A stretch of 64,000 nucleotides of DNA. It comes from a virus. The translations under genes were made by a program, and so were the position numbers. The stretch lies in IMG/VR virus record IMGVR_UViG_3300033182_000678, positions 1 through 64,000 of that record; one strand, given 5' to 3'. Shown here piece by piece: positions 1-64,000 of this stretch (position 1 is the first letter of the stretch; each line of letters starts with the position of its first letter). The notes under the pieces were generated by a model. That model worked only from the letters and a program-made list of their open reading frames with translations. It did no database searches and was not told the DNA's origin.

Positions 1-290
1 CTAAGAACGAGGAGGTCAAATGGAACATCGTGTTTCTTGAGCCATTGTTTAGTAGCAAAGAAAGACCTATCGTTCCTACCTGAAAAGATTACAATCTTGA
101 AACCATCAGCCTTAAAGAGTTGAGCCAACTTGATTACAGGATGATTCGGTTTATCCCAATCCATAATAGAATCGGGAGAAGCAAAGATATCCCAATCTAA
201 CTTACCATTTGGTTTCATAGACTTATCTCTCCTAACATCAATATTAGCGAGAGTACCATCTAAGTCAAATATAACCGTTTTCTTGTTCAT
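1..290 (-). CDS. HAD phosphatase (T4 polynucleotide kinase 3'-phosphatase-like), runs off the window edge
   Basis: Not in ORF track; own translation MNKKTVIFDLDGTLANID...IVIFSGR...WLKKHDVPFDLLVLR shows DxDGT and SGR motifs; AGGAG SD upstream. Confidence 0.85.
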   Translation of the reverse strand, partial: MNKKTVIFDLDGTLANIDVRRDKSMKPNGKLDWDIFASPDSIMDWDKPNHPVIKLAQLFKADGFKIVIFSGRNDRSFFATKQWLKKHDVPFDLLVL

Positions 291-313
291 AATATCTCCT
301 TTTAACATACCTA

Positions 314-343
314 AAGGTACAAATAAAATACTATGTAAGTCAA
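314..343 (-). promoter_or_regulatory. sigma70-type promoter TTGACT-N18-TACCTT
   Basis: Same GCTTGAC-N18 layout as at 4236-4265 and 21319-21348; upstream of the HAD gene. Confidence 0.6.
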
Positions 344-346
344 GCT

Positions 347-625
347 TTATTTTCGTTTTTTCTTATTTTTTTTCATTGATTTTCTGTAGTATAGATACTT
401 GAGTATCTCATACTTTGTCTCGGAACCACGAACACCTGCGACTGGTGTGATTTGTTCTACTTCAAAATAGACCTCTGTAACTTCTTCTATTTCTTCCCAT
501 TCATAATTATCCCAAAGGTTATTAAGGTCAAGAGACAAAGTATCCTCTACCTCTTGACCCATTAAACTACTGAGTGAGAAGAGTAGGTAACTCAGCCAAA
601 TAAAATGTCGTTGAATCATATTCAT
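347..625 (-). CDS. secreted hypothetical protein of the pilin cassette
   Basis: MNMIQRHFIWLSYLLFSLSSLMG|Q looks like a signal peptide; start more likely 625/619 than 724. Confidence 0.55.
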   Translation of the reverse strand: MNMIQRHFIWLSYLLFSLSSLMGQEVEDTLSLDLNNLWDNYEWEEIEEVTEVYFEVEQITPVAGVRGSETKYEILKYLYYRKSMKKNKKKRK

Positions 626-1007
626 AAAAGTAGATATCATCATTTTTTCTGTGATGATACACTCTTCCATTACCATCATTATCATAATCAAACTGCCACT
701 CATCATCTTCATCAGGTATACCATACTCTAAGTTGACTTTTACATTACGACTCCTACCAATAATAGTTAGTGGATTTGTAGGCCAACTCTCAATACCAGT
801 TGCAAGTAATCTTTCATATGCCTCTTGTTCCAATCCCGCCCATATCCTATCAACGAATGCCTTTTCTGCTGCATTCTCTGCATTATTTAATGTATCGGCG
901 TATCTTGGTATTGCGACTGCTGCGAGTATCCCTAAGATTATTGTTACCATTACTAACTCTATTAGTGTGAACCCTTTACTTACTTTCTTCATGATTTTCC
1001 CTTTCAT
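567..1007 (-). CDS. type IV pilin / pseudopilin-like protein
   Basis: Class III signal peptide SKG|FTLIELVMVTIILGILAAVAIPRY; start may be 992. Confidence 0.9.
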   Translation of the reverse strand: MKGKIMKKVSKGFTLIELVMVTIILGILAAVAIPRYADTLNNAENAAEKAFVDRIWAGLEQEAYERLLATGIESWPTNPLTIIGRSRNVKVNLEYGIPDEDDEWQFDYDNDGNGRVYHHRKNDDIYFYEYDSTTFYLAELPTLLTQ

Positions 1008-1008
1008 G

Positions 1009-1638
1009 TTATGGTTGAAGTTTTTTGTGTAATCCTGCTGGATTTTCTAAATCTGCCACATATAAGATTGGTGAATATGATGCAGTTCCTGCACCACCAC
1101 CTGGTATCACTATGTAAATGTAGTGTCCATCTTGAAATGGTGATTTAATTGCGTTTCTACCGAATTGGTCTAAAAACTCTTCTGCTCCTACTGATACATC
1201 GTAGTAATCATCAAAGTTATCATCTTCTGATGTAGAGATATTGTGTCCACTTGGTGCACTTGCCTGTGGATGATTGGTACTAAATACTGATACCCAGTTA
1301 CTACCCTCAATATCATCATACGAACCAAATGTTGAGATACCCTCTAATAATAACTCCTCTGTTTCATATCCACCAACTACCTCATCATACTTTACTTGAC
1401 CTGGAAATCTACCTCTACCCTCACGAACCACCATATCATTATAGAAGTTCATAGCAGATTGAGTTATCTTATCTATATCGGCTTCTGTTTTTCTTTCCTT
1501 CGCTGCCTCACCCACTCCACTAAATCTTGGAGCTGCGGTAGTTGCCAAGGTTGCCATCATCGCAGTAGTGACTGCGAACTCTGCGAGAGAATTACCTCTC
1601 TTACTTTTTATTTTTTTAATTAAGTTTTCAAACATCAT
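1009..1638 (-). CDS. type IV pilin-like protein with atypical +1 Asn
   Basis: KRG|NSLAEFAVTTAMMATLATTAAPRF: basic leader, G-1, E+5, hydrophobic helix, P22. Confidence 0.75.
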   Translation of the reverse strand: MMFENLIKKIKSKRGNSLAEFAVTTAMMATLATTAAPRFSGVGEAAKERKTEADIDKITQSAMNFYNDMVVREGRGRFPGQVKYDEVVGGYETEELLLEGISTFGSYDDIEGSNWVSVFSTNHPQASAPSGHNISTSEDDNFDDYYDVSVGAEEFLDQFGRNAIKSPFQDGHYIYIVIPGGGAGTASYSPILYVADLENPAGLHKKLQP

Positions 1639-1667
1639 TCTTCTCCTCTGTTTGTTACCTATATGTT

Positions 1668-1682
1668 ACAAAAAGCATACCA
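1668..1682 (-). promoter_or_regulatory. sigma54-like -24/-12 promoter TGGTATG-CTTT-TTGT
   Basis: GG-N10-GT, close to TGGCACG-N4-TTGC, 30 nt upstream of the pilin genes. Confidence 0.55.
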
Positions 1683-1743
1683 AACCTCGTCATTTTTGAA
1701 AAATAATTTTATATTATTGTATATGTGGATTTAGAGCAGGCAC

Positions 1744-1774
1744 AAAAAAACCACTCGTGTTTAAGTGGTTTTTT
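1744..1774. terminator. intrinsic terminator, bidirectional-looking
   Basis: AAAAAAACCACT-8nt-AGTGGTTTTTT. Confidence 0.75.
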
Positions 1775-1821
1775 CTAATGTATTATTTCGTTACAAGAGT
1801 GTAACATTTTGTTTTGTGATG

Positions 1822-2118
1822 TTACACTTTGAACATATCCCACATATGTTTAAAGAATAATCCTAAGAAACCTGTTCCTATAACACCTCTCCACTTTTTA
1901 GTATCTTGTCGGAATTGTGAGTTCAGTTTTGTTTCTGCCCATAATCCCTCGTGTGGATTAAATAAGTTTTCTTTAATAAATCTAATATCTTCATGAACTT
2001 CTGAATGTTGTTTATCATTTAATTTTTTCATCTCATCAATACTTTGTGTGATGTTATCAATTTTATTATGAATCAAATCAAACTCTTTTCTATCTTGTGC
2101 ATTCATGGGGTTCTCCAT
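1822..2118 (-). CDS. hypothetical coiled-coil protein with C-terminal hydrophobic helix
   Basis: ORF; start may be 2106 after GGAG. Confidence 0.6.
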   Translation of the reverse strand: MENPMNAQDRKEFDLIHNKIDNITQSIDEMKKLNDKQHSEVHEDIRFIKENLFNPHEGLWAETKLNSQFRQDTKKWRGVIGTGFLGLFFKHMWDMFKV

Positions 2119-2157
2119 TGTTTGTATTCTACTATAAATATCAAACTTCTAAAAAAC

Positions 2158-2889
2158 TTATATGAAAAATAACTCGTTAAAAAAATTATTTTTTCTACTG
2201 ATTTTTGTAATTCTCTTTGTGATAAATCTATTTTTATTATTGTGTTCAATGTAGTTAAAAACTTCCATAGATTTGTTCATATCTTCAATATATTTTTCAG
2301 TAACTATGTTGTCCATAAAATCTATTTTTTTAAATCGTTCATCATGTATTAAAAGAGTTTTTAATACACTTACTTCATCTGTGTGACTTGTGACCTCTTC
2401 TCTATCCCAATTAAAGTTTTTAATTTGTTTAAATAAAAACCATTCTATATAATAACTCCAATGTCGTTTTAGATTAATAAAATGAACTTTATTTAAATCT
2501 TTAAATCCACCAAGTACATATATTCTATTGTGTAAGTCTATAATTGAATGATGATAGAAAATAACTTCATCTTTTTTCTCTGTATAAACTTGATATAATC
2601 TATCAACTAAATCTGGTCTATTTTCAAATATATTATCATGCCACACATGACCCTCAAAATATCCTCTCAAATCTTGAACTTGACCAGATAAAAACCTTTC
2701 CATTGGATTTCTATATATAAATACTTTTAAATAATCTTCATATTTTTCATAATCAGTTTCATCACTCGGAAAGTGTTCATAATTGACATTTTTTAAATAA
2801 ATGTTTCTTATATGACTTGAACCAAGTTTGGCACCAGTATATATCATTACTTTACTTTTAGGTATTGTAAATACTGATGCCTGACTCAT
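2158..2889 (-). CDS. putative sulfotransferase (Sulfotransfer_2-like)
   Basis: AKLGSSHIR resembles the 5'-PSB loop; YRNPMERFLS resembles the 3'-PB motif. Confidence 0.6.
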   Translation of the reverse strand: MSQASVFTIPKSKVMIYTGAKLGSSHIRNIYLKNVNYEHFPSDETDYEKYEDYLKVFIYRNPMERFLSGQVQDLRGYFEGHVWHDNIFENRPDLVDRLYQVYTEKKDEVIFYHHSIIDLHNRIYVLGGFKDLNKVHFINLKRHWSYYIEWFLFKQIKNFNWDREEVTSHTDEVSVLKTLLIHDERFKKIDFMDNIVTEKYIEDMNKSMEVFNYIEHNNKNRFITKRITKISRKNNFFNELFFI

Positions 2890-3137
2890 TATTTTTTATA
2901 ATTTTTCTTATAAGGTCTTTTTTTTCTTGGTTGTGGTTTACCGCTTTTGGTTATCCTAAAGATTTCTTTTTTCAATAACTCTCTTTGAGTTCTTAAATCC
3001 TCTACTTCACCATTTAGGTCACTAATATCATCTCTTAGTTTGTTATTTCTATTGATACTAACTAATCCTAATATTAATATACCTAATACTATACCTAAAA
3101 ATATTCCACAACTAAATGCAATCCATACTGCTTCCAT
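2889..3137 (-). CDS. small membrane-anchored coiled-coil protein
   Basis: N-terminal TM helix, coiled coil, basic tail. Confidence 0.65.
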   Translation of the reverse strand: MEAVWIAFSCGIFLGIVLGILILGLVSINRNNKLRDDISDLNGEVEDLRTQRELLKKEIFRITKSGKPQPRKKRPYKKNYKK

Positions 3138-3247
3138 TATCTTATATCCCTTTTAACATCTCTGTATTGTTCAAAAATATCTCTATCTAATTCTACATTC
3201 AATCTGTAAAATACAATACAAAAGACTATTGTTATTATTAATTCCAT
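3137..3247 (-). CDS. 36-aa hydrophobic small protein
   Basis: MELIITIVFCIVFYRLNVELDRDIFEQYRDVKRDIR; TGATG and TAATG overlaps with both neighbours. Confidence 0.55.
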   Translation of the reverse strand: MELIITIVFCIVFYRLNVELDRDIFEQYRDVKRDIR

Positions 3248-3528
3248 CATCCTAATCCATCCTTACCACTTAAGGAGTCATCTGTTTCAACTTTATCTTC
3301 TTCCCACCATTGATATGGTGTTACTGATGATGGTTTTTTATTTGTCGCCTGAAACTGAGTATCATACTCGTCCCTTCTCATCACTTTCCATAACCTATTG
3401 AATGCCTCTCTATCTGACATTTTCTTTACACCTTGAAAGAATGTGGTTGCTCCACTTACACCTACATCACTATCCAAGTCTGCTGATGTTACTATCTCAT
3501 CATATTTGTTTACTAATACATACTGCAA
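3247..3528 (-). CDS. hypothetical protein
   Basis: ORF with GGAG SD and TTG start. Confidence 0.6.
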   Translation of the reverse strand: MQYVLVNKYDEIVTSADLDSDVGVSGATTFFQGVKKMSDREAFNRLWKVMRRDEYDTQFQATNKKPSSVTPYQWWEEDKVETDDSLSGKDGLG

Positions 3529-3538
3529 CTCTCATCTC

Positions 3539-4123
3539 CTAATTTAATATTATCCCAAATGTCCTATCTTTATATTCTCCATACCAATCAGTAAAGGACA
3601 CATTTACATGAACGGTATCACCAACCATTGTTTTTACTGGCCCAAACATAGTGTTTACTTCACCATATGTATCTGGTTGTGTTGATGGATAAGAAGAACC
3701 ATTTACGGTAGGTACTTCAAATCCATAGAATTGTGTTACATATGTCGTATCGTAATTGACATACATTAAATCTTCTGTGAGTCCTCTCTTTACTATGTAT
3801 CCAAGTGTATCACCTATAGTCCAATAATGTGTGGAACGCCATTTAACTCCTAACCATTCCATATCATCTCTTTCCCACCATTCATAATCTTTACCTTCAC
3901 TTGTGATATGAGCAGTTAATCGTTTTACTGATTGCCATTTATTCATATCAAGATTCATATGGTAGTATCCATTTTCATCTTGTGGTAGGTCAACACTTAA
4001 TTCAATATTGAAATTAGGATAATTATATTTTGTATCCTCACATCCAATAAATATTAATAAACTAATTCCTATTAGGATGTTTTTTGTTAAACTTATTATT
4101 TTGTTTTTTATTGAGTTCATCAT
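3539..4123 (-). CDS. putative lipoprotein
   Basis: Lipobox-like LLIFIG|CED after a basic/hydrophobic leader. Confidence 0.6.
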   Translation of the reverse strand: MMNSIKNKIISLTKNILIGISLLIFIGCEDTKYNYPNFNIELSVDLPQDENGYYHMNLDMNKWQSVKRLTAHITSEGKDYEWWERDDMEWLGVKWRSTHYWTIGDTLGYIVKRGLTEDLMYVNYDTTYVTQFYGFEVPTVNGSSYPSTQPDTYGEVNTMFGPVKTMVGDTVHVNVSFTDWYGEYKDRTFGIILN

Positions 4124-4223
4124 AACTTTTTTTCTTCCTTTTTGGTTTTATTTTTGATTGTATTCTTTCACGAAAAGTCTCTTCTTCAAGTTCTTCCCAT
4201 CCATTCCAATCATACTTTGGCAT
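4062..4223 (-). CDS. 53-aa basic hypothetical protein
   Basis: MPKYDWNGWEELEEETFRER...; GGAG SD and sigma70-type promoter directly upstream. Confidence 0.55.
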   Translation of the reverse strand: MPKYDWNGWEELEEETFRERIQSKIKPKRKKKSYDELNKKQNNKFNKKHPNRN

Positions 4224-4235
4224 TTATAACTCCCT

Positions 4236-4265
4236 AATATACTAATTTATTATGATACGAGTCAA
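4236..4265 (-). promoter_or_regulatory. sigma70-type promoter TTGACT-N18-TATATT
   Basis: Hexamers read directly; matches the other two copies. Confidence 0.6.
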
Positions 4266-4504
4266 GCTCTTTTTATCTTTAATTTCTCTACCTTGTCAAG
4301 AAATTCTGTTAGTGTGTACTTACCACCCTTTTCATCAAGAATAGTATAGTTCTCTAATGATTCAGGACTCGTGTTTATCATATTTATAAGTGCAACCCAT
4401 CCTTGTTCAGGATAAAAACTACCCAAACTTTCTTCACCCAATATATTACTACTGAACATTAGATTTTCTTTTGATTCTTTTTTATTGAGTATGAAATATG
4501 TCAT
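4262..4504 (-). CDS. hypothetical protein
   Basis: ORF overlapping the upstream gene. Confidence 0.6.
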   Translation of the reverse strand: MTYFILNKKESKENLMFSSNILGEESLGSFYPEQGWVALINMINTSPESLENYTILDEKGGKYTLTEFLDKVEKLKIKRA

Positions 4505-5156
4505 GTATATCCTCTGATACTATTTTATATCCTTTTGTTGATGGATGTGCTCTTCCTTTTACAAATGGATTGGTTTCATCCAATCCTTTTTCAAATAACT
4601 CTGAATCTTTTTTGTTTAATAACATATCAGTAATAGAACTATCTGTATATAAATAGTTTTCTTTTTTTACAAAATCAGGTTTTTTATAACTTTCTACCGT
4701 ATTTACAAATACATAACCTTTTACATTTGGTGTATTGTCAAGTATATGTTTTACTTTTAACACCCACATTTTATATAGTGTATTGAAATACTCATCATCA
4801 TGACAATAAATTAAATAATCTTCCCATAGTTTGTTATTCTGTGGTTCTATAAGATTAGGATGGTCGTATTTATCCACTTGAAGAATATTTCTTCCCCATG
4901 AAGATGCAAAATCTAACCATGGTAAATTTTCTCTCAAGAATGATGTTACACCCACTACACAAAAACACTCATGAACAAATGAATTTTCTTTTATAGAAGA
5001 TAACACTTCAGTATTGTTTGAACCTGCATACCCATAATTATTAACACTCCAACCCTCTTCACTTAACCAATAATCAATATTCATTTTTCTACCATTTTTA
5101 TGATGGTCTGCACAAGAACCATAGATAAAACTATCTCCAAATAAGTTAATTATCAT
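4482..5156 (-). CDS. SGNH/GDSL-like hydrolase or acyltransferase
   Basis: FGDSF, NYGYAGSNN, C-terminal HP...GY. Confidence 0.7.
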   Translation of the reverse strand: MIINLFGDSFIYGSCADHHKNGRKMNIDYWLSEEGWSVNNYGYAGSNNTEVLSSIKENSFVHECFCVVGVTSFLRENLPWLDFASSWGRNILQVDKYDHPNLIEPQNNKLWEDYLIYCHDDEYFNTLYKMWVLKVKHILDNTPNVKGYVFVNTVESYKKPDFVKKENYLYTDSSITDMLLNKKDSELFEKGLDETNPFVKGRAHPSTKGYKIVSEDIHDIFHTQ

Positions 5157-6330
5157 TTTTGATTAGTGTCTCCTCGGATGTCTGTAGATTAGTAATTCTA
5201 ATTTTCAATATACCTAATTCAAATGAACCAAAGTCACCACTATCTTGTATTATATCAGGTAACTTTGTAATGTATTGGAAATTCTCATTGTTTAATCTTT
5301 CACCATCAACCCTAACCACAATACCATTTTTAGGATACGCTCTATCACGATGAACTCTTCTTCTCAATGGATAATCAGTTCTTGGTTGTTCATTCTTAAT
5401 ATACTCTTGTATGTAACCACCATCTGGTACAAAAATATTACTACACCATGGTTCACAATTAGATAAGATATTGTAATCACAATAATTCTCAATCACAATA
5501 CCAATATCATATTTAGGCGAGACTATTGGTTTCATGTGTTCATCATGTTGAACTGCAGTTCCCCACTTTCTTATGAAATTTCTCATGTTTTTAGTTGTTG
5601 TCTCAATCCATTCAGGACTATCTTTACCTGGTGCACCACCTGCAGATGGATTAAATCTTGAACCTCTACAAGTCATATGATAAACATAACCTTGCCAAGT
5701 CTGTATAAACCTAACACCATTTAAATGTAGTCTATTGAATATATCTGAGTCTTCTTTACTTTGTGGTCTGAATAATTTGTCATGTCCACCAATTGATTGA
5801 AAGTCTTCCTTATATATTGCCCAAGGTGCGAATATTCCTTCTGTTGGTTCTTTGTTCGGTGATAATTGTGAATATTCTCTTAAAAATCTTTCTTCTTGAA
5901 ATTCTTCCGGTTCTATTCCATAATCAGCTATTATTTTCTCTGGCCCAGCAGGATGTAGTGGTGGTTCTATTCTTGTGAGTGATACTACTTTACCTTTTTC
6001 TAATAATCTATCTATTTCTTTATCTGCATTTGGACACAAATACATATCGGAATGAAAGAACACAACTCTATCATTTGTTGCATACTCATTCACTAACTTA
6101 TCATATAGTATTGTAAGTCCTTCTCTTTCGGGGCCTTTGTTTACATAAAGTTTGATATTTTTATCTCTCTTCATCCAAACTAATATCTGTTCTAAGGTTC
6201 CATCTGTTGAGGCATCATCTGCGAAACATATCTCATGTTCTACTGATGAGTTCTTACGAATACTCTCATAACACCACTTCAGATATTTTAAGTTATTTCG
6301 GGATGGTACAATAAAACTAATCGGCTTCAT
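5146..6330 (-). CDS. glycosyltransferase family 2
   Basis: ISFIVPSRN, DDASTDGT, HSD, IGGHD, EDSD. Confidence 0.9.
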   Translation of the reverse strand: MKPISFIVPSRNNLKYLKWCYESIRKNSSVEHEICFADDASTDGTLEQILVWMKRDKNIKLYVNKGPEREGLTILYDKLVNEYATNDRVVFFHSDMYLCPNADKEIDRLLEKGKVVSLTRIEPPLHPAGPEKIIADYGIEPEEFQEERFLREYSQLSPNKEPTEGIFAPWAIYKEDFQSIGGHDKLFRPQSKEDSDIFNRLHLNGVRFIQTWQGYVYHMTCRGSRFNPSAGGAPGKDSPEWIETTTKNMRNFIRKWGTAVQHDEHMKPIVSPKYDIGIVIENYCDYNILSNCEPWCSNIFVPDGGYIQEYIKNEQPRTDYPLRRRVHRDRAYPKNGIVVRVDGERLNNENFQYITKLPDIIQDSGDFGSFELGILKIRITNLQTSEETLIKNDN

Positions 6331-7330
6331 TTTCTTTTAACCACTCTCTTAAATGTTCTAATCGTTTCTCTTCACTTGGAAATGCACCTTTGTTACATTT
6401 TCTACACATTCTAAGTTTATCTCTCTGTCCTTTTTTTAGTGTCTCTCTGTAATGAGTATATGAATCATTAATCCATACATCTTCAATTCTTTCATTCAAT
6501 ACATTACCATGTATCACTTTATATTCCCAATCACAACAACATAACAATGCATCTCCATTCCATTTGATATACATTTGTGAACTTGGGAAATGACAATCTT
6601 TTTGTGGAACTGGCATATCAGGATTCACATTTGTTAAACCACCACGATTCCAAAATGTAAATGGGCCGAAGTGACTATCCTTTGACATACTCTTTTTCAT
6701 TTGTGTCACATTGTAATTTGATGACAATGTAATAAAACATTTACCATTAACACCTTGAAATGATTCTAATTGTTTTAGTAATTTAGTTGCATATTTATCA
6801 TCAAAATAATCATCTATTTGTATTGAAGTTAGTCCTGCATCAATCATATCACTAAGAAGTTCTGTAGTTAATCCTGTTCCATTTGTATTAATTTTGATTG
6901 GATTTTTTGGTAAATATTTTCTTGTTATTCCAATTATCTCTACCATTCTATCTTTATCCATCAATGGTTCATTCATAAGATAAGGTGAAACTCTACCAGT
7001 AAAATTTAAGTCTGCCAAGTTCTTTACTATTTTAGTATAGTTTTCAATAGACATTATATTATAAGGAATACCTTTTTTCTTTCCTTCTAACCTATCCCAT
7101 ATCATATAGTGATTAGGACAAAAGTCACATTTCAAATTACAAAATTCTATTGTTTGAATTTGTATCTGACCAAATAATGGAAATCCTTCTATTTTTGGTG
7201 GTTCATAACCTAATGATAAGTGTGGATTAACTGGGTCATGTGTTGCAACATCTTCTGATGGAACACCAATTAGTATATCTCTAATTGGATAAAATTCTAT
7301 GTGTTTGTCTTGTTCCAATGTTGTACCCAC
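6317..7330 (-). CDS. radical SAM protein with SPASM/twitch domain
   Basis: CNLKCDFC, NEPL, INTNG, C-terminal C...G...CC...CxxC. Confidence 0.9.
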   Translation of the reverse strand: MGTTLEQDKHIEFYPIRDILIGVPSEDVATHDPVNPHLSLGYEPPKIEGFPLFGQIQIQTIEFCNLKCDFCPNHYMIWDRLEGKKKGIPYNIMSIENYTKIVKNLADLNFTGRVSPYLMNEPLMDKDRMVEIIGITRKYLPKNPIKINTNGTGLTTELLSDMIDAGLTSIQIDDYFDDKYATKLLKQLESFQGVNGKCFITLSSNYNVTQMKKSMSKDSHFGPFTFWNRGGLTNVNPDMPVPQKDCHFPSSQMYIKWNGDALLCCCDWEYKVIHGNVLNERIEDVWINDSYTHYRETLKKGQRDKLRMCRKCNKGAFPSEEKRLEHLREWLKENEAD

Positions 7331-8229
7331 GCCTTTTCTGAATAATATTTATTAAATCTTTTTACTGTCGTTTCACTACATAATTTATAAAATTTCTCGT
7401 CTTCTTTTAGTCTTCTACCTAATTCTTTTGCTCTTTGTAAATCACCAACTTCAACTGTGGTTAATGGATGTAGTATTTCTTGAGTATCTAATCCGCGGTA
7501 ACCTATACAAGGCAAATTATGAAATGCACAATTAAGAGCAAATGTTCCAGCAGCATGAGTTCGCATCAAGTGAACTCCTATATTATATTCACCAAGAGTA
7601 TTTATCCATTCTCTCCAACTCATGTAAGGTAAATAATTTATATCCTCAATCATATCTTCTTGGTTTTGTTTTCTACCCATTGATGGTGCAGATATAGGAT
7701 TACCTATTTCCCTCGCCACTATATAAGAATCAAATCCACCATACCAACTCACAAAGTTACCACCAATCATTGTACCTTTTACATTATTTTTAAAATAATC
7801 ACTCTCTGTAGTTCTTGATTGTAATCCTGCTGGTATCATCAAACTTCTCATGACTCTGACATCTTTACAACCTAATCCAAGATAGTAATTCACATCACTT
7901 TCATTATGACAATAAACCCAATCTGCACCCATCAATGTATTATAATAATGGAATTGTTCTTCTATTGTGTAATCTTGAAAGTACCAATGTGGGCCTTCTT
8001 GCATTACTGCAACCCTATCACAAGATTTTCTCATAAAATCCAAATTGACTTTTGGATTTTCTTTTGGTATGATTACTATACCTAAATCAAAGTATTCATC
8101 TGGTTTTACATTCAAACTACACATTGGAGCATCTAATGCTAAACACCAACTTACCTCTGTGCGAGCGTTTGGAAAATCTCTTGGATATCTTTGATTATTA
8201 CCTGTTTCTGAAAAGAATGCTATCTTCAT
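7297..8229 (-). CDS. putative GT-B glycosyltransferase
   Basis: MKIAFF N-terminus, HAAGTFALNCAFHNLPCIG segment; glycan island context. Confidence 0.6.
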   Translation of the reverse strand: MKIAFFSETGNNQRYPRDFPNARTEVSWCLALDAPMCSLNVKPDEYFDLGIVIIPKENPKVNLDFMRKSCDRVAVMQEGPHWYFQDYTIEEQFHYYNTLMGADWVYCHNESDVNYYLGLGCKDVRVMRSLMIPAGLQSRTTESDYFKNNVKGTMIGGNFVSWYGGFDSYIVAREIGNPISAPSMGRKQNQEDMIEDINYLPYMSWREWINTLGEYNIGVHLMRTHAAGTFALNCAFHNLPCIGYRGLDTQEILHPLTTVEVGDLQRAKELGRRLKEDEKFYKLCSETTVKRFNKYYSEKAWVQHWNKTNT

Positions 8230-8900
8230 AACTCTGAAATTGTTTTAAATTCTATTGTGAATTGTGATAATAAATAGTCTAAGATTCTCTGAAAGTAATT
8301 AAAATTTTCTTCATTCCATGTATTATCATTCCAATCTCCTTGAATATGTGATTGGAACATAAATGTGTTTCCATATAACTTTACATCATCACTTTGATGA
8401 ATACCATCTGCACCCCAAAATAACTTAGTGTCAAATCGTATACCTTGATTGATTTGTTCATGTTGTGCAACCCATTCAAAGTTTTCACTAACTACCTCTG
8501 CTGCCTCTTGTGAGATACCCCATCCTGGTGCTCTGAATCCTTTGGGTTTGTGTCCACATTGTTCCCATAAATTTAAACTATCTTTAACTCTATCTATCGC
8601 ATCATCTTTATTTAATTCTAAGAACTCTTGTTCACCTATTTCTTCTTTAGTATATTTTTCAACATGGTGGTAATGTCCATGGTTACTTAACTCTATCCAA
8701 TCAAATTGTTTCCAATATGACACCCAATCTTTTGTTAATGGAAATTCATTATGATAATAACTTGGACAAAATAAATTGAATTTAACTCCATATTTTTTAT
8801 TGAGTTCTTTTAGATACTCTACTTGGATATCACCCTCACAACCCCAACCTTTCTGTGGATGTAAATCATCTATCGCAACTATTAAATTAGTGTTTACCAT
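8226..8900 (-). CDS. polysaccharide deacetylase (NodB/DUF2334-like)
   Basis: IDD, HGHYH, GFRAPGW. Confidence 0.8.
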   Translation of the reverse strand: MVNTNLIVAIDDLHPQKGWGCEGDIQVEYLKELNKKYGVKFNLFCPSYYHNEFPLTKDWVSYWKQFDWIELSNHGHYHHVEKYTKEEIGEQEFLELNKDDAIDRVKDSLNLWEQCGHKPKGFRAPGWGISQEAAEVVSENFEWVAQHEQINQGIRFDTKLFWGADGIHQSDDVKLYGNTFMFQSHIQGDWNDNTWNEENFNYFQRILDYLLSQFTIEFKTISEL

Positions 8901-9087
8901 ATCTTATCCTATTCCAAACTCTTTCATGGAAATAAAACATTATCATTCCTGTTACATTCATAATCACTGCATTCCAAAATGGTATCTCATTTAATCCTAA
9001 TGCCAATATTATCCATGAATTACTAAATGCAATCAATCTCCATGTGATTGATTTTTGTGTTGACCTACTTCTTGTTTCTTGGAACAT
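8887..9087 (-). CDS. DUF2061-like membrane protein
   Basis: ETRSRSTQKSITWR...YFHERVWNRIRYG. Confidence 0.8.
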   Translation of the reverse strand: MFQETRSRSTQKSITWRLIAFSNSWIILALGLNEIPFWNAVIMNVTGMIMFYFHERVWNRIRYGKH

Positions 9088-9496
9088 CCCAACTCACTTC
9101 CCAATCTTTAAATTCAGATGCAATACAATCTACCTTATAATCTTTTCTACCACCAACCACTTCCATGATTTTATTTACGGCAGTATTTCTAATTCCATTT
9201 AATCCATGAGTTAACATAAGATTATCACTACCCTTTTCACCTTTACGAACTTGTGATTCATTATACCAAATGTGTGCGTTCATTTGTGATAATACTACAA
9301 TGGCTCTAATTACTTCACCTGTAATCTCACCTTTGTGTTCTTTTAGTATTAGATTTATATCGTGAACCATATCTTGCATTTCACTTGCATAATTCTTTTT
9401 ATTTTCAGGTATAAAAACCTCTTTTAATTGATGAATACTTAATCTATCAATTAATTCACCTAATGTTGGTAACCATTTTCTATTTTTTGATTTCAT
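9065..9496 (-). CDS. hypothetical helical protein (DUF4254/DUF6165-like)
   Basis: LGELIDRLSI...N..IW..E..R...N..R pattern; start taken at MKSKN. Confidence 0.55.
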   Translation of the reverse strand: MKSKNRKWLPTLGELIDRLSIHQLKEVFIPENKKNYASEMQDMVHDINLILKEHKGEITGEVIRAIVVLSQMNAHIWYNESQVRKGEKGSDNLMLTHGLNGIRNTAVNKIMEVVGGRKDYKVDCIASEFKDWEVSWDVPRNKK

Positions 9497-10505
9497 CTTT
9501 AAACTCCTCATATGTATTAAATTTAACTTGACCTTGATTCATAAACTTTGTTATGTTCTCACGACTCATTTTTGTAATAACTTGATACCAATTATTATCT
9601 CTTCTTTTCTCGTGAGTCATTTTATCTTGGTCTTCATCCAAAACATAAAATCTTTTCTTAGGATGATTTCTGTTATGAACTTTTAATATATTTTTGATTA
9701 CAAATTGTCTATAATCACTACCCATCATTTTTTTACACGCAAATATAAAACTTGTATCATCTCCCACCATACTTACTGCAGGTGGTAAATTAACACCACC
9801 TCTAACTAATTGAGAACTTATGACTAAACAACTACCATCAAATTTAGGTTCTGTAATTAATTGAACATCAAGTTCTTTTGTCTTGTCATTAACTTCTTCC
9901 ATTTCCTCTTGTGACATAGTATATCTAATACTCCAAGGTGATGTTAATGCCAACCTTGTGTCCTCTTCAGTATCCATGTCGTAATATGGTTTATTAGTAA
10001 ACTCAGGATGTTCTAATACTCTCCAACTCTCATCCCACATTTTTCTCAATGCAAATGTTAATGCATATCTGTATATTTCTTGTGAATCAGCATATTCTCT
10101 TACAACCTCTAACACATGAAAGAATTCTCTTGGTAATAAACAATCACTTTCACCCCATACTAAATAATCAACTACATTACACCACTTATAGTTAAAGTCT
10201 CTTCTGTAGTCTGCAATACAATATGGTTTATATTGTTGGTAAATTTGACTCTTCACTAACACACCCAATTTACTAACTTCTGAACATTTTTCATTGAACC
10301 TTCTAATTAATTCTTTTTTAGTTACTTGATTTTTATCTACCGACTCAAAAAATTCAGAAATATTAAAAAACATATCCACTATGACATTTTTAGGATTTTC
10401 AACTATTTCAAGTGCTCGTTTTATTGAGTTTAAATATTCATCTAACATTTCTATTTCATAGAACATTACATGACAACCTATTGCATATTTATTTTTTAAG
10501 TTCAT
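9480..10505 (-). CDS. putative GT-A glycosyltransferase
   Basis: ESD (DxD-like), GDDT, HNR; island context. Confidence 0.5.
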   Translation of the reverse strand: MNLKNKYAIGCHVMFYEIEMLDEYLNSIKRALEIVENPKNVIVDMFFNISEFFESVDKNQVTKKELIRRFNEKCSEVSKLGVLVKSQIYQQYKPYCIADYRRDFNYKWCNVVDYLVWGESDCLLPREFFHVLEVVREYADSQEIYRYALTFALRKMWDESWRVLEHPEFTNKPYYDMDTEEDTRLALTSPWSIRYTMSQEEMEEVNDKTKELDVQLITEPKFDGSCLVISSQLVRGGVNLPPAVSMVGDDTSFIFACKKMMGSDYRQFVIKNILKVHNRNHPKKRFYVLDEDQDKMTHEKRRDNNWYQVITKMSRENITKFMNQGQVKFNTYEEFKDEIKK

Positions 10506-11244
10506 AATTCTCCTTGACTTGATTCCATACTCCCATCATTAATTGATTCCTTTGTGTCTTTTCAAAACCATTGAAGTGCCACACATGACCAACTTCCCAC
10601 ATAGGACATAATCCACCCAAAACACCTCTCAAGTGTAATTGTGATAAGTTAAACCTTTCATCAAGATATTTTAGTTCATGTTCACTCGCACGAATCATGT
10701 AGTTGACTGGTGTTTGGTCTGACCCTTTCTTAAGTGTTTCATGTTGTCTCTTTCTAAGTTCATCTTCATTCTCAAGATAAAAGTCTATAATTTCTTTACA
10801 TAAATCTTTGTGTTTCCTACTCATCACAATGAATCCACAATTAAAATAACTTGTCCAATCAAACTTAACATCAGGCCAGAAATCTTGATACCCTTTAATA
10901 CTATTATGTGTCCATTCAATATTAAACTTATCCATGACTGCACTGAACTCACCATCTGTTTGTTCAAAGAAGTTAGGACAATCCCAATGAACCATTGTGT
11001 CCACATCCACTAATGCAACTTGGTCATACTCTATCTCATTGGATTCAAGTATTTCATGTACCCACCATCTTTGCCATGTTGGTTTCATGATTGACTTGTC
11101 TCTTATTTCTTGGTCAAGTACAAACAACTCTACATTATTTTTCTTACACCAGTAGTCCCATGATTTGAAACACCATTCTTTATAATCTAATATATCAGGT
11201 GCACCATCCATACATGTCATAAATACTACATTTTTTCTGTCCAT
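10489..11244 (-). CDS. glycosyltransferase (GT8/GT34-like)
   Basis: DVDT, FNCGF, DQ, HFNG. Confidence 0.8.
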   Translation of the reverse strand: MDRKNVVFMTCMDGAPDILDYKEWCFKSWDYWCKKNNVELFVLDQEIRDKSIMKPTWQRWWVHEILESNEIEYDQVALVDVDTMVHWDCPNFFEQTDGEFSAVMDKFNIEWTHNSIKGYQDFWPDVKFDWTSYFNCGFIVMSRKHKDLCKEIIDFYLENEDELRKRQHETLKKGSDQTPVNYMIRASEHELKYLDERFNLSQLHLRGVLGGLCPMWEVGHVWHFNGFEKTQRNQLMMGVWNQVKENYELKK

Positions 11245-12125
11245 AAGACTCTTACTCCTTCAATGTAATCTAATAAATCAACACCAGGTTTCCAACCCAA
11301 TAACTCTTGTGCCTTTGTATCTGTACAAAGTGTTTCTTGAACTTCACCTGGTCTCTTTGGTATGTAAGTGTATCCCCAATCAAATGATTGTGCAACCACA
11401 TTGATTGAATAATTTTCACCTCTACCTAATTCAAATATTTCTCCATTCACTTTATCTTTAATTGTATCTAATACCAAGGCGTCTCCACACTTTACAATTC
11501 CATCCACGATATCAAATACATGTGTGAAATCTCTTCTCTGTTCACCATCACCTGTAATGGTTAATTCTTTACCCTCTTTGAATTGTTTCTCAAAGATACC
11601 AATTACCGTACAATATTCACCATCGGTTAATTGATGTGGGCCGTATACATTATAAAACCTACATATACTCATTGGTATATCATATGTTTTATGATACATC
11701 TGAATCACCTCTTCACCTTGCCACTTTGTAAAGGTATATGGGTTTTTATATACTCCACCATGAAAACTACTTGACCCTGCATATATTATTGGTATCTTTT
11801 CTTCTTTATTTCTAATCCATTCTAATAAGTTTAGTGTTCCAAGTACATTTGCCTCAAATGTTATTGCAGGAAACTCAAATGATGGTTGGATTCTTGGAAG
11901 TGCTGCAAGATGATAAATTATATCAGGTTTCTCCATGAAGAAATCAAAGTCAATTGCATCTCTTAAATCTACATTATAATATTTAACATTTTTATTGTCT
12001 ATTTCATTCTCTTCTTTACCTGTAGAATAGTTATCCAAACTAACAACCTTATGACCATCATCCAATAATCTTTCAATCAAGTTAGTTCCTATGAAACCTG
12101 CTCCACCTGTTACTAATACATTCAT
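11226..12125 (-). CDS. NAD-dependent nucleotide-sugar epimerase/dehydratase
   Basis: TGGAGFIG, YTFTK, RFYNVYGP, RDFTHV. Confidence 0.92.
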   Translation of the reverse strand: MNVLVTGGAGFIGTNLIERLLDDGHKVVSLDNYSTGKEENEIDNKNVKYYNVDLRDAIDFDFFMEKPDIIYHLAALPRIQPSFEFPAITFEANVLGTLNLLEWIRNKEEKIPIIYAGSSSFHGGVYKNPYTFTKWQGEEVIQMYHKTYDIPMSICRFYNVYGPHQLTDGEYCTVIGIFEKQFKEGKELTITGDGEQRRDFTHVFDIVDGIVKCGDALVLDTIKDKVNGEIFELGRGENYSINVVAQSFDWGYTYIPKRPGEVQETLCTDTKAQELLGWKPGVDLLDYIEGVRVLWTEKM

Positions 12126-12134
12126 CTTTTTCTC

Positions 12135-12824
12135 CTATATTTTATAAGTCTCAAATTTAGCTCCCTCTAATCTCAAGTTTATAAATGGATTGAGAGAACA
12201 AATATTCACATCATTAAAATTTAATAATTGTTTTAGTGCAATTGTTTCTTTTTCCATGTTGTTTAGAAATCCTTTTATACCATCCCAATTACTTGCAGAC
12301 TTCCAATCTTTTTCCACATACTCGTGGTAGTACATCTGACCATCAATCTCACCACCATCATGTCCACATAGTATGATGTTCTTTGCACCCATATAATATG
12401 CGATATGGATTGCAGTGGTTACGGTTGAACGACTAACAATAATTTCCTCATCAATATCAAGTTCCATCAACTCCATGTCAAAATCTTTTTTTCTTGGATT
12501 GTGTTTAAACATATAAGAATTAGGATTGTCACAATTGTTTAATCCCTTTTCTTCATAACCTTTATAGTACTGACTATAGATTAATGGTATGTCTTTTTCT
12601 TTAAGTTCTTGTACTAACCTTGGAAATCTTGGTTCTTCGTTACAATCTTTTACAACTACATAATCACAATCAAAGTATCTGAATATATCATTTACTCCAA
12701 GTACTATTTTGTTTTCAAAAAAACTCTTATCTATGTGATTAAGTGAAGGGCCTCCACTAACAATCCATATATCTTTATCTTTGTGTATATTCTGTAATGA
12801 TTTAAAGTCTTTCATAATTCTCAA
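12135..12824 (-). CDS. Maf/DUF115-like (sialyltransferase-fold) glycosyltransferase
   Basis: IVSGGPSL, GVN, AYYMGAKNIILCGHD. Confidence 0.7.
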   Translation of the reverse strand: MRIMKDFKSLQNIHKDKDIWIVSGGPSLNHIDKSFFENKIVLGVNDIFRYFDCDYVVVKDCNEEPRFPRLVQELKEKDIPLIYSQYYKGYEEKGLNNCDNPNSYMFKHNPRKKDFDMELMELDIDEEIIVSRSTVTTAIHIAYYMGAKNIILCGHDGGEIDGQMYYHEYVEKDWKSASNWDGIKGFLNNMEKETIALKQLLNFNDVNICSLNPFINLRLEGAKFETYKI

Positions 12825-13200
12825 TGTCTTCTAATGTTTGTTTCCAATTTGTAAATCTAATACCTTTATCATCAATATAAAACTTTGCATTAGGTTTTCC
12901 CCAAACAACCCTATCTACAAATTTATACATATCGTGTTCTCTTAACCACTCTTCAACTAACTCAACACCTGTCTTTTCATTAACCTTTGGTCTGTTAGGA
13001 TTTGCCTTACAAGTAAAAAGAACTATTTTGTATTTCTTACTTATCTCTTCTAATGATTCATAACTTCCTTCAATGACATCATCATAAATTGTACCATCAT
13101 GAAAACCTTTACTATTTCTATGAATCACTCCATCAAAATCAATCGCGATGGTATTTTTTTCATCTTGATTAATTCTTTCTATTTCTTTATTAATGTCCAT
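12802..13200 (-). CDS. HAD-superfamily phosphatase
   Basis: IDFDGVI, FT, KP, YIDDK. Confidence 0.85.
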   Translation of the reverse strand: MDINKEIERINQDEKNTIAIDFDGVIHRNSKGFHDGTIYDDVIEGSYESLEEISKKYKIVLFTCKANPNRPKVNEKTGVELVEEWLREHDMYKFVDRVVWGKPNAKFYIDDKGIRFTNWKQTLEDIENYERL

Positions 13201-13861
13201 TGTTTAATCTCTTGTATAAAAACTCTGCAAAGTCAAAGTCAATCGGTGTATCAATATCAACTGATTCTAAATCATCCATTACATAAAATAGTGGATTCTT
13301 TCCTACTACATTTTTATATTTTAACATGTTTTCTTTACTGATGATTGATATTCCAAAAGTTAAGTTATAAATCTCTGGTAAATCTTGTGAGTTAGGAACA
13401 TTATCCAAATCATAATTCAATGGTTTATTATCCAACCACAAATATTCTTTAACCCTTGATACTGAATTGTAACTATCGTGTCCCAAATCTAAACAATTAT
13501 TAAATCTGTTAATAAAATCATAATAAGTTTCAACCTTTACCAATGGTGCAGTACATGGTGTGTGCATTATATAATCTGTATCTGTAGTGAATGCTAAGTT
13601 TTCCCAATGTTCTGTATTGGTACATTCATTACTTGCATAATACTCTTCTCTTTTGAAGTAACTAACACCATACTCTTTTGATATTTCAATCGCCTCATCT
13701 GAATTAGTATTAACAACTATATCATCTATAGTATCAACTTGTTTTAGTGTTTCTAATTTTAGTTTTAGTAATGTAGTGTCACCAAAAGGTCGGAAGTTTT
13801 TGTCTTTAACTCTTTGAGAACCAACTCTTATTGGAACTACTGCTGTAATTTTCTTTCTCAT
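13190..13861 (-). CDS. CMP-ulosonate synthetase (NeuA-like cytidylyltransferase)
   Basis: PIRVGSQRVKDKN, TAPL, SQDL, DIDT. Confidence 0.88.
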   Translation of the reverse strand: MRKKITAVVPIRVGSQRVKDKNFRPFGDTTLLKLKLETLKQVDTIDDIVVNTNSDEAIEISKEYGVSYFKREEYYASNECTNTEHWENLAFTTDTDYIMHTPCTAPLVKVETYYDFINRFNNCLDLGHDSYNSVSRVKEYLWLDNKPLNYDLDNVPNSQDLPEIYNLTFGISIISKENMLKYKNVVGKNPLFYVMDDLESVDIDTPIDFDFAEFLYKRLNNGH

Positions 13862-14610
13862 AGTCTATCTTTTATTTCCTTTGCTCTTGTATTGTACTCT
13901 TTAGAAAATCTTTTATAATGTGATGCCTTACTCTCTAACCATAAGGATTCCCATTCCAACATCAATGAAATTATCGTACCCAACTTATTAATATTATTTT
14001 TATTCAATCCTAAAATTACATTTCGTGTCTCAATACAATCTAAGAATCCCTTATCAAATAAGTCTTGGATGAACTCTATACTCTTAGTACCAATATTACC
14101 ACCCATATAGGTTTTCATTCCTAATTTTTTTGATTCTTGTAGGATATAAGTTACTACTCTACAAATCTCATCTGACATTACATCTTGTTTTCCATACCCA
14201 AATGACTTTGTTAAATCTGAACGACCTACCACAACACCACTTAACATTTTACTTGTAGGTGAATCTAATATATAGTCTAAGTTTTTATATGCCTGTACAC
14301 TTTCAATGTTGATAAACTTATTACCATCATAAGGTAGTTTAGTAATAGACTCTGAAAACTTTTGTAATGCAAACCTTGATTCAATCATTGGTGCAACTAT
14401 ACCATCAACTTCTAAATCAATACAACGATTTATATCAGAAATAGCTTCACACCCACCAATCTTTACACTCAAATTTAAATCCAAGTCTCTACATATTTTA
14501 GATATTTTCCAAAGGTCTGAATCCAATACTCCTTCATCTTCAAAAGATTGTTTTATACCTATGACACCTTGGTCTTTAAGTTCATCTAATAATTTTACTA
14601 TATAACTCAT
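13858..14610 (-). CDS. HpcH/HpaI aldolase/citrate lyase family protein
   Basis: KIGGCEA, IVAPMIES, NIES, GRSDL. Confidence 0.8.
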   Translation of the reverse strand: MSYIVKLLDELKDQGVIGIKQSFEDEGVLDSDLWKISKICRDLDLNLSVKIGGCEAISDINRCIDLEVDGIVAPMIESRFALQKFSESITKLPYDGNKFINIESVQAYKNLDYILDSPTSKMLSGVVVGRSDLTKSFGYGKQDVMSDEICRVVTYILQESKKLGMKTYMGGNIGTKSIEFIQDLFDKGFLDCIETRNVILGLNKNNINKLGTIISLMLEWESLWLESKASHYKRFSKEYNTRAKEIKDRL

Positions 14611-15208
14611 TTTGTTTTTCTTGTTTCTCTATTGTCTTTGGATGATATATACATAATTCTTCATGTGGTGGTAGATGTGAGTATGTTTTACAACCTGTAA
14701 TTCTTTCATGTACAGGACTTTCCCATCTTATATCATCTCTGTTTCTAAAAGCCCTACTTTGATAGTCGGGGAAATTAATCCACCCTTGTTCTGTTACTGC
14801 CCAACCCCATTTTTTAATATGGTCTTGTGTGATTCCATCTACGGTATTGATTCTTGGAACATATATTAAATCCACATCATTTATTTCTAATATTTGTTTT
14901 AATTGTGACATCAGAACTTTATGTGGTATCTCATCTGCATCTAAATGAAATATGTAGTCACCTGTTGATTTCTCTATAACTGAATTCTTTTTTCTTGCAA
15001 AGTCATTATTTAACTCTTGTTCATAAAAAACTATATCAGGATATTGTCCATGTATGTATTCATCAAACACTCTCCAACATTGATAATCAGAATAATCATC
15101 ACATATAACAATTTCATCACCCTCATCACGATGTTCTACAAGAAACTCAAGTAGTTTCTTTATCTCTTCGTGTTCATTATGAACGGTTATCCCATAAGTA
15201 ATTTTCAT
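14582..15208 (-). CDS. glycosyltransferase family 2
   Basis: ITVHNE, DDYS, LDADE, VHE. Confidence 0.88.
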   Translation of the reverse strand: MKITYGITVHNEHEEIKKLLEFLVEHRDEGDEIVICDDYSDYQCWRVFDEYIHGQYPDIVFYEQELNNDFARKKNSVIEKSTGDYIFHLDADEIPHKVLMSQLKQILEINDVDLIYVPRINTVDGITQDHIKKWGWAVTEQGWINFPDYQSRAFRNRDDIRWESPVHERITGCKTYSHLPPHEELCIYHPKTIEKQEKQNELYSKIIR

Positions 15209-15693
15209 AATTCAAAATTTTCAATATCTGTTACTTGTTGTTCTAATAATAAATCATCCATAGATTCTTTTGGTAAGTAACGATATTCATCCTCAAGATA
15301 AACTCTTCGTTTTCTACACTCTCTTAGATTATAAGTTCTGAATATGTTGTACTTTTCTATGAAGTCTTTTAGTGTCTTGTATAATTGTCTAATATCTGAT
15401 GATGACATAGTATCTTCAAAATTACCAACTTCTGTGATTCTCTTATCTTTACTTAGTCCACCAAATTGTTCAATCAATGCCTGAAACTTTGATGCAGTTA
15501 TTGGTCTTGATACGGCAGTATCTAATTGTAGTCCTACGAAAAAATATGTAAGTCTACCATTCTTTTTTCTATATGGATGTCTTTTACTCAAACACAATAC
15601 GGTTCTTCTAATTCCTTTTGTTTCATTTTTATTCTTATAAACAAAAGAAACTATTTGACCTGGTTGAACTCTTTCCCAAGATGTGTTTTTCAT
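15205..15693 (-). CDS. hypothetical protein
   Basis: ORF with ATGA overlaps on both sides. Confidence 0.6.
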   Translation of the reverse strand: MKNTSWERVQPGQIVSFVYKNKNETKGIRRTVLCLSKRHPYRKKNGRLTYFFVGLQLDTAVSRPITASKFQALIEQFGGLSKDKRITEVGNFEDTMSSSDIRQLYKTLKDFIEKYNIFRTYNLRECRKRRVYLEDEYRYLPKESMDDLLLEQQVTDIENFEL

Positions 15694-16133
15694 TCTTTAA
15701 TGATTCCCATTTCTTTACATGCATCCATAAATTCATGTTGTCCAAATGCCAATGCATTATCAACATCTAATTTTTCTGTATGTCCCTCATATTGTGGGTC
15801 TTTTAATTCTTCAGGTGTTAATTTAGTTACTTGTGCAAACTTCCACATCCAATTATTCTTAGTTCCATCTGGATAAATAATTCCAAACTTACCCATGTTT
15901 AATACTGATGGAAACCAAGTAATCTTTCTATCATAATCAAATATTGATATCTCATTCATCAATTGTGTTGATGACTCTACTGCCTTCTCAAGTTCCTCTG
16001 TACCATTCTTATAGTATGAATTACTTGTGAATCCACATTGAAAACAAATATAGGAAGTGAAATGTTCAGTAGATTCCTCAAAACATTGTTCTTTAGTGAA
16101 ACAATTTGGACAATTTGTCTTTACTTCTGCCAT
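15690..16133 (-). CDS. hypothetical protein with N-terminal Zn ribbon
   Basis: CPNC...CFQC. Confidence 0.65.
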   Translation of the reverse strand: MAEVKTNCPNCFTKEQCFEESTEHFTSYICFQCGFTSNSYYKNGTEELEKAVESSTQLMNEISIFDYDRKITWFPSVLNMGKFGIIYPDGTKNNWMWKFAQVTKLTPEELKDPQYEGHTEKLDVDNALAFGQHEFMDACKEMGIIKE

Positions 16134-17455
16134 TATATTTTCCTCAACTTCGGTAAACCTTTTTCTACTTTCTTCTCTTCTTTTTTCATATTAGGTAATT
16201 TAATATCAACTTGTTTTGGAAGTGTATCTAATTGTTGGTCAATAATCTGTTCTAACCTATCTCTCATTTTATCATGAGTGAATGTTTTTCTATTGATTAA
16301 CATTAGTTTCTTTCCTTTAACTGCATACTTAGTATAGTTTTTATATACATCTCTAAGTATTTGAGATGCAAGTCCATAATTTACACTAAACCATTCACAT
16401 GTTTCAATAAAGAATTCTTTTGGAAATGACCTTTCAGGTACCTTTACATACTGACCATTTAATTTTACGGTGTTATTCTCATCAAGAAAATCTTGTTGAC
16501 CTGTAGCGACAGGTGCAATAATTGGTTTACCACTAAATGATGCCTCTAATAAAGGTCTACCAAATCCCTCACCATGTGTGAATGATAAATGTGCCTTTAC
16601 CTTTGGATGATTATATAGTCCATTCATCTCATCATCAGTTAGGTCACCATGTAGTAACCAAATTTTTGGAAGTATTTTTGCCTTAACGTCTGATTTAATA
16701 TAATCAACTTTTTTTCTAATCTCTTCTCTATCAACAACTGAGAATCCTGCACTACTTGTTTTTAAAATAAGTCCTGGTGCATCTTTTCTGTTTTTGAATG
16801 ATTCTAAAAATACTTTAATCATCATACCAACATCTTTTCTATCTTCACCAAGACCACCTTGTAACCAATGTCCTGTATATAAGAAGTTCCAATCAGTTGT
16901 TATCTTATTAAATTCATCAACAAGTTGTTTTGAAAATTCATTTGTTTCTTTATAAATATCTGGGTCTGCACCTTCAAATAATGTAGTTAGTTGACTATTA
17001 ACTTTTAATTGACCTATGACATTACCACCTTGGTCTTTTTTGTCATATGATACATTTTTAAAATTAACTGCACTCCACTCTGATGTTATGATATTAACAT
17101 CCATACGATTTAAACCCTCAACCCATGGTGCAGGTGGTATTGTGTGTTCAATACCTGCAGTTACTCCGATGTTCTTTTTTGCAAGTGGTTGAAATTCATT
17201 CGGTACACTAATCTGAAGATGTACTTCAGGTTGTCTTTCAATATTTGGTTGTCTTAAAATTCTTTTGTGAATCTCTTTGTGTATTGGATTATGTTCTTCC
17301 AATGCATTCATTGGTGTATTACCCCATCTCATTGATTGTATTCTAACATCATATTTATCTATCTCAATCAATGCTCTACAAATATCTCTTGTGTGATTAC
17401 CATATCCACTTCTTGTGGCAACTGGTCCTGTAACTAATACTATTGGTTTACTCAT
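16133..17455 (-). CDS. glycosyltransferase family 4
   Basis: SGYG, EGFGRPLLEA. Confidence 0.88.
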   Translation of the reverse strand: MSKPIVLVTGPVATRSGYGNHTRDICRALIEIDKYDVRIQSMRWGNTPMNALEEHNPIHKEIHKRILRQPNIERQPEVHLQISVPNEFQPLAKKNIGVTAGIEHTIPPAPWVEGLNRMDVNIITSEWSAVNFKNVSYDKKDQGGNVIGQLKVNSQLTTLFEGADPDIYKETNEFSKQLVDEFNKITTDWNFLYTGHWLQGGLGEDRKDVGMMIKVFLESFKNRKDAPGLILKTSSAGFSVVDREEIRKKVDYIKSDVKAKILPKIWLLHGDLTDDEMNGLYNHPKVKAHLSFTHGEGFGRPLLEASFSGKPIIAPVATGQQDFLDENNTVKLNGQYVKVPERSFPKEFFIETCEWFSVNYGLASQILRDVYKNYTKYAVKGKKLMLINRKTFTHDKMRDRLEQIIDQQLDTLPKQVDIKLPNMKKEEKKVEKGLPKLRKI

Positions 17456-18876
17456 ACTTCATGTACCTCATAACTTTTTCTTGGTGTCCATTTTTCCCAT
17501 GCAGTTTCCATGTGGTCTTTAAATAACTGACACATATGTCTTGTACTCATCATCCCATCATCACTTGTTACAAATTCGTGTCCAAGTCTACCTGCTTCAG
17601 TTCTCTCTTCAGGTGTCTTATCATACCAATATCTTAATGCATCTGCAACATCAACCCAGTCAACTCTATCATCCATAATAAATGGTGTTGGTACTGAACC
17701 TTGAACTGAACGAGTTCTCGGCCATACTGGTTTTACCCATTCACCATGAGTTAAGTCTTTGTTGTTCTCCCACTTTCTCCAATCGTGTAGTGAGTGGATT
17801 TCTGAATAATCTTGATAAGTTAGATATTCTCCATTAAGTTTGAATCCACATTGGTCTTGTAATCCACCTGTAACATTTACAATGATTGGTGTTCCACACA
17901 TTAATGATTCACAAGTTCCTAATCCGAATCCTTCGTTGGATGCAATATTTACGGTAAGGTCAACTGCATTATATAAATGTCTCATTCCATCATTGTTTAG
18001 TTTTTCCCTTGAGAACACTATATTTAAATCAGGACATAACTCTTCAACAACTGCAGGTAAATCAGTACCATTATTATCAACTGGTTCAGTATGTAGGACA
18101 AATCCTATCTTCTGTTTTTGTTCTTCAGTTAATCCATCTGCGAATGTTTTGAATGCCATAATTAAATCTGAAGTCATTTTTCTTCTGATATTTCTATTGA
18201 TAAAGAGAATAGTAAAGTCTACTTCTTTACCTTTGAATAACTCATTTCTAACTTTGTTTACCTTAAATGTTTCATCTTCATCTACAACAGGATAAAAATA
18301 TTTTTCATTGATTCCATGTGGAACATAAGTAGAATCCCAATCTGTTCTTGGTTTTTTCTGACATACATTTTGAACTATGTTGTGTGTTTGTTTAGAAATG
18401 TTCATAATCAAATCACAACTTTCATAATAAGGTTCGTTCCACCTTGGATAAGGTAAGTTATCCCAAATATTATAATAAAAGATAGGAATCTGTTGTCTTA
18501 TCTCGTGTTCCATTTGATATAACCAAATCCAAAATCTTGGGTCTGTGTAGTGTAGGATTGCATCTGGTTTTTCAATCGCCAGTAACTCTCTCACTAACTC
18601 TTGACTTCCATAACCATCAACTGGATATATTTTTAAACTGGCATCCTCAACACCTGTATTTTCTCTCACTGCCTGATTCATATCTACGATTTTACCTGTA
18701 TCTGGATGTTTGATTGCTCCACCGACTTGAATCCAATCATATTTATCTATAGTCCCAAAGACTATTTCTCTTGACATAGTACCGACACCACTATGCATTC
18801 TTAAATCATCTGACAACAATAAGATTTTCTTCTTTTTTGGTTTTGAAGAAACCTTCTGTAGTTTTGGTAATTGCAT
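17452..18876 (-). CDS. glycosyltransferase family 4
   Basis: PHGI, NRNIRRK, EGFGLGTCESLMCGTP. Confidence 0.9.
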   Translation of the reverse strand: MQLPKLQKVSSKPKKKKILLLSDDLRMHSGVGTMSREIVFGTIDKYDWIQVGGAIKHPDTGKIVDMNQAVRENTGVEDASLKIYPVDGYGSQELVRELLAIEKPDAILHYTDPRFWIWLYQMEHEIRQQIPIFYYNIWDNLPYPRWNEPYYESCDLIMNISKQTHNIVQNVCQKKPRTDWDSTYVPHGINEKYFYPVVDEDETFKVNKVRNELFKGKEVDFTILFINRNIRRKMTSDLIMAFKTFADGLTEEQKQKIGFVLHTEPVDNNGTDLPAVVEELCPDLNIVFSREKLNNDGMRHLYNAVDLTVNIASNEGFGLGTCESLMCGTPIIVNVTGGLQDQCGFKLNGEYLTYQDYSEIHSLHDWRKWENNKDLTHGEWVKPVWPRTRSVQGSVPTPFIMDDRVDWVDVADALRYWYDKTPEERTEAGRLGHEFVTSDDGMMSTRHMCQLFKDHMETAWEKWTPRKSYEVHEV

Positions 18877-18886
18877 CTATAACCTC

Positions 18887-19081
18887 TTAATATTTAGAAC
18901 CACTTGTTTCTAAGTCACTATTCTTTAGAACTTTTTCCTTAAAATCTTCATCATACACAAATAAATGTAAACTACGATTTACTAATTTTTGTAACGAAAA
19001 GTCCTCAGAGATAGATTTCTCCTTGAACTTACGATATAACTCATCAATAACTTTTACCGATGTTAATTTGTCTTCACTCAT
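18887..19081 (-). CDS. small putative DNA-binding (ribbon-helix-helix-like) protein
   Basis: LTSVKV strand followed by two helices. Confidence 0.5.
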   Translation of the reverse strand: MSEDKLTSVKVIDELYRKFKEKSISEDFSLQKLVNRSLHLFVYDEDFKEKVLKNSDLETSGSKY

Positions 19082-19144
19082 AATAATCTCTTTTGTTAGT
19101 TATCTATATATATCCCGAATATATATGTATATATAAATAGTTTA

Positions 19145-19549
19145 TTAATCAAAAATAATAACCTTTTTATCAATTTTTTTAGAATACTTTAGTGCAGAAC
19201 CTGTACCATTTGTCACCTTTCCATCAGTGCAAAATGCAACTACTTTATCACTATACTCAACTAAATCTTTATTTCGTTTATGGTAATTACCAACACTATA
19301 TGGTTTACCATATCTAAATGCACCATATACACAATGTATATTATGTGGTTCATGATATGGTGGAAACTCTGAATAATTTATATCAAAGTCAAGTGAGAAT
19401 TGTTTTGCATATTTATCAGCTCCCTCTCTTGCACCACCACTTACTATTTCTAAATCACTACCAACCTTTTCTTTTAATTTGAAAATAAAGTCTTTTATTT
19501 TTCGTTTGTTGGTGTAAGTTCTACTACCTATGATTGCTACTTTCATCAT
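19145..19549 (-). CDS. SLOG family (YspA/DUF2493-like) protein
   Basis: IIGSR, VSGGAREGAD, RN, GT. Confidence 0.8.
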   Translation of the reverse strand: MMKVAIIGSRTYTNKRKIKDFIFKLKEKVGSDLEIVSGGAREGADKYAKQFSLDFDINYSEFPPYHEPHNIHCVYGAFRYGKPYSVGNYHKRNKDLVEYSDKVVAFCTDGKVTNGTGSALKYSKKIDKKVIIFD

Positions 19550-19988
19550 CGTTTCTTTTTTGTTTCCTTGGTTTTTTATCTGGGTCTCTTGATACAAAGT
19601 CCCATGTCTTTTTGAAATTTTTTATACCCTCAACTATACCTGTACTTGGGTCACTGTATGTCCAACTGAATCTTGAGTATTGAATAAAGTTATTTTCATA
19701 TACATTTCTTGGTATCACATCGTACCAAATAAAAAATACTTGTTTATCAAAAAACTCTGGTCTAATAATTGTCTTCTGTGGTTTCTTAGTTTCAGTTTCT
19801 CTTTGTTTTAAAAACTGACTCAACCTACTTAAATCTATTTTCTCAGTATCTCTATCGTACCAAAAATAAATTGTGAATTGGTTTTGAACTACTTCATTTC
19901 CTACATTGGACAACTCATCTAATACTTCTTGTTCCCATGGTTTGTCAATAAAGTCTGATAACTTTAATCTTAATGTTGGTGTAATCAT
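19524..19988 (-). CDS. hypothetical protein
   Basis: ORF, TAATG-coupled to upstream gene. Confidence 0.6.
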   Translation of the reverse strand: MITPTLRLKLSDFIDKPWEQEVLDELSNVGNEVVQNQFTIYFWYDRDTEKIDLSRLSQFLKQRETETKKPQKTIIRPEFFDKQVFFIWYDVIPRNVYENNFIQYSRFSWTYSDPSTGIVEGIKNFKKTWDFVSRDPDKKPRKQKRNDDESSNHR

Positions 19989-20821
19989 TATAAATCCTTA
20001 CATAATCTACATTTTTTGTGTTTCTCACACTTTTGATAATCTTTGTCAATAATATTACCATTTTCATCATAACACTCAGACATAAATTCATCAAATCTTG
20101 TCATAACCTTATTTATACTTGGTTTTCCACTTGCAGGTGTGAATACTTGGATTCTCTTTTGTGGATATGCGATATTCTCGTATAATCTTCTCTTTAATAT
20201 TAAATATTCAACATCTATTTTATCCATTGGAATTTCTGTTTGGTCTGAGAAATATTTCTTGTATAATAATAATTGATTAGTTTTGTTCTTGTCTGCCTTT
20301 TGGTATTTATTCCAACCCATTGTAGCAGTTTTGATATCAATAATCTTCACACGACCTGTAACTTTATTATGTATAACCACATCCATGTATCCAATGAAAG
20401 TTAGTTTATTATCTAACTTCTGATTTAAGTCTAACTCAATACCAACTAATTCTGTATTCTTCTTAGGAAAGTAACTACTCTTTCTTTTTAAGAACTCATC
20501 AATGATATTAATACCATCTTGAAAAAATTCTTTCATTTCTTCTAATGAAACATCAAAGTCATCACCATGTTGTTCCTTAGATTTCTTATAGTTCTCTTCC
20601 ATTCTGTATTGTAGTATGTCATGTAGTGGTAGAGAATCTGCATATTTGATTGTCTTATTGTAGTAGGCAACTAAGTATGCCTGTATGGTTTCATGTATGG
20701 CAGAACCAAATAAGGTATAAATATTACCATAAAATGTTGTTTGTTTATCTACATAATCAAGTTTCCATGTGTATGGACATTTGTCCCACTTGGCGAACTG
20801 ACTATAACTTATTCTACTCAT
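19988..20821 (-). CDS. PD-(D/E)XK exonuclease (RecB/Cas4-like)
   Basis: SYSQ..C, GSAIH, GYMD, IIDIKT, QLLLY, terminal Cys cluster. Confidence 0.85.
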   Translation of the reverse strand: MSRISYSQFAKWDKCPYTWKLDYVDKQTTFYGNIYTLFGSAIHETIQAYLVAYYNKTIKYADSLPLHDILQYRMEENYKKSKEQHGDDFDVSLEEMKEFFQDGINIIDEFLKRKSSYFPKKNTELVGIELDLNQKLDNKLTFIGYMDVVIHNKVTGRVKIIDIKTATMGWNKYQKADKNKTNQLLLYKKYFSDQTEIPMDKIDVEYLILKRRLYENIAYPQKRIQVFTPASGKPSINKVMTRFDEFMSECYDENGNIIDKDYQKCEKHKKCRLCKDL

Positions 20822-20925
20822 CTATAATAGCTCTTCCTTTCATTTCTTCCGTTCATACTACACCTAACAATGTATAAATTCTTTCCCCGAAGTTCTTCCT
20901 GAATACGATTGATTATTTTGCCCAT
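20818..20925 (-). CDS. possible 35-aa small protein
   Basis: MGKIINRIQEELRGKNLYIVRCSMNGRNERKSYYR fills the gap with an ATGA overlap. Confidence 0.35.
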   Translation of the reverse strand: MGKIINRIQEELRGKNLYIVRCSMNGRNERKSYYR

Positions 20926-21293
20926 TTCCCTCTTTGAACTACTTGTGCCATTACACCATAATTGGAAATATCACTATAACTATCAATCAATGGTTCACCC
21001 TCTACGGCATTTTCAGTATTCCTCATCAATAGAGTTTTAATTCTCTCTACCTTGTCATTTATGCGGAAAAACAATCCCAATAATGATAATCTTATGTCTT
21101 CTTTAGTTTTGAGTATCGTTCCTACTGCGACATTGGAAGGCCCATAATCAAACTGCTTCTTACAAAATAATTCATATTGTTCTCGTTGTATTGCTTTGAA
21201 CTCACCTGTCATTTCAGGATAAGTTTCTTCCATATACTCTATGACATCCACACTCTTTTTGTTACCCTTAGGCGTATCCTTGATAACTTTCAT
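20913..21293 (-). CDS. DUF1599 / nucleotide-modification-associated domain protein
   Basis: KQFDYG, RINDK..R, DSYSDISNYG. Confidence 0.75.
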   Translation of the reverse strand: MKVIKDTPKGNKKSVDVIEYMEETYPEMTGEFKAIQREQYELFCKKQFDYGPSNVAVGTILKTKEDIRLSLLGLFFRINDKVERIKTLLMRNTENAVEGEPLIDSYSDISNYGVMAQVVQRGKWAK

Positions 21294-21318
21294 ATTATTC
21301 TCCAATTTATCGTATGTT

Positions 21319-21348
21319 AATATACAAAACTTTTACTATATTTGTCAA
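21319..21348 (-). promoter_or_regulatory. sigma70-type promoter TTGACA-N18-TATATT
   Basis: Perfect -35 hexamer. Confidence 0.65.
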
Positions 21349-21353
21349 GCACT

Positions 21354-21914
21354 TTATACAATTTTATCAACAATCCCATATTCTAAACATTGTTCTGAGT
21401 CAAAGTAGGAATCATTTCTTCCTGATAACTCCCAAAACCTTGCATCTTTTTTTGTAACTTCACCAAGTAACTCATTGATATCTTTTTGTAAATCTTTTAA
21501 ATGGTCAACACCTTTCATCACATCTGTAGTTTTACCCGCCTCAAATGCTGAACCCTCATGAACCATTACGGTTCCATGTTTTGTCATTGTTCTTAAACCT
21601 GTACCACATGATAATAATACTGATGCAGCACTCATACAAGTTCCAACACAATGTGTATTTACCTTTACATCTAATCCTCTAATATAATCCACTAACCCTA
21701 ACATTGCATAAACATCACCACCATATGAAGAAATGTTCAAATTGATTGGTGTATTTGGATTAACTCTTTGTAGGTAATCAAGTTTGATAATTGTTGAATA
21801 TAGTGAATCAATATCAAACTCATAGTTCATGTAGGTGGTATTGGTTTTTGAATTAACACCCCACTCCATTTCCTTAATATAAAATGATTCTTCATCTCTA
21901 AAATTGTTTCCCAT
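21354..21914 (-). CDS. clpP: ClpP-like protease
   Basis: ISSYGGDV, CMSAAS (Ser), MVHE (His), YGIVD. Confidence 0.85.
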   Translation of the reverse strand: MGNNFRDEESFYIKEMEWGVNSKTNTTYMNYEFDIDSLYSTIIKLDYLQRVNPNTPINLNISSYGGDVYAMLGLVDYIRGLDVKVNTHCVGTCMSAASVLLSCGTGLRTMTKHGTVMVHEGSAFEAGKTTDVMKGVDHLKDLQKDINELLGEVTKKDARFWELSGRNDSYFDSEQCLEYGIVDKIV

Positions 21915-22345
21915 TATTTACTCCATATTGTTTTTAGTTGTTTGTCTTCTACACCAAATTTCATTATGATTGTTTCTACTTGTTGTGGTGTTAATATTTC
22001 CAAGTACTCATCTACTTCCTTTGAACTACATTCAAAATATTCACACAAATATTCCATAACCCAAGTGTTCACTTTAGACTTATGTTTTGATTTTGTGTAT
22101 TTAAGAAATGTTCTACCCTTTGGTAATATATCAATATAAAACTGATACACATTCTTAGGAGCCAACTCCCAATACTTTTGTATCTCATTCACTACTTGAA
22201 TCCACTCTGGTTTCATTGATAGAAATCTATGCACCATATAGTTTGAGAATGTTTTTTTATCACCCTCACTTAATGTATCCCAATATGTAGGACTCTGTAC
22301 ATTTGTGATTTGTTTTACATGGTCAAATAAAGATTTAGTCTTCAT
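21914..22345 (-). CDS. clamp loader small subunit (T4 gp62-like)
   Basis: LFD..., YMVHRFLSM, LPKGRTFLKY, YFECS..E..EY. Confidence 0.7.
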   Translation of the reverse strand: MKTKSLFDHVKQITNVQSPTYWDTLSEGDKKTFSNYMVHRFLSMKPEWIQVVNEIQKYWELAPKNVYQFYIDILPKGRTFLKYTKSKHKSKVNTWVMEYLCEYFECSSKEVDEYLEILTPQQVETIIMKFGVEDKQLKTIWSK

Positions 22346-23024
22346 TTTTTACTACTTTCCAACCTGACTTTTTAATAATATTATCACTTCTACCTTTCCA
22401 ATAAAAGAACTCACCATCAAATGTAAAAATATCTTTTGTATCATAATAATCTTTATCATGATTTGATAACATAGACTCACCTCTTAAATGTAAAGTTTTA
22501 TCCAACATGATATCCCAACCACTAATAAGTCTCATTCCAAGATGTATATCATCACCATCAGTAAAGTTAGTTCCCATAACTACTGGTATACATTCTGTAG
22601 AACCATAACCATGCATTACTTTTTGTACACCCAACTCTAACATAAACTCTATATCATCTATTGATGTTTCTTCTGCACCTATCAACAAGTGTTCTATAGA
22701 ACTACAATTCGGTCTTAGTCCACTTTCTTTTAACATTCTTACCATTGTAGGTATTAATATTAATTTTGTAGGTTTTAAATTTATCATTTGTTCAAACACA
22801 TCAGTTGAAAACTTATCACTATATATAGTTCCACCAATTTGTTCCATAGGTCTTGCCATAATATATGACCCAATTGTATGTCTTGGTATAAAATCTAATA
22901 GTACATCTGATTTATTCAAGTTAAATACTTCTATATTTGAATTGATTGAATGTTGTAAAGATTCTTCACTATGTAAAACTTCTTTTGGTTTTCCTGTAGA
23001 ACCTGTTGTATTAAATTTGTTCAT
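22335..23024 (-). CDS. minimal ANL-superfamily adenylation (AMP-binding) enzyme
   Basis: TTGSTGKPK (A3), GYGSTE (A5), YDTKD (A7), GRSDNIIKKSG (A8). Confidence 0.8.
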   Translation of the reverse strand: MNKFNTTGSTGKPKEVLHSEESLQHSINSNIEVFNLNKSDVLLDFIPRHTIGSYIMARPMEQIGGTIYSDKFSTDVFEQMINLKPTKLILIPTMVRMLKESGLRPNCSSIEHLLIGAEETSIDDIEFMLELGVQKVMHGYGSTECIPVVMGTNFTDGDDIHLGMRLISGWDIMLDKTLHLRGESMLSNHDKDYYDTKDIFTFDGEFFYWKGRSDNIIKKSGWKVVKNED

Positions 23025-23463
23025 TTATAACTCTCCCTATTAATTTATTAAAATCTGACCAAAATAGATAACATGGTGCATCATCTCTGAAACCAAATCT
23101 ATTTGGATTATTTTTTTCTATAACTTTATTTTCATGTAACATTTCTGAAATTTTTATTGTTGGTGAATCAAAAGTGGTTGACCACCAAAGTGTTTTTGTA
23201 TTTGGATGTAACCTCTTTGTTAACAATAATATTTCTTTTAGTAGAACTTTAGTGAGATTTTTTTTTCTCTCTTGTTTATAAATATAAAAGTTTCTTGTGT
23301 TAATGACATTTTTTTTACACCAAATATTAACTAATCCAAGTGGTCTATCTTCAGTACTAAATTTAAAAAATCTCATCCCTTTTTCATAAAAAACTTCAGG
23401 ATTATCTTCTTGTATCTCTTTAAATTCAGTATACTTTATTTCCTCTACCAATATGCATCGCAT
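23011..23463 (-). CDS. putative GNAT acyltransferase
   Basis: FYIYKQERKKNLTKVLL resembles GNAT motif A. Confidence 0.55.
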   Translation of the reverse strand: MRCILVEEIKYTEFKEIQEDNPEVFYEKGMRFFKFSTEDRPLGLVNIWCKKNVINTRNFYIYKQERKKNLTKVLLKEILLLTKRLHPNTKTLWWSTTFDSPTIKISEMLHENKVIEKNNPNRFGFRDDAPCYLFWSDFNKLIGRVINEQI

Positions 23464-24866
23464 GTTATAACCGAATTATTACTTTCACCTGCGTGATATC
23501 TATCTTCTGTCTCTAAGTCTAATGAATAATATAAAGACTCTGAAGTTGTTAATGATATTGATGATACTGATTGTGTTGTGAACCCATTCACTACAAATGT
23601 ATCATTAACTTTGACATCTCTTATAGGTTTAAATTGATATTTTGAACCACTATAGACCATAATTTGGTCTTCAGGATTCACTCTTGTTGAATTATTTAAT
23701 TCATAATAACCCCAACTTGGTGTTACAACCAAACTATTTACTGAACTTGTTGATTCACTAAAGTCACTTATAGAACCTGTCCAATTACCTTTATCAATAA
23801 TAAATTGAGGCCAAGTCAACTTAGCTACTGATGACTGAAATGCAGTGTCTCTTTTTGGATAATTGTTAATCACTACACTCTTAACTACATCACCTGAACT
23901 AACATCACTAATTCTTTTCACCGAACCATCTGACATTGATACTGGAGTGTTACCCTCAAAATGTCCTGTTTGCCATATCCTTACATTATTAGAATCATAA
24001 ATATTAGTATTTTGTGAACCAATAGTAGTTGAACCACTTGGTTGACCAAACTTTCTGTAGTTGGTTACATAAGTTTCGTTTCTTGTAAGGTATTTGACAC
24101 TACCACTTCCAATCAATATAACACTCCTAAAAGCTCTGTACCTATCGTTATCTATTTCAGGTTCAATATATTGTTCTACATAATCAAAGTTATTGTAAAC
24201 TTGATTCCTATCTTCTGTAAAATCTGCAAAAGATACACCTACTCCCATATCTTCAGTTGGGTCTTTGATAACAACATCAGGTACATTTGTTGGATTACTA
24301 AATGATGATGAAATATCCCTACCGAATGCAGGAAAGAAATCTTCACCTAAACTACCTGTTATAAAATTACGAAAGTTAGTCTTGTTCTCACATAATACAT
24401 CAACATTATGATAATTTAAATGTCCTTGTCTTAATACATAATGTGTTGAAGATGGTGTTGGGATAATCTCATCCCATAAATTATACTCATGAGTAAATGT
24501 ACATCCTGAAGATGACAAACTTGAACTTAGGTGTTGTCTAAAAATATCTAAAGTATCTTCAACTCTTTGTGGTTCTATATTGAAGTTCAAATAGTCTTCA
24601 TAAAAAGTACATGTAGTGTGGCCAGAACTTGTAATATGACTGACTAACTCAGGAACATCAAACATTACTTTCATTCTACCACTTAACCCAACATTAGTGT
24701 TCATCTCTAATAGTTTTATTGAGCCACTTTGTGGTATCCAATCCATTGCATATAACATACCCTCATGTTCACTATCCCAATAGGCACTACCAGTAAACAG
24801 ATTTCCTATCTGTAAACTTTTTTCTTTTAATAAATTTGCGTAATTTTGTCTTTGTGAATCATTCAT
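23445..24866 (-). CDS. circularly permuted ATP-grasp ligase fused to a degenerate C-terminal Hint domain
   Basis: D...LLEMNTN near N-terminus, VIK...DMGVGVSF, EQYI; Hint-like FEGNTPVSMSDGSVKRISDVSSGDVV...YSLDLETEDRYHAG. Confidence 0.7.
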   Translation of the reverse strand: MNDSQRQNYANLLKEKSLQIGNLFTGSAYWDSEHEGMLYAMDWIPQSGSIKLLEMNTNVGLSGRMKVMFDVPELVSHITSSGHTTCTFYEDYLNFNIEPQRVEDTLDIFRQHLSSSLSSSGCTFTHEYNLWDEIIPTPSSTHYVLRQGHLNYHNVDVLCENKTNFRNFITGSLGEDFFPAFGRDISSSFSNPTNVPDVVIKDPTEDMGVGVSFADFTEDRNQVYNNFDYVEQYIEPEIDNDRYRAFRSVILIGSGSVKYLTRNETYVTNYRKFGQPSGSTTIGSQNTNIYDSNNVRIWQTGHFEGNTPVSMSDGSVKRISDVSSGDVVKSVVINNYPKRDTAFQSSVAKLTWPQFIIDKGNWTGSISDFSESTSSVNSLVVTPSWGYYELNNSTRVNPEDQIMVYSGSKYQFKPIRDVKVNDTFVVNGFTTQSVSSISLTTSESLYYSLDLETEDRYHAGESNNSVITCDAYW

Positions 24867-24881
24867 ATCTATAAATATTGA

Positions 24882-26294
24882 TTATTTAAGAAAGTTTTCA
24901 TTTCTTATCCAATCGTAACCCACATATCCCATTTTCTTATGTATATTGATTACTTTGTTACTCCAACCATCAACATATGCTAAATCATATTTTATGTTTT
25001 TTTTAATGAGATAATTAGTAATGTAAGTGAACCAGTGTTCTATTAACTTACCATGTTTCCTTGAAGTTCTATATTTAGGTAAACATACCCAATACGCACT
25101 ATAAGAATGGTCTTTAGGTAAGTCCATATCAATGTTCCAACCATGGTCATAAAAAGTAAACTCTCCCATAAACCACCAACTCCATTGTATCAATTTACCA
25201 TCATGAAACATTGCACATAAACTATGTCCATCTTGTATTCTTTTCTTTGCAGTTTCTAAATCCCATAACCAAGTTTTTCTTGTCTCTTCATTAATCCATT
25301 CCATGTTCATTCTATCCCACTCCTTGAGTCCTTGTAGAATTTCCCATGTCCATTTATCAAGTTTCTCAATAGTATCAATATCTTCATAAACAACATCACC
25401 AATATCTGGTTTTTGAATTTTATGCTGATGTATAGGTCTTATACTAAACCAATAATTCTGATGGTTATCACATAACCAACCATTAGATTCATCAATTATA
25501 CTTTTTCTAAGTTCAGTTTTAAACTTATCATCATTAGAATAATTAAAGTTAATTGAATCAAAGTCAACTTTCTTATTATATTTACTCAACACATCTACAA
25601 ATCTTTCTAATCCCCAACCAAAACATGCAGTCATTTCAGATTCATGTATGTTAAACTTATCAATAAACTTTCTACCATGTAGATTAAATGAACCTATCGC
25701 TACATGTCTATCCTCATTAGGAATCCATGCTCTAATCTCAATCTTAGAACCACTTTTGATTTGTACTTTTCTTTTTAACTCTGATTTATCTCCGAAGAAT
25801 GGGTCTGATGCCACCTCATAAAAATAATCAATACCAAAGTGTTCCAACATTTGTGATGTCAAATGCATTGCCTTGTTTAAGTTATCCTCACAATATTTCT
25901 CAGTACCAACAAACACTATCTCTGATATAGTGAAGTTAAACATTCTTTCTAAATCAGTACATTCCTCTTCTATTCGTGTACATTTACTTGTCATCACATA
26001 TGATTTATTCAATATACTTTTACCTTGTAGAAAACTATAACAATGATAACATCCTGTAGGTGAGCATATTCCTTTTTCTTCACCATGATATGAATTAATT
26101 ATAGATACTTGATTTGAGAATGATTCCATGTAACCTGTTTTATAGGCATTATCCATTGATAAATGTGATGGTGTCCATAGTCTTTCAGAATTGAATTCTT
26201 CTGACATTTTGTATGTTAGATTCTCTAAACCAACTAAACTCTTAACTATGTCACCACTTATTACTTGTAGTCCATCTCCAACTTTAGTATACAT
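24882..26294 (-). CDS. SerRS-like amino acid:[carrier protein] ligase fused to a C-terminal GNAT-like domain
   Basis: SPTGCYHCY, KCTRIE, ERMFNFTISEIVFVG, ASDPFFG, GSFNLH, TACFGWGLERF; C-terminal VCLPKYR...N...IHKKMGY. Confidence 0.8.
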   Translation of the reverse strand: MYTKVGDGLQVISGDIVKSLVGLENLTYKMSEEFNSERLWTPSHLSMDNAYKTGYMESFSNQVSIINSYHGEEKGICSPTGCYHCYSFLQGKSILNKSYVMTSKCTRIEEECTDLERMFNFTISEIVFVGTEKYCEDNLNKAMHLTSQMLEHFGIDYFYEVASDPFFGDKSELKRKVQIKSGSKIEIRAWIPNEDRHVAIGSFNLHGRKFIDKFNIHESEMTACFGWGLERFVDVLSKYNKKVDFDSINFNYSNDDKFKTELRKSIIDESNGWLCDNHQNYWFSIRPIHQHKIQKPDIGDVVYEDIDTIEKLDKWTWEILQGLKEWDRMNMEWINEETRKTWLWDLETAKKRIQDGHSLCAMFHDGKLIQWSWWFMGEFTFYDHGWNIDMDLPKDHSYSAYWVCLPKYRTSRKHGKLIEHWFTYITNYLIKKNIKYDLAYVDGWSNKVINIHKKMGYVGYDWIRNENFLK

Positions 26295-26533
26295 TACTCA
26301 CTCGGTTGAATTTGACTCATCATCTTTGATGGAATACTTCCACAATTACCACATGCAAATACTTGAATCGGAACTATTGCCTCTTTACCATTTGGACTCA
26401 TCAATGCAGATATTCTTTTCAAAAAGAACGATTGTATGAAAGATGCATTATTACATTCTTCACATAATATTGTTTCAGTATCACTAATATCTATTGGTTG
26501 TGGTGGGTCTTGGTATTTTCTATCTTTACTCAT
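26294..26533 (-). CDS. small Zn-ribbon protein
   Basis: CEEC...CGNCG. Confidence 0.7.
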   Translation of the reverse strand: MSKDRKYQDPPQPIDISDTETILCEECNNASFIQSFFLKRISALMSPNGKEAIVPIQVFACGNCGSIPSKMMSQIQPSE

Positions 26534-27453
26534 TTTACTACTCCTATTAGTTCAGTAAACATCGCCATAATATTTATCTCTTTATCCACAACCACTGCAT
26601 CACTTTGTTGATATTGAGCTAATAATAAAATACACTCCGCCACATGTCCTCTACCCCAATCATCTACGGTATCAAATAATAATCTGAATAAATCAGAGAA
26701 ATCTGTTACTTTTGAATCTGCCAATAGTTGTCTTATATTTTTAAACGAATTCTTTTTATCTTGTGTTTTTAGTATCTCTAACACTTTAACTTTGTAGTCA
26801 TTCTGAATACTCATACCCTCATCAATAACTAACTCACCATTCACCACTTGTCTCTGTGCACCATTAATTACTCTTCTTAAATCAGGAAAACCACTATTAA
26901 CTATAGTTACAATATCATTAACATCTGCCTTAACTCCCTCTTTAGTTAATATATCAGATAAGTGAACTGCAACTTGTTTTCTATCTGGTGGTATAATCTG
27001 AAATGATTGACACCTTGATTGTATTGGGTCAATGATTCTCTCAACATAATTACAAGTTAAAATAAACCTACAATGTTTTGAGAATGTTTCCATTAGATTA
27101 CGAAGTGCGGCCTGTGATGCAGGTGTAATGTAATCTGCCTCATCAAGTATTACAACTTTCATATTGGAAAACCCAATAGTAGATGCAAAGTTCTTTACTT
27201 TGTCTCTGACCATTTCAAGTTTCCTTTCATCAGATGCATTGATATATAGATAATCACATTCTATATTATTAACGAGTAGTTTTGCCAAGGTTGTTTTTCC
27301 ACCTCCTGCACGCCCATATAATAATAAATGTGGTATATCGCCTGATTCAAGATACACTTTCACTTTTGATTTTAAGTGTTCGTTTCCTATAAATTCATCT
27401 AATGTTCGTGGACGATACGATTCCACCCATAAACTATTTTTTATACTATCCAT
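26530..27453 (-). CDS. clamp loader AAA+ subunit (gp44/RFC-like)
   Basis: WVESYRP, GRAGGGKTT, NASD, DEAD, SRC. Confidence 0.95.
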   Translation of the reverse strand: MDSIKNSLWVESYRPRTLDEFIGNEHLKSKVKVYLESGDIPHLLLYGRAGGGKTTLAKLLVNNIECDYLYINASDERKLEMVRDKVKNFASTIGFSNMKVVILDEADYITPASQAALRNLMETFSKHCRFILTCNYVERIIDPIQSRCQSFQIIPPDRKQVAVHLSDILTKEGVKADVNDIVTIVNSGFPDLRRVINGAQRQVVNGELVIDEGMSIQNDYKVKVLEILKTQDKKNSFKNIRQLLADSKVTDFSDLFRLLFDTVDDWGRGHVAECILLLAQYQQSDAVVVDKEINIMAMFTELIGVVK

Positions 27454-27521
27454 CTATTTTATTACCCTTTTTAATATTATCTATTGCTGGTATAAATTGT
27501 AGGTTTTATTTCATCCATTAT

Positions 27522-27964
27522 AACTTTCTCCAAATCCAAATTGGTTCACAAAACTTTTTCCCATTTGTCGTTGGAGGTCAATTTAAAGGCCCCTATAAAT
27601 ATCTGTGACCATTGGTCGGGCTCTATTAAACTCAACCATAAATGTCCTTCTTCATGTTGATATAAATAATAAGTGTGTCCTAAGATTGGTGTAAAATTAT
27701 ATTTAGCCTCATAAACTAATTTATTCCACTCATATTCTTTCATCAACTTGATATATTCTTCTTTTATCTCATTATATCGGGTTTCAAAATAATGATTAGT
27801 TGATACCATATGTTCTTGTTTCCAAGAACTAATATTAGTCGGTTTTATCGCTGGAGCACCAACATTGCTCCCATAAGGTAAAATACCAGGATTATCAACT
27901 ACATTGTCTGATTTCTCCTTTTTTTTATTCACAACTTTTTCCAAATCCAAATTGGTTCACAAAA
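27522..27964. repeat. 32-bp direct repeat (27522-27553 and 27933-27964, 1 mismatch) flanking the DUF2452 gene
   Basis: aacttt(c/t)tccaaatccaaattggttcacaaaa read at both sites. Confidence 0.85.
27546..27950 (-). CDS. DUF2452-like protein
   Basis: LPYGSNVGAPAI, F.PILGHTYYLY, LSLIEP.QW; start may be GTG at 27932. Confidence 0.75.
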   Translation of the reverse strand: MDLEKVVNKKKEKSDNVVDNPGILPYGSNVGAPAIKPTNISSWKQEHMVSTNHYFETRYNEIKEEYIKLMKEYEWNKLVYEAKYNFTPILGHTYYLYQHEEGHLWLSLIEPDQWSQIFIGAFKLTSNDKWEKVL

Positions 27965-29158
27965 TCTTTTATCTTTAGTCTCTTCTGCCTTTTGTATTGT
28001 TGATTCTTGAAACCTCTCATCAGATGCTCGTGCCATTCCTGCACCACCACTATTTGGTCTCTTTGCCATCTCCATTCCAATACAACCTTGATATTCTGAA
28101 TCACTAAAGGTACTTATGAAATCATTCATAGGATTACAAATCTCTACCATATTTTTTTCACCTGCAGTTCGTGCAAATACATCCGCAATATTCACTAATA
28201 GATATCCACCACTCTTGATAGAAGGCCATATTTTTTTTATTGATTTCTGTAGAAAATTTTTATTCCAACTATCAATGTCTTTATACCTAACCCAACTTTG
28301 TGTATCATCATAACTATATCTCTCAACACTAAAGTAAGGTGGTGATGTGAATACGGTATCAAACATATCTTCATATTCTTTATAATCAACATCTTCGGCA
28401 GGTGATTCCAAGAACTGACAATCCTTATCAACCTCAAAGAACATATTTCTATGTGTATTATAGAAATCTTTTTGTTCCTTGTATATCGGATGGTTTTCTT
28501 TTCTTGGGTCTATTCCAAGATAAAATGCTCCTGTCTCACTTGCATAGAATCCTGCAAGTCTATCACCCCAACCCGCAGAGAAATCTAATATATTTCTACT
28601 CTGTAGTTTATCATATAATACTTTTGCAACATTTGGTTTGAATTGAGAACAAATATACTTTCTCAATCCAATCATTACACGAAATGCACTCTTATCAATC
28701 TTAGGTAACTTCAGAGAGTACGCAGACCCAATCAAGGTAGTCATAAACTTATGACTTTCCCATGTTCTCTGTGGGCCTGGTGCAATAGTTCCATCAACAC
28801 TCCACCTATTCTTTTGTTGGAAGTAATTACTTGCGTCATTACCTGTATTGTTTCTTTTGAAGTATTGTTGTTTACCTTCAAAAGTTAAATCATATCTATA
28901 CTTTGTACCCTCACGAGCAAACCATTCTCCTTCAACTAAAATTTCATTATGTCTCATACCTTTTAGTTTCTGAAGTTGTTTCAATGCGTCATTCTCGGTG
29001 ATATCCATGTATGGTGGTGGGTAAGACATCGCAACCTTTGCAAGACTTTCTCTTACATCTTGTTTATCAAAGGTTTTTTTGATGTAGTCCCACTCTTCCT
29101 CATCTATGAAGAGATAAGGTTCCATATCATAGAATTTGTCAAAGTACGATAGATACAT
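27929..29158 (-). CDS. SAM-dependent DNA amino-methyltransferase
   Basis: DFSAGWGDRL (motif I), FTSPPYF (motif IV). Confidence 0.8.
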   Translation of the reverse strand: MYLSYFDKFYDMEPYLFIDEEEWDYIKKTFDKQDVRESLAKVAMSYPPPYMDITENDALKQLQKLKGMRHNEILVEGEWFAREGTKYRYDLTFEGKQQYFKRNNTGNDASNYFQQKNRWSVDGTIAPGPQRTWESHKFMTTLIGSAYSLKLPKIDKSAFRVMIGLRKYICSQFKPNVAKVLYDKLQSRNILDFSAGWGDRLAGFYASETGAFYLGIDPRKENHPIYKEQKDFYNTHRNMFFEVDKDCQFLESPAEDVDYKEYEDMFDTVFTSPPYFSVERYSYDDTQSWVRYKDIDSWNKNFLQKSIKKIWPSIKSGGYLLVNIADVFARTAGEKNMVEICNPMNDFISTFSDSEYQGCIGMEMAKRPNSGGAGMARASDERFQESTIQKAEETKDKRFCEPIWIWKKL

Positions 29159-29889
29159 TATGGATTAGTTTGTGTTGATACTAAATAATACTCGGACTCA
29201 TAATCATCTATTGAGAAGTTAATCTTAGATATTCCCGCAGATGATACTTTCATAGTTGCATTTTGACACTCTTTATTAGCACTTAATATTTTTGAGAACA
29301 TTTCAGCACTGAATGAAATAGGTTCAATGTCTGAATAGTTATCTACACTAACAGGTATTGTAACTCTATTTGATGCAATGTTTGAGAATCCAATTACGAT
29401 ATTTACTTTATCATTGTCTGCAATGATTGTAAATGTTTCAGTTTCAGGTAGTGCACCTTTACCATTAATAAATGTACTGATGAAATATGAATCTAATTTT
29501 AACTCTAATTCAAATTCACTTGGTAAGTTTTTCAATGGTGGTGGTGTTGGTATAACACTTAAGTCACTCAACATATATTTTGATGTTGTTCCATAACTTG
29601 AGTCTTTCATCTGTAATGATACAAATTTTCCACCCATATTATCTATAGTGAAATCTACATCGTTACCAACTACTGAAAGTAGTGATAATAATTGTGAAGT
29701 GTTATACACTCCAATTTCACTTGGGTCAAATGCATCAAACTTTTCCATTTTAACACTACCAACAAGTTGTTTGTCACCTGATATGAATCGTGTTAATAGT
29801 GATTTACCATCTGATACAATCTTAGTAGACTTGATTTCTCCACCAAGATGATACTTGTTAATAAATCCAACTAATTTACTTTTATCCAT
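29158..29889 (-). CDS. sliding clamp (gp45/PCNA-like)
   Basis: Size, IGVYNT..LL..L, C-terminal SEYYLV, position between PolB and clamp loader. Confidence 0.75.
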   Translation of the reverse strand: MDKSKLVGFINKYHLGGEIKSTKIVSDGKSLLTRFISGDKQLVGSVKMEKFDAFDPSEIGVYNTSQLLSLLSVVGNDVDFTIDNMGGKFVSLQMKDSSYGTTSKYMLSDLSVIPTPPPLKNLPSEFELELKLDSYFISTFINGKGALPETETFTIIADNDKVNIVIGFSNIASNRVTIPVSVDNYSDIEPISFSAEMFSKILSANKECQNATMKVSSAGISKINFSIDDYESEYYLVSTQTNP

Positions 29890-29947
29890 TTGTTATTCTC
29901 CTATTGTTAATAATCTCTATAATACATATATACAAGAAAGTTCAAAA

Positions 29948-32455
29948 TCAAAAAAATCTTTCAATACTTTTTGTTTTATCTACTACATTGTCCCATGACA
30001 TTGCCTTGTAGAACATACCAATTTTCTTTGTCATTGCCTGTTCAAACATTCTATCATGGTCAATGTGAGTCTTAATTAATTCTAAAATCTGTGGTGGGTC
30101 TTCATAACCTTTATATGCAATTGTATCAAACCCAAACTCATTGTTCTTTAGATACACCCATTTAATCTTACTACCATTTATAATCTTTTCGTATTTCCTA
30201 CCCTCATACCAATATTCTAATAATGAATTATAATTGATAGCGGCCTTAACATGAACAGGTGTTCCTTTTTTATATGTACTGAATGGTGAATCATCATCTT
30301 TCACTTCATACTTTCCAATACCCTTTACACCAATTGGATTCGCCATAACATCATAATGTAAGTTAACCATGTTTCTTTTAAACAATGATATTCTTTCATC
30401 AATCTTTTCCTTTGGAACATCTGCCAATATATCTTCCAATACCTTACTTAATAATTCTTTCATAGCAACTGCAAAGTTACTACGAACCGTATCCAATCCT
30501 TTAACATGAATCTTATTTACCTTACGACCTGCATCATTGATAATTCTTAATCCATATCTTTTCTTTGTAATGAACAACCCACTCTTTGCAACTACCTCTT
30601 GTTTAATATCAAACACATGGTTTTCTTTCTCTACATTACAGAACTTCTTACCAAAGAAATTATAACTTTCATTTAGATAATCTTGTACCTCACTACAAAT
30701 CTCCATAATCCTTTGTGTCATCATTGTATCACTTAGTTTTTGATTAGGAAATCTCTTCTCAACCAATGGAATAGCAGAGGCAAAAATAGAATCAGTATCT
30801 ATGTATATCACATAATCATCATCAGTACCGAGTTCTTTATTATAAAAGTGATTCGTTATCTTCTTACTGAACTTAATTAAGGCTTGACCAGTGAGAGTTG
30901 TTGCCTCTGCATTATCCAAATCATAAAATCTAAATACAGGTAATCCCAATACACCATACATGGAATTCAAAATAATCTTTTGTATGTATTGTCTTCTATC
31001 AAAGTAATCTTCTAATTCTTTATTACCCTCATCATGATACTTCTTAACAAGTTTTCTCATCTCAACTCTTTCGTTGAACCACTTAGTTAGAAGTGCAGGA
31101 ATCAATCCTTGTTTATCTGTACGATATAAAACACCATTAGATGCAATACTAATCTCATTGGTTAATAGATAGTTTTCTAATTCACCATTTGTAAACTTAC
31201 CAATTTCTTTTTCTTTCTTATCTATCATGGTATATGTTTTTACCAAGTCCTTTTTTAAGAACTCCTCTGCATCCCAACCCTCAACCTTACCTAACTTAGT
31301 CTCAGGTGATATATTTAGACTACGAATCACACTTGGATACATAGATGTAATGTCCAAGTCATAAACCCAATCATGTTTACCTGCCTGTGGTTTCTGTACA
31401 TATGCACCTGCAAACTTATCATCATCAAATGTTTTTGGTCTTGGTGGTTTGTTTGGTGCAACAATACCAAGTTTTTTCAGATAAACTAATATTGCACCCT
31501 CAAGATATCTTGAACTCATAAACACTTCTTCATAAGGTATGTGTCCAAGGTGTGCAATACCTCGTGATATCTCAATCAAATTTAATTTCTTATCCAACTC
31601 AACTAATATTTTTACATCTCGGATGTTGTAATCAATGAATGTCTGTAAGTCATTTTCATACAAGTCATTAAGTGTTCCCTCATAATCAACCTTTTTTATA
31701 CCGACCTCTACTTCACCAATATAATCTAATCTATAACTTGATTGTTGAGAGAATGAAAACTTTCTATATAAAGATAGATAGTCTAAACAACTAACTCCTG
31801 CAATAACATATCTCTTTTTAACTTCATTGTAATATACTTCTGAGATAGGTGATAACAAGTTTGCCACACTAACACCCAATACATTTACTGCCCTATTATA
31901 TAGATAAGGAATATCAAAGAAGTCTGAGTTCCAACCACTTAATATTGTTGGTTTGATTTCTAAATACTTTTGGAAAAACTTGTTTAACATTTCGTATTCT
32001 GTATCATATACCTCTACAACTTTATTATCTTTTGTATATGATTGAAGTCTTTTCTTTGCATCAAACACATATGTAAAATATGTTTCTGTCATGAAATCAT
32101 ATAGTGCAATAGAAGTGATTACATTGTTTGCCTTCATCACATCAGGAAAACCATATGTAACCTCTACCTCAATATCAAAGAATACTTTTCTATGTCCATC
32201 TGAAACTTCATCTGAATCTGTATATTGGTCAACTAAAAATCTTGTTGTTGGTGGGACATCTGATTCATGTAGTGTTGGGTCATCTTTATCATAATTAAAT
32301 ACTTTCTTTACTCTATCACCATATAGTGAAACATGTTGACCATTTGAATTTTTTACATAGGCATATTTTTTGTAAGGAACAATAAGATAACCTCTTTTGT
32401 CATCAAATACATGCATTCTTTGTTTACGCACATCATACCAAATATTCTGATACAA
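29948..32455 (-). CDS. DNA polymerase family B
   Basis: DIE exonuclease I, DITSMYPS, KIILNSMYG, YIDTDS, KKRY. Confidence 0.97.
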   Translation of the reverse strand: MYQNIWYDVRKQRMHVFDDKRGYLIVPYKKYAYVKNSNGQHVSLYGDRVKKVFNYDKDDPTLHESDVPPTTRFLVDQYTDSDEVSDGHRKVFFDIEVEVTYGFPDVMKANNVITSIALYDFMTETYFTYVFDAKKRLQSYTKDNKVVEVYDTEYEMLNKFFQKYLEIKPTILSGWNSDFFDIPYLYNRAVNVLGVSVANLLSPISEVYYNEVKKRYVIAGVSCLDYLSLYRKFSFSQQSSYRLDYIGEVEVGIKKVDYEGTLNDLYENDLQTFIDYNIRDVKILVELDKKLNLIEISRGIAHLGHIPYEEVFMSSRYLEGAILVYLKKLGIVAPNKPPRPKTFDDDKFAGAYVQKPQAGKHDWVYDLDITSMYPSVIRSLNISPETKLGKVEGWDAEEFLKKDLVKTYTMIDKKEKEIGKFTNGELENYLLTNEISIASNGVLYRTDKQGLIPALLTKWFNERVEMRKLVKKYHDEGNKELEDYFDRRQYIQKIILNSMYGVLGLPVFRFYDLDNAEATTLTGQALIKFSKKITNHFYNKELGTDDDYVIYIDTDSIFASAIPLVEKRFPNQKLSDTMMTQRIMEICSEVQDYLNESYNFFGKKFCNVEKENHVFDIKQEVVAKSGLFITKKRYGLRIINDAGRKVNKIHVKGLDTVRSNFAVAMKELLSKVLEDILADVPKEKIDERISLFKRNMVNLHYDVMANPIGVKGIGKYEVKDDDSPFSTYKKGTPVHVKAAINYNSLLEYWYEGRKYEKIINGSKIKWVYLKNNEFGFDTIAYKGYEDPPQILELIKTHIDHDRMFEQAMTKKIGMFYKAMSWDNVVDKTKSIERFF

Positions 32456-32578
32456 TCTTAGCCTCTCTCTCGTCTTTTAATCCAAGACTTTTTAACTTTC
32501 TCAGATAAATTTTAGAACCTCTTTTGTTTAGTAATAAATAGTATTATTTTTTTTCAATCTTTAAATTATTTTTGTAAG

Positions 32579-32607
32579 TGGGGGGAAATAAATGATATTC
32601 CCCCCAT
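32579..32607 (-). terminator. GC-rich hairpin after the TonB receptor gene
   Basis: G6/C6 stem just after the stop; lacks a clean U-tract. Confidence 0.5.
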
Positions 32608-32615
32608 AATTACAA

Positions 32616-35351
32616 TTAGAAGTTAATACTCACTCCAATATTTGCATATCTTGGTGTTCCTAAGAATACCTCAGCGTTATGTGGAGCGTGTACTTTATCA
32701 CCCCAACTATTGTATTGTGAATTATCAACTGCATCTTGTACAAATACTTCATCAAGAGCATTGAAGATATGACCTGTTAAGGAAATATCATATCCCTTGA
32801 TTGGAAGTTTGTATGATGCGTGTAAATCAAGTTTTGAGTAGCCTGGTGCTTCCCAAACTTGAGCTCTGTCTGCATCTGAATCACTACCATCGTATTCACG
32901 AGCTGATGGTGACCAATCTGCATAGTTTTTGTCGTATGTCTTGTATAGTGCCTGTAGTCTTAGACCTTTTAATGGTTTAAGAGTAACACCTAAAATATAA
33001 GATGTTTGTGGCATATCACCAACATATAGACCATCAAGAGCATATTGATACTCTGTAGTTGTTAATCCAACTACTTGACCTTCTTCATTATACTCATTCT
33101 CTTGATAAGTACCCTCTGCATCTCCATCAAATTTCCAATTACCAAATGATGCAATTAAATCAAGTTCAACTAAATCATTAGGTTTTACTTTGGTTTCAAT
33201 TTCAATACCTGAGTGTTTTTGATTTACACCTCTTAGGAAGATAATATCAGTATCACCTGATGAACCTTGACCTGTTGTTACAGATTTTGTAAGGTTTCTA
33301 TCTTGCCAATCAGTATCATAGGCACTTACTCTAACTCCAAGTTTTTGTGTACCGAAGTTTGCACCAATCTCATTATGTAGGAACTTTTCGTTCGCTGGGT
33401 CTGATGCTACGGTTCCATCAAAGTAGATAACATTATCTAAGATAGGAGCTTTTTCTACAAGTCCTGTATTTACGAATAATCCAAGATTATCGTTTACATT
33501 AAATAATGCACCACCTTTAACTTGGTAAGTAGTGATTGGGTCTGCAGTTATTACTGCATCCTCAATAGTGAAGTGGTCTTGATAAGAGTATTCAATACTT
33601 GATACTCCACCCATACCATATAGGTTTAGTTTTTCTGTAGTGTAATTACCTTGTACAAATCCACCAATCCAATCTACGGTTGTTTCATTGAAGTATGCAA
33701 TCTCGTCACCGAGTCTTACGACTTTACCTTCTTCAAAGTTGTCGTCTGCATAATCAACATAGTAATCACCACCCAATAAATCACGAACTTCACGAGCGTG
33801 TTCTATACGAGCAGTTCTCCAATCAATACCTGTTTGTAATTCTAAATTATCACTAACTACATAGTTTAGTTTAGAAATCAAACCATAGGTATTTTGACGA
33901 TTAATAGAGTTTCTTAAGATACCTGTTGAACGATTTTCAGTAATTGAGAAGTTCTCATCAATGTTATCAGAATTTTGTGCAATCTCAGCATCCCAATCCC
34001 ATGTCCAAGGTGAACTTGCATACCAAGCATTTCCTTCAATGGCTGGTTTTCTACTGACACTACCATAAGTTCCAGTACCACCACCAGAACCACCACTCCA
34101 ATACAATACTGAACTTAGTCTTGTCTTGTCATTGATGGTTAAGAAGTGATTTAAATTCACTAATGGTTTGTGAAAGAAGTTTTCTCTTTCGTTCAAGAAG
34201 TTCTTGTTGAATCTACTTGTTGTGTTCGCTCCATACATATACCAGTATTGTTTACCTGTATATGATGGGTCAATAGGTGCGACATTCTGATTGAACAATC
34301 TACCAGCTTCAGTAGAGAATTTGTTACCTTCTGCAAATGCATCAGTATCATATCCATCAATACTACCTGCTAACTCTTGTGAGTAAGTTGCAATATTCTG
34401 TTTGTATAGATTTTGTCCATGTCGTTGTGGAGCACCGATGGCGTATAATTCAAATCGTTGGTCTTCACTTACTGCATAACTACCACCAAAGTAGTATGCC
34501 CAAGCATCAGTCCATGTACCATCTATAATTCCATCACCAGTTTTACGAACAATAGTTCCACTTAAAGCCAACTTGTCATTTAATAATAGACCAGTATTGT
34601 AGTTGAAAGTAGTTTTAAGAAAACCACCATCTCCAGCTTCTTGTTTGAACTTCCCACCTTTTTCAAAAGATGTAGGGTCGGTTATGATGTTCATAGTTCC
34701 ACCAATAGAAGGTGTTGCCAAATTAACAGCTGATAGACCTCTCTGAACCTGAATTGAAGATGTAGCATCACCTACTCCATCCCAATTAGACCAGTAAACC
34801 CATCCGTTCTCCATATCATTTTGGGGAACACCATTTATCATCACTGCAACATTTCTTTGATTAAAACCACGAATGTTGATACGAGCATCACCCGCACCAC
34901 CACCTTGTTGTGTTGCATATACACTTGGTGTAGTGTTAAGAATCATTGGAATGTCTTGTGAACCAAGTCTTACTTCCATTTCTTCTTTACTAACATTAGT
35001 ATAGGCCACAGGTGTTGTTTCAGATGCACGAGATGCTAACACCTCAACATCTGATAAGGAAACTACATCAAAATCCAATACGAAGTTTAATGTAGTGATA
35101 CCCTCAACAACTACTGATTTAGTTATTGAAGAGTAACCAATGAAAGAAGCCACTACATCATAGGTTCCATTAGAAACATCAATAGAAAAAGCACCATCTT
35201 TATCTGATACTCCACCTAAATCTGTTCCAAGAACTACAACATTAGCTCCCTCAAGTGGTTTTGAGTCAACATCAACAATAGTTCCAACAATAGATTGTGC
35301 GAACAATCCTGTCATCAATACCATTGATGCTAATAGATTACGATATTTCAT
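32616..35351 (-). CDS. TonB-dependent outer-membrane receptor with N-terminal carboxypeptidase-regulatory-like domain
   Basis: Signal peptide, PLEGANV/ASFIGY domain, plug INIRGF...INGVP, C-terminal Phe. Confidence 0.93.
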   Translation of the reverse strand: MKYRNLLASMVLMTGLFAQSIVGTIVDVDSKPLEGANVVVLGTDLGGVSDKDGAFSIDVSNGTYDVVASFIGYSSITKSVVVEGITTLNFVLDFDVVSLSDVEVLASRASETTPVAYTNVSKEEMEVRLGSQDIPMILNTTPSVYATQQGGGAGDARINIRGFNQRNVAVMINGVPQNDMENGWVYWSNWDGVGDATSSIQVQRGLSAVNLATPSIGGTMNIITDPTSFEKGGKFKQEAGDGGFLKTTFNYNTGLLLNDKLALSGTIVRKTGDGIIDGTWTDAWAYYFGGSYAVSEDQRFELYAIGAPQRHGQNLYKQNIATYSQELAGSIDGYDTDAFAEGNKFSTEAGRLFNQNVAPIDPSYTGKQYWYMYGANTTSRFNKNFLNERENFFHKPLVNLNHFLTINDKTRLSSVLYWSGGSGGGTGTYGSVSRKPAIEGNAWYASSPWTWDWDAEIAQNSDNIDENFSITENRSTGILRNSINRQNTYGLISKLNYVVSDNLELQTGIDWRTARIEHAREVRDLLGGDYYVDYADDNFEEGKVVRLGDEIAYFNETTVDWIGGFVQGNYTTEKLNLYGMGGVSSIEYSYQDHFTIEDAVITADPITTYQVKGGALFNVNDNLGLFVNTGLVEKAPILDNVIYFDGTVASDPANEKFLHNEIGANFGTQKLGVRVSAYDTDWQDRNLTKSVTTGQGSSGDTDIIFLRGVNQKHSGIEIETKVKPNDLVELDLIASFGNWKFDGDAEGTYQENEYNEEGQVVGLTTTEYQYALDGLYVGDMPQTSYILGVTLKPLKGLRLQALYKTYDKNYADWSPSAREYDGSDSDADRAQVWEAPGYSKLDLHASYKLPIKGYDISLTGHIFNALDEVFVQDAVDNSQYNSWGDKVHAPHNAEVFLGTPRYANIGVSINF

Positions 35352-35381
35352 AATCATCTCCTTGTTTGTTTACTTGTGAAC

Positions 35382-35414
35382 AGCACATTTTTATTCTGGT
35401 GTGCTTTCTGCCAG
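35382..35414 (-). promoter_or_regulatory. candidate H-type pseudoknot in the receptor mRNA leader
   Basis: CUGG-CAGAA-AGCACA-CCAG-AAUAAAAA-UGUGCU. Confidence 0.45.
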
Positions 35415-35428
35415 GGTATGTGAAATTT

Positions 35429-37843
35429 TTAACCATTTGCATATTCTTGGTCATCATTATCACCTGCGGTTGGTGTGATTTCTTCTATATCACAAAAATC
35501 ACCATCACAGAATTTCTCAACATTTGCCTCTTCTGCTTTAATTACACCGAATGATAACTTACCTAATTTTTTAATTTGTTTATTGTATTCTTTTTCATCT
35601 ATTGCCTCATATGGCATTTGTGGATATGCACCCCAATCATGTCTTGGTAATAGTGATATACCCTTTAGATGATATTGGAAATAATTCAATACATTTGGTA
35701 TTTCATCTCCCTCTGTTTCAGGATTGAATGTTACGGTACAACTTACTTGGTTATCCGCCCAATGTCTTTGTAGGAATGCTGCTAATGAGAATTGTTCCCA
35801 TATACTTAAATCTTTAGCAGTTCTAATTCCCTCACCTACATCAACTGGTATCTCAACAACTAATGTGGAATCTTCTGAACCAAAAGCAGGTTCAATTTTG
35901 TAACCTGCTTTTTTCAATGGTTCTACTAAATCCGAATTAATTGATAACCTAATTCTTCTAATGTAAAATCTTGATTCAGGATAATGTAAACCTGGTGTTG
36001 AACCTGCTAATAATGATACGGTTCCACTTGGTTTTACACTTGTGGTTTTGATTGATTTTGGAATTGCAAACCAATCTGAATACATCTTATCCCACTCTTG
36101 TATTGTATCATATCCATTCTCCAACCAATTTTTAAACTCATCTAATCCACGATTAGTTACAAACTGAGCTACACCACTAACACTACATCCAATTCTTCTG
36201 TTTCTCAACATCACTCTGTTTGTGTCAGCCCAATGTGTTCTACCAAGTGTTACAGTCTTGGCATATAGATAAGCATATTTAAGTGTTCTCTGATAATCCT
36301 CTAACGAATCATGATTACTTGGAAATGTTTCCACTAAACAACATAACTCATATGATTCAAGTGATTGTTCAAGACAATTATGGATAAACAAACCAGATGA
36401 ACACAAATACTTATCATCCAAAGTAGATGTTATCACACCAAAATTATGTGTATCTTCAACGGTCATATCATAAACATCTTCATATCCATAAAACTCAACT
36501 GATGCAATTTTATGATTCCAAATACCCTGATTGACCATTCCTCTTTTAACATTGGAACAAGAATAACTACAAGTTTTTCTTTTGGATGCTTGATATTCTG
36601 TAAGTGTTTTATGTTCGTTACACACAGGACAATTCCAATTTACCCAAATTGTTCTTTCTTTTCTTTTATCTGATATATGCTTTCTAACACTTTTAGTCAT
36701 TCCATTTTTAATTGATTCAATCATAAAATCTCTTTGATTATTCCAATTTTCTTTTGATTTTTTACCAATCTTTTTTAATGTAGATTTTTTATGATGTTTA
36801 CCATACATACTATTTCTTTCACCAAAATGACCACCATTTTCAAGAGTAGTTTTTTTCATCTTTTCTACATTTACAGGGTCATGCATTGGATTTTTATCTA
36901 ATCTATGTAATCTACTATGTTCCGATTGAGTTATTACATCTAAATTATCCCACCTGTCATTTGTCTTATCAAAATCTTTATGATGAATAGCATATTCTTT
37001 AGCATCAGGTATGTAACCAAGTTCATATTCTGTAATCAATCTATATTGTCTTATACCACTTGCTCTTTTACCAGTTCCTCTTATGTTCCTATAACCTTTG
37101 TTGTCAAAACTATTAAATGGAAATACCGATTCACCTTCTTGTAAATCTTTAAGTTCTTTATATTCACCATTTCTCAACATAATTTTATGGTCAGGTGTAG
37201 CTAACAAATTAGAACCGTCATCTAATGTTAGTTTCCATATTTCAGTATTTTCTTTTGTTTTCCAAGTTTTAGTTGATTGTTTAATAACTACTTTACCATT
37301 TTTATCAACAGAATAAACTGGATATTGAGTACCAACCAAATCTTTAATTGGAACTGCGTTTCTACCATCAGCTACTGCCACTAATGTATCACCAACTACA
37401 CAAGGATTACCACCAGCTACTCTATGGTCTTTATCATCCCCACCATTCTTCATTCTTGAATAGTGTCTCATGTTATCTAACCAAGCCAAACCTGGTTCTC
37501 CGTTATCTACGATTCTTTTTGCGATTTCTGTATAATCCATACCGAGTTCTGCAAATACTGAATTGTTTGATGTCCAACCATATTGGTCTCTATGTGGATT
37601 GACTTTGTAATTTTTCAAGTCTAAATACTCTTCTGAGTCAGGGTCACCAAATACAATTTCTGCAGTATTGTGTGATACAATAGTTTCATCAATATCATTT
37701 TTTGGATTTTTAACAAAGAAGTGATGTTTATCTTCTACTTCAATATCCCACGTCTTTTCTATTTTTCCTTCATCTATTATATCCATAATAGTAACAAGCT
37801 CAAAATCTTCTAAATTAAAATCATTTATACCATATTGATTCAT
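35429..37843 (-). CDS. nrdJ: class II ribonucleotide reductase C-terminal part; begins with split-intein IntC and contains a cis intein
   Basis: IVSHN|TAEIVFG; GGNP|intein|CLEQ..ELCCLVE; TSVKPSGTVS; C-terminal FCDGDFC. Confidence 0.93.
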   Translation of the reverse strand: MNQYGINDFNLEDFELVTIMDIIDEGKIEKTWDIEVEDKHHFFVKNPKNDIDETIVSHNTAEIVFGDPDSEEYLDLKNYKVNPHRDQYGWTSNNSVFAELGMDYTEIAKRIVDNGEPGLAWLDNMRHYSRMKNGGDDKDHRVAGGNPCVVGDTLVAVADGRNAVPIKDLVGTQYPVYSVDKNGKVVIKQSTKTWKTKENTEIWKLTLDDGSNLLATPDHKIMLRNGEYKELKDLQEGESVFPFNSFDNKGYRNIRGTGKRASGIRQYRLITEYELGYIPDAKEYAIHHKDFDKTNDRWDNLDVITQSEHSRLHRLDKNPMHDPVNVEKMKKTTLENGGHFGERNSMYGKHHKKSTLKKIGKKSKENWNNQRDFMIESIKNGMTKSVRKHISDKRKERTIWVNWNCPVCNEHKTLTEYQASKRKTCSYSCSNVKRGMVNQGIWNHKIASVEFYGYEDVYDMTVEDTHNFGVITSTLDDKYLCSSGLFIHNCLEQSLESYELCCLVETFPSNHDSLEDYQRTLKYAYLYAKTVTLGRTHWADTNRVMLRNRRIGCSVSGVAQFVTNRGLDEFKNWLENGYDTIQEWDKMYSDWFAIPKSIKTTSVKPSGTVSLLAGSTPGLHYPESRFYIRRIRLSINSDLVEPLKKAGYKIEPAFGSEDSTLVVEIPVDVGEGIRTAKDLSIWEQFSLAAFLQRHWADNQVSCTVTFNPETEGDEIPNVLNYFQYHLKGISLLPRHDWGAYPQMPYEAIDEKEYNKQIKKLGKLSFGVIKAEEANVEKFCDGDFCDIEEITPTAGDNDDQEYANG
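36377..37402 (-). mobile_element. contiguous 342-aa intein with HNH endonuclease, NUMOD3-like and Zn-finger segments
   Basis: CVVGDT start, TPDH block B, HHKDFDKTNDRWDNL, NSMYGKHH, IHN|C end. Confidence 0.92.
37667..37843 (-). mobile_element. split intein C-fragment (59 aa) of nrdJ
   Basis: WDIEVEDKHHFFV...SHN followed by Thr+1. Confidence 0.9.
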
Positions 37844-37854
37844 AATTTTATCTC

Positions 37855-38805
37855 CTAATAAACGTCTAACTTGAAATCAAATCCAAGTGATTTCACAGCG
37901 TTAAATTTTAACTTATTTTTTTCTTTGTCAAATTCAAGTGTATAAGTACTTTTTGTTTCAACAATTAGATTATCTTTGGGTATATAAAAATCTGGATAAT
38001 ATCGTCTTTTTTTACCATCATAATTATACCATATTTCTGGCATATCTCTCTTTCTATATAAAATATCATTTTCTTTAAATCCTAATTCAAATAACCTATC
38101 TAATGTTTTATTTTCATACCCTTGAATTTTAATTTTCTTTCCCGATGGCATTATATAAAATTTATTAGTGTTATAATATCCACGATACCCACTCAATGCC
38201 TTTTCTGCAAACTCTGGATTATGCATTGCATTTTCTACACCATACAATTCTAACATTCTGTCTCTAAATTCTTTAGTTCCAAATTTGAAATAATCTTTTC
38301 TACCGTACCTTTCAATAATTGTTTCTTTAACCTTCTTCTTAAACTCATCTGTCTGTGTATAATAATCAACGCCATATTCTTTATTTATAAAATCTTTTCT
38401 AATTTGTTTATACTCATCAGAATTCACATACGCTGTAGCACCGTATTTTTCTAAATTAGTTTTCATTGTCTTATGTTTAATTTCCGGAATTTGTTGTGCA
38501 TTATTCACACCGTATCTTCTTTGGAAAGTTTTTATCTTCTTCTCCATTATTTCAGTTTCATTACGCTTTTCTTGTATTTTTTTAATAGAATCTGGAAATT
38601 GAAAGGTGTTTTCATATCCATATTTTTCCTTCATCAATTTAGATTGGTGTTTATATCTCATTTTTTTTGCTTTATTACTCCACGTACATTTCTTACTACA
38701 ATAAAATAAACCACTTTCAAGTCTTAGCCTATAATCTCTATTCTTTTTTGTTTCATACTCTACTCCACAAATCCTACATTTTATTTTTACAATTTCAAGT
38801 GCCAT
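37855..38805 (-). CDS. free-standing putative homing endonuclease between the nrdJ halves
   Basis: Zn finger, repeated (E/R)KYG units, C-terminal YYPDFY...IVETKS PD-(D/E)XK. Confidence 0.8.
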   Translation of the reverse strand: MALEIVKIKCRICGVEYETKKNRDYRLRLESGLFYCSKKCTWSNKAKKMRYKHQSKLMKEKYGYENTFQFPDSIKKIQEKRNETEIMEKKIKTFQRRYGVNNAQQIPEIKHKTMKTNLEKYGATAYVNSDEYKQIRKDFINKEYGVDYYTQTDEFKKKVKETIIERYGRKDYFKFGTKEFRDRMLELYGVENAMHNPEFAEKALSGYRGYYNTNKFYIMPSGKKIKIQGYENKTLDRLFELGFKENDILYRKRDMPEIWYNYDGKKRRYYPDFYIPKDNLIVETKSTYTLEFDKEKNKLKFNAVKSLGFDFKLDVY

Positions 38806-38867
38806 TTTATTTCTCCTACATTCAATAATAAATATAAGAAAAGATAAAAAACATACGTTCCCTGATA

Positions 38868-39968
38868 CTATTTTTTTGGTTTTACAAGAAAATCTTTATC
38901 TCTATTTATATCCTTTACCATCTTCCATTCAAATCCAGTATCTTGATTATACACTAATAAAGTGTGTTTTTCTGTAGCTTCATATTCTGTACCATTAAGA
39001 GTTTTTATTTTAAGAACTTTTTGCTCTCCACTATCAAACGTATTCAATACTCGTTTATAACCATCAGCAGTTAAAACTTTATCATCCCTCGTTATTTTTT
39101 CCATTTGTTTGAAACCATCTTCAGTAAGCACTTCATACCATTTAGGTAAGCATCTTCTTACATTACCTGCCACAACACATTTACCGATTAAATTCATAAT
39201 ATCTACGATGGTTGTGATTGTGATTGGTTCACCACTATTTTTTTCTAATACTTTTCTAATATCATTATGAACTTCTTCTAAAGGGTCTGGCCCACTTGAT
39301 ACTCCACCAAAACCTTTGATAGGTTCTCCTGCTAATCTGATTTTACTATAATCAAATTCAACTGGTGCCTGACCATGAAAATAACTCTCTAATAATAACC
39401 TTAAAGATTCTACCCAACCCTCACGAGTATCAGGTATTTCAAACACTTGTGATGTTCTATCTTTATCAATACCCTTAACTATTATTTCTCCAGCACCTTT
39501 TGTATCAAAACCAACACCAACACCTAACATACTTGCATCCATTAAGAAACAAAATGGTTTTGAATAATCTTCTTTAATGGTTTTTGTTGATACAAATGCA
39601 CAATTATTTAGTGCTGCATATAAACCTTTTTCTTCGGTGATTGGTGTTCCCATAGCCCACAATCCACGACCTGGTGGTAAGAATTTCATATTGAAAATTC
39701 TATCATACATTTCTTGAGCAGATTTTTGAGCTTGCCAAGGATTCCAACCTAATTGATGTGATTCAATCCAATTCATTTGCATTGTATAAGTTCCCTCTAC
39801 AACTCGTTGTACGGTTTCCCACCAACGCTCATTTTTTCCGTCTTCTTTAATTCTTGAGTATGTTCGCATATAAACTAATTCACCTAATCCGTTAAAACCG
39901 AATGGTGCTTTTTTTCTTTTGTACTTACTTACAAAATTTTCTGATAACTTAAACTTATGTTCTCCCAT
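38868..39968 (-). CDS. nrdJ: class II ribonucleotide reductase N-terminal part ending in split-intein IntN
   Basis: RTYSR, PPGRGLW, LNNC, GVGVGFD, VVAGNVRR|CLPK. Confidence 0.93.
   Translation of the reverse strand: MGEHKFKLSENFVSKYKRKKAPFGFNGLGELVYMRTYSRIKEDGKNERWWETVQRVVEGTYTMQMNWIESHQLGWNPWQAQKSAQEMYDRIFNMKFLPPGRGLWAMGTPITEEKGLYAALNNCAFVSTKTIKEDYSKPFCFLMDASMLGVGVGFDTKGAGEIIVKGIDKDRTSQVFEIPDTREGWVESLRLLLESYFHGQAPVEFDYSKIRLAGEPIKGFGGVSSGPDPLEEVHNDIRKVLEKNSGEPITITTIVDIMNLIGKCVVAGNVRRCLPKWYEVLTEDGFKQMEKITRDDKVLTADGYKRVLNTFDSGEQKVLKIKTLNGTEYEATEKHTLLVYNQDTGFEWKMVKDINRDKDFLVKPKK
38871..39152 (-). mobile_element. split intein N-fragment (94 aa) of nrdJ
   Basis: CLPKWYEVLTEDG, block B ATEKH, ends at a stop codon. 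Confidence 0.9.
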
Positions 39969-40096
39969 TGTAACAAACTCCTTATTGTAAACTTACTTTT
40001 TAATTGTCTTCACTATATATGTATTATATATATGGTGGAATACTCCTGAATATATATAAATTTTTTTAATTTTTTATTAAAAGTTTTTTAGAAGTT

Positions 40097-40567
40097 TTAT
40101 TCAAACCCATCTGAATCAAAATCCTTCTTCTTTTGAGCCAAGGTTTTTCTAATATACTCATCTGCATTATTCATTTTACCTTGTGCATCTCTTCCACCTT
40201 GAGTGCTACTTTCATAAATCATAATGTAACCTGTATTGGTATTTATGGTTGCTGGAAAGGTTATTCCATCTGGCCCAAATCTATTTTTAATAACATGAAA
40301 ACGACCTGTATTAGCAATCTTATCTTCCACTTTTCTACTCATACTCATAACAAAATCAGCTGTCATAACTTTACTATAATCTTCACTAACCTTTTCAGCA
40401 CCAATCACATCTTCTTCAAGAGCAGAATTGTGTGAATACACATCATTAACGAAAAACATATGCGTATCTACAACTGTAATATCAACAGTATATTCTTCAC
40501 CCACCAATTCAATCAAAACGATTTCATCCATTACAAAATCTTCTGGATTTAAGTTATGCATTTTCAT
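40097..40567 (-). CDS. replicative helicase C-terminal part beginning with split-intein IntC (40427-40567)
   Basis: VDITVVDTHMFFVNDVYSHN|SALEED; KVMTADF, IKNRFG. Confidence 0.92.
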   Translation of the reverse strand: MKMHNLNPEDFVMDEIVLIELVGEEYTVDITVVDTHMFFVNDVYSHNSALEEDVIGAEKVSEDYSKVMTADFVMSMSRKVEDKIANTGRFHVIKNRFGPDGITFPATINTNTGYIMIYESSTQGGRDAQGKMNNADEYIRKTLAQKKKDFDSDGFE

Positions 40568-41534
40568 TTACAAACTCCTTACATTTTTTAATCACACCAA
40601 CCATATCATTTTTATATTCATTATCATTTATCCGCAAAATTTTATATCCTTTACTTTCTAAAATAATATCTCTTTTAACATCAAGATTTTTATCGTGCCA
40701 ATACTCACAATCAAATTCAATTATAGAATTTCCACACTTAAAATCCGGCATTATTATTTTATTCGGATAATTACTCTCGTGATTTACAAAAAACTGATAT
40801 TCTTTATTTAATTCAGCAAAATAAGATTTCTTCTTTAACTCATCTTCAAGCTTTTCGTATACTCCCCAAAATAATTCTTGTGATATCTTACTATATCCTT
40901 TATTAAATAATTTTGATGATGTTTGAGTAATAGCTAATAACCATTCTTTATACTTTTCTTTTCCAGCTTCATATCCATACTTTTCAATCATTGTTTCTTC
41001 TGTTATTGCCTTTTTCTTGTTGCTTTCTTTATATCTTTCTAAACCTAGCTTTTCACCATACTTTTTTACATAATATTCCAATGAAGAATTATCTTTTATA
41101 TTTCTACAAATTTCTAACCCTCTTTCTTCACCAAATTCATCAATGTATCTTTGTTTAGATACCAAATAACCATGACGGCTATTCCTTTTTTTCCACCTAC
41201 TATATCCATCTTCTATACCATACCGTTTTTGGTATTCTTCAAGTGATAATCCATTATTCCACTTTTTATTCTTAAAATTTTCCCTTTGAGTTTTAAGTTT
41301 CTTATCTAATCTTTCTTGCCATTTTATTTTACCCAATTCTTCACCATATTTTTCTACACAGGCTTTTAATGAAAATGTATTTTTCTTTTTAATCATTTCA
41401 TTATACCAATCTTTACCATGTTTTTTTATCAATTCTTCTTTTGTTTTACCAAAATTCTTTTTATGATTTTTCCACTTACGAAGTCCTTCTTCTTCGCCAT
41501 ACTTTTTTATCCATGCTTGTTTAACTGATGCCAT
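40554..41534 (-). CDS. free-standing putative homing endonuclease (Vsr/DUF559-like) between the helicase halves
   Basis: Repeated KYGEE.G units; PDF..IIEFDCEYWH...RD..L..KGYKILRI. Confidence 0.8.
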   Translation of the reverse strand: MASVKQAWIKKYGEEEGLRKWKNHKKNFGKTKEELIKKHGKDWYNEMIKKKNTFSLKACVEKYGEELGKIKWQERLDKKLKTQRENFKNKKWNNGLSLEEYQKRYGIEDGYSRWKKRNSRHGYLVSKQRYIDEFGEERGLEICRNIKDNSSLEYYVKKYGEKLGLERYKESNKKKAITEETMIEKYGYEAGKEKYKEWLLAITQTSSKLFNKGYSKISQELFWGVYEKLEDELKKKSYFAELNKEYQFFVNHESNYPNKIIMPDFKCGNSIIEFDCEYWHDKNLDVKRDIILESKGYKILRINDNEYKNDMVGVIKKCKEFVNENA

Positions 41535-41588
41535 TATTGTTCTCCAATATCTTACTCATATATAAATATAACAACATCACAAAAATTT

Positions 41589-42908
41589 TCACTTTTTATT
41601 CACTTTTTTTGTAAATAATTTATCACCCACTTTCAATCCAGTTGCAATTGATTTCAATTTACCGTACATAACAGGTAAATCGTGATTAGATGAGATAGTT
41701 ATTTCTTTACCAGACTTTAATTTAACTTTATATACTGGTTGCTTCTCAACTGGAAAAACTTTTGTTACTTTTTTATATCCATCGTGAGTTAAAATTTCAT
41801 CACCCTCTTTTATTTTTCCAATTTCCATTTTACCATTTTCAGTTTCCACTTTATCAGTTAAAATGTGGCAACGATTTGCCTGAGATGCAGTCCATACTGG
41901 TATGTTGAACTCTCCTGCCATACCTCTCAACTCTTCATAGATATGTCCTAACTGATGTCTTTTTTCACTAAAATGTTGTGTGGATTTCATGATGTCTGCA
42001 TAATCCACAATCACTAAATCTGGTTTGAGTCCCTGCATTTCACATTGTTGTAAATGTGCAGTAAGTGTATTAACACTTGCAGTTCTTGTTGGATAATATT
42101 TTATTATCAACTCACCCTTTAACTTTGAAATCTTGTTTTGTACTTCATCTTTATAATATTGTAAGTTACCTGTTGGTTGTCCACTTACAATTGTATCATA
42201 TCTTAACCCTACATATTGTGCATTTAACTCTAATGTATAATGAATTACGGTTTTACCTTGTTTGACTGCATGTGCACCTAATGCCTGAAGAGTCCATGAC
42301 TTACCAATACCTGCTGGAGCAACAATAACACCAAGTTCACCACCTGCCAAACCACCATCCATCAAATCATTTACACTATCCCATTGTGTTGGTAAACATT
42401 CTCTTGTTTGTTTAGTTAATCTCTCTTCCAAACCTGTAATATAATCATGACCAATGTCTCTTTCTACACCTGCCTTCATTGCATTATCTATAACACCTTT
42501 TATCTCATCATACTTTTGATTATCTAATAACTCAACTGATTCCATGATGGCACTTTTGATAACTTGGTTCTTACAGAACTCAAGTGATTTTTCTTTTACA
42601 AATTCTAAATCAGGTGATTCACGATGTTGCCATGCACTTCGTAATGAATCAACAATACTCGTCTTTAGTACATCATTTTCCACATCATCAATGACAACTT
42701 TTAATGCTTCCATTGTCGGTGGGGATTTATACTTTTTAAAATAATCTATTATTGATTTTACAAGAAACTTGTTTGAATCAGAATCAAAATAACTTACTTC
42801 TAAAATGTCACCGATAGTTTTTATAAACTTCGTATCAACTATTAAAGATGTAATAATTTTACTCTGAAAAGATGTTCCATATTTAATTAAAGATTCACTC
42901 ATAACCAT
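41589..42908 (-). CDS. replicative helicase (gp41/DnaB-like) N-terminal part ending in split-intein IntN (41592-41870)
   Basis: APAGIGKS, VDYAD, WTASQANR|CHILTDKVET...SSNH. Confidence 0.93.
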   Translation of the reverse strand: MVMSESLIKYGTSFQSKIITSLIVDTKFIKTIGDILEVSYFDSDSNKFLVKSIIDYFKKYKSPPTMEALKVVIDDVENDVLKTSIVDSLRSAWQHRESPDLEFVKEKSLEFCKNQVIKSAIMESVELLDNQKYDEIKGVIDNAMKAGVERDIGHDYITGLEERLTKQTRECLPTQWDSVNDLMDGGLAGGELGVIVAPAGIGKSWTLQALGAHAVKQGKTVIHYTLELNAQYVGLRYDTIVSGQPTGNLQYYKDEVQNKISKLKGELIIKYYPTRTASVNTLTAHLQQCEMQGLKPDLVIVDYADIMKSTQHFSEKRHQLGHIYEELRGMAGEFNIPVWTASQANRCHILTDKVETENGKMEIGKIKEGDEILTHDGYKKVTKVFPVEKQPVYKVKLKSGKEITISSNHDLPVMYGKLKSIATGLKVGDKLFTKKVNKK

Positions 42909-42917
42909 TTATAATTA

Positions 42918-44048
42918 TCATTTAGTTTTCGGAAATACACGATTTATTTTATCATTATAGTTTTTTATTTCCTCGTAGTCTCCACTTTCTGTTCCCATAA
43001 ATTTTAAAATATTTTCTAAGTCAATTTTTGTTTTGTTTGATACACCATCCATGTACTTTTCAAATAAACTAATAACTTTAAACTTATCTTTTTCATGTAG
43101 GTTCTTTATACATACTCCATCAGGTGCCCACGCATAGTGAAATGAAATGTCATCAGTATTAGTTATAATACCTAAGTTTATAAATTGTTCAATGGATTCA
43201 AATATGTGAAATATATTATATGTAGATACGGTATATTGTATTCCATAATCTATATTATATTCTTTTAGTTTATTTATATTCTTTACAAAGTTATCATGTT
43301 TAAAACCAACTCTGATATACTCACCTAAATCATATAACCCATCACAAGATACTGCAATGTAAATCGTACCTTTTTCTTTTATCTTATTCCAATACTCAAG
43401 TAATGATTCTTCTTGATATTTTAATGTAGATAAGTTTGTATTGTAATGTAGGTGTAGTTTTAATTCTTTATCAGTAACAAACTTTAGGATGTCCATGTGT
43501 TCAGGCATTATCAAAGGTTCACCACCCGCAAAATATATCTTCTTAAGTTTACCTAAGTGTTTCTTTAGATTCTCCATAAAGTTATTCTCTACTTTAATAA
43601 CTTTATTTACATCAGGTGATAATCCACCCAATAACATTTCAGGTTCATACCAAGATGATGAGAAGTCATGACAACATGTTCTACATTTAAAATTACATTG
43701 ATTTGAAAATCTAATATCAATATACTGAAACTCTAATGGAACTTCACCATCAGTAGTTTTTGGTATTTCAAACTCATTATTACTTGGTTCTAAAAATCCT
43801 TGTCGTGCACTATACTCTCCTCTATCTTCTGCTAAATAACAAATATCACATAATTTATTTCTTTCTCCATTCAACATATCCATACGAAGTTTTTTCATTT
43901 CTTCTGAATTAAATACTTCACCTATGGATTCTCTGTTTAAATTATGTGAGTATATGGTTTCTGCAATACAACAAGGTTTCACATGACCTGATGGTTGTGC
44001 ATATAAATGTACAAATGGTAAGGGACAAAATGTTTTACTATTACTCAC
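42918..44048 (-). CDS. radical SAM protein with N-terminal twitch/SPASM domain
   Basis: CPLPF...PCC, CDIC, CNFKCRTC, FAGGEP, YNTN. Confidence 0.88.
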   Translation of the reverse strand: MSNSKTFCPLPFVHLYAQPSGHVKPCCIAETIYSHNLNRESIGEVFNSEEMKKLRMDMLNGERNKLCDICYLAEDRGEYSARQGFLEPSNNEFEIPKTTDGEVPLEFQYIDIRFSNQCNFKCRTCCHDFSSSWYEPEMLLGGLSPDVNKVIKVENNFMENLKKHLGKLKKIYFAGGEPLIMPEHMDILKFVTDKELKLHLHYNTNLSTLKYQEESLLEYWNKIKEKGTIYIAVSCDGLYDLGEYIRVGFKHDNFVKNINKLKEYNIDYGIQYTVSTYNIFHIFESIEQFINLGIITNTDDISFHYAWAPDGVCIKNLHEKDKFKVISLFEKYMDGVSNKTKIDLENILKFMGTESGDYEEIKNYNDKINRVFPKTK

Positions 44049-44230
44049 TCAATGTTCCCATACATATCTTGTACTTTCTTATCATAAAATTCTTTTCTCT
44101 TTTTCTCACGATATTTTTGACGAGCCTTTGCTCTTATCTCTTCTGCATTTCTTTTGTAATGTTCCATCTGCCATCTTCTTTGGGCTTCTCTCTTCTCTTT
44201 TGCAGTATGATATTTTCGTTTTCTACCCAT
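44045..44230 (-). CDS. small basic protein
   Basis: MGRKRKY..., overlap-coupled on both sides. Confidence 0.6.
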   Translation of the reverse strand: MGRKRKYHTAKEKREAQRRWQMEHYKRNAEEIRAKARQKYREKKRKEFYDKKVQDMYGNIE

Positions 44231-44688
44231 TACTCAAACCTTTGTATAGTCCCTTGTATCATTTCAGGTGGCATATTTATTTTTATATCAAATATTTTTT
44301 CTAAAAGTAATATCATTTCATTTCTTGTGATAAAGATGGTTTCAAATCGTCCTCCATACTCCTCTTGACAATGTTTTACAACTGATGGATTTTTTGTTGG
44401 TATGTCGTATTTACCCATTAGTATGTGAACTTTTTTATAATCATATAATTTATAATATTTCCAAACCTTGTGTGGAATTTTTTCACCTATACTCCCTTTT
44501 CCATTTTGATTTGTCGGGTCTACATAAAGTATATCACCATTAGGACATTTTATTTCAAAATCAATCTGACTTTTGTTACCACCACTTTCTTCAATAAAAT
44601 CTTTTATACCATTATAGTTTAAAATATTACGAAGCCAAGTTTGACCATCTACACCTGATTTGTTTGGTTGATTTTGTTTATCACCCAT
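44230..44688 (-). CDS. hypothetical protein, possibly PD-(D/E)XK-fold nuclease
   Basis: IDF...YVD..NQN..GS..EK pattern. Confidence 0.4.
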   Translation of the reverse strand: MGDKQNQPNKSGVDGQTWLRNILNYNGIKDFIEESGGNKSQIDFEIKCPNGDILYVDPTNQNGKGSIGEKIPHKVWKYYKLYDYKKVHILMGKYDIPTKNPSVVKHCQEEYGGRFETIFITRNEMILLLEKIFDIKINMPPEMIQGTIQRFE

Positions 44689-45733
44689 GTGTTTTCTCCG
44701 CCATAAAATTTAATCTATTAAATGTATTTGCTAACCAACTCGTCAAGTTTGGTAAGGCAGTATACATTTTATCTTCAAGAAACATTTTTTGAAATTTATG
44801 TTTAATCATTCTTTGGATTGGTTGTGATGTGATATTCTGTACTTTTAGTTTACTACTACCACCCATAATACCATCATCCAAATCCATTAGTCTTCTGTTC
44901 ATCAACATTTGTTCTTCTGAATTACAAATGTTTTCACATAACTTTACTTGTTTTCGTTTTTTAGATGCACTCTTTAATAAATCATTGATGGTATACTTAA
45001 CATCTTCACTTAACCATGGAAAGTTTTTGAGTAATGTTTTTAACCCTACTCCATGGACACCAGGTATACCATCTGATTTATCTCCATCTAAAACTCTATA
45101 CAATAAAAAGTTTTTAGGACTGATACCAAATTCTTCTTTGATTCGTTCTTCATCGTACATCTTCTTTTTTGTAGGTGAGTAAACTTGAATCCTTTCATCT
45201 ACTAATTGTAAGAAATCTTTATCAGTAGACATAATAGTAACTTTGTCTTTGAAGACATGTTTACTACAATAACCAATGACATCATCTGCCTCAATATTAT
45301 CTATATTGATTATGGTTAAAGGTAGACATTCAAGATACTCAACAACACGATTCAACTGATGAATCATCATCTTTTGTTCGTCTTCGCGAGTCAAAAAATC
45401 ATTTGCTCTATTCAAACGATGAGACATTTTTCTTCCCATTTTATATTCAGGAAAGATTTTCCTACGGCGGTTAGACCCACCCTTACCATCAAACACGATA
45501 ATGGTTCGGGTAGGTCTTACCATATTTATAGTGTAACCAATTGACCTTAAAAAACCAACTATTCCACCAATGTGAACCCCATCATCATTAGTAGTTGGTA
45601 TTGCTGAAAACACTCTAATAAAAGTGTTCAGACCATCTATTAGTAAAACCGAGTCGTTTGGTTCACCACTATCTATTTTACCGCCAGATTTTTTAATCTC
45701 CTCAAGTATTGATATGTATTTCTTCTTAATCAC
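44681..45733 (-). CDS. 5'-3' flap exonuclease (T4 RNase H / PolI N-terminal-like)
   Basis: LIDGLN, VFDG, YK..R, EADD, DKDFLQL, GDKSDGIPGV; GTG start inferred. Confidence 0.92.
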   Translation of the reverse strand: MIKKKYISILEEIKKSGGKIDSGEPNDSVLLIDGLNTFIRVFSAIPTTNDDGVHIGGIVGFLRSIGYTINMVRPTRTIIVFDGKGGSNRRRKIFPEYKMGRKMSHRLNRANDFLTREDEQKMMIHQLNRVVEYLECLPLTIINIDNIEADDVIGYCSKHVFKDKVTIMSTDKDFLQLVDERIQVYSPTKKKMYDEERIKEEFGISPKNFLLYRVLDGDKSDGIPGVHGVGLKTLLKNFPWLSEDVKYTINDLLKSASKKRKQVKLCENICNSEEQMLMNRRLMDLDDGIMGGSSKLKVQNITSQPIQRMIKHKFQKMFLEDKMYTALPNLTSWLANTFNRLNFMAEKTHG

Positions 45734-46823
45734 CAAGAACCTCATCTGTGAAGGTAACATCATCAATACCAAGTTTCTCTTTGTATCTTAATATAACCTT
45801 ATCACAAATGATTTGATATACATACTCTCGTAGTTCATCATTTTCGGTGATTAAATCTTCCCAATCTTTTGATTGGAATTTATGTTCTTCACCATTTTGG
45901 TCTACTAAAGTATACCATGCTCCACCAGTTTTGACTAACTTGTGTTCTTTCAGTACGGTTAACCATGCACCATAATTATCTATACCTCTATCAAAGTACA
46001 TATCATAATCTGCATGTCTCAAAGGTGGGCCTAAACGATTCTTAATAATCTGTGCCCTACACTTCATACCTAATACATTCTTACCTGTATCTTTGATTTG
46101 TCCCATATTCTTCAATCTAATTCTTGTAGATGAATGGAATGGTAATGCCTTACCACCACTTGTTGTCCAAGGGTCTCCAAACATTACTCCGAGTTTTTGT
46201 CTTAATTGATTTGTGAATACGAGTGCAATCTTTTCTCTACCAATAAGTTGAGTGATTTTTCTCATCGCCTTACTGATAATGATTGCCTTGGCAGTTGCCC
46301 AACCATCTTTATCAAAGTCTGCCTCTAATTCTACTTTAGTAGATGCGGCGGCGAGTGAGTCAACCAAGATAGTTACTAATCTATCTTTGTCACTTTCTCT
46401 AACTTTTGTTACTATTTCTTCAATTGCCTCAAAGATATCTTCTACGGTTTCTAAATGTAGATATAACATTTTATTTAAATCTAAACCAATAACTTCCATG
46501 AACTCTTGAGAAACTGAAGTTTCAGTATCTATATAGACTGCAACTCCACCTTTCTTCTGAGTCTCTGCAAGTATGTGTGCACCAAGTAGTGATTTACCAC
46601 TTGATTCTAATCCATTGATTTCTGTAATTCTACCAACTGCAATACCACCATTAGGTCTGTTGGATATTGCCAAGTCTAACATTGAAGAACCTGTAGAAAT
46701 AAATTCTCTAATGTCTGTTGGTGTGGAATCACTTCCATCTAAAAAGTATGCAACTTTATTGTCTTTAAACTTTTTATTCAGACTACTTGCCAAAGTATCG
46801 GCCAATACATCATTTACTGACAT
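45726..46823 (-). CDS. recA: RecA/UvsX recombinase
   Basis: GLESSGKS, YIDTE, VDS, FTNQLR, GGKALPFHSSTR. Confidence 0.95.
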   Translation of the reverse strand: MSVNDVLADTLASSLNKKFKDNKVAYFLDGSDSTPTDIREFISTGSSMLDLAISNRPNGGIAVGRITEINGLESSGKSLLGAHILAETQKKGGVAVYIDTETSVSQEFMEVIGLDLNKMLYLHLETVEDIFEAIEEIVTKVRESDKDRLVTILVDSLAAASTKVELEADFDKDGWATAKAIIISKAMRKITQLIGREKIALVFTNQLRQKLGVMFGDPWTTSGGKALPFHSSTRIRLKNMGQIKDTGKNVLGMKCRAQIIKNRLGPPLRHADYDMYFDRGIDNYGAWLTVLKEHKLVKTGGAWYTLVDQNGEEHKFQSKDWEDLITENDELREYVYQIICDKVILRYKEKLGIDDVTFTDEVLGD

Positions 46824-46843
46824 TCATTTTCTCCTAAGTTAAT

Positions 46844-46873
46844 AATGGGAGCCACAATATATGACTCCCATAT
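46844..46873 (-). terminator. hairpin between ssb and recA
   Basis: ATGGGAG...CTCCCAT inverted repeat. Confidence 0.5.
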
Positions 46874-46884
46874 CTTGTTATAAT

Positions 46885-47640
46885 TTACGAATTAAATAAT
46901 TCATCAAAAGCTTCTGAAGTGTCTTTCACTTTAGAAGACTCTAATTCAGAACTTGTTACGGTATCTTGAGTATCTGATTCACCATCTGATTCCTCTGATG
47001 GGTTCAACCATTCATCCAATACACCTGACAAGTCGTCATAAGATAACTCTTGATAAATCTCACGAATGTCTTGTTGTTCTTTGACTTTCTCTAAGATTTC
47101 AGGTTCGTCTGAAATTGGTGTTTGATTAGGTTTTACTCTAATCTTTGTTGTAGGGAAACTAGCTCCTGTTTCCTCTGCGGATATGAACTCAACTACAACA
47201 TCACGACCATTAACTGGGTCTGTAATATCACCATAATCAGGGTCAGCGATTACAGAAAGTAATTCTTGGTATACGGTTTTACCGAATCCCCAAAATTTTA
47301 CTCCTTGTTTCTCTTCACCTCTTACGATAACAGGTGCAAAAGTTCTCATTTTTGCCTCTAATTTACGAGCCAACTGATAGTCTTCTTTGTTACCACTTCC
47401 ACGAAGTTTCTGTGCAAACTCTTCAATCGGGTCAGGTCTTCCAAAGGATATTGGTGAAAGATATGAACGATTATTGAGATTGTAGTGGAAAAATAACTCA
47501 ATGAAAGGATTGTCTTTATTGAATGAATAAGGAACGATTCTGATTTGAGTTTTACCAGGTTGTGGTTTCCAAAGACTTGATGTTCTGTTGTTTGTTGTTT
47601 GAAGTTGATTTAACCTCTTACGAATAGCATTTAAGTCCAT
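46885..47640 (-). CDS. single-stranded DNA-binding protein (gp32-like)
   Basis: WKP..G...IRIVP, FWGFGKTVY, DITDP..GRD, acidic tail ending FDELFNS. Confidence 0.85.
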   Translation of the reverse strand: MDLNAIRKRLNQLQTTNNRTSSLWKPQPGKTQIRIVPYSFNKDNPFIELFFHYNLNNRSYLSPISFGRPDPIEEFAQKLRGSGNKEDYQLARKLEAKMRTFAPVIVRGEEKQGVKFWGFGKTVYQELLSVIADPDYGDITDPVNGRDVVVEFISAEETGASFPTTKIRVKPNQTPISDEPEILEKVKEQQDIREIYQELSYDDLSGVLDEWLNPSEESDGESDTQDTVTSSELESSKVKDTSEAFDELFNS

Positions 47641-47755
47641 TGTTTATCTCCTATTTGTTAATTTATTAATTGTTAATTAGTATTCAAGTATAACCTTGAT
47701 ACAATAATATATATCATATATATTTGTAAAAAACGGATTTATTTTCATTATTTGC

Positions 47756-47827
47756 AAAAAAAATGGTCATCTTGTTTTTAAGTTTGTAAATAAGGTGGAA
47801 ACTAAAAATCGTGTGACCATTTTTTTT
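47756..47827 (-). terminator. long hairpin terminator after the candidate ncRNA
   Basis: 14-bp perfect inverted repeat AAAAAAAATGGTCA / TGACCATTTTTTTT with additional internal pairing. Confidence 0.7.
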
Positions 47828-47840
47828 AAGTTTATGAAAT

Positions 47841-48240
47841 CTATGGGGATGTAGGACTAACGATTACCTACAACTTGAAGCTTGGATTTTTTATACCTTG
47901 TACCTAACACCCATCAGTTACGATGATTCTTCTCAAGATGGTTAATCTCATTGAAGTGAGTACAACCTCTGTGTTATTACCTTATCTCTCCAAGATTAGA
48001 TTATTCGGTCATAAAGTGGGATTTCAGTTTTACCCTTACCCACAACAAGGTCAATAGAATCGTTTCTATTATAGTTTTATCTTCAAGTACATTAAATGAT
48101 TGATGTCTCAACTACCGAAATTATTTTAACCTCAGTAGGTTCACCACAAACTCATTTCAGATTACCTTATGGGCTTCTAAAGTCTACCCATTATTCGGTC
48201 AATCCCATACAGAGTTAATTACTCTCTGTACTTTCTGATT
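47841..48240 (-). ncRNA. candidate large structured ncRNA (about 400 nt, family unassigned)
   Basis: No ORF of 60 aa or more; many hairpins, one with G-U pairs that only work on the minus strand; long-range helices; duplicated motifs; terminator downstream. Confidence 0.7.
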
Positions 48241-48358
48241 TCAAATTTTCAAAAAACTAATTTACTTAAGACCAATTAAGTAAGTTATGTTTATATATAT
48301 ATTGGAAAAATCCCAAACCGTATTTTTTTTTAATTTTTTTTTATTTTTTTTTATTTTT

Positions 48359-48766
48359 TTATTTTAACCATTCATTAACATCAATAATAGAATGAATCTT
48401 TGTAGGAATCTTTGTTAATCCATTTTCATTTGTTAATAATAGTGTGTTCTGAAACTCATCCCAATCAACCATAAACTTCTTATCTAAGATTCCATTATTC
48501 TTTGAACGAATAACTTCATTCAATGCATTGATTGTGTAGAGTGTATTTGATTGTTTCTTTCTATGAAGAGATATAGTATCTATTGTTGGTTCTTGAAAGT
48601 CTTCATTGAATTCCACATTGTAAGTGCATAACAATTGTGATGGGTCATTTACATCTGTAAAGACATAAACCTTATCATATAAAATTTTATTACAAGAAAC
48701 TATGATATCAATGGATTCATTTAGTTTGTCTTGTTTAGTGAATGTACATAGTAATTGAGTCCTCAT
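48359..48766 (-). CDS. hypothetical phage protein
   Basis: MRTQLLCTF...HRKKQSNTLYTINALN; start inferred at 48766. Confidence 0.7.
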   Translation of the reverse strand: MRTQLLCTFTKQDKLNESIDIIVSCNKILYDKVYVFTDVNDPSQLLCTYNVEFNEDFQEPTIDTISLHRKKQSNTLYTINALNEVIRSKNNGILDKKFMVDWDEFQNTLLLTNENGLTKIPTKIHSIIDVNEWLK

Positions 48767-48767
48767 A

Positions 48768-50819
48768 TTATACATCACACTTATATTTTTTATCGTATTG
48801 TTCGGCCTCTGGTACATCTCTACCGATTTTCTTATTGGCACAATATAACTTTTCTTTCATTACAGGATGTAGATTCATTTCCAAGTTAACCACAGGTTCA
48901 TATCCCAATCCTCTTTGTCTTGGTGCAATAGTAGAAATAGGAACTACATCACCACCTACTTCCGCCTGAAATACTAATTGATATTCATCATTATCATCTG
49001 GCCCTTGTATAGTTAATTTTTCTTGAACCTCATCATAATCAGTAGTTCCAAATACCTCTTTCATAACTTCTGGGTCTGCATTAACACCACCCAATGACAT
49101 TTTTTCCTCACCATCCATAAGGGATTTCAATGGAAACTTTTCTCTAATCGTATTCATTACACCTGATTTATATGGTTCTTTTACCATGTTCTCTACAAAT
49201 GATTTATTAAAATCTTTTCCTATTTGTAAATGTTTATCAAGTTCTTCTTTTGCAGATTCATCGTTAATTGGTTCACCACCTAAAGTTCTCATCATCATTA
49301 CTGAGAATTTATCTTGATACTTACCTGTAGTTTTCTTCGCATTGAATCCATTATCAATCATTGCCTGTCTTAATTCTTCTTTACTATATGGATGTTTTAA
49401 ACTCTTCATTGTTTTAACTAATACTTTACAATAATCTTTTGCCTGACCAGTTATCTTAGATAACTTAGCAATATACTCATCATCATTTTCATCTAAATCT
49501 TGTATCTTACCATGTTGTTCTTCAGATACATTCTCAAAGAACTTAGATGCATTTTGTGTTGTTTTTTCATTAAACTTTTTAGGATTTGCCTCTTCAGGTA
49601 TATTATCATTTGATTTCTCTAATATTTCTTTCTGTCTCTTTGTTAGTTCTTTATATTCATTACCTTTATCTTTTCCTGCACTTTTTAATTCTTGTTTCTT
49701 TCTTACAATCTCATCATATTCTTTTTTATCTTCAACAACACCCCACTCATCAACTGCATTTACTGATGGTTGTGATAAAAATATATCCAAATTCTTTTTC
49801 AAACTAACTTCATCTAATACACTACCATCTGGTGTTTTAACTCTCAAATACATATCAGTAGAGAATCCTTTGTTTCTACCATAGTCTGATAGTCCCATCG
49901 CCTCTACATCTCCTTTTAAATCCCATGCACCATTTTCAACTTCCCAATTACCCTCACCATATGTTGCATCTAATCTTGATTTTATACCACCACGAACACT
50001 TTCAACTGATTGTAACCAATCCTCTGATAATATAGGTTCACTACCCTTTTCATATCTTGGTGGTTTATATGGAACTAAAGTTCCATCTTTTAGTTTTTTC
50101 ATTTGTTGTGGTAATTTTTCATTATGTTTTCTGATTGTGTCCATAAGATTTTTCATCTCATCATCAGTAAGTGTTGGGCCAATCATAGATAATACCTCTG
50201 CAGCTTGTGCCTGTATCTTACCTGCACCTGATGCATTAATCATTGATGTGATAGGTGGTGTAGTTTGATTTACATATCTTGAATTAATTAATCTTTCTAC
50301 AAGTTTAATATATTTCTTTGGAACTTTAGATGGTGAACCAAATATATCATCTGGTAACTTTGTTGGACTCTCACCCTCTTTTAATTTTTGTTGTTCAGGT
50401 TTAGACTTTTCATATTCCTCATCACTTGGTTCTACATCTTTTTGATAATAATCATTATCAACATCACTTAATGACTTATCTTTTTCACTTTTTGGTTGTT
50501 CTTTTTCACCTTTTTCGCTATCATCGCCCCCACTTCCACCGACAGGAACTAATTCACCATCTTTTGAAGTGTGAGTTACTTTATCATCTTTACCATAATT
50601 ACCAAATCCCATATGTGTTAATCCAAGTTTCTTTGCTTGGTCACTTGTTTTGGATTCAGTAAGATTGTGTATGAGTTCTATGCGTGCTTCTATGGGCCAG
50701 TTAAACTCTTTCAACACATCAAACAATTTAATTAAGTGTTGTTCGTTGTTTAAATTAGGCACCCCATCTCTAACACGATAGGATAATTCGGTTAGTATTT
50801 TACTTAGTTCGTTTTTCAT
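48768..50819 (-). CDS. large hypothetical protein, possibly with a nuclease-like domain
   Basis: Long ORF; TDMY...EVSLKK resembles a PD-(D/E)XK variant (weak). Confidence 0.55.
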   Translation of the reverse strand: MKNELSKILTELSYRVRDGVPNLNNEQHLIKLFDVLKEFNWPIEARIELIHNLTESKTSDQAKKLGLTHMGFGNYGKDDKVTHTSKDGELVPVGGSGGDDSEKGEKEQPKSEKDKSLSDVDNDYYQKDVEPSDEEYEKSKPEQQKLKEGESPTKLPDDIFGSPSKVPKKYIKLVERLINSRYVNQTTPPITSMINASGAGKIQAQAAEVLSMIGPTLTDDEMKNLMDTIRKHNEKLPQQMKKLKDGTLVPYKPPRYEKGSEPILSEDWLQSVESVRGGIKSRLDATYGEGNWEVENGAWDLKGDVEAMGLSDYGRNKGFSTDMYLRVKTPDGSVLDEVSLKKNLDIFLSQPSVNAVDEWGVVEDKKEYDEIVRKKQELKSAGKDKGNEYKELTKRQKEILEKSNDNIPEEANPKKFNEKTTQNASKFFENVSEEQHGKIQDLDENDDEYIAKLSKITGQAKDYCKVLVKTMKSLKHPYSKEELRQAMIDNGFNAKKTTGKYQDKFSVMMMRTLGGEPINDESAKEELDKHLQIGKDFNKSFVENMVKEPYKSGVMNTIREKFPLKSLMDGEEKMSLGGVNADPEVMKEVFGTTDYDEVQEKLTIQGPDDNDEYQLVFQAEVGGDVVPISTIAPRQRGLGYEPVVNLEMNLHPVMKEKLYCANKKIGRDVPEAEQYDKKYKCDV

Positions 50820-51045
50820 CACCAAATATTATTGTGATTCCATCCTTTTCTAATCTTCTGTCTTGATGTAGTAATTCCATCTCTTCATCTGAGATATGTA
50901 TTACGGTTGGTTTATTGAAATCAACTTTCTTAATCATTGGATTTGTAACTGCTTCGTTTTCAATCTGCTGTTGTGTTTTAAAAGGTGGTTTGTCCTTTGC
51001 AGTTTGAACTTTACCCAACTCTTGAACTATGTCTGATAGTTTCAT
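50800..51045 (-). CDS. hypothetical protein
   Basis: MKLSDIVQE N-terminus, ATGA overlap. Confidence 0.6.
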   Translation of the reverse strand: MKLSDIVQELGKVQTAKDKPPFKTQQQIENEAVTNPMIKKVDFNKPTVIHISDEEMELLHQDRRLEKDGITIIFGDEKRTK

Positions 51046-52313
51046 TTAAATTTCTCCGTTATATCTTTCATTTCATGGTAATTACTACCCATTGAAACTC
51101 TTGTAGGATACTTTCCATTTTGTTCAAGTATCTTTTTTATTTTGTTTAAGTAATTTAATCCATCTGATAAATCAAAGTCAAATAAGAATGCATCGTAATT
51201 ATAAAGAACTAATTTACTTTTATCATCTTGAATCTCAGGTAAAAGTTCTTCCAATATCAACATATTGTTTTCTGTCTCCATCAATTGAATCATATAATTA
51301 AATAATTTATTAGGATTCATATCAGATAGATTCTTCCTACTTATTTCTCTACTATAAATATCAGATTTTATGATTTTATTCCCTTTCCAACGACTCCAAA
51401 GGTCTTGAACATACTTATCTACTTTACTGAAAAATGGATTATCTTTTATTTCATTTGTGATACCACCATACAAATACTTAAATGTTAATGCCTTACCATC
51501 ATCGTAACTTAATCCATAGGTGTCTGCCAAGTGTTGGTGAACACTACCATTTGGAAACTCATAACCTATTTTATCACCAATCAATCTTGGATGATAGGCA
51601 TCGTAATCAAACTCCACCAATACCCCATTTTTAAATCTACTTACAAACTTCTTTCTACTACCATCTTTTTTATTTAGTGCTGCAAAGTTCATACCACCAA
51701 ATCTATTACTTGGACGACCTGTTGAAGTATAGGGATTATATTCTGAATAAACCAATCCATTTGTAGTTTGGATTCCATTATCCTCTACCTTAGATAAAAC
51801 TTCTAAGATACTTTGGTCATAATAATCTTTGTCTTCCATGTATCCTAATAAATCCATAGATACCTTTGAGAAATACTCACCATGTTTCACCAATGGAATC
51901 ACATCATTGATATTCTCTTTATCATAATGTGTTCTGTAATACCAATGGTGTGCATTGGTTAGGTGTTTATCCATGTCGTATGGTTCATTTGTTTTCATGT
52001 AGTGACGCCAATTCATATCCACTAACCCAAATACCTTATCACATTCAATCATTGAGTTATGTAGGAATGACTTCATATCACTCACACATACTTTACTATC
52101 CTCAACATCAAGTGTTTCTATAGTTCCGAACTTCTCATTATGATTAACAGGCACAATGTATTCTCGTAGTATTGTTCTGATATAGAAACAAGATACACGA
52201 TTCTCTTTAGGATGTTTATTCACATCCGATAACATTTGTAAGTAGATGAAGTTTTGGGTCTTCAATTTATTTTTTAAAGACTCCCACTTCTCCTTAGAAT
52301 TTATTATAACCAT
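51042..52313 (-). CDS. truncated family A DNA polymerase-like protein
   Basis: TSTGRPS, EFDYDAYHPR (motif A), K..TF..LYG (motif B), YNYDAF (motif C). Confidence 0.8.
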   Translation of the reverse strand: MVIINSKEKWESLKNKLKTQNFIYLQMLSDVNKHPKENRVSCFYIRTILREYIVPVNHNEKFGTIETLDVEDSKVCVSDMKSFLHNSMIECDKVFGLVDMNWRHYMKTNEPYDMDKHLTNAHHWYYRTHYDKENINDVIPLVKHGEYFSKVSMDLLGYMEDKDYYDQSILEVLSKVEDNGIQTTNGLVYSEYNPYTSTGRPSNRFGGMNFAALNKKDGSRKKFVSRFKNGVLVEFDYDAYHPRLIGDKIGYEFPNGSVHQHLADTYGLSYDDGKALTFKYLYGGITNEIKDNPFFSKVDKYVQDLWSRWKGNKIIKSDIYSREISRKNLSDMNPNKLFNYMIQLMETENNMLILEELLPEIQDDKSKLVLYNYDAFLFDFDLSDGLNYLNKIKKILEQNGKYPTRVSMGSNYHEMKDITEKFK

Positions 52314-53201
52314 TTAACCTATTTTGTATTTCACATAAGTAACTATCTGTTCTGCAATGTTTGTTTTACAATATTTATCCATACCCTCAAAACCAGGTGA
52401 TGAGTTTACTTCACAGATTTTGTATCCACCATTATCAAATAATAAATCAACACCTGCGATATCTAAATCTAACAACCTTGATGATTCACCTGCAATCCAT
52501 TCTATATCTTCTGATATCTGAAATGGAATACCCTCACCACCACGAGTGATGTTTGCTCTAAAATCATCATCAGTAGATTGCCTCATCATACAACCCACTA
52601 CTTTACCATTAATTACTAATACTCTTAAATCTTTTCCATAACTATCTTTCACATATTCTTGAATGATAATATCATAATTCTCATTGGTGATTTCTGCCAT
52701 TTTTAATAATTGTTTTAATTGTGTTTTGTTATCTGCCATAAACACACCTGCACCAAATGAACCACTTAATGTTTTGATAATACAAGGATACCCAATACTC
52801 TGTTGAATAAAATCTACATCAATTGGATGTTTCACCAACATAGTTTTAGGAACAGGTAGATTTGATTGTCCAAGTATTTGTTGAGTGTATAACTTATCTT
52901 TAACATTATCTATTGCATAACTTCCATTAATAAGTATCACACCGATTCTCTCTAAATGACGAATAATTGCCTTAATGTAATAAGTTGTTCCACTACCTGT
53001 TCTTGGAATTACGAAATCTGGTAATTGTCTTGACTTACCTTTTACTCTGATACTCTTTCTATCTTCTCTATCCACCAATATATCTACATCTTGTGGATTC
53101 ACAACATGAATCTTGATATCTTGTTTCTCAAACTCCTCTACTAATCTCTGAGTCTCGTATGACTCATTGATGTCCTTTTTATATAATATCCATCCCGTCA
53201 T
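52314..53201 (-). CDS. rimK: RimK-family ATP-grasp alpha-L-glutamate ligase
   Basis: DK, PVPKT, GSFGAGV, QEYV, DLRV, FRANITRGG, GVDLL, EVNSSPGFEG. Confidence 0.9.
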   Translation of the reverse strand: MTGWILYKKDINESYETQRLVEEFEKQDIKIHVVNPQDVDILVDREDRKSIRVKGKSRQLPDFVIPRTGSGTTYYIKAIIRHLERIGVILINGSYAIDNVKDKLYTQQILGQSNLPVPKTMLVKHPIDVDFIQQSIGYPCIIKTLSGSFGAGVFMADNKTQLKQLLKMAEITNENYDIIIQEYVKDSYGKDLRVLVINGKVVGCMMRQSTDDDFRANITRGGEGIPFQISEDIEWIAGESSRLLDLDIAGVDLLFDNGGYKICEVNSSPGFEGMDKYCKTNIAEQIVTYVKYKIG

Positions 53202-53902
53202 TAATCTAAATAAATTTCACTCCATAGTTTTGTGGTTTCAGGAAATGTTTTCAACATAATCTCTTTTAATCCTCTGGCATATTCTTGTATCTCTACTTGT
53301 GATGTTGCCTCATCTCGTAGTTCAATAAAATTCATAATACTTTGAAATGATGCTGTCCACCAAACTTTTGTATAGACTGTTAATGGTAATATACTTCTGG
53401 CTTGTTCTTTTGCCATTCCCATATCTAATAGTTGTCTGTAACAAGAGATTGCAACATTCTGTCCCATTTCCCAAACTTTTTTTGCATTCTTTTGATTCTC
53501 CACTAACCCATCACTTGCCTGTTTGTTATCTTCTGATTGTTTTCTAAATTCTGTTGGTTCATAAAATTCATCATAAGGAACATACCTACCACTAATCTCA
53601 TTCCATGCATGGTCTTTAGTAGGATGATTACTTGTGGTTTCAATACCTACGACATGTTTGTATGCTTGTCTCATAACAAATTCAGGTGCCTTAATTATAA
53701 ACATACAATGTTGATGTCTAAAAGGACTGAAATGTTTATGTTTAATCAAATACTTGGATAGTTTCCTATCTTTCTCCGTAAATGTTTCACTAAACCCATC
53801 AAACGAAACTCTCGCCGCATTTACTGGTGTTAAATCATCACCAAGTGTATCCACTAATTCAATATATCCTTTATCCAATATATCAATTTTCATTTTGTTC
53901 AC
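53201..53902 (-). CDS. thyX: flavin-dependent thymidylate synthase
   Basis: AARVS, HFSPF, NEISGRY, EQARSILP, LR...Q.EI. Confidence 0.93.
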   Translation of the reverse strand: MNKMKIDILDKGYIELVDTLGDDLTPVNAARVSFDGFSETFTEKDRKLSKYLIKHKHFSPFRHQHCMFIIKAPEFVMRQAYKHVVGIETTSNHPTKDHAWNEISGRYVPYDEFYEPTEFRKQSEDNKQASDGLVENQKNAKKVWEMGQNVAISCYRQLLDMGMAKEQARSILPLTVYTKVWWTASFQSIMNFIELRDEATSQVEIQEYARGLKEIMLKTFPETTKLWSEIYLD

Positions 53903-54224
53903 TCCTAATTTTAGTTGCAGATATTTCTCCTATTTCTTTAGGTGGTTCATGTTCAATTATATCATAACCCACTCCTCTACCATAATTTACAGATTCAATA
54001 TCTGGTATTATCATAACCTTTACTTGTCCAACTCTTATATAGTCTTGTAATTCTAAACTTATATTATCAAATACTTCTTCACTCGTATATGGATTATTTT
54101 CGTCTGGTATCATATCACGAATACACACCAAAACATTTTTACCAAGTTTTAATCTTTGTTCAATCAACCATTGATGACCTTTATGCCATGGTTGCCATCT
54201 ACCTATAAACATTGAGTATTTCAT
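53883..54224 (-). CDS. HIGH-motif nucleotidyltransferase (cytidylyltransferase-like)
   Basis: GRWQPWHKGH, ISATKIR. Confidence 0.85.
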   Translation of the reverse strand: MKYSMFIGRWQPWHKGHQWLIEQRLKLGKNVLVCIRDMIPDENNPYTSEEVFDNISLELQDYIRVGQVKVMIIPDIESVNYGRGVGYDIIEHEPPKEIGEISATKIRSEQNEN

Positions 54225-54615
54225 CAATACACTCCTCAATTGGTTTGTCTGTATTTATTTCTGTAAAATTTTCTGTTGGTGGTTCAAAAGTATCAACATG
54301 ATATTCCTCTCGTAATGTTCTTGTTGAATTAAGATAAAATACATCTCCAAATCTCAAATCACGATAAGGTGAAACTAACGATACCAATACACAATAACCC
54401 TTACTCTCCATGACCTTTGCCATATTAATTGCAAACTTAATGTTCTTTCTACGACCTTTTTCTGAATAATCTTTATTATCTAAAATATCTCTTAAATCAT
54501 CACCATCAATTTGAAATGTCTTTTCACAATACCCCATTGAAACAAGAGTTTCTGAAAGTTCGTTACTTAGTGTTGTTTTACCAGAACCTGGTTGACCTGT
54601 AAACCATAGAATCAT
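54199..54615 (-). CDS. cysC: adenylyl-sulfate kinase-like protein
   Basis: WFTGQPGSGKTT, IDGDDLR, YS..GR..N, VSPY, FEPP. Confidence 0.8.
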   Translation of the reverse strand: MILWFTGQPGSGKTTLSNELSETLVSMGYCEKTFQIDGDDLRDILDNKDYSEKGRRKNIKFAINMAKVMESKGYCVLVSLVSPYRDLRFGDVFYLNSTRTLREEYHVDTFEPPTENFTEINTDKPIEECIDEILNVYR

Positions 54616-54670
54616 TATAACCTCATTAATTTACTAATAAATATATTAATTATTTCTCAAAATAGATTTT

Positions 54671-57481
54671 TTATGATTTATATTTGATTATTCCAGAACT
54701 ATTAGTATATGTTCTACCAGTTTGCATTGCTTTTAATACATTGTCTTCATATTCTTTACCAGGATTAGTAACGGTAGTGTTTCCCTTTACAGATTTTGCA
54801 GAGTACTCATTGTTTTTACTCTTTAATTTTTTTGCAAGGTCTTTATATGCGTCATCTATACTACCAAAACCATCGTAATTTTTAATTTCAATTGATTCGT
54901 CATTATTATATTTTCTTCTTTGTCTTAATGCTTGAATATTAACTTGCATAATTGCCTCAAGTTTTGTGAACCAACCACCAGGTGTAATATCATGTCCGAT
55001 TTTTGTTATCATGAAGTGAGTTGCCTGACGATATATTTTTGGTAAATAATCCACTACAAATAAGTTACCTATTCTTAAACCACCAGTACCATCAATCGTT
55101 AAACTTAATCTTATTGGTATAGGTATTGTTGAAGAATAATATTTACCTGCCTCACGAACTGAACCTTGTGCCTCATTAATTTTAAATAGAAAAACTTTTT
55201 CAAAGTATTCATCCATCTCACCACCTGTATCATATAATTTACTGATTTCTAAAGTTGGCCAATATAAGTATTTACCTTCTTCTTTTAACTCTTTTGCAAT
55301 CTCTTCTATCTCACCTGAATACTTATCATTTACTTTTTGAATCTTTTTTATTTTTTTTCTTGTAGATTTATCCACTTCATCTACTAATCTAAAGTTAAAA
55401 CCTTGTCCTGAAGTACTCATAAGTGGGTTAGGTTCAGATGTTGGTTTTATATTACCAGATTCACCATATTTGCTAATTGTTGAACCAGGTGTTAAGTTTT
55501 GTTCAATTGCAAAAACAATTTCTTTCATAACTTCGTCAGGTGTTGATTTTTTTTGAAGATTTTTAGTTCCTGTTGTATTAAATAATAATCCAAGTGCACG
55601 AACACCCAAATCATCCATACCATGTGGTGGTGAACCACTATTGTTTTCAATATTTGCCTGACCACCATAAACCGCCTGAACTGCCATTTGTGAATTCATC
55701 TTTACATCTAAACTAAAATCTTTCACTATTGACTTATCACTATAGAGTGGCATTAAGAACATTTTATTAGGATTTGTCTTACCTTTTTCATAGTTTAAGT
55801 AATCACCTATATTTTGTGAAGAATTACTAACTAAGTCTCTGTATCCTGTATCATAATCCAAATCAGTTGGTACTCCTGTAGACCCATGATACTCAACCAT
55901 TCCAATTCTACCAGTATCAAAGTCATCATTAACCACATCAAATGACCAAAAGTTTCCATATAATGATGAGACTGCACTCCAAAAACTTTTCAGTCCTTGT
56001 TCTATACTTGTGATACCTGTAAAATGTTGTGTAAGAAATCCTGTAGGGAAAACCATATTTCTAATAACACCCGCACCTGTTAGTGAATGGATTTTTAGGT
56101 GTTCTGATTGTTTTTTAAGCTCTTCATCTATTTTATACTCAAATGATGGAAAGTGTTTATCTATAGTTTTAAATAATCCTATCACTTCTTTTTTACTGTC
56201 TGGTGGGTCTTGTTCAAATGTATTTTTACCAGGTAGAATACAGGTTGTTAATCCATGTGATACTAAAAATGGATGTGATTTACAAAGATTATTATACTCT
56301 TTATATGTTCCATCACCATCCTCATCAAGAAAAGAAGTACTTCTAATTGATGTTCTAAATTTATCATCATATGGTTGGTCAACATCTTTACCAAATGAGT
56401 TTGCAGGTGTTTGTTTACTCATGAGTGAAAAATAATGATTCAAAACAATATCTTCAAACCAACCCCAACTCACATATCCTCTTACAGGGCCACCCCATCT
56501 AAGTAAATCAATACCACTCCAATTAGTTACATGAAGTGCACCATTTTTATATTTGTAAGAAAATTCATCCTTAACTGCCTTTTGTGAAGTATTTACGGTA
56601 TAATCTTCAACTACCTTATCTAAATTTTCTATTACGGATTCAAATGCACTAAAGTTTCTTTCAAATCTTGTTATTGTTTCTTTACTTACATTTTCACTCT
56701 TTGATGTAGATTCTGCGATTCTTCCTATAATATCATCAACACCACCTTTTTGTATGTGTTGACCTAATACATTAATACCTTGAGATGCAATATCAAAACT
56801 ACACTCATATATACCTGATGAATTTATATTGAATGAAAAGTTAACTATAACACCCAACATTCCATTATAATTACCACTTGAAGTTTCATTAATTCTTGTT
56901 AATTGAGATTGCATATTAACAAATGAACTGAAATCTGTTTTTTCATATGATACACCAGTATCTATTTCTTCTGTTGAGTATCCAAATTCTAAAAATATTA
57001 AATTACCATGTTTTAAAAAACCCTCTTGTAATACTTCAAATTCTCTTGGGTTAGGAACTTGAAAACTTACGGTAGCTTTATTCATAAAAAAGTTTTTTGT
57101 ATCAACACTAATATTTGTAATACCAGAAGCACCTCTAAATATTTCGTTTTTATCAAGTGTATAGATATTTCCTTTATTACTTCGTGATTTTAATGGATTT
57201 TGTGTTGAGATATTTTCTTGTATTATGGTTCCATCTTTATATGCAGAACTTAATCTCATCAAACCTAATTCTTCTAATGCCTTACCTTGGTCATCCAATA
57301 CGAATCTTGGTGTAGTACATCTTGCCCACACTCCTTTTGTAATCATTGTTCCCCATGGTGAATCATTACTATTATAGTCTGTGGTTTCAAGCATACCATT
57401 GACTTTGTTTTTTGATATGCGTTCCATTTTTTTTAAAAGGTTTTTTTGGACGAAGGGTGCTATGTTGGTTCTAAATCTCAT
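54671..57481 (-). CDS. putative baseplate hub / tail-associated protein
   Basis: Follows the LysM wedge gene; LEFGY, LTIDG.GG...G..F, F.I.KI.H.I...GW.T.L. Confidence 0.6.
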   Translation of the reverse strand: MRFRTNIAPFVQKNLLKKMERISKNKVNGMLETTDYNSNDSPWGTMITKGVWARCTTPRFVLDDQGKALEELGLMRLSSAYKDGTIIQENISTQNPLKSRSNKGNIYTLDKNEIFRGASGITNISVDTKNFFMNKATVSFQVPNPREFEVLQEGFLKHGNLIFLEFGYSTEEIDTGVSYEKTDFSSFVNMQSQLTRINETSSGNYNGMLGVIVNFSFNINSSGIYECSFDIASQGINVLGQHIQKGGVDDIIGRIAESTSKSENVSKETITRFERNFSAFESVIENLDKVVEDYTVNTSQKAVKDEFSYKYKNGALHVTNWSGIDLLRWGGPVRGYVSWGWFEDIVLNHYFSLMSKQTPANSFGKDVDQPYDDKFRTSIRSTSFLDEDGDGTYKEYNNLCKSHPFLVSHGLTTCILPGKNTFEQDPPDSKKEVIGLFKTIDKHFPSFEYKIDEELKKQSEHLKIHSLTGAGVIRNMVFPTGFLTQHFTGITSIEQGLKSFWSAVSSLYGNFWSFDVVNDDFDTGRIGMVEYHGSTGVPTDLDYDTGYRDLVSNSSQNIGDYLNYEKGKTNPNKMFLMPLYSDKSIVKDFSLDVKMNSQMAVQAVYGGQANIENNSGSPPHGMDDLGVRALGLLFNTTGTKNLQKKSTPDEVMKEIVFAIEQNLTPGSTISKYGESGNIKPTSEPNPLMSTSGQGFNFRLVDEVDKSTRKKIKKIQKVNDKYSGEIEEIAKELKEEGKYLYWPTLEISKLYDTGGEMDEYFEKVFLFKINEAQGSVREAGKYYSSTIPIPIRLSLTIDGTGGLRIGNLFVVDYLPKIYRQATHFMITKIGHDITPGGWFTKLEAIMQVNIQALRQRRKYNNDESIEIKNYDGFGSIDDAYKDLAKKLKSKNNEYSAKSVKGNTTVTNPGKEYEDNVLKAMQTGRTYTNSSGIIKYKS

Positions 57482-57773
57482 TTAATCTATTTAATTCACT
57501 TATTAGTTCATCTATTTCAGTAGGAATAAATAGTTCTTGACCAGCGATGGGATAAATACTATCAGTAAATTTATTTCTTCTTGCAATAATCCAATATTTG
57601 TCCACATCACCATAATAATCAAATGCAAGTTTAGTTAAGTTATCACCATACTTTGCGATAATTCTAATATCGGAATCTTGTTCCTCAACTATTGGATACT
57701 TAGTTCTACTTAAATACCGAACTCCTGTATCTTTATCTTTTCTGATTGTTTGAAATCTATATCTTCTCATCAC
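57471..57773 (-). CDS. LysM-type baseplate wedge / tail-X-like protein
   Basis: GDNLTKLAFDYYGD...YWIIARRN...GQELFIP. Confidence 0.8.
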   Translation of the reverse strand: MMRRYRFQTIRKDKDTGVRYLSRTKYPIVEEQDSDIRIIAKYGDNLTKLAFDYYGDVDKYWIIARRNKFTDSIYPIAGQELFIPTEIDELISELNRLNEI

Positions 57774-57779
57774 TTAATC

Positions 57780-60161
57780 CTAAAATGGTAAATCTTCTAA
57801 TGGTAAATCTGCAGCAATATCTTCATCATCTGATGGAATTGGAATAGTAGGTCTTGGTGGTGGAGGCGGTGGCCCTGCTTTAGATTTTCCTTGTCCTAAC
57901 CAAGTACCATAACTTACTTTACTACCATCAATATCTATTCCTTGTCTATCTGGATATTTTACTGAAGAGTTTTTAGGGTCTTCACTTCCAAATATACCAA
58001 ACTTGTCTGAACCTACTCCACTATCTTTTAACCATGGAATATCATAATGTTTACCAAGTGTTTGTGGTATCTTCTTACCAAGATAAACAAACTCAAGTGA
58101 TACATCTGCAACATGTGGATATTGAACTCCATCAGATATCTCCCATGACATTGTGTTATTGATTTGTACATTTACACTACTGAAGTAACCAGGTGTATTG
58201 TTAAATAAATCACCAATGGTTAAATAAACATATGGTGCAACTGGTCTAACTTCTTTATCATCTGTTAAAAATTGTTTGAATGATGGTGTGGTTAATCCCT
58301 TGAGTGCATTTAACTTTTCCCATATAATAGGTACATCATTTCTTTTTAGTGCTGCGACTTTGAAGTTAAAAGATATGTTTCTTGTGTATCCTTGATAAAT
58401 ATGAACTTGGTCTGGTCTACCAATATATCTTTCTTGTGAATATTCTGCACTTGAGTTATCTGCAATATCTTCAATGTATGCAGGGAATATAATCCACTTA
58501 CCATTAACTGCATCTCTAATTCTAAATTTAATTAAATCTTTTGGAAAATCTTTATCATTTAATACTTTTTTAATCTGTCCAAACTGACCTTGATATGGAA
58601 CTTGTAAATCACCATCATCATGAATACTAACACCTAATTTACTAACACCGATTGCACCATCACTATTTTTGATATATTTCCTAAGTTCTAATGTTCCTTT
58701 ACTACCACCATTTTCTCTTGATGATAGATAATCAACACCACTCTTTACAGCCTTTGATGTTTCCTTATCTGTTTTAGTTGTGTCTTCAAGTGGTCTTGAA
58801 TTAGATTTAAACTTTTTCTCATTTACTACCTTTTCATATCTTGGTGCATCACCCAATGGGTTTGCAAATAAACTACCAAGAAAACCATCACCTAAAGGTT
58901 CATTATGTCTTGGTTCATGGAATATTCCTGTTGAACTTAAAGGTGTTGATAATGGATTGAAATTCTTTGTTTCTTTTCTTGGATTTAATCTTTGTAGTAC
59001 GAATTGTTTTACATTCCAAACTAATCCTTGTGGTGATAATAAAAATTTACCAATTCTTTCCGCATCAGTTATCATTCTATTGGTATAAGTAATAACTCCA
59101 CCTCTGAATAATCCCTCATCAAATGCTGCACTACTTTCACCAGCACCAAAATCTCTTTCACCAATCTCTCTAATCACAAATGGTTGTTGGAATGAAAATC
59201 CACTTTCGTCTCTCAATCCTTTGTTACCATTGAACTTATCATACATCTTTGTTAAAAATGTTTGAGATGCAATAGTTTCACCAACATATTGTCCAAATGG
59301 TAATTCAATATTACTTTTTACTCCTGAGACTGCAGAAACGGTTCCAATTTGTATTTGTTGTCCTTGACCAACTTTAATTGAACCTGCATTACCTTGGTCT
59401 ATACTTGTTAAATTTACATCTAACATATTTCCAAGTTTTGTTTCTGAGGCTATTGTAAAATATGTTTCATTATGACCATCGTGTGCCAATGGTGGTTCCG
59501 AATCTCTTCTTGGCCCATGAACTCCACCGAAATTAGTATCATAATTTTTAACACCTGCATTACTAAAAATTTTTATTTCTTCATGATTTTGTGGATTATT
59601 CTTTGACCCAACTTTATCATCAAAAATACTTGAACCTTCAATATATTCTGTTGGGTCTTTCTCTTTTCTATTTAGAGTAAATCCTGTTGCATGAGTATCT
59701 TTAAAGAAGTTAACAGGACCAGGAAAGTTAACACCAATACTATATTTTGTACCAGTATTTGTAAACTCGGTTCCATCTTTACTGATACCAATAAATTCTG
59801 TTGGGTCTTTCTCTTTTCTATATAGAGTAAATCCTGTTGCATTGTTATTATGAAAATAATCAACTGGTCCTGGAAATCCATCCAACTTAATACTTGATTG
59901 TGTGAAAAATTCTGTTGGGTCTTGTTCTTGTCTACCGATTGTGAATCCTGTTGCATTGGTATCTTTCATAAAGTTAACAGGACCTGGCCACCCATCAAGT
60001 CCAACTGAAGACTCCACTACATATTCTGTTGGGTCTCCAAAGTTTCTATTAGGTGTGAATCCTGTTGCATTATCCTCTCCAAAGTATTCACCATGTTTTG
60101 TTCCTATCTTTGAATAATCAAAAGAACTTAAATCTGTTTTTAATTTATCTAATAAACTCAT
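57780..60161 (-). CDS. baseplate / tail-tube-initiator-like protein with N-terminal repeats
   Basis: C-terminal FPAYI..I.D, YIGR....Y.GYTR.ISF.F, P...LTIGD; follows tape measure. Confidence 0.65.
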   Translation of the reverse strand: MSLLDKLKTDLSSFDYSKIGTKHGEYFGEDNATGFTPNRNFGDPTEYVVESSVGLDGWPGPVNFMKDTNATGFTIGRQEQDPTEFFTQSSIKLDGFPGPVDYFHNNNATGFTLYRKEKDPTEFIGISKDGTEFTNTGTKYSIGVNFPGPVNFFKDTHATGFTLNRKEKDPTEYIEGSSIFDDKVGSKNNPQNHEEIKIFSNAGVKNYDTNFGGVHGPRRDSEPPLAHDGHNETYFTIASETKLGNMLDVNLTSIDQGNAGSIKVGQGQQIQIGTVSAVSGVKSNIELPFGQYVGETIASQTFLTKMYDKFNGNKGLRDESGFSFQQPFVIREIGERDFGAGESSAAFDEGLFRGGVITYTNRMITDAERIGKFLLSPQGLVWNVKQFVLQRLNPRKETKNFNPLSTPLSSTGIFHEPRHNEPLGDGFLGSLFANPLGDAPRYEKVVNEKKFKSNSRPLEDTTKTDKETSKAVKSGVDYLSSRENGGSKGTLELRKYIKNSDGAIGVSKLGVSIHDDGDLQVPYQGQFGQIKKVLNDKDFPKDLIKFRIRDAVNGKWIIFPAYIEDIADNSSAEYSQERYIGRPDQVHIYQGYTRNISFNFKVAALKRNDVPIIWEKLNALKGLTTPSFKQFLTDDKEVRPVAPYVYLTIGDLFNNTPGYFSSVNVQINNTMSWEISDGVQYPHVADVSLEFVYLGKKIPQTLGKHYDIPWLKDSGVGSDKFGIFGSEDPKNSSVKYPDRQGIDIDGSKVSYGTWLGQGKSKAGPPPPPPRPTIPIPSDDEDIAADLPLEDLPF
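59640..60090 (-). repeat. four intragenic repeats, (PGPV)..F..xNATGFT..R...DPTE(F/Y)
   Basis: aatcctgttgcat and ttctgttgggtc each occur four times; boundaries approximate. Confidence 0.8.
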
Positions 60162-62530
60162 TATAAATTCCCACCAAGGTCATTAATTGCCATTGTTTGT
60201 TTTTCTAACTTTCTATCTATTTGTTCCAATACACCTAACATTCCTTTTTGTGTTTCTGTACTTTCTGAAGTTACACCTTCTGCAACTTTTCTTCCTGCCA
60301 TCTCACCTAATAAACCACCAACCATACCACCGATTGCAGTTCCGATACCTGGTACTATAGAACCAATTGCTGCACCTGCTGCGGCTCCTGCGATAGCTCC
60401 ACTTGTACTTCCAACTGCAGACGCTTTTTCTCTTGTGGTTTGTGCATTTGCAAATTCCATCATACCTAATCCAAGTGCAAGTGGTGCAAATCTTCTCATT
60501 CCTGTTTTCATTCCACTTTTTGCAAGTCTACCTAATCTTGAACTATTATTAGTAATACCATACATTTTGTTTCTTTGTGCAACATTACCAAAAATTTGTC
60601 TATTAACAGGGTCTCTCATATCAGGTAAACCACCTTTAGTTAATCTACCTACACCACCTGGTAATGCAGCTCCACCCATTTTACCACCACCCATTGGTAA
60701 CATCATACCTTGTTGACCTGATGGTAAACTACCCATATTACCTGATATTCTACCACCATAAAGAGCTCTCGTGTTTAGATTTGTCGCAATCGTGTTGCCT
60801 TTTGTTGCAGCTGCTCCTCCAAATAATGCTCTGATAAATCTAACTCCGAATATTGTACCTAAAGTACCTAATATATATGGAAGTATCTTTGCTAATTTAT
60901 CCATTGCATCGTTCTTAAAACTAAGACTACCACCTTGAGTTAATTTTTGTAATTCTGATACCTCTACTCCAATGGCTGCTGCAAGTTTCTGTCTTTGAAT
61001 AACATTCATTTGTTGAATTTGTTGTTCACTTCCAACTTGTCTTATGATTTCTTTTTGTAAGGCCTCCATATCACCCATGAGTGCAAGTTCACGAGCTTTG
61101 TTAAGATTTAATTGTCTACCGATTAATAATGAGGCTTCTAATTCACTCTCAATACTACTTTCAAAATCTAATAATGAGTCTGCAATCTTTGCAGTAGTAC
61201 TTAAACTTAATCCAAGTTTACGAGCTTCTATCGCAGCTCTTGCCATGTTCATTCCACCATCTTGTGAGAACTTTGCAATCAACTCATGGTTGTCTGCCAT
61301 ATCCTTAATAACATCTTGTGGTACGACACCTGCCATTCTAGCTTGAGATGCTATTGATTGTTGTTGTGCAAGTGCACTCTCTACAGATAGTCCTGATATT
61401 ATGGACATTTGTTTTGCAAGTGTTATGGAATCTTCTGCTGCGACTCCAAAGAAGACTTTCATTTTAAATGTATTTAATGCACTTTCTAAACTAAACTTAG
61501 TTACATCACCAAAATTATTTCTAAATGCTTCAAATCCTGGTAGAAAACTTTTAAGGAACTCAGGACCTGTTAATGCAAAAAGTCCTTGTTGAATTTTTTT
61601 CATAAATAGTACTGCCGCTCCAGCGATTATACCACCACCAACAACTTTACCTAATAAACCACCACCTTTAAACCCAACGGCTTTCATTGCAGGTTCTGTA
61701 AATACTCTTGATAATGCCTTACGAATATCTCTTGTACCTCTACCACTTTTGAATGAATCTGCTAATTGTTGTGCGGGTGATAATTTACTTAAATCTTTTT
61801 TGTAAGCACTTTGGAAATTTTTGAAAGCGTCTGGGTCCATAAATGCAGCCTCCTGCATTTCTTGTGGTAAGCTTCTCACAAACATTTTAAATCTATCTAA
61901 ATCTAATATATCACTTGGGCTAAGTTCACCCTTTCTAAATGTATCGGTAAAGAAACTACCTACTGCCTCACCACCTGCACCTGCAATTGAAAATATAGAT
62001 TGTGATGCATTACCAAATCCTTTTCGTAAACTATCACTAATCTCTTGACCTAAGTTATCCAATCCAAGTGCAGTAGATAAAAAGTTACCAAAGAGTGGTA
62101 TTGATTGTACACCAGTTGTAATACTATCACCAAATTTCTTTGCAGCGTTTGCCGATGCATTGATTGAATTATTTATGGATTTTTGGATTCTTTGTTCTTG
62201 TTTTAAGACTTGAAGGATTTTCTTTCTATTACCTAATCCTTCTTTTGCATATTGTGCAGATAATTCATCTAAGTCTTTTGTTTCAAAACTTTCTTTGTGT
62301 ATATTTTTACGATTACCTAATATTTCTCTTGTGATATCATTGGTTTTCTTTAAGGTGTCAAGTTGACCATCCGACATCTTTTTTGCATCTGAGAAAGTTG
62401 CTGCAAGTCTTTTGGCGTAGTTAATTATATCAGGAAATTCTTTGGACATTTCCTTGATGAAATCTTGAGTTTCTTTTACCGAACTCTTTATGTCTTCAAA
62501 GTTCTTTTTCTCTTTGTCTGAATTTGCCAT
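60161..62530 (-). CDS. tail tape measure protein
   Basis: Helical Ala/Gly-rich; LLDFESSIESELEASLLIGRQLNL; GAAIGS..PGIGTAIG. Confidence 0.85.
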   Translation of the reverse strand: MANSDKEKKNFEDIKSSVKETQDFIKEMSKEFPDIINYAKRLAATFSDAKKMSDGQLDTLKKTNDITREILGNRKNIHKESFETKDLDELSAQYAKEGLGNRKKILQVLKQEQRIQKSINNSINASANAAKKFGDSITTGVQSIPLFGNFLSTALGLDNLGQEISDSLRKGFGNASQSIFSIAGAGGEAVGSFFTDTFRKGELSPSDILDLDRFKMFVRSLPQEMQEAAFMDPDAFKNFQSAYKKDLSKLSPAQQLADSFKSGRGTRDIRKALSRVFTEPAMKAVGFKGGGLLGKVVGGGIIAGAAVLFMKKIQQGLFALTGPEFLKSFLPGFEAFRNNFGDVTKFSLESALNTFKMKVFFGVAAEDSITLAKQMSIISGLSVESALAQQQSIASQARMAGVVPQDVIKDMADNHELIAKFSQDGGMNMARAAIEARKLGLSLSTTAKIADSLLDFESSIESELEASLLIGRQLNLNKARELALMGDMEALQKEIIRQVGSEQQIQQMNVIQRQKLAAAIGVEVSELQKLTQGGSLSFKNDAMDKLAKILPYILGTLGTIFGVRFIRALFGGAAATKGNTIATNLNTRALYGGRISGNMGSLPSGQQGMMLPMGGGKMGGAALPGGVGRLTKGGLPDMRDPVNRQIFGNVAQRNKMYGITNNSSRLGRLAKSGMKTGMRRFAPLALGLGMMEFANAQTTREKASAVGSTSGAIAGAAAGAAIGSIVPGIGTAIGGMVGGLLGEMAGRKVAEGVTSESTETQKGMLGVLEQIDRKLEKQTMAINDLGGNL

Positions 62531-62572
62531 AGGTTCTCAGTTTAAATTAGTATAACCGATTATTTATTTAAA

Positions 62573-62827
62573 TTATTTTAATAAGTCTGTATCAAATCCT
62601 AAATCTTCCATATCTGATACCCAATTTGGGTCTTCCATCTTCTTATCAAGATACTTCTCTAATTGTTGGTCAATTTTGTTTATTTGGATTAGACTCTTTT
62701 TGATTACAGGGTCTTTTGAAATCTTTTTGATAACATCCTTCGTGGCTCTCTTCGTTCCAATCGCTTTGAACAACGACCCAATAAATTCTCTTATCACTTT
62801 TTTTTCTTTGATTACTATTTTAGACAT
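62573..62827 (-). CDS. hypothetical protein
   Basis: ORF with SD and TATTTAT motif upstream. Confidence 0.6.
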   Translation of the reverse strand: MSKIVIKEKKVIREFIGSLFKAIGTKRATKDVIKKISKDPVIKKSLIQINKIDQQLEKYLDKKMEDPNWVSDMEDLGFDTDLLK

Positions 62828-62900
62828 TTTGACTCCTGTTTAATCATTAATAAATATCAAGAATCATTATTTTTTGAACTGAGGCATCTGAACTCCACCA

Positions 62901-63096
62901 TCACCCTTTTTGAGCCTTTTCTATTTCTTTTTTCTGTTCATCTACAGCCTTAACGATTTGTTGAATGTAGAATCTTCGGAGCGGAATGGGCATATTATAG
63001 ACTTCTTGGTGGGTAAAACCACCTTGACCATAGTATGATAGGCTGAAGACTTCTTCGTGGATTGCCGGCCTGTTACTCGCCGGCTGGCCAAAAAAA
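62901..63096 (-). CDS. tail assembly chaperone frameshift extension (gpGT-like)
   Basis: IHEEVF.L.YYG.GGF...EVYNMPI.LRRFY; no good own start; entered via the T7 run. Confidence 0.65.
63064..63096 (-). promoter_or_regulatory. candidate programmed frameshift signal
   Basis: GAC TTT TTT TGG then GCCGGC-GAGTAACAG-GCCGGC hairpin. Confidence 0.6.
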
Positions 63097-63843
63097 GTCA
63101 ATCCCAAGAGAGAGTGGTATTCTATGTGTTTTACCAACTTTACTCTTGTAGTTAATACTGATATCTACATCAGGTTGAATTGACTTGACATACTTTCTCC
63201 ATTCACGAGTATCTAATGATAAGAATTGATTATCAACAAAGTTATCAATTTCCTTTTGGTCTGTATTACCATCAACTGAAACGATTTGGTGTTTCATACG
63301 AAGAGATAACTCATTACTTACACCTGTAAGATTAGTTGCCTTTTCATATCCTTGTAGTAACAAATCAATTTCAACTTCATCTTTATGAGTTAGTAATTTA
63401 AACTCAATAGTTCTATTTGAGTTTGGTAGAGTATATGAAAATTTATTCTCACCTTTAAATACTGACTCATCAAACTTTACATTTTCAAGTTTTGTTAAAT
63501 CTATTTCAGTTTCAACTTGTTCACCTGTGTCTGGGTCTGTTAATGTTACAGGATAGTCTTTACCATATCCTAAAACACGAGTCCCAACCATTATTGCATT
63601 TTTATCACCAAGTAATAAATCATCTAATTTAACTCCTGGTGTTGCAATAACACTTTCTAATAATCTATCAATCACAACACCTTGTTGTATAAGATTCTGT
63701 GATGTTAAGATGTCTTCTTCTTTTGCTGTCATGTATTTTACATCAACCACTCCCTTACTTAATGGACTATCTTTGGGATACAATAATCCCTTGGATGGTA
63801 AAGATAGAACCTCAGTAGGAAATGCGTACTGATTTTCTGCCAT
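63073..63843 (-). CDS. tail assembly chaperone / baseplate hub assembly protein (T4 gp26-like)
   Basis: LPSKGLLYP, MTAKEEDIL, R..GYG..Y, FKLLT..DE, FFWP. Confidence 0.75.
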   Translation of the reverse strand: MAENQYAFPTEVLSLPSKGLLYPKDSPLSKGVVDVKYMTAKEEDILTSQNLIQQGVVIDRLLESVIATPGVKLDDLLLGDKNAIMVGTRVLGYGKDYPVTLTDPDTGEQVETEIDLTKLENVKFDESVFKGENKFSYTLPNSNRTIEFKLLTHKDEVEIDLLLQGYEKATNLTGVSNELSLRMKHQIVSVDGNTDQKEIDNFVDNQFLSLDTREWRKYVKSIQPDVDISINYKSKVGKTHRIPLSLGIDFFWPAGE

Positions 63844-63905
63844 GTTTATCTCCTATGAATTGAATTTAAAACCATATATTTATAACTATTTTTGGAATTT
63901 AAAAT

Positions 63906-64000
63906 CTAATTTATTTTTTTATTTCCAAGAACTTTTTCTGCTCCTGCGATTCCGAAACTACCTAAAGTAGTGAATAGGAATGAGTTATACACAACATCAT
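63906..64000 (-). CDS. 3' end of a small membrane protein (possibly holin-like), partial
   Basis: ...DVVYNSFLFTTLGSFGIAGAEKVLGNKKIN*. Confidence 0.5.
   Translation of the reverse strand, partial: DVVYNSFLFTTLGSFGIAGAEKVLGNKKIN

What the first reader, a model, noticed from the sequence alone, without database searches (positions are those of the whole stretch)
47851..48201. The RNA is built from two homologous modules that pair reciprocally
Seen: exact repeats UGACCGAAUAAU (48190-201, 48000-011) and AUAAGGUAAU (48161-170, 47976-985) enclosing different hairpins, then GAG(U/G)UUGU, UUGAGA, GUAC...AUAAAA and GUUGURGGUAA...UCCYAC (48036-46, 47864-74) in the same order in both halves. The segment after GUAC in each module pairs with the segment before GUUGURGG in the other module. 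Inference: a pseudo-two-fold, strand-swapped RNA with two equivalent binding or catalytic sites, possibly able to oligomerise.
Basis: partly seen in the sequence, partly recalled or inferred. Interest (0 to 1): 0.85.

Follow-up and report, generated by a model that had tools for sequence, protein, structure and literature searches.

The report
Strand-swapped two-core manA phage RNA
This is a roughly 390-base folded RNA of an uncultured marine phage, made of two copies of the known "manA" RNA core that swap one helix strand with each other, a layout I did not find in the papers I could search and one that can be tested directly by structure work.

Summary
The RNA lies on the minus strand at about 48233-47844, upstream of the gp32-type SSB gene. 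It contains two homologous modules. The stretch after GUAC in each module pairs with the stretch before GUUGURGG in the other module.

In 49 distinct relatives from IMG/VR, these two exchanged helices are 98.5% and 99.6% paired. Ten of their 13 pairs show compensatory changes. The best same-module alternatives reach only 76-80% (on the first 21 relatives). A second, distant lineage has the same exchange, also with covariation.

It is not a new class. Rfam manA (RF01745) matches the 3' module at 70.3 bits, and a model built from that module finds a canonical cyanophage manA. The best description is two manA cores in one chain: core A (K1, J1, helix a, T2, closing stem) and a circularly permuted core B (T1, K2, J2, helix b).

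The cores are not equivalent, because several conserved loops differ between them. Every locus held has exactly two cores.

A 2026 preprint reports that single manA RNAs build RNA-only cages in vitro. Here the P1 loop is a 6-nt palindrome that a double change preserves, which hints at self-association. The function is unknown.

This scan noted the same two-core layout earlier on other DNA.

The parts
48207..48231 (-). P1 hairpin. Its apical loop holds the palindrome UAAUUA (48220-48215).
   Evidence: The stem covaries (helix 1, 99.1% paired, 3 pairs with double changes). Loop types are tabulated.
48202..48206 (-). 5' strand of the closing stem (GGGAU). It pairs with 47846-47850 and encloses both modules.
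   Evidence: 100% paired in 49 sequences, with one pair GC:39 / AU:10. In lineage II it reads GUGUA/UACAC versus AUAUG/CAUAU.
48162..48201 (-). Module 1 K element (UGACCGAAUAAU, a hairpin, then AUAAGGUAA).
   Evidence: Helices 3-4 covary. The K part is aligned with high posterior by the module-2 model R1.
48094..48157 (-). Module 1 junction J1 with three hairpins: hairpin 1 with loop GUGGUG at 48151-48139, a variable hairpin 2 at 48138-48113, and hairpin 3 with loop GACA at 48112-48099.
   Evidence: Helices 5-7 covary. Consensus.
48081..48088 (-). Helix a, 5' strand (ACUUGAAG, directly after GUAC of module 1).
   Evidence: Pairs with 47873-47880. 98.5% paired, with 6 of 8 pairs showing double changes.
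48051..48070 (-). Small distal hairpin of module 1 (AUAGAA..UUCUAU), lying inside helix a.
   Evidence: The AUUC is invariant.
48046..48050 (-). Helix b, 5'-proximal strand (CCUUG, directly before GUUGUGGG of module 1).
   Evidence: Pairs with 47896-47900. 99.6% paired, with 4 of 5 pairs showing double changes.
48016..48043 (-). T1 hairpin (GUGGGUAAGGG..AAAUCCCAC). Rfam's model mis-assigns it as 'P1' of the 3' module.
   Evidence: alignment; helix 11.
48012..48015 (-). 4-nt linker UUUA. In core B it takes the place of the closing stem.
   Evidence: Read from the sequence.
47977..48011 (-). Module 2 K element.
   Evidence: Rfam manA alignment; helices 13-14.
47905..47976 (-). Module 2 junction J2 with three hairpins: hairpin 1 with loop GUUGUA at 47969-47958, hairpin 2 with loop UUAACC at 47956-47929, and hairpin 3 with loop UAAC at 47926-47911.
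   Evidence: Helices 15-18 covary. This region is the core of model R1.
47896..47900 (-). Helix b, 3' strand (CAAGG, after GGUAC of module 2).
47881..47895 (-). Conserved single-stranded stretch (UAUAAAAAAUCCAAG; AAAUC invariant).
47873..47880 (-). Helix a, 3' strand (CUUCAAGU, before GUUGUAGG of module 2).
47851..47871 (-). T2 hairpin (GUAGGUAAUCGUUAGUCCUAC), of canonical manA size.
   Evidence: Helix 19, 100% paired, 3 pairs with double changes.
47846..47850 (-). 3' strand of the closing stem (AUCCC).
48245..48257 (-). Conserved leader motif GUUUUUUGAAAAU (GUUCUUUGACAAU in relatives), just 5' of the RNA. It resembles boxA; this was not tested.
   Evidence: Conserved across loci; single exact match in the window.
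47756..47827 (-). Terminator-like long hairpin plus U-run between the RNA and the gp32 promoter-like site. Its interior is invariant (AUUUUUAGUUUCCAC..ACUUAAAAA).
   Evidence: The base stem covaries.
46885..47640 (-). gp32-type single-strand DNA-binding protein gene, the conserved downstream neighbour.
   Evidence: Pfam gp32 PF08804; PHROG SSB.

Best explanation
The stretch encodes a stand-alone, roughly 390-nt structured RNA of the manA family (Rfam RF01745), in which two manA cores are fused in one chain by reciprocal strand exchange.

A canonical manA RNA has a closing stem around four elements: a K hairpin, a three-hairpin junction J, a hairpin here called P-x, and a terminal hairpin T. 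In this RNA the 5' strand of module 1's P-x pairs with the 3' strand of module 2's P-x (helix a). The 3' strand of module 1's P-x pairs with the 5' strand of module 2's (helix b).

The result is two cores. Core A is K1, J1, helix a, T2 and the closing stem. Core B is a circular permutation: helix b, T1, a 4-nt linker in place of the closing stem, K2 and J2. Both cores keep the same cyclic order of helices and are joined arm to arm through helices a and b.

Shown here: the fold, its family identity, and that there are always exactly two cores in the loci held.

Inferred:
- It arose by tandem duplication. After duplication the two identical P-x stems could pair either way; later divergence of a and b fixed the swapped form.
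- It is a gene of its own rather than the gp32 leader.
- It acts as a pre-formed pseudo-dimeric building block or scaffold for RNA-RNA (or RNA-protein) assembly, as single-core manA RNAs do in vitro. I put this functional step at about 35%.
For: Family identity:
- Rfam manA matches the 3' module at 70.3 bits, against a gathering score of 55.2.
- Model R1, built from module 2, finds the canonical cyanophage S-SSM7 manA (37.9 bits, E 7e-8) and module 1 of the window.
- On 79 loci (567 kb), R1 gives one strong hit per locus plus 16 weak hits, all at the module 1 position and none elsewhere.

Strand exchange:
- RNAalifold predicts helices a and b independently, and so does the single-sequence minimum-energy fold.
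- On 21 relatives the two helices are 97.4% paired, 10 of 13 pairs have double changes, 0 of 500 shuffles reach this, and slid controls give 26-57%.
- On 49 relatives the whole fold is 98.5% paired and 62 of 92 pairs have double changes. Helix a is 98.5% paired and helix b 99.6%.
- The best same-module registers reach only 80% and 76%.
- A second lineage (L205, L247, L227, L206) has the same exchange. Helix b covaries there (UCACU/AGUGA, ACGCU/AGUGU, UUGUU/AACAA, UCGUU/AACGA), and so do helix a and the closing stem.

Stand-alone gene:
- A conserved hairpin with a U-run, followed by a separate promoter-like motif, lies between the RNA and gp32.
- RNA-library contigs from three studies cover the RNA body, 47844-48233.
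- The canonical S-SSM7 manA abuts a tRNA gene.

Assembly:
- Preprint 10.64898/2026.07.01.735769 reports 8-, 10- and 60-mer cages of single manA RNAs, held together by kissing loops.
- The P1 loop palindrome UAAUUA changes to UUAUAA by a double change, and no intermediate form occurs among 62 sequences.
Against: - No experiment exists on this RNA. Covariation cannot tell intramolecular from intermolecular pairing of helices a and b.
- One relative (L001) breaks helix a. It may be a recombinant or a chimeric contig.
- Module 1 is only marginally detected by the module 2 model (15.6 bits, E 0.06 in the window).
- The transcript ends are not mapped, because only assembled contigs were available.
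- The P1 palindrome is AU-rich and is absent from 8 relatives that carry a GACG loop, and from lineage II.
- The conserved adjacency to gp32 in this clade could still reflect a functional link.
Confidence: 0.72

Rival explanations
1. A tandem-aptamer riboswitch in the 5' leader of gp32. Two related ligand pockets would bind cooperatively, as in tandem glycine riboswitches, and set read-through of the downstream terminator-like hairpin.
For: manA was proposed as a riboswitch candidate (PMC2864571). The RNA always precedes gp32 in this clade. A hairpin with a U-run follows it.
Against: I saw no alternative pairing between the 3' part of the RNA and the terminator-like stem (by eye, no formal search). 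A separate promoter-like motif with its own leader hairpin precedes gp32. Lineage II sits after an IMPDH-like gene and is followed only by a 39-codon ORF and a convergent gene. The canonical S-SSM7 manA abuts a tRNA. No ligand is known after 16 years.
Confidence: 0.1
2. A protein-binding RNA: an operator, decoy or scaffold for gp32 or another phage or host protein. The two cores would offer two related docking sites.
For: The linkage to gp32 and UvsX is conserved in this clade. T4 gp32 is known to bind a structured element of its own mRNA (textbook knowledge, not tested here). Many invariant unpaired nucleotides lie in loops.
Against: Relatives with gp32 at 76% identity or less, and the cultured phages Mel-JY01 and immuto, lack any manA core near gp32. 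Lineage II and the canonical manA RNAs are not next to gp32. Single-core manA RNAs assemble without protein in vitro.
Confidence: 0.13
3. Two independent tandem manA RNAs, each folding on its own, or a switch between within-module and swapped forms.
For: The modules are homologous and adjacent.
Against: Within-module pairing is not conserved: the best registers reach 80% and 76%, against 98-99% for the swapped helices. There is a single closing stem around both modules. The swap is also kept in a distant lineage.
Confidence: 0.03
4. DNA-level repeats (iterons or operator sites) rather than an RNA.
For: Exact 10- to 12-nt direct repeats. The position beside replication genes.
Against: 62 of 92 pairs change on both sides while keeping base pairing, so it is pairing and not sequence that is conserved. 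The strand-specific Rfam match. Its presence in RNA-library contigs.
Confidence: 0.01

Closest known systems
manA RNA motif (Rfam RF01745; Weinberg et al. 2010, PMC2864571; cage structures in preprint 10.64898/2026.07.01.735769)
   Same: Same K element (UGRCNGAAYAA..UAAGG). Same three-hairpin junction with the GUGGUG loop (in module 1). Same GGUA linker, P-x helix, terminal hairpin GUGGGUA..UCCCAC and 5-bp closing stem. Found in marine phages. The Rfam model scores above its gathering score, and the module-2 model matches a canonical cyanophage manA.
   Different: Two cores share one chain and one closing stem. The P-x helices are formed between modules rather than within one module. Core B is circularly permuted. 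The RNA is about 390 nt instead of about 200. It occurs in a non-cyanophage lineage whose gp32 is at most 48% identical to that of any cultured phage.
Tandem glycine riboswitch (two homologous aptamers in one leader)
   Same: Two homologous structured domains in one RNA, likely to contact each other.
   Different: In the glycine riboswitch each aptamer folds from contiguous sequence, and no helix strands are exchanged. Here there is no known ligand and no evident expression platform.
Strand-exchanged RNA homodimers, e.g. the EGFOA dimer in preprint 10.64898/2026.07.01.735769
   Same: A helix of each protomer is formed with the partner's strand.
   Different: Those are two separate chains seen in vitro. 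Here the exchange is built into a single chain and fixed by sequence divergence of the two helices.
T4 gene 32 mRNA operator (gp32 autoregulation)
   Same: A structured RNA upstream of the SSB gene of a T4-like replication module.
   Different: The T4 operator is a small pseudoknot plus an unstructured stretch inside the gp32 leader. Here a terminator-like hairpin and a promoter-like site separate the RNA from gp32. There is no sequence or structural likeness.

Membership tests
manA RNA (RF01745) | Score of the Rfam covariance model at or above the gathering score | tested here: met
   70.3 bits against 55.2 at 47846-48044(-), covering module 2 plus T1 taken as 'P1'. Module 1 alone gives no Rfam hit.
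manA RNA (RF01745) | K element: UGaCUGAAUAA, a hairpin, then UAAgGu | tested here: met
   Present in both modules and nearly invariant.
manA RNA (RF01745) | Multi-stem junction with three hairpins, the first with loop GUGGUG | tested here: met
   Both junctions covary. The GUGGUG loop is in module 1 only; module 2 has GUUGUA.
manA RNA (RF01745) | P-x hairpin formed within one module, between the GGUA linker and the terminal hairpin | tested here: not met
   Within-module pairing reaches at most 80% and 76%, while the inter-module helices a and b are 98-99% paired with compensatory changes. In the canonical S-SSM7 manA the hairpin is within the module.
manA RNA (RF01745) | Terminal hairpin GugGGUA..AAUCCcaC | tested here: met
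   T1 and T2.
manA RNA (RF01745) | Closing helix GGGaG/CuCCC (marked 'pseudoknot?' in Weinberg 2010) | tested here: met
   GGGAU/AUCCC, 100% paired, with one covarying pair; it encloses both modules.
manA RNA (RF01745) | Homo-oligomeric cage formation (preprint, in vitro) | not testable with these tools
   Only an indirect lead: the palindromic P1 loop kept by a double change.
Riboswitch (tandem aptamer type) | Lies in the 5' leader of the regulated gene, with an expression platform that competes with the aptamer | tested here: inconclusive
   A terminator-like hairpin follows, but no competing pairing was seen by eye. gp32 has its own promoter-like site. Lineage II and S-SSM7 have different downstream contexts.
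Riboswitch (tandem aptamer type) | Specific ligand binding | not testable with these tools
   No ligand is known for manA (PMC2864571).

The most novel reading that the evidence does not exclude
The RNA is a natural single-chain, domain-swapped dimer of a cage-forming RNA. The exchange of P-x strands fixes the angle between two manA cores. The palindromic P1 loop and the non-equivalent core loops then drive assembly into a defined higher-order RNA-only particle in infected cells, with a symmetry different from the single-core cages. That particle would sequester or scaffold something needed at the replication stage.
Probability: 0.2. Interest if true: 0.88.

Novelty: new variant of a known kind. 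Interest (0 to 1): 0.6.

Why it matters
manA has been an orphan RNA motif since 2010, and only in 2026 was it reported to build RNA-only cages in vitro.

A natural version in which two cores are hard-wired together by reciprocal strand exchange is an RNA counterpart of protein domain swapping, fixed by evolution. It shows that the P-x arm tolerates being opened and rejoined. It also gives a defined two-core construct for cryo-EM, and it argues against the simple single-aptamer riboswitch reading.

It also appears in RNA libraries from three studies. Its biology therefore probably matters for a common group of uncultured ocean phages.

Tried and rejected
- blastn of the RNA against 50,697 phage records found no match.
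- Rfam at a relaxed E-value on 47650-48400 found nothing credible besides manA. In particular there was no second manA hit for module 1.
- Relatives with gp32 at 76% identity or less, and the gp32 loci of Mel-JY01 and immuto, have no manA core, either by Rfam or by model R1.
- Kissing-loop idea: module 1 hairpin 1 (GUGGU) with module 2 hairpin 2 (AACCA). The loops are almost invariant, and the one divergent group does not keep a clear register, so this is not supported.
- A narrower junction pattern, meant to find further lineages, returned only L163.
- Read laying: only assembled contigs were available. The flanks (47704-47839 and above 48248) had no cover in four RNA runs, and two contigs from one study stop at 47844.
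- The promoter-like motif ATATATATTAWTGTATC is not recurrent in the window: one exact site, before gp32. The sigma-70 and terminator consensus scans were uninformative.
- A literature search for the boxA consensus returned only irrelevant papers.
- A full-length covariance model was not built, because the RNA exceeds the tool's 400-column limit.
- No 1-core or 3-core form was found in the loci held, but no whole-collection structure search was possible.

Full report
**What is there.** The 12-mer UGACCGAAUAAU occurs exactly twice in the 64-kb window, both times here, against 0.01 expected by chance.

Rfam finds one family in the whole window: manA (RF01745) at 47846-48044(-), 70.3 bits against a gathering score of 55.2. 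The alignment shows that this hit is only the 3' module. The model's optional first hairpin was laid on the terminal hairpin of the 5' module, and the model's P-x hairpin is aligned poorly.

**Relatives.** The gp32 protein retrieved 80 IMG/VR loci. Every locus with gp32 at about 78% identity or more, and with enough upstream DNA, carries the full RNA of about 400 nt. I built two alignments: 21 distinct sequences (A1) and 49 sequences below 97% identity (A2).

The phage is not a classical cyanophage. Its gp32 is at most 48% identical to that of any cultured phage (Microcystis phage Mel-JY01), followed by Flavobacterium phage immuto at 40%. More distant gp32 relatives and those two cultured phages have no manA core near gp32.

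**The fold.** RNAalifold on A1 predicts the following:
- a P1 hairpin;
- a 5-bp closing stem (48206-02 with 47850-46);
- two K hairpins;
- two three-hairpin junctions;
- two terminal hairpins;
- two long-range helices.

Helix a joins the stretch after GUAC of module 1 (48088-81) with the stretch before GUUGUAGG of module 2 (47880-73). Helix b joins the stretch before GUUGUGGG of module 1 (48050-46) with the stretch after GGUAC of module 2 (47900-896). The single-sequence minimum-energy fold gives the same two helices.

Helix a encloses helix b, so the exchange is nested and not a pseudoknot.

**Covariation.**
- On A1, helices a and b together are 97.4% paired. Ten of 13 pairs show double changes. 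None of 500 shuffles reaches this, and slid controls give 26-57%.
- Examples for helix a: UUGAAG/CUUCAA, CUUCUG/CGGAAG, UUCAAG/CUUGAA, UUUCUG/CAGAAA, UUCCGU/ACGGAA.
- Examples for helix b: ACCUU/AAGGU, ACUUU/AAAGU, ACUCU/AGAGU, ACUUC/GAAGU.
- On A2, the whole fold is 98.5% paired and 62 of 92 pairs have double changes. Helix a is 98.5% paired and helix b 99.6%.
- The best registers for within-module pairing reach only 80% (module 1) and 76% (module 2).
- One sequence (L001) breaks helix a. It has the 5' strand of the L014 type and the 3' strand of the window type, which looks like recombination or a chimeric contig.

**A second lineage.** One pattern hit, L163, is not related at the sequence level (no nhmmer hit), yet it has a manA hit at 47.9 bits and a hit to my module-2 model. 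Three relatives of it were found through the neighbouring IMPDH-like gene.

In these four sequences the same exchange holds and covaries. The closing stem reads GUGUA/UACAC or AUAUG/CAUAU. Helix a reads AUUUGGU/ACUAAAU, UCUUAGU/ACUAAGU or GCAUGAU/AUUAUGU. Helix b reads UCACU/AGUGA, ACGCU/AGUGU, UUGUU/AACAA or UCGUU/AACGA. The swapped two-core layout is therefore a conserved architecture and not an oddity of one clade.

**Homology of the modules and relation to canonical manA.** I built a covariance model from the K hairpin plus junction of module 2 (R1). Its results:
- the canonical single-core manA of cyanophage S-SSM7: 37.9 bits, E 7e-8;
- module 1 of the window: 15.6 bits, E 0.06, with the K part well aligned;
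- over 79 loci (567 kb): one strong hit per locus (95-130 bits) and 16 weak hits (15.6-22 bits), all at the module 1 position and none anywhere else.

The modules are thus homologous but clearly diverged, and there are always exactly two.

The S-SSM7 manA has its P-x hairpin within the module and is followed directly by a tRNA gene.

Around each central junction the cyclic order of helices is the same as in the canonical RNA. Core A is closing stem, K1, J1, helix a, T2. Core B is helix b, T1, the 4-nt linker UUUA in place of the closing stem, K2, J2. Core B is therefore a circular permutation, and the two cores are joined through their P-x arms. 'Strand-swapped tandem' and 'permuted core nested in the P-x loop of the other' describe the same topology.

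**Not two equivalent sites.** The consensus loops differ between the cores:

| Element | Module 1 | Module 2 |
|---|---|---|
| Hairpin 1 loop | GUGGUG (canonical) | GUUGUA |
| Hairpin 3 loop | GACA | UAAC |
| Hairpin 2 | variable | carries an invariant UAACC |
| Terminal hairpin | T1 has an enlarged loop | T2 has the canonical size |
| After the P-x 5' strand | a distal hairpin | a conserved single strand with AAAUC |

**Surroundings.** Just 5' of the RNA, relatives share an AT-rich promoter-like motif, a variable hairpin, and a conserved GUU(U/C)UUUGA(A/C)AAU. The last element resembles the boxA of rRNA leaders.

On the 3' side there is a hairpin whose base stem covaries, whose interior is invariant, and which is followed by a U-run (47827-47756). 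After it comes a promoter-like site with its own leader hairpin before gp32.

Contigs from four RNA libraries in three studies cover the RNA body, 47844-48233. Only contigs were available, so the transcript ends are not established.

These points favour a gene of its own over a gp32 leader, but they do not prove it.

**Oligomerisation lead.** The P1 apical loop holds the 6-nt palindrome UAAUUA. Among 62 distinct relatives:
- 44 have UAAUUA and 2 have UAAUUG;
- 7 have UUAUAA, in which positions 2 and 5 have both changed and the palindrome is kept;
- none has a single-change intermediate;
- 8 have the canonical GACG loop instead.

On a tree built without the P1 columns, UUAUAA falls in three separate clusters and needs at least four changes, although recombination could inflate that count. 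An intramolecular pair between positions 2 and 5 is sterically impossible, so this pattern fits a symmetric loop-loop contact between two molecules.

**Literature.** Weinberg et al. 2010 (PMC2864571) described manA as a riboswitch candidate of marine phages, with a questionable 'pseudoknot'. Ren et al. 2026 (bioRxiv 10.64898/2026.07.01.735769) report that single manA RNAs under 200 nt form 8-, 10- and 60-subunit RNA-only cages through kissing loops in vitro. They do not mention tandem or duplicated forms. I found no paper describing the two-core, strand-exchanged form.

Earlier notes of this scan describe the same kind of two-core manA RNA on other genomes. My conclusions rest on the tests run here.

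**Verdict.** It is unproven about oligomerisation and not supported about equivalence of the two sites. This is a new architectural variant of a known family, and its function is unknown.

Noticed in passing
window 48215-48220 (minus strand, P1 loop): The 6-nt palindrome UAAUUA in the P1 loop is replaced in 7 of 62 relatives by UUAUAA, a double change that keeps the palindrome. No single-change intermediates occur. This hints at a symmetric kissing contact between two RNA molecules.
   Followed up: partly
window 47756-47827 (minus strand): A conserved long hairpin with a covarying base stem and a U-run lies between the RNA and gp32. Its interior (AUUUUUAGUUUCCAC ... ACUUAAAAA) is invariant across relatives, which is more than a plain terminator needs.
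   Followed up: partly
window 48245-48257 (minus strand); L163 about 686-698: A motif GUU(U/C)UUUGA(A/C)AAU lies directly 5' of the RNA in both lineages and resembles the boxA antitermination element of rRNA leaders. It was not compared with any host rRNA leader.
   Followed up: no
L001:839-1245: This close relative (gp32 98% identical) carries the helix a 5' strand of a different sublineage (L014 type), which breaks helix a. It is probably a recombinant or a chimeric metagenome contig.
   Followed up: no
L204:1501-1771 (Synechococcus phage S-SSM7, GU071098.1 151363-151633): The canonical single-core manA RNA (123.6 bits) is followed without a gap by a tRNA gene. This fits an RNA gene in a tRNA array better than a 5' leader of a protein gene.
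   Followed up: partly
L163:716-1101 and L205, L247, L227, L206: A second, sequence-unrelated lineage of two-core strand-swapped manA RNA in large phage contigs, downstream of an IMPDH/GMP-reductase-like gene. Only 4 of 80 relatives of that gene have it.
   Followed up: partly
window 47683-47730 (minus strand): A promoter-like motif (TTTACA, 18 nt, TATTGT) plus a leader hairpin (AUCAAGGUUAUACUUGA) lies before gp32. In other relatives a similar motif with a hairpin precedes the RNA gene.
   Followed up: no
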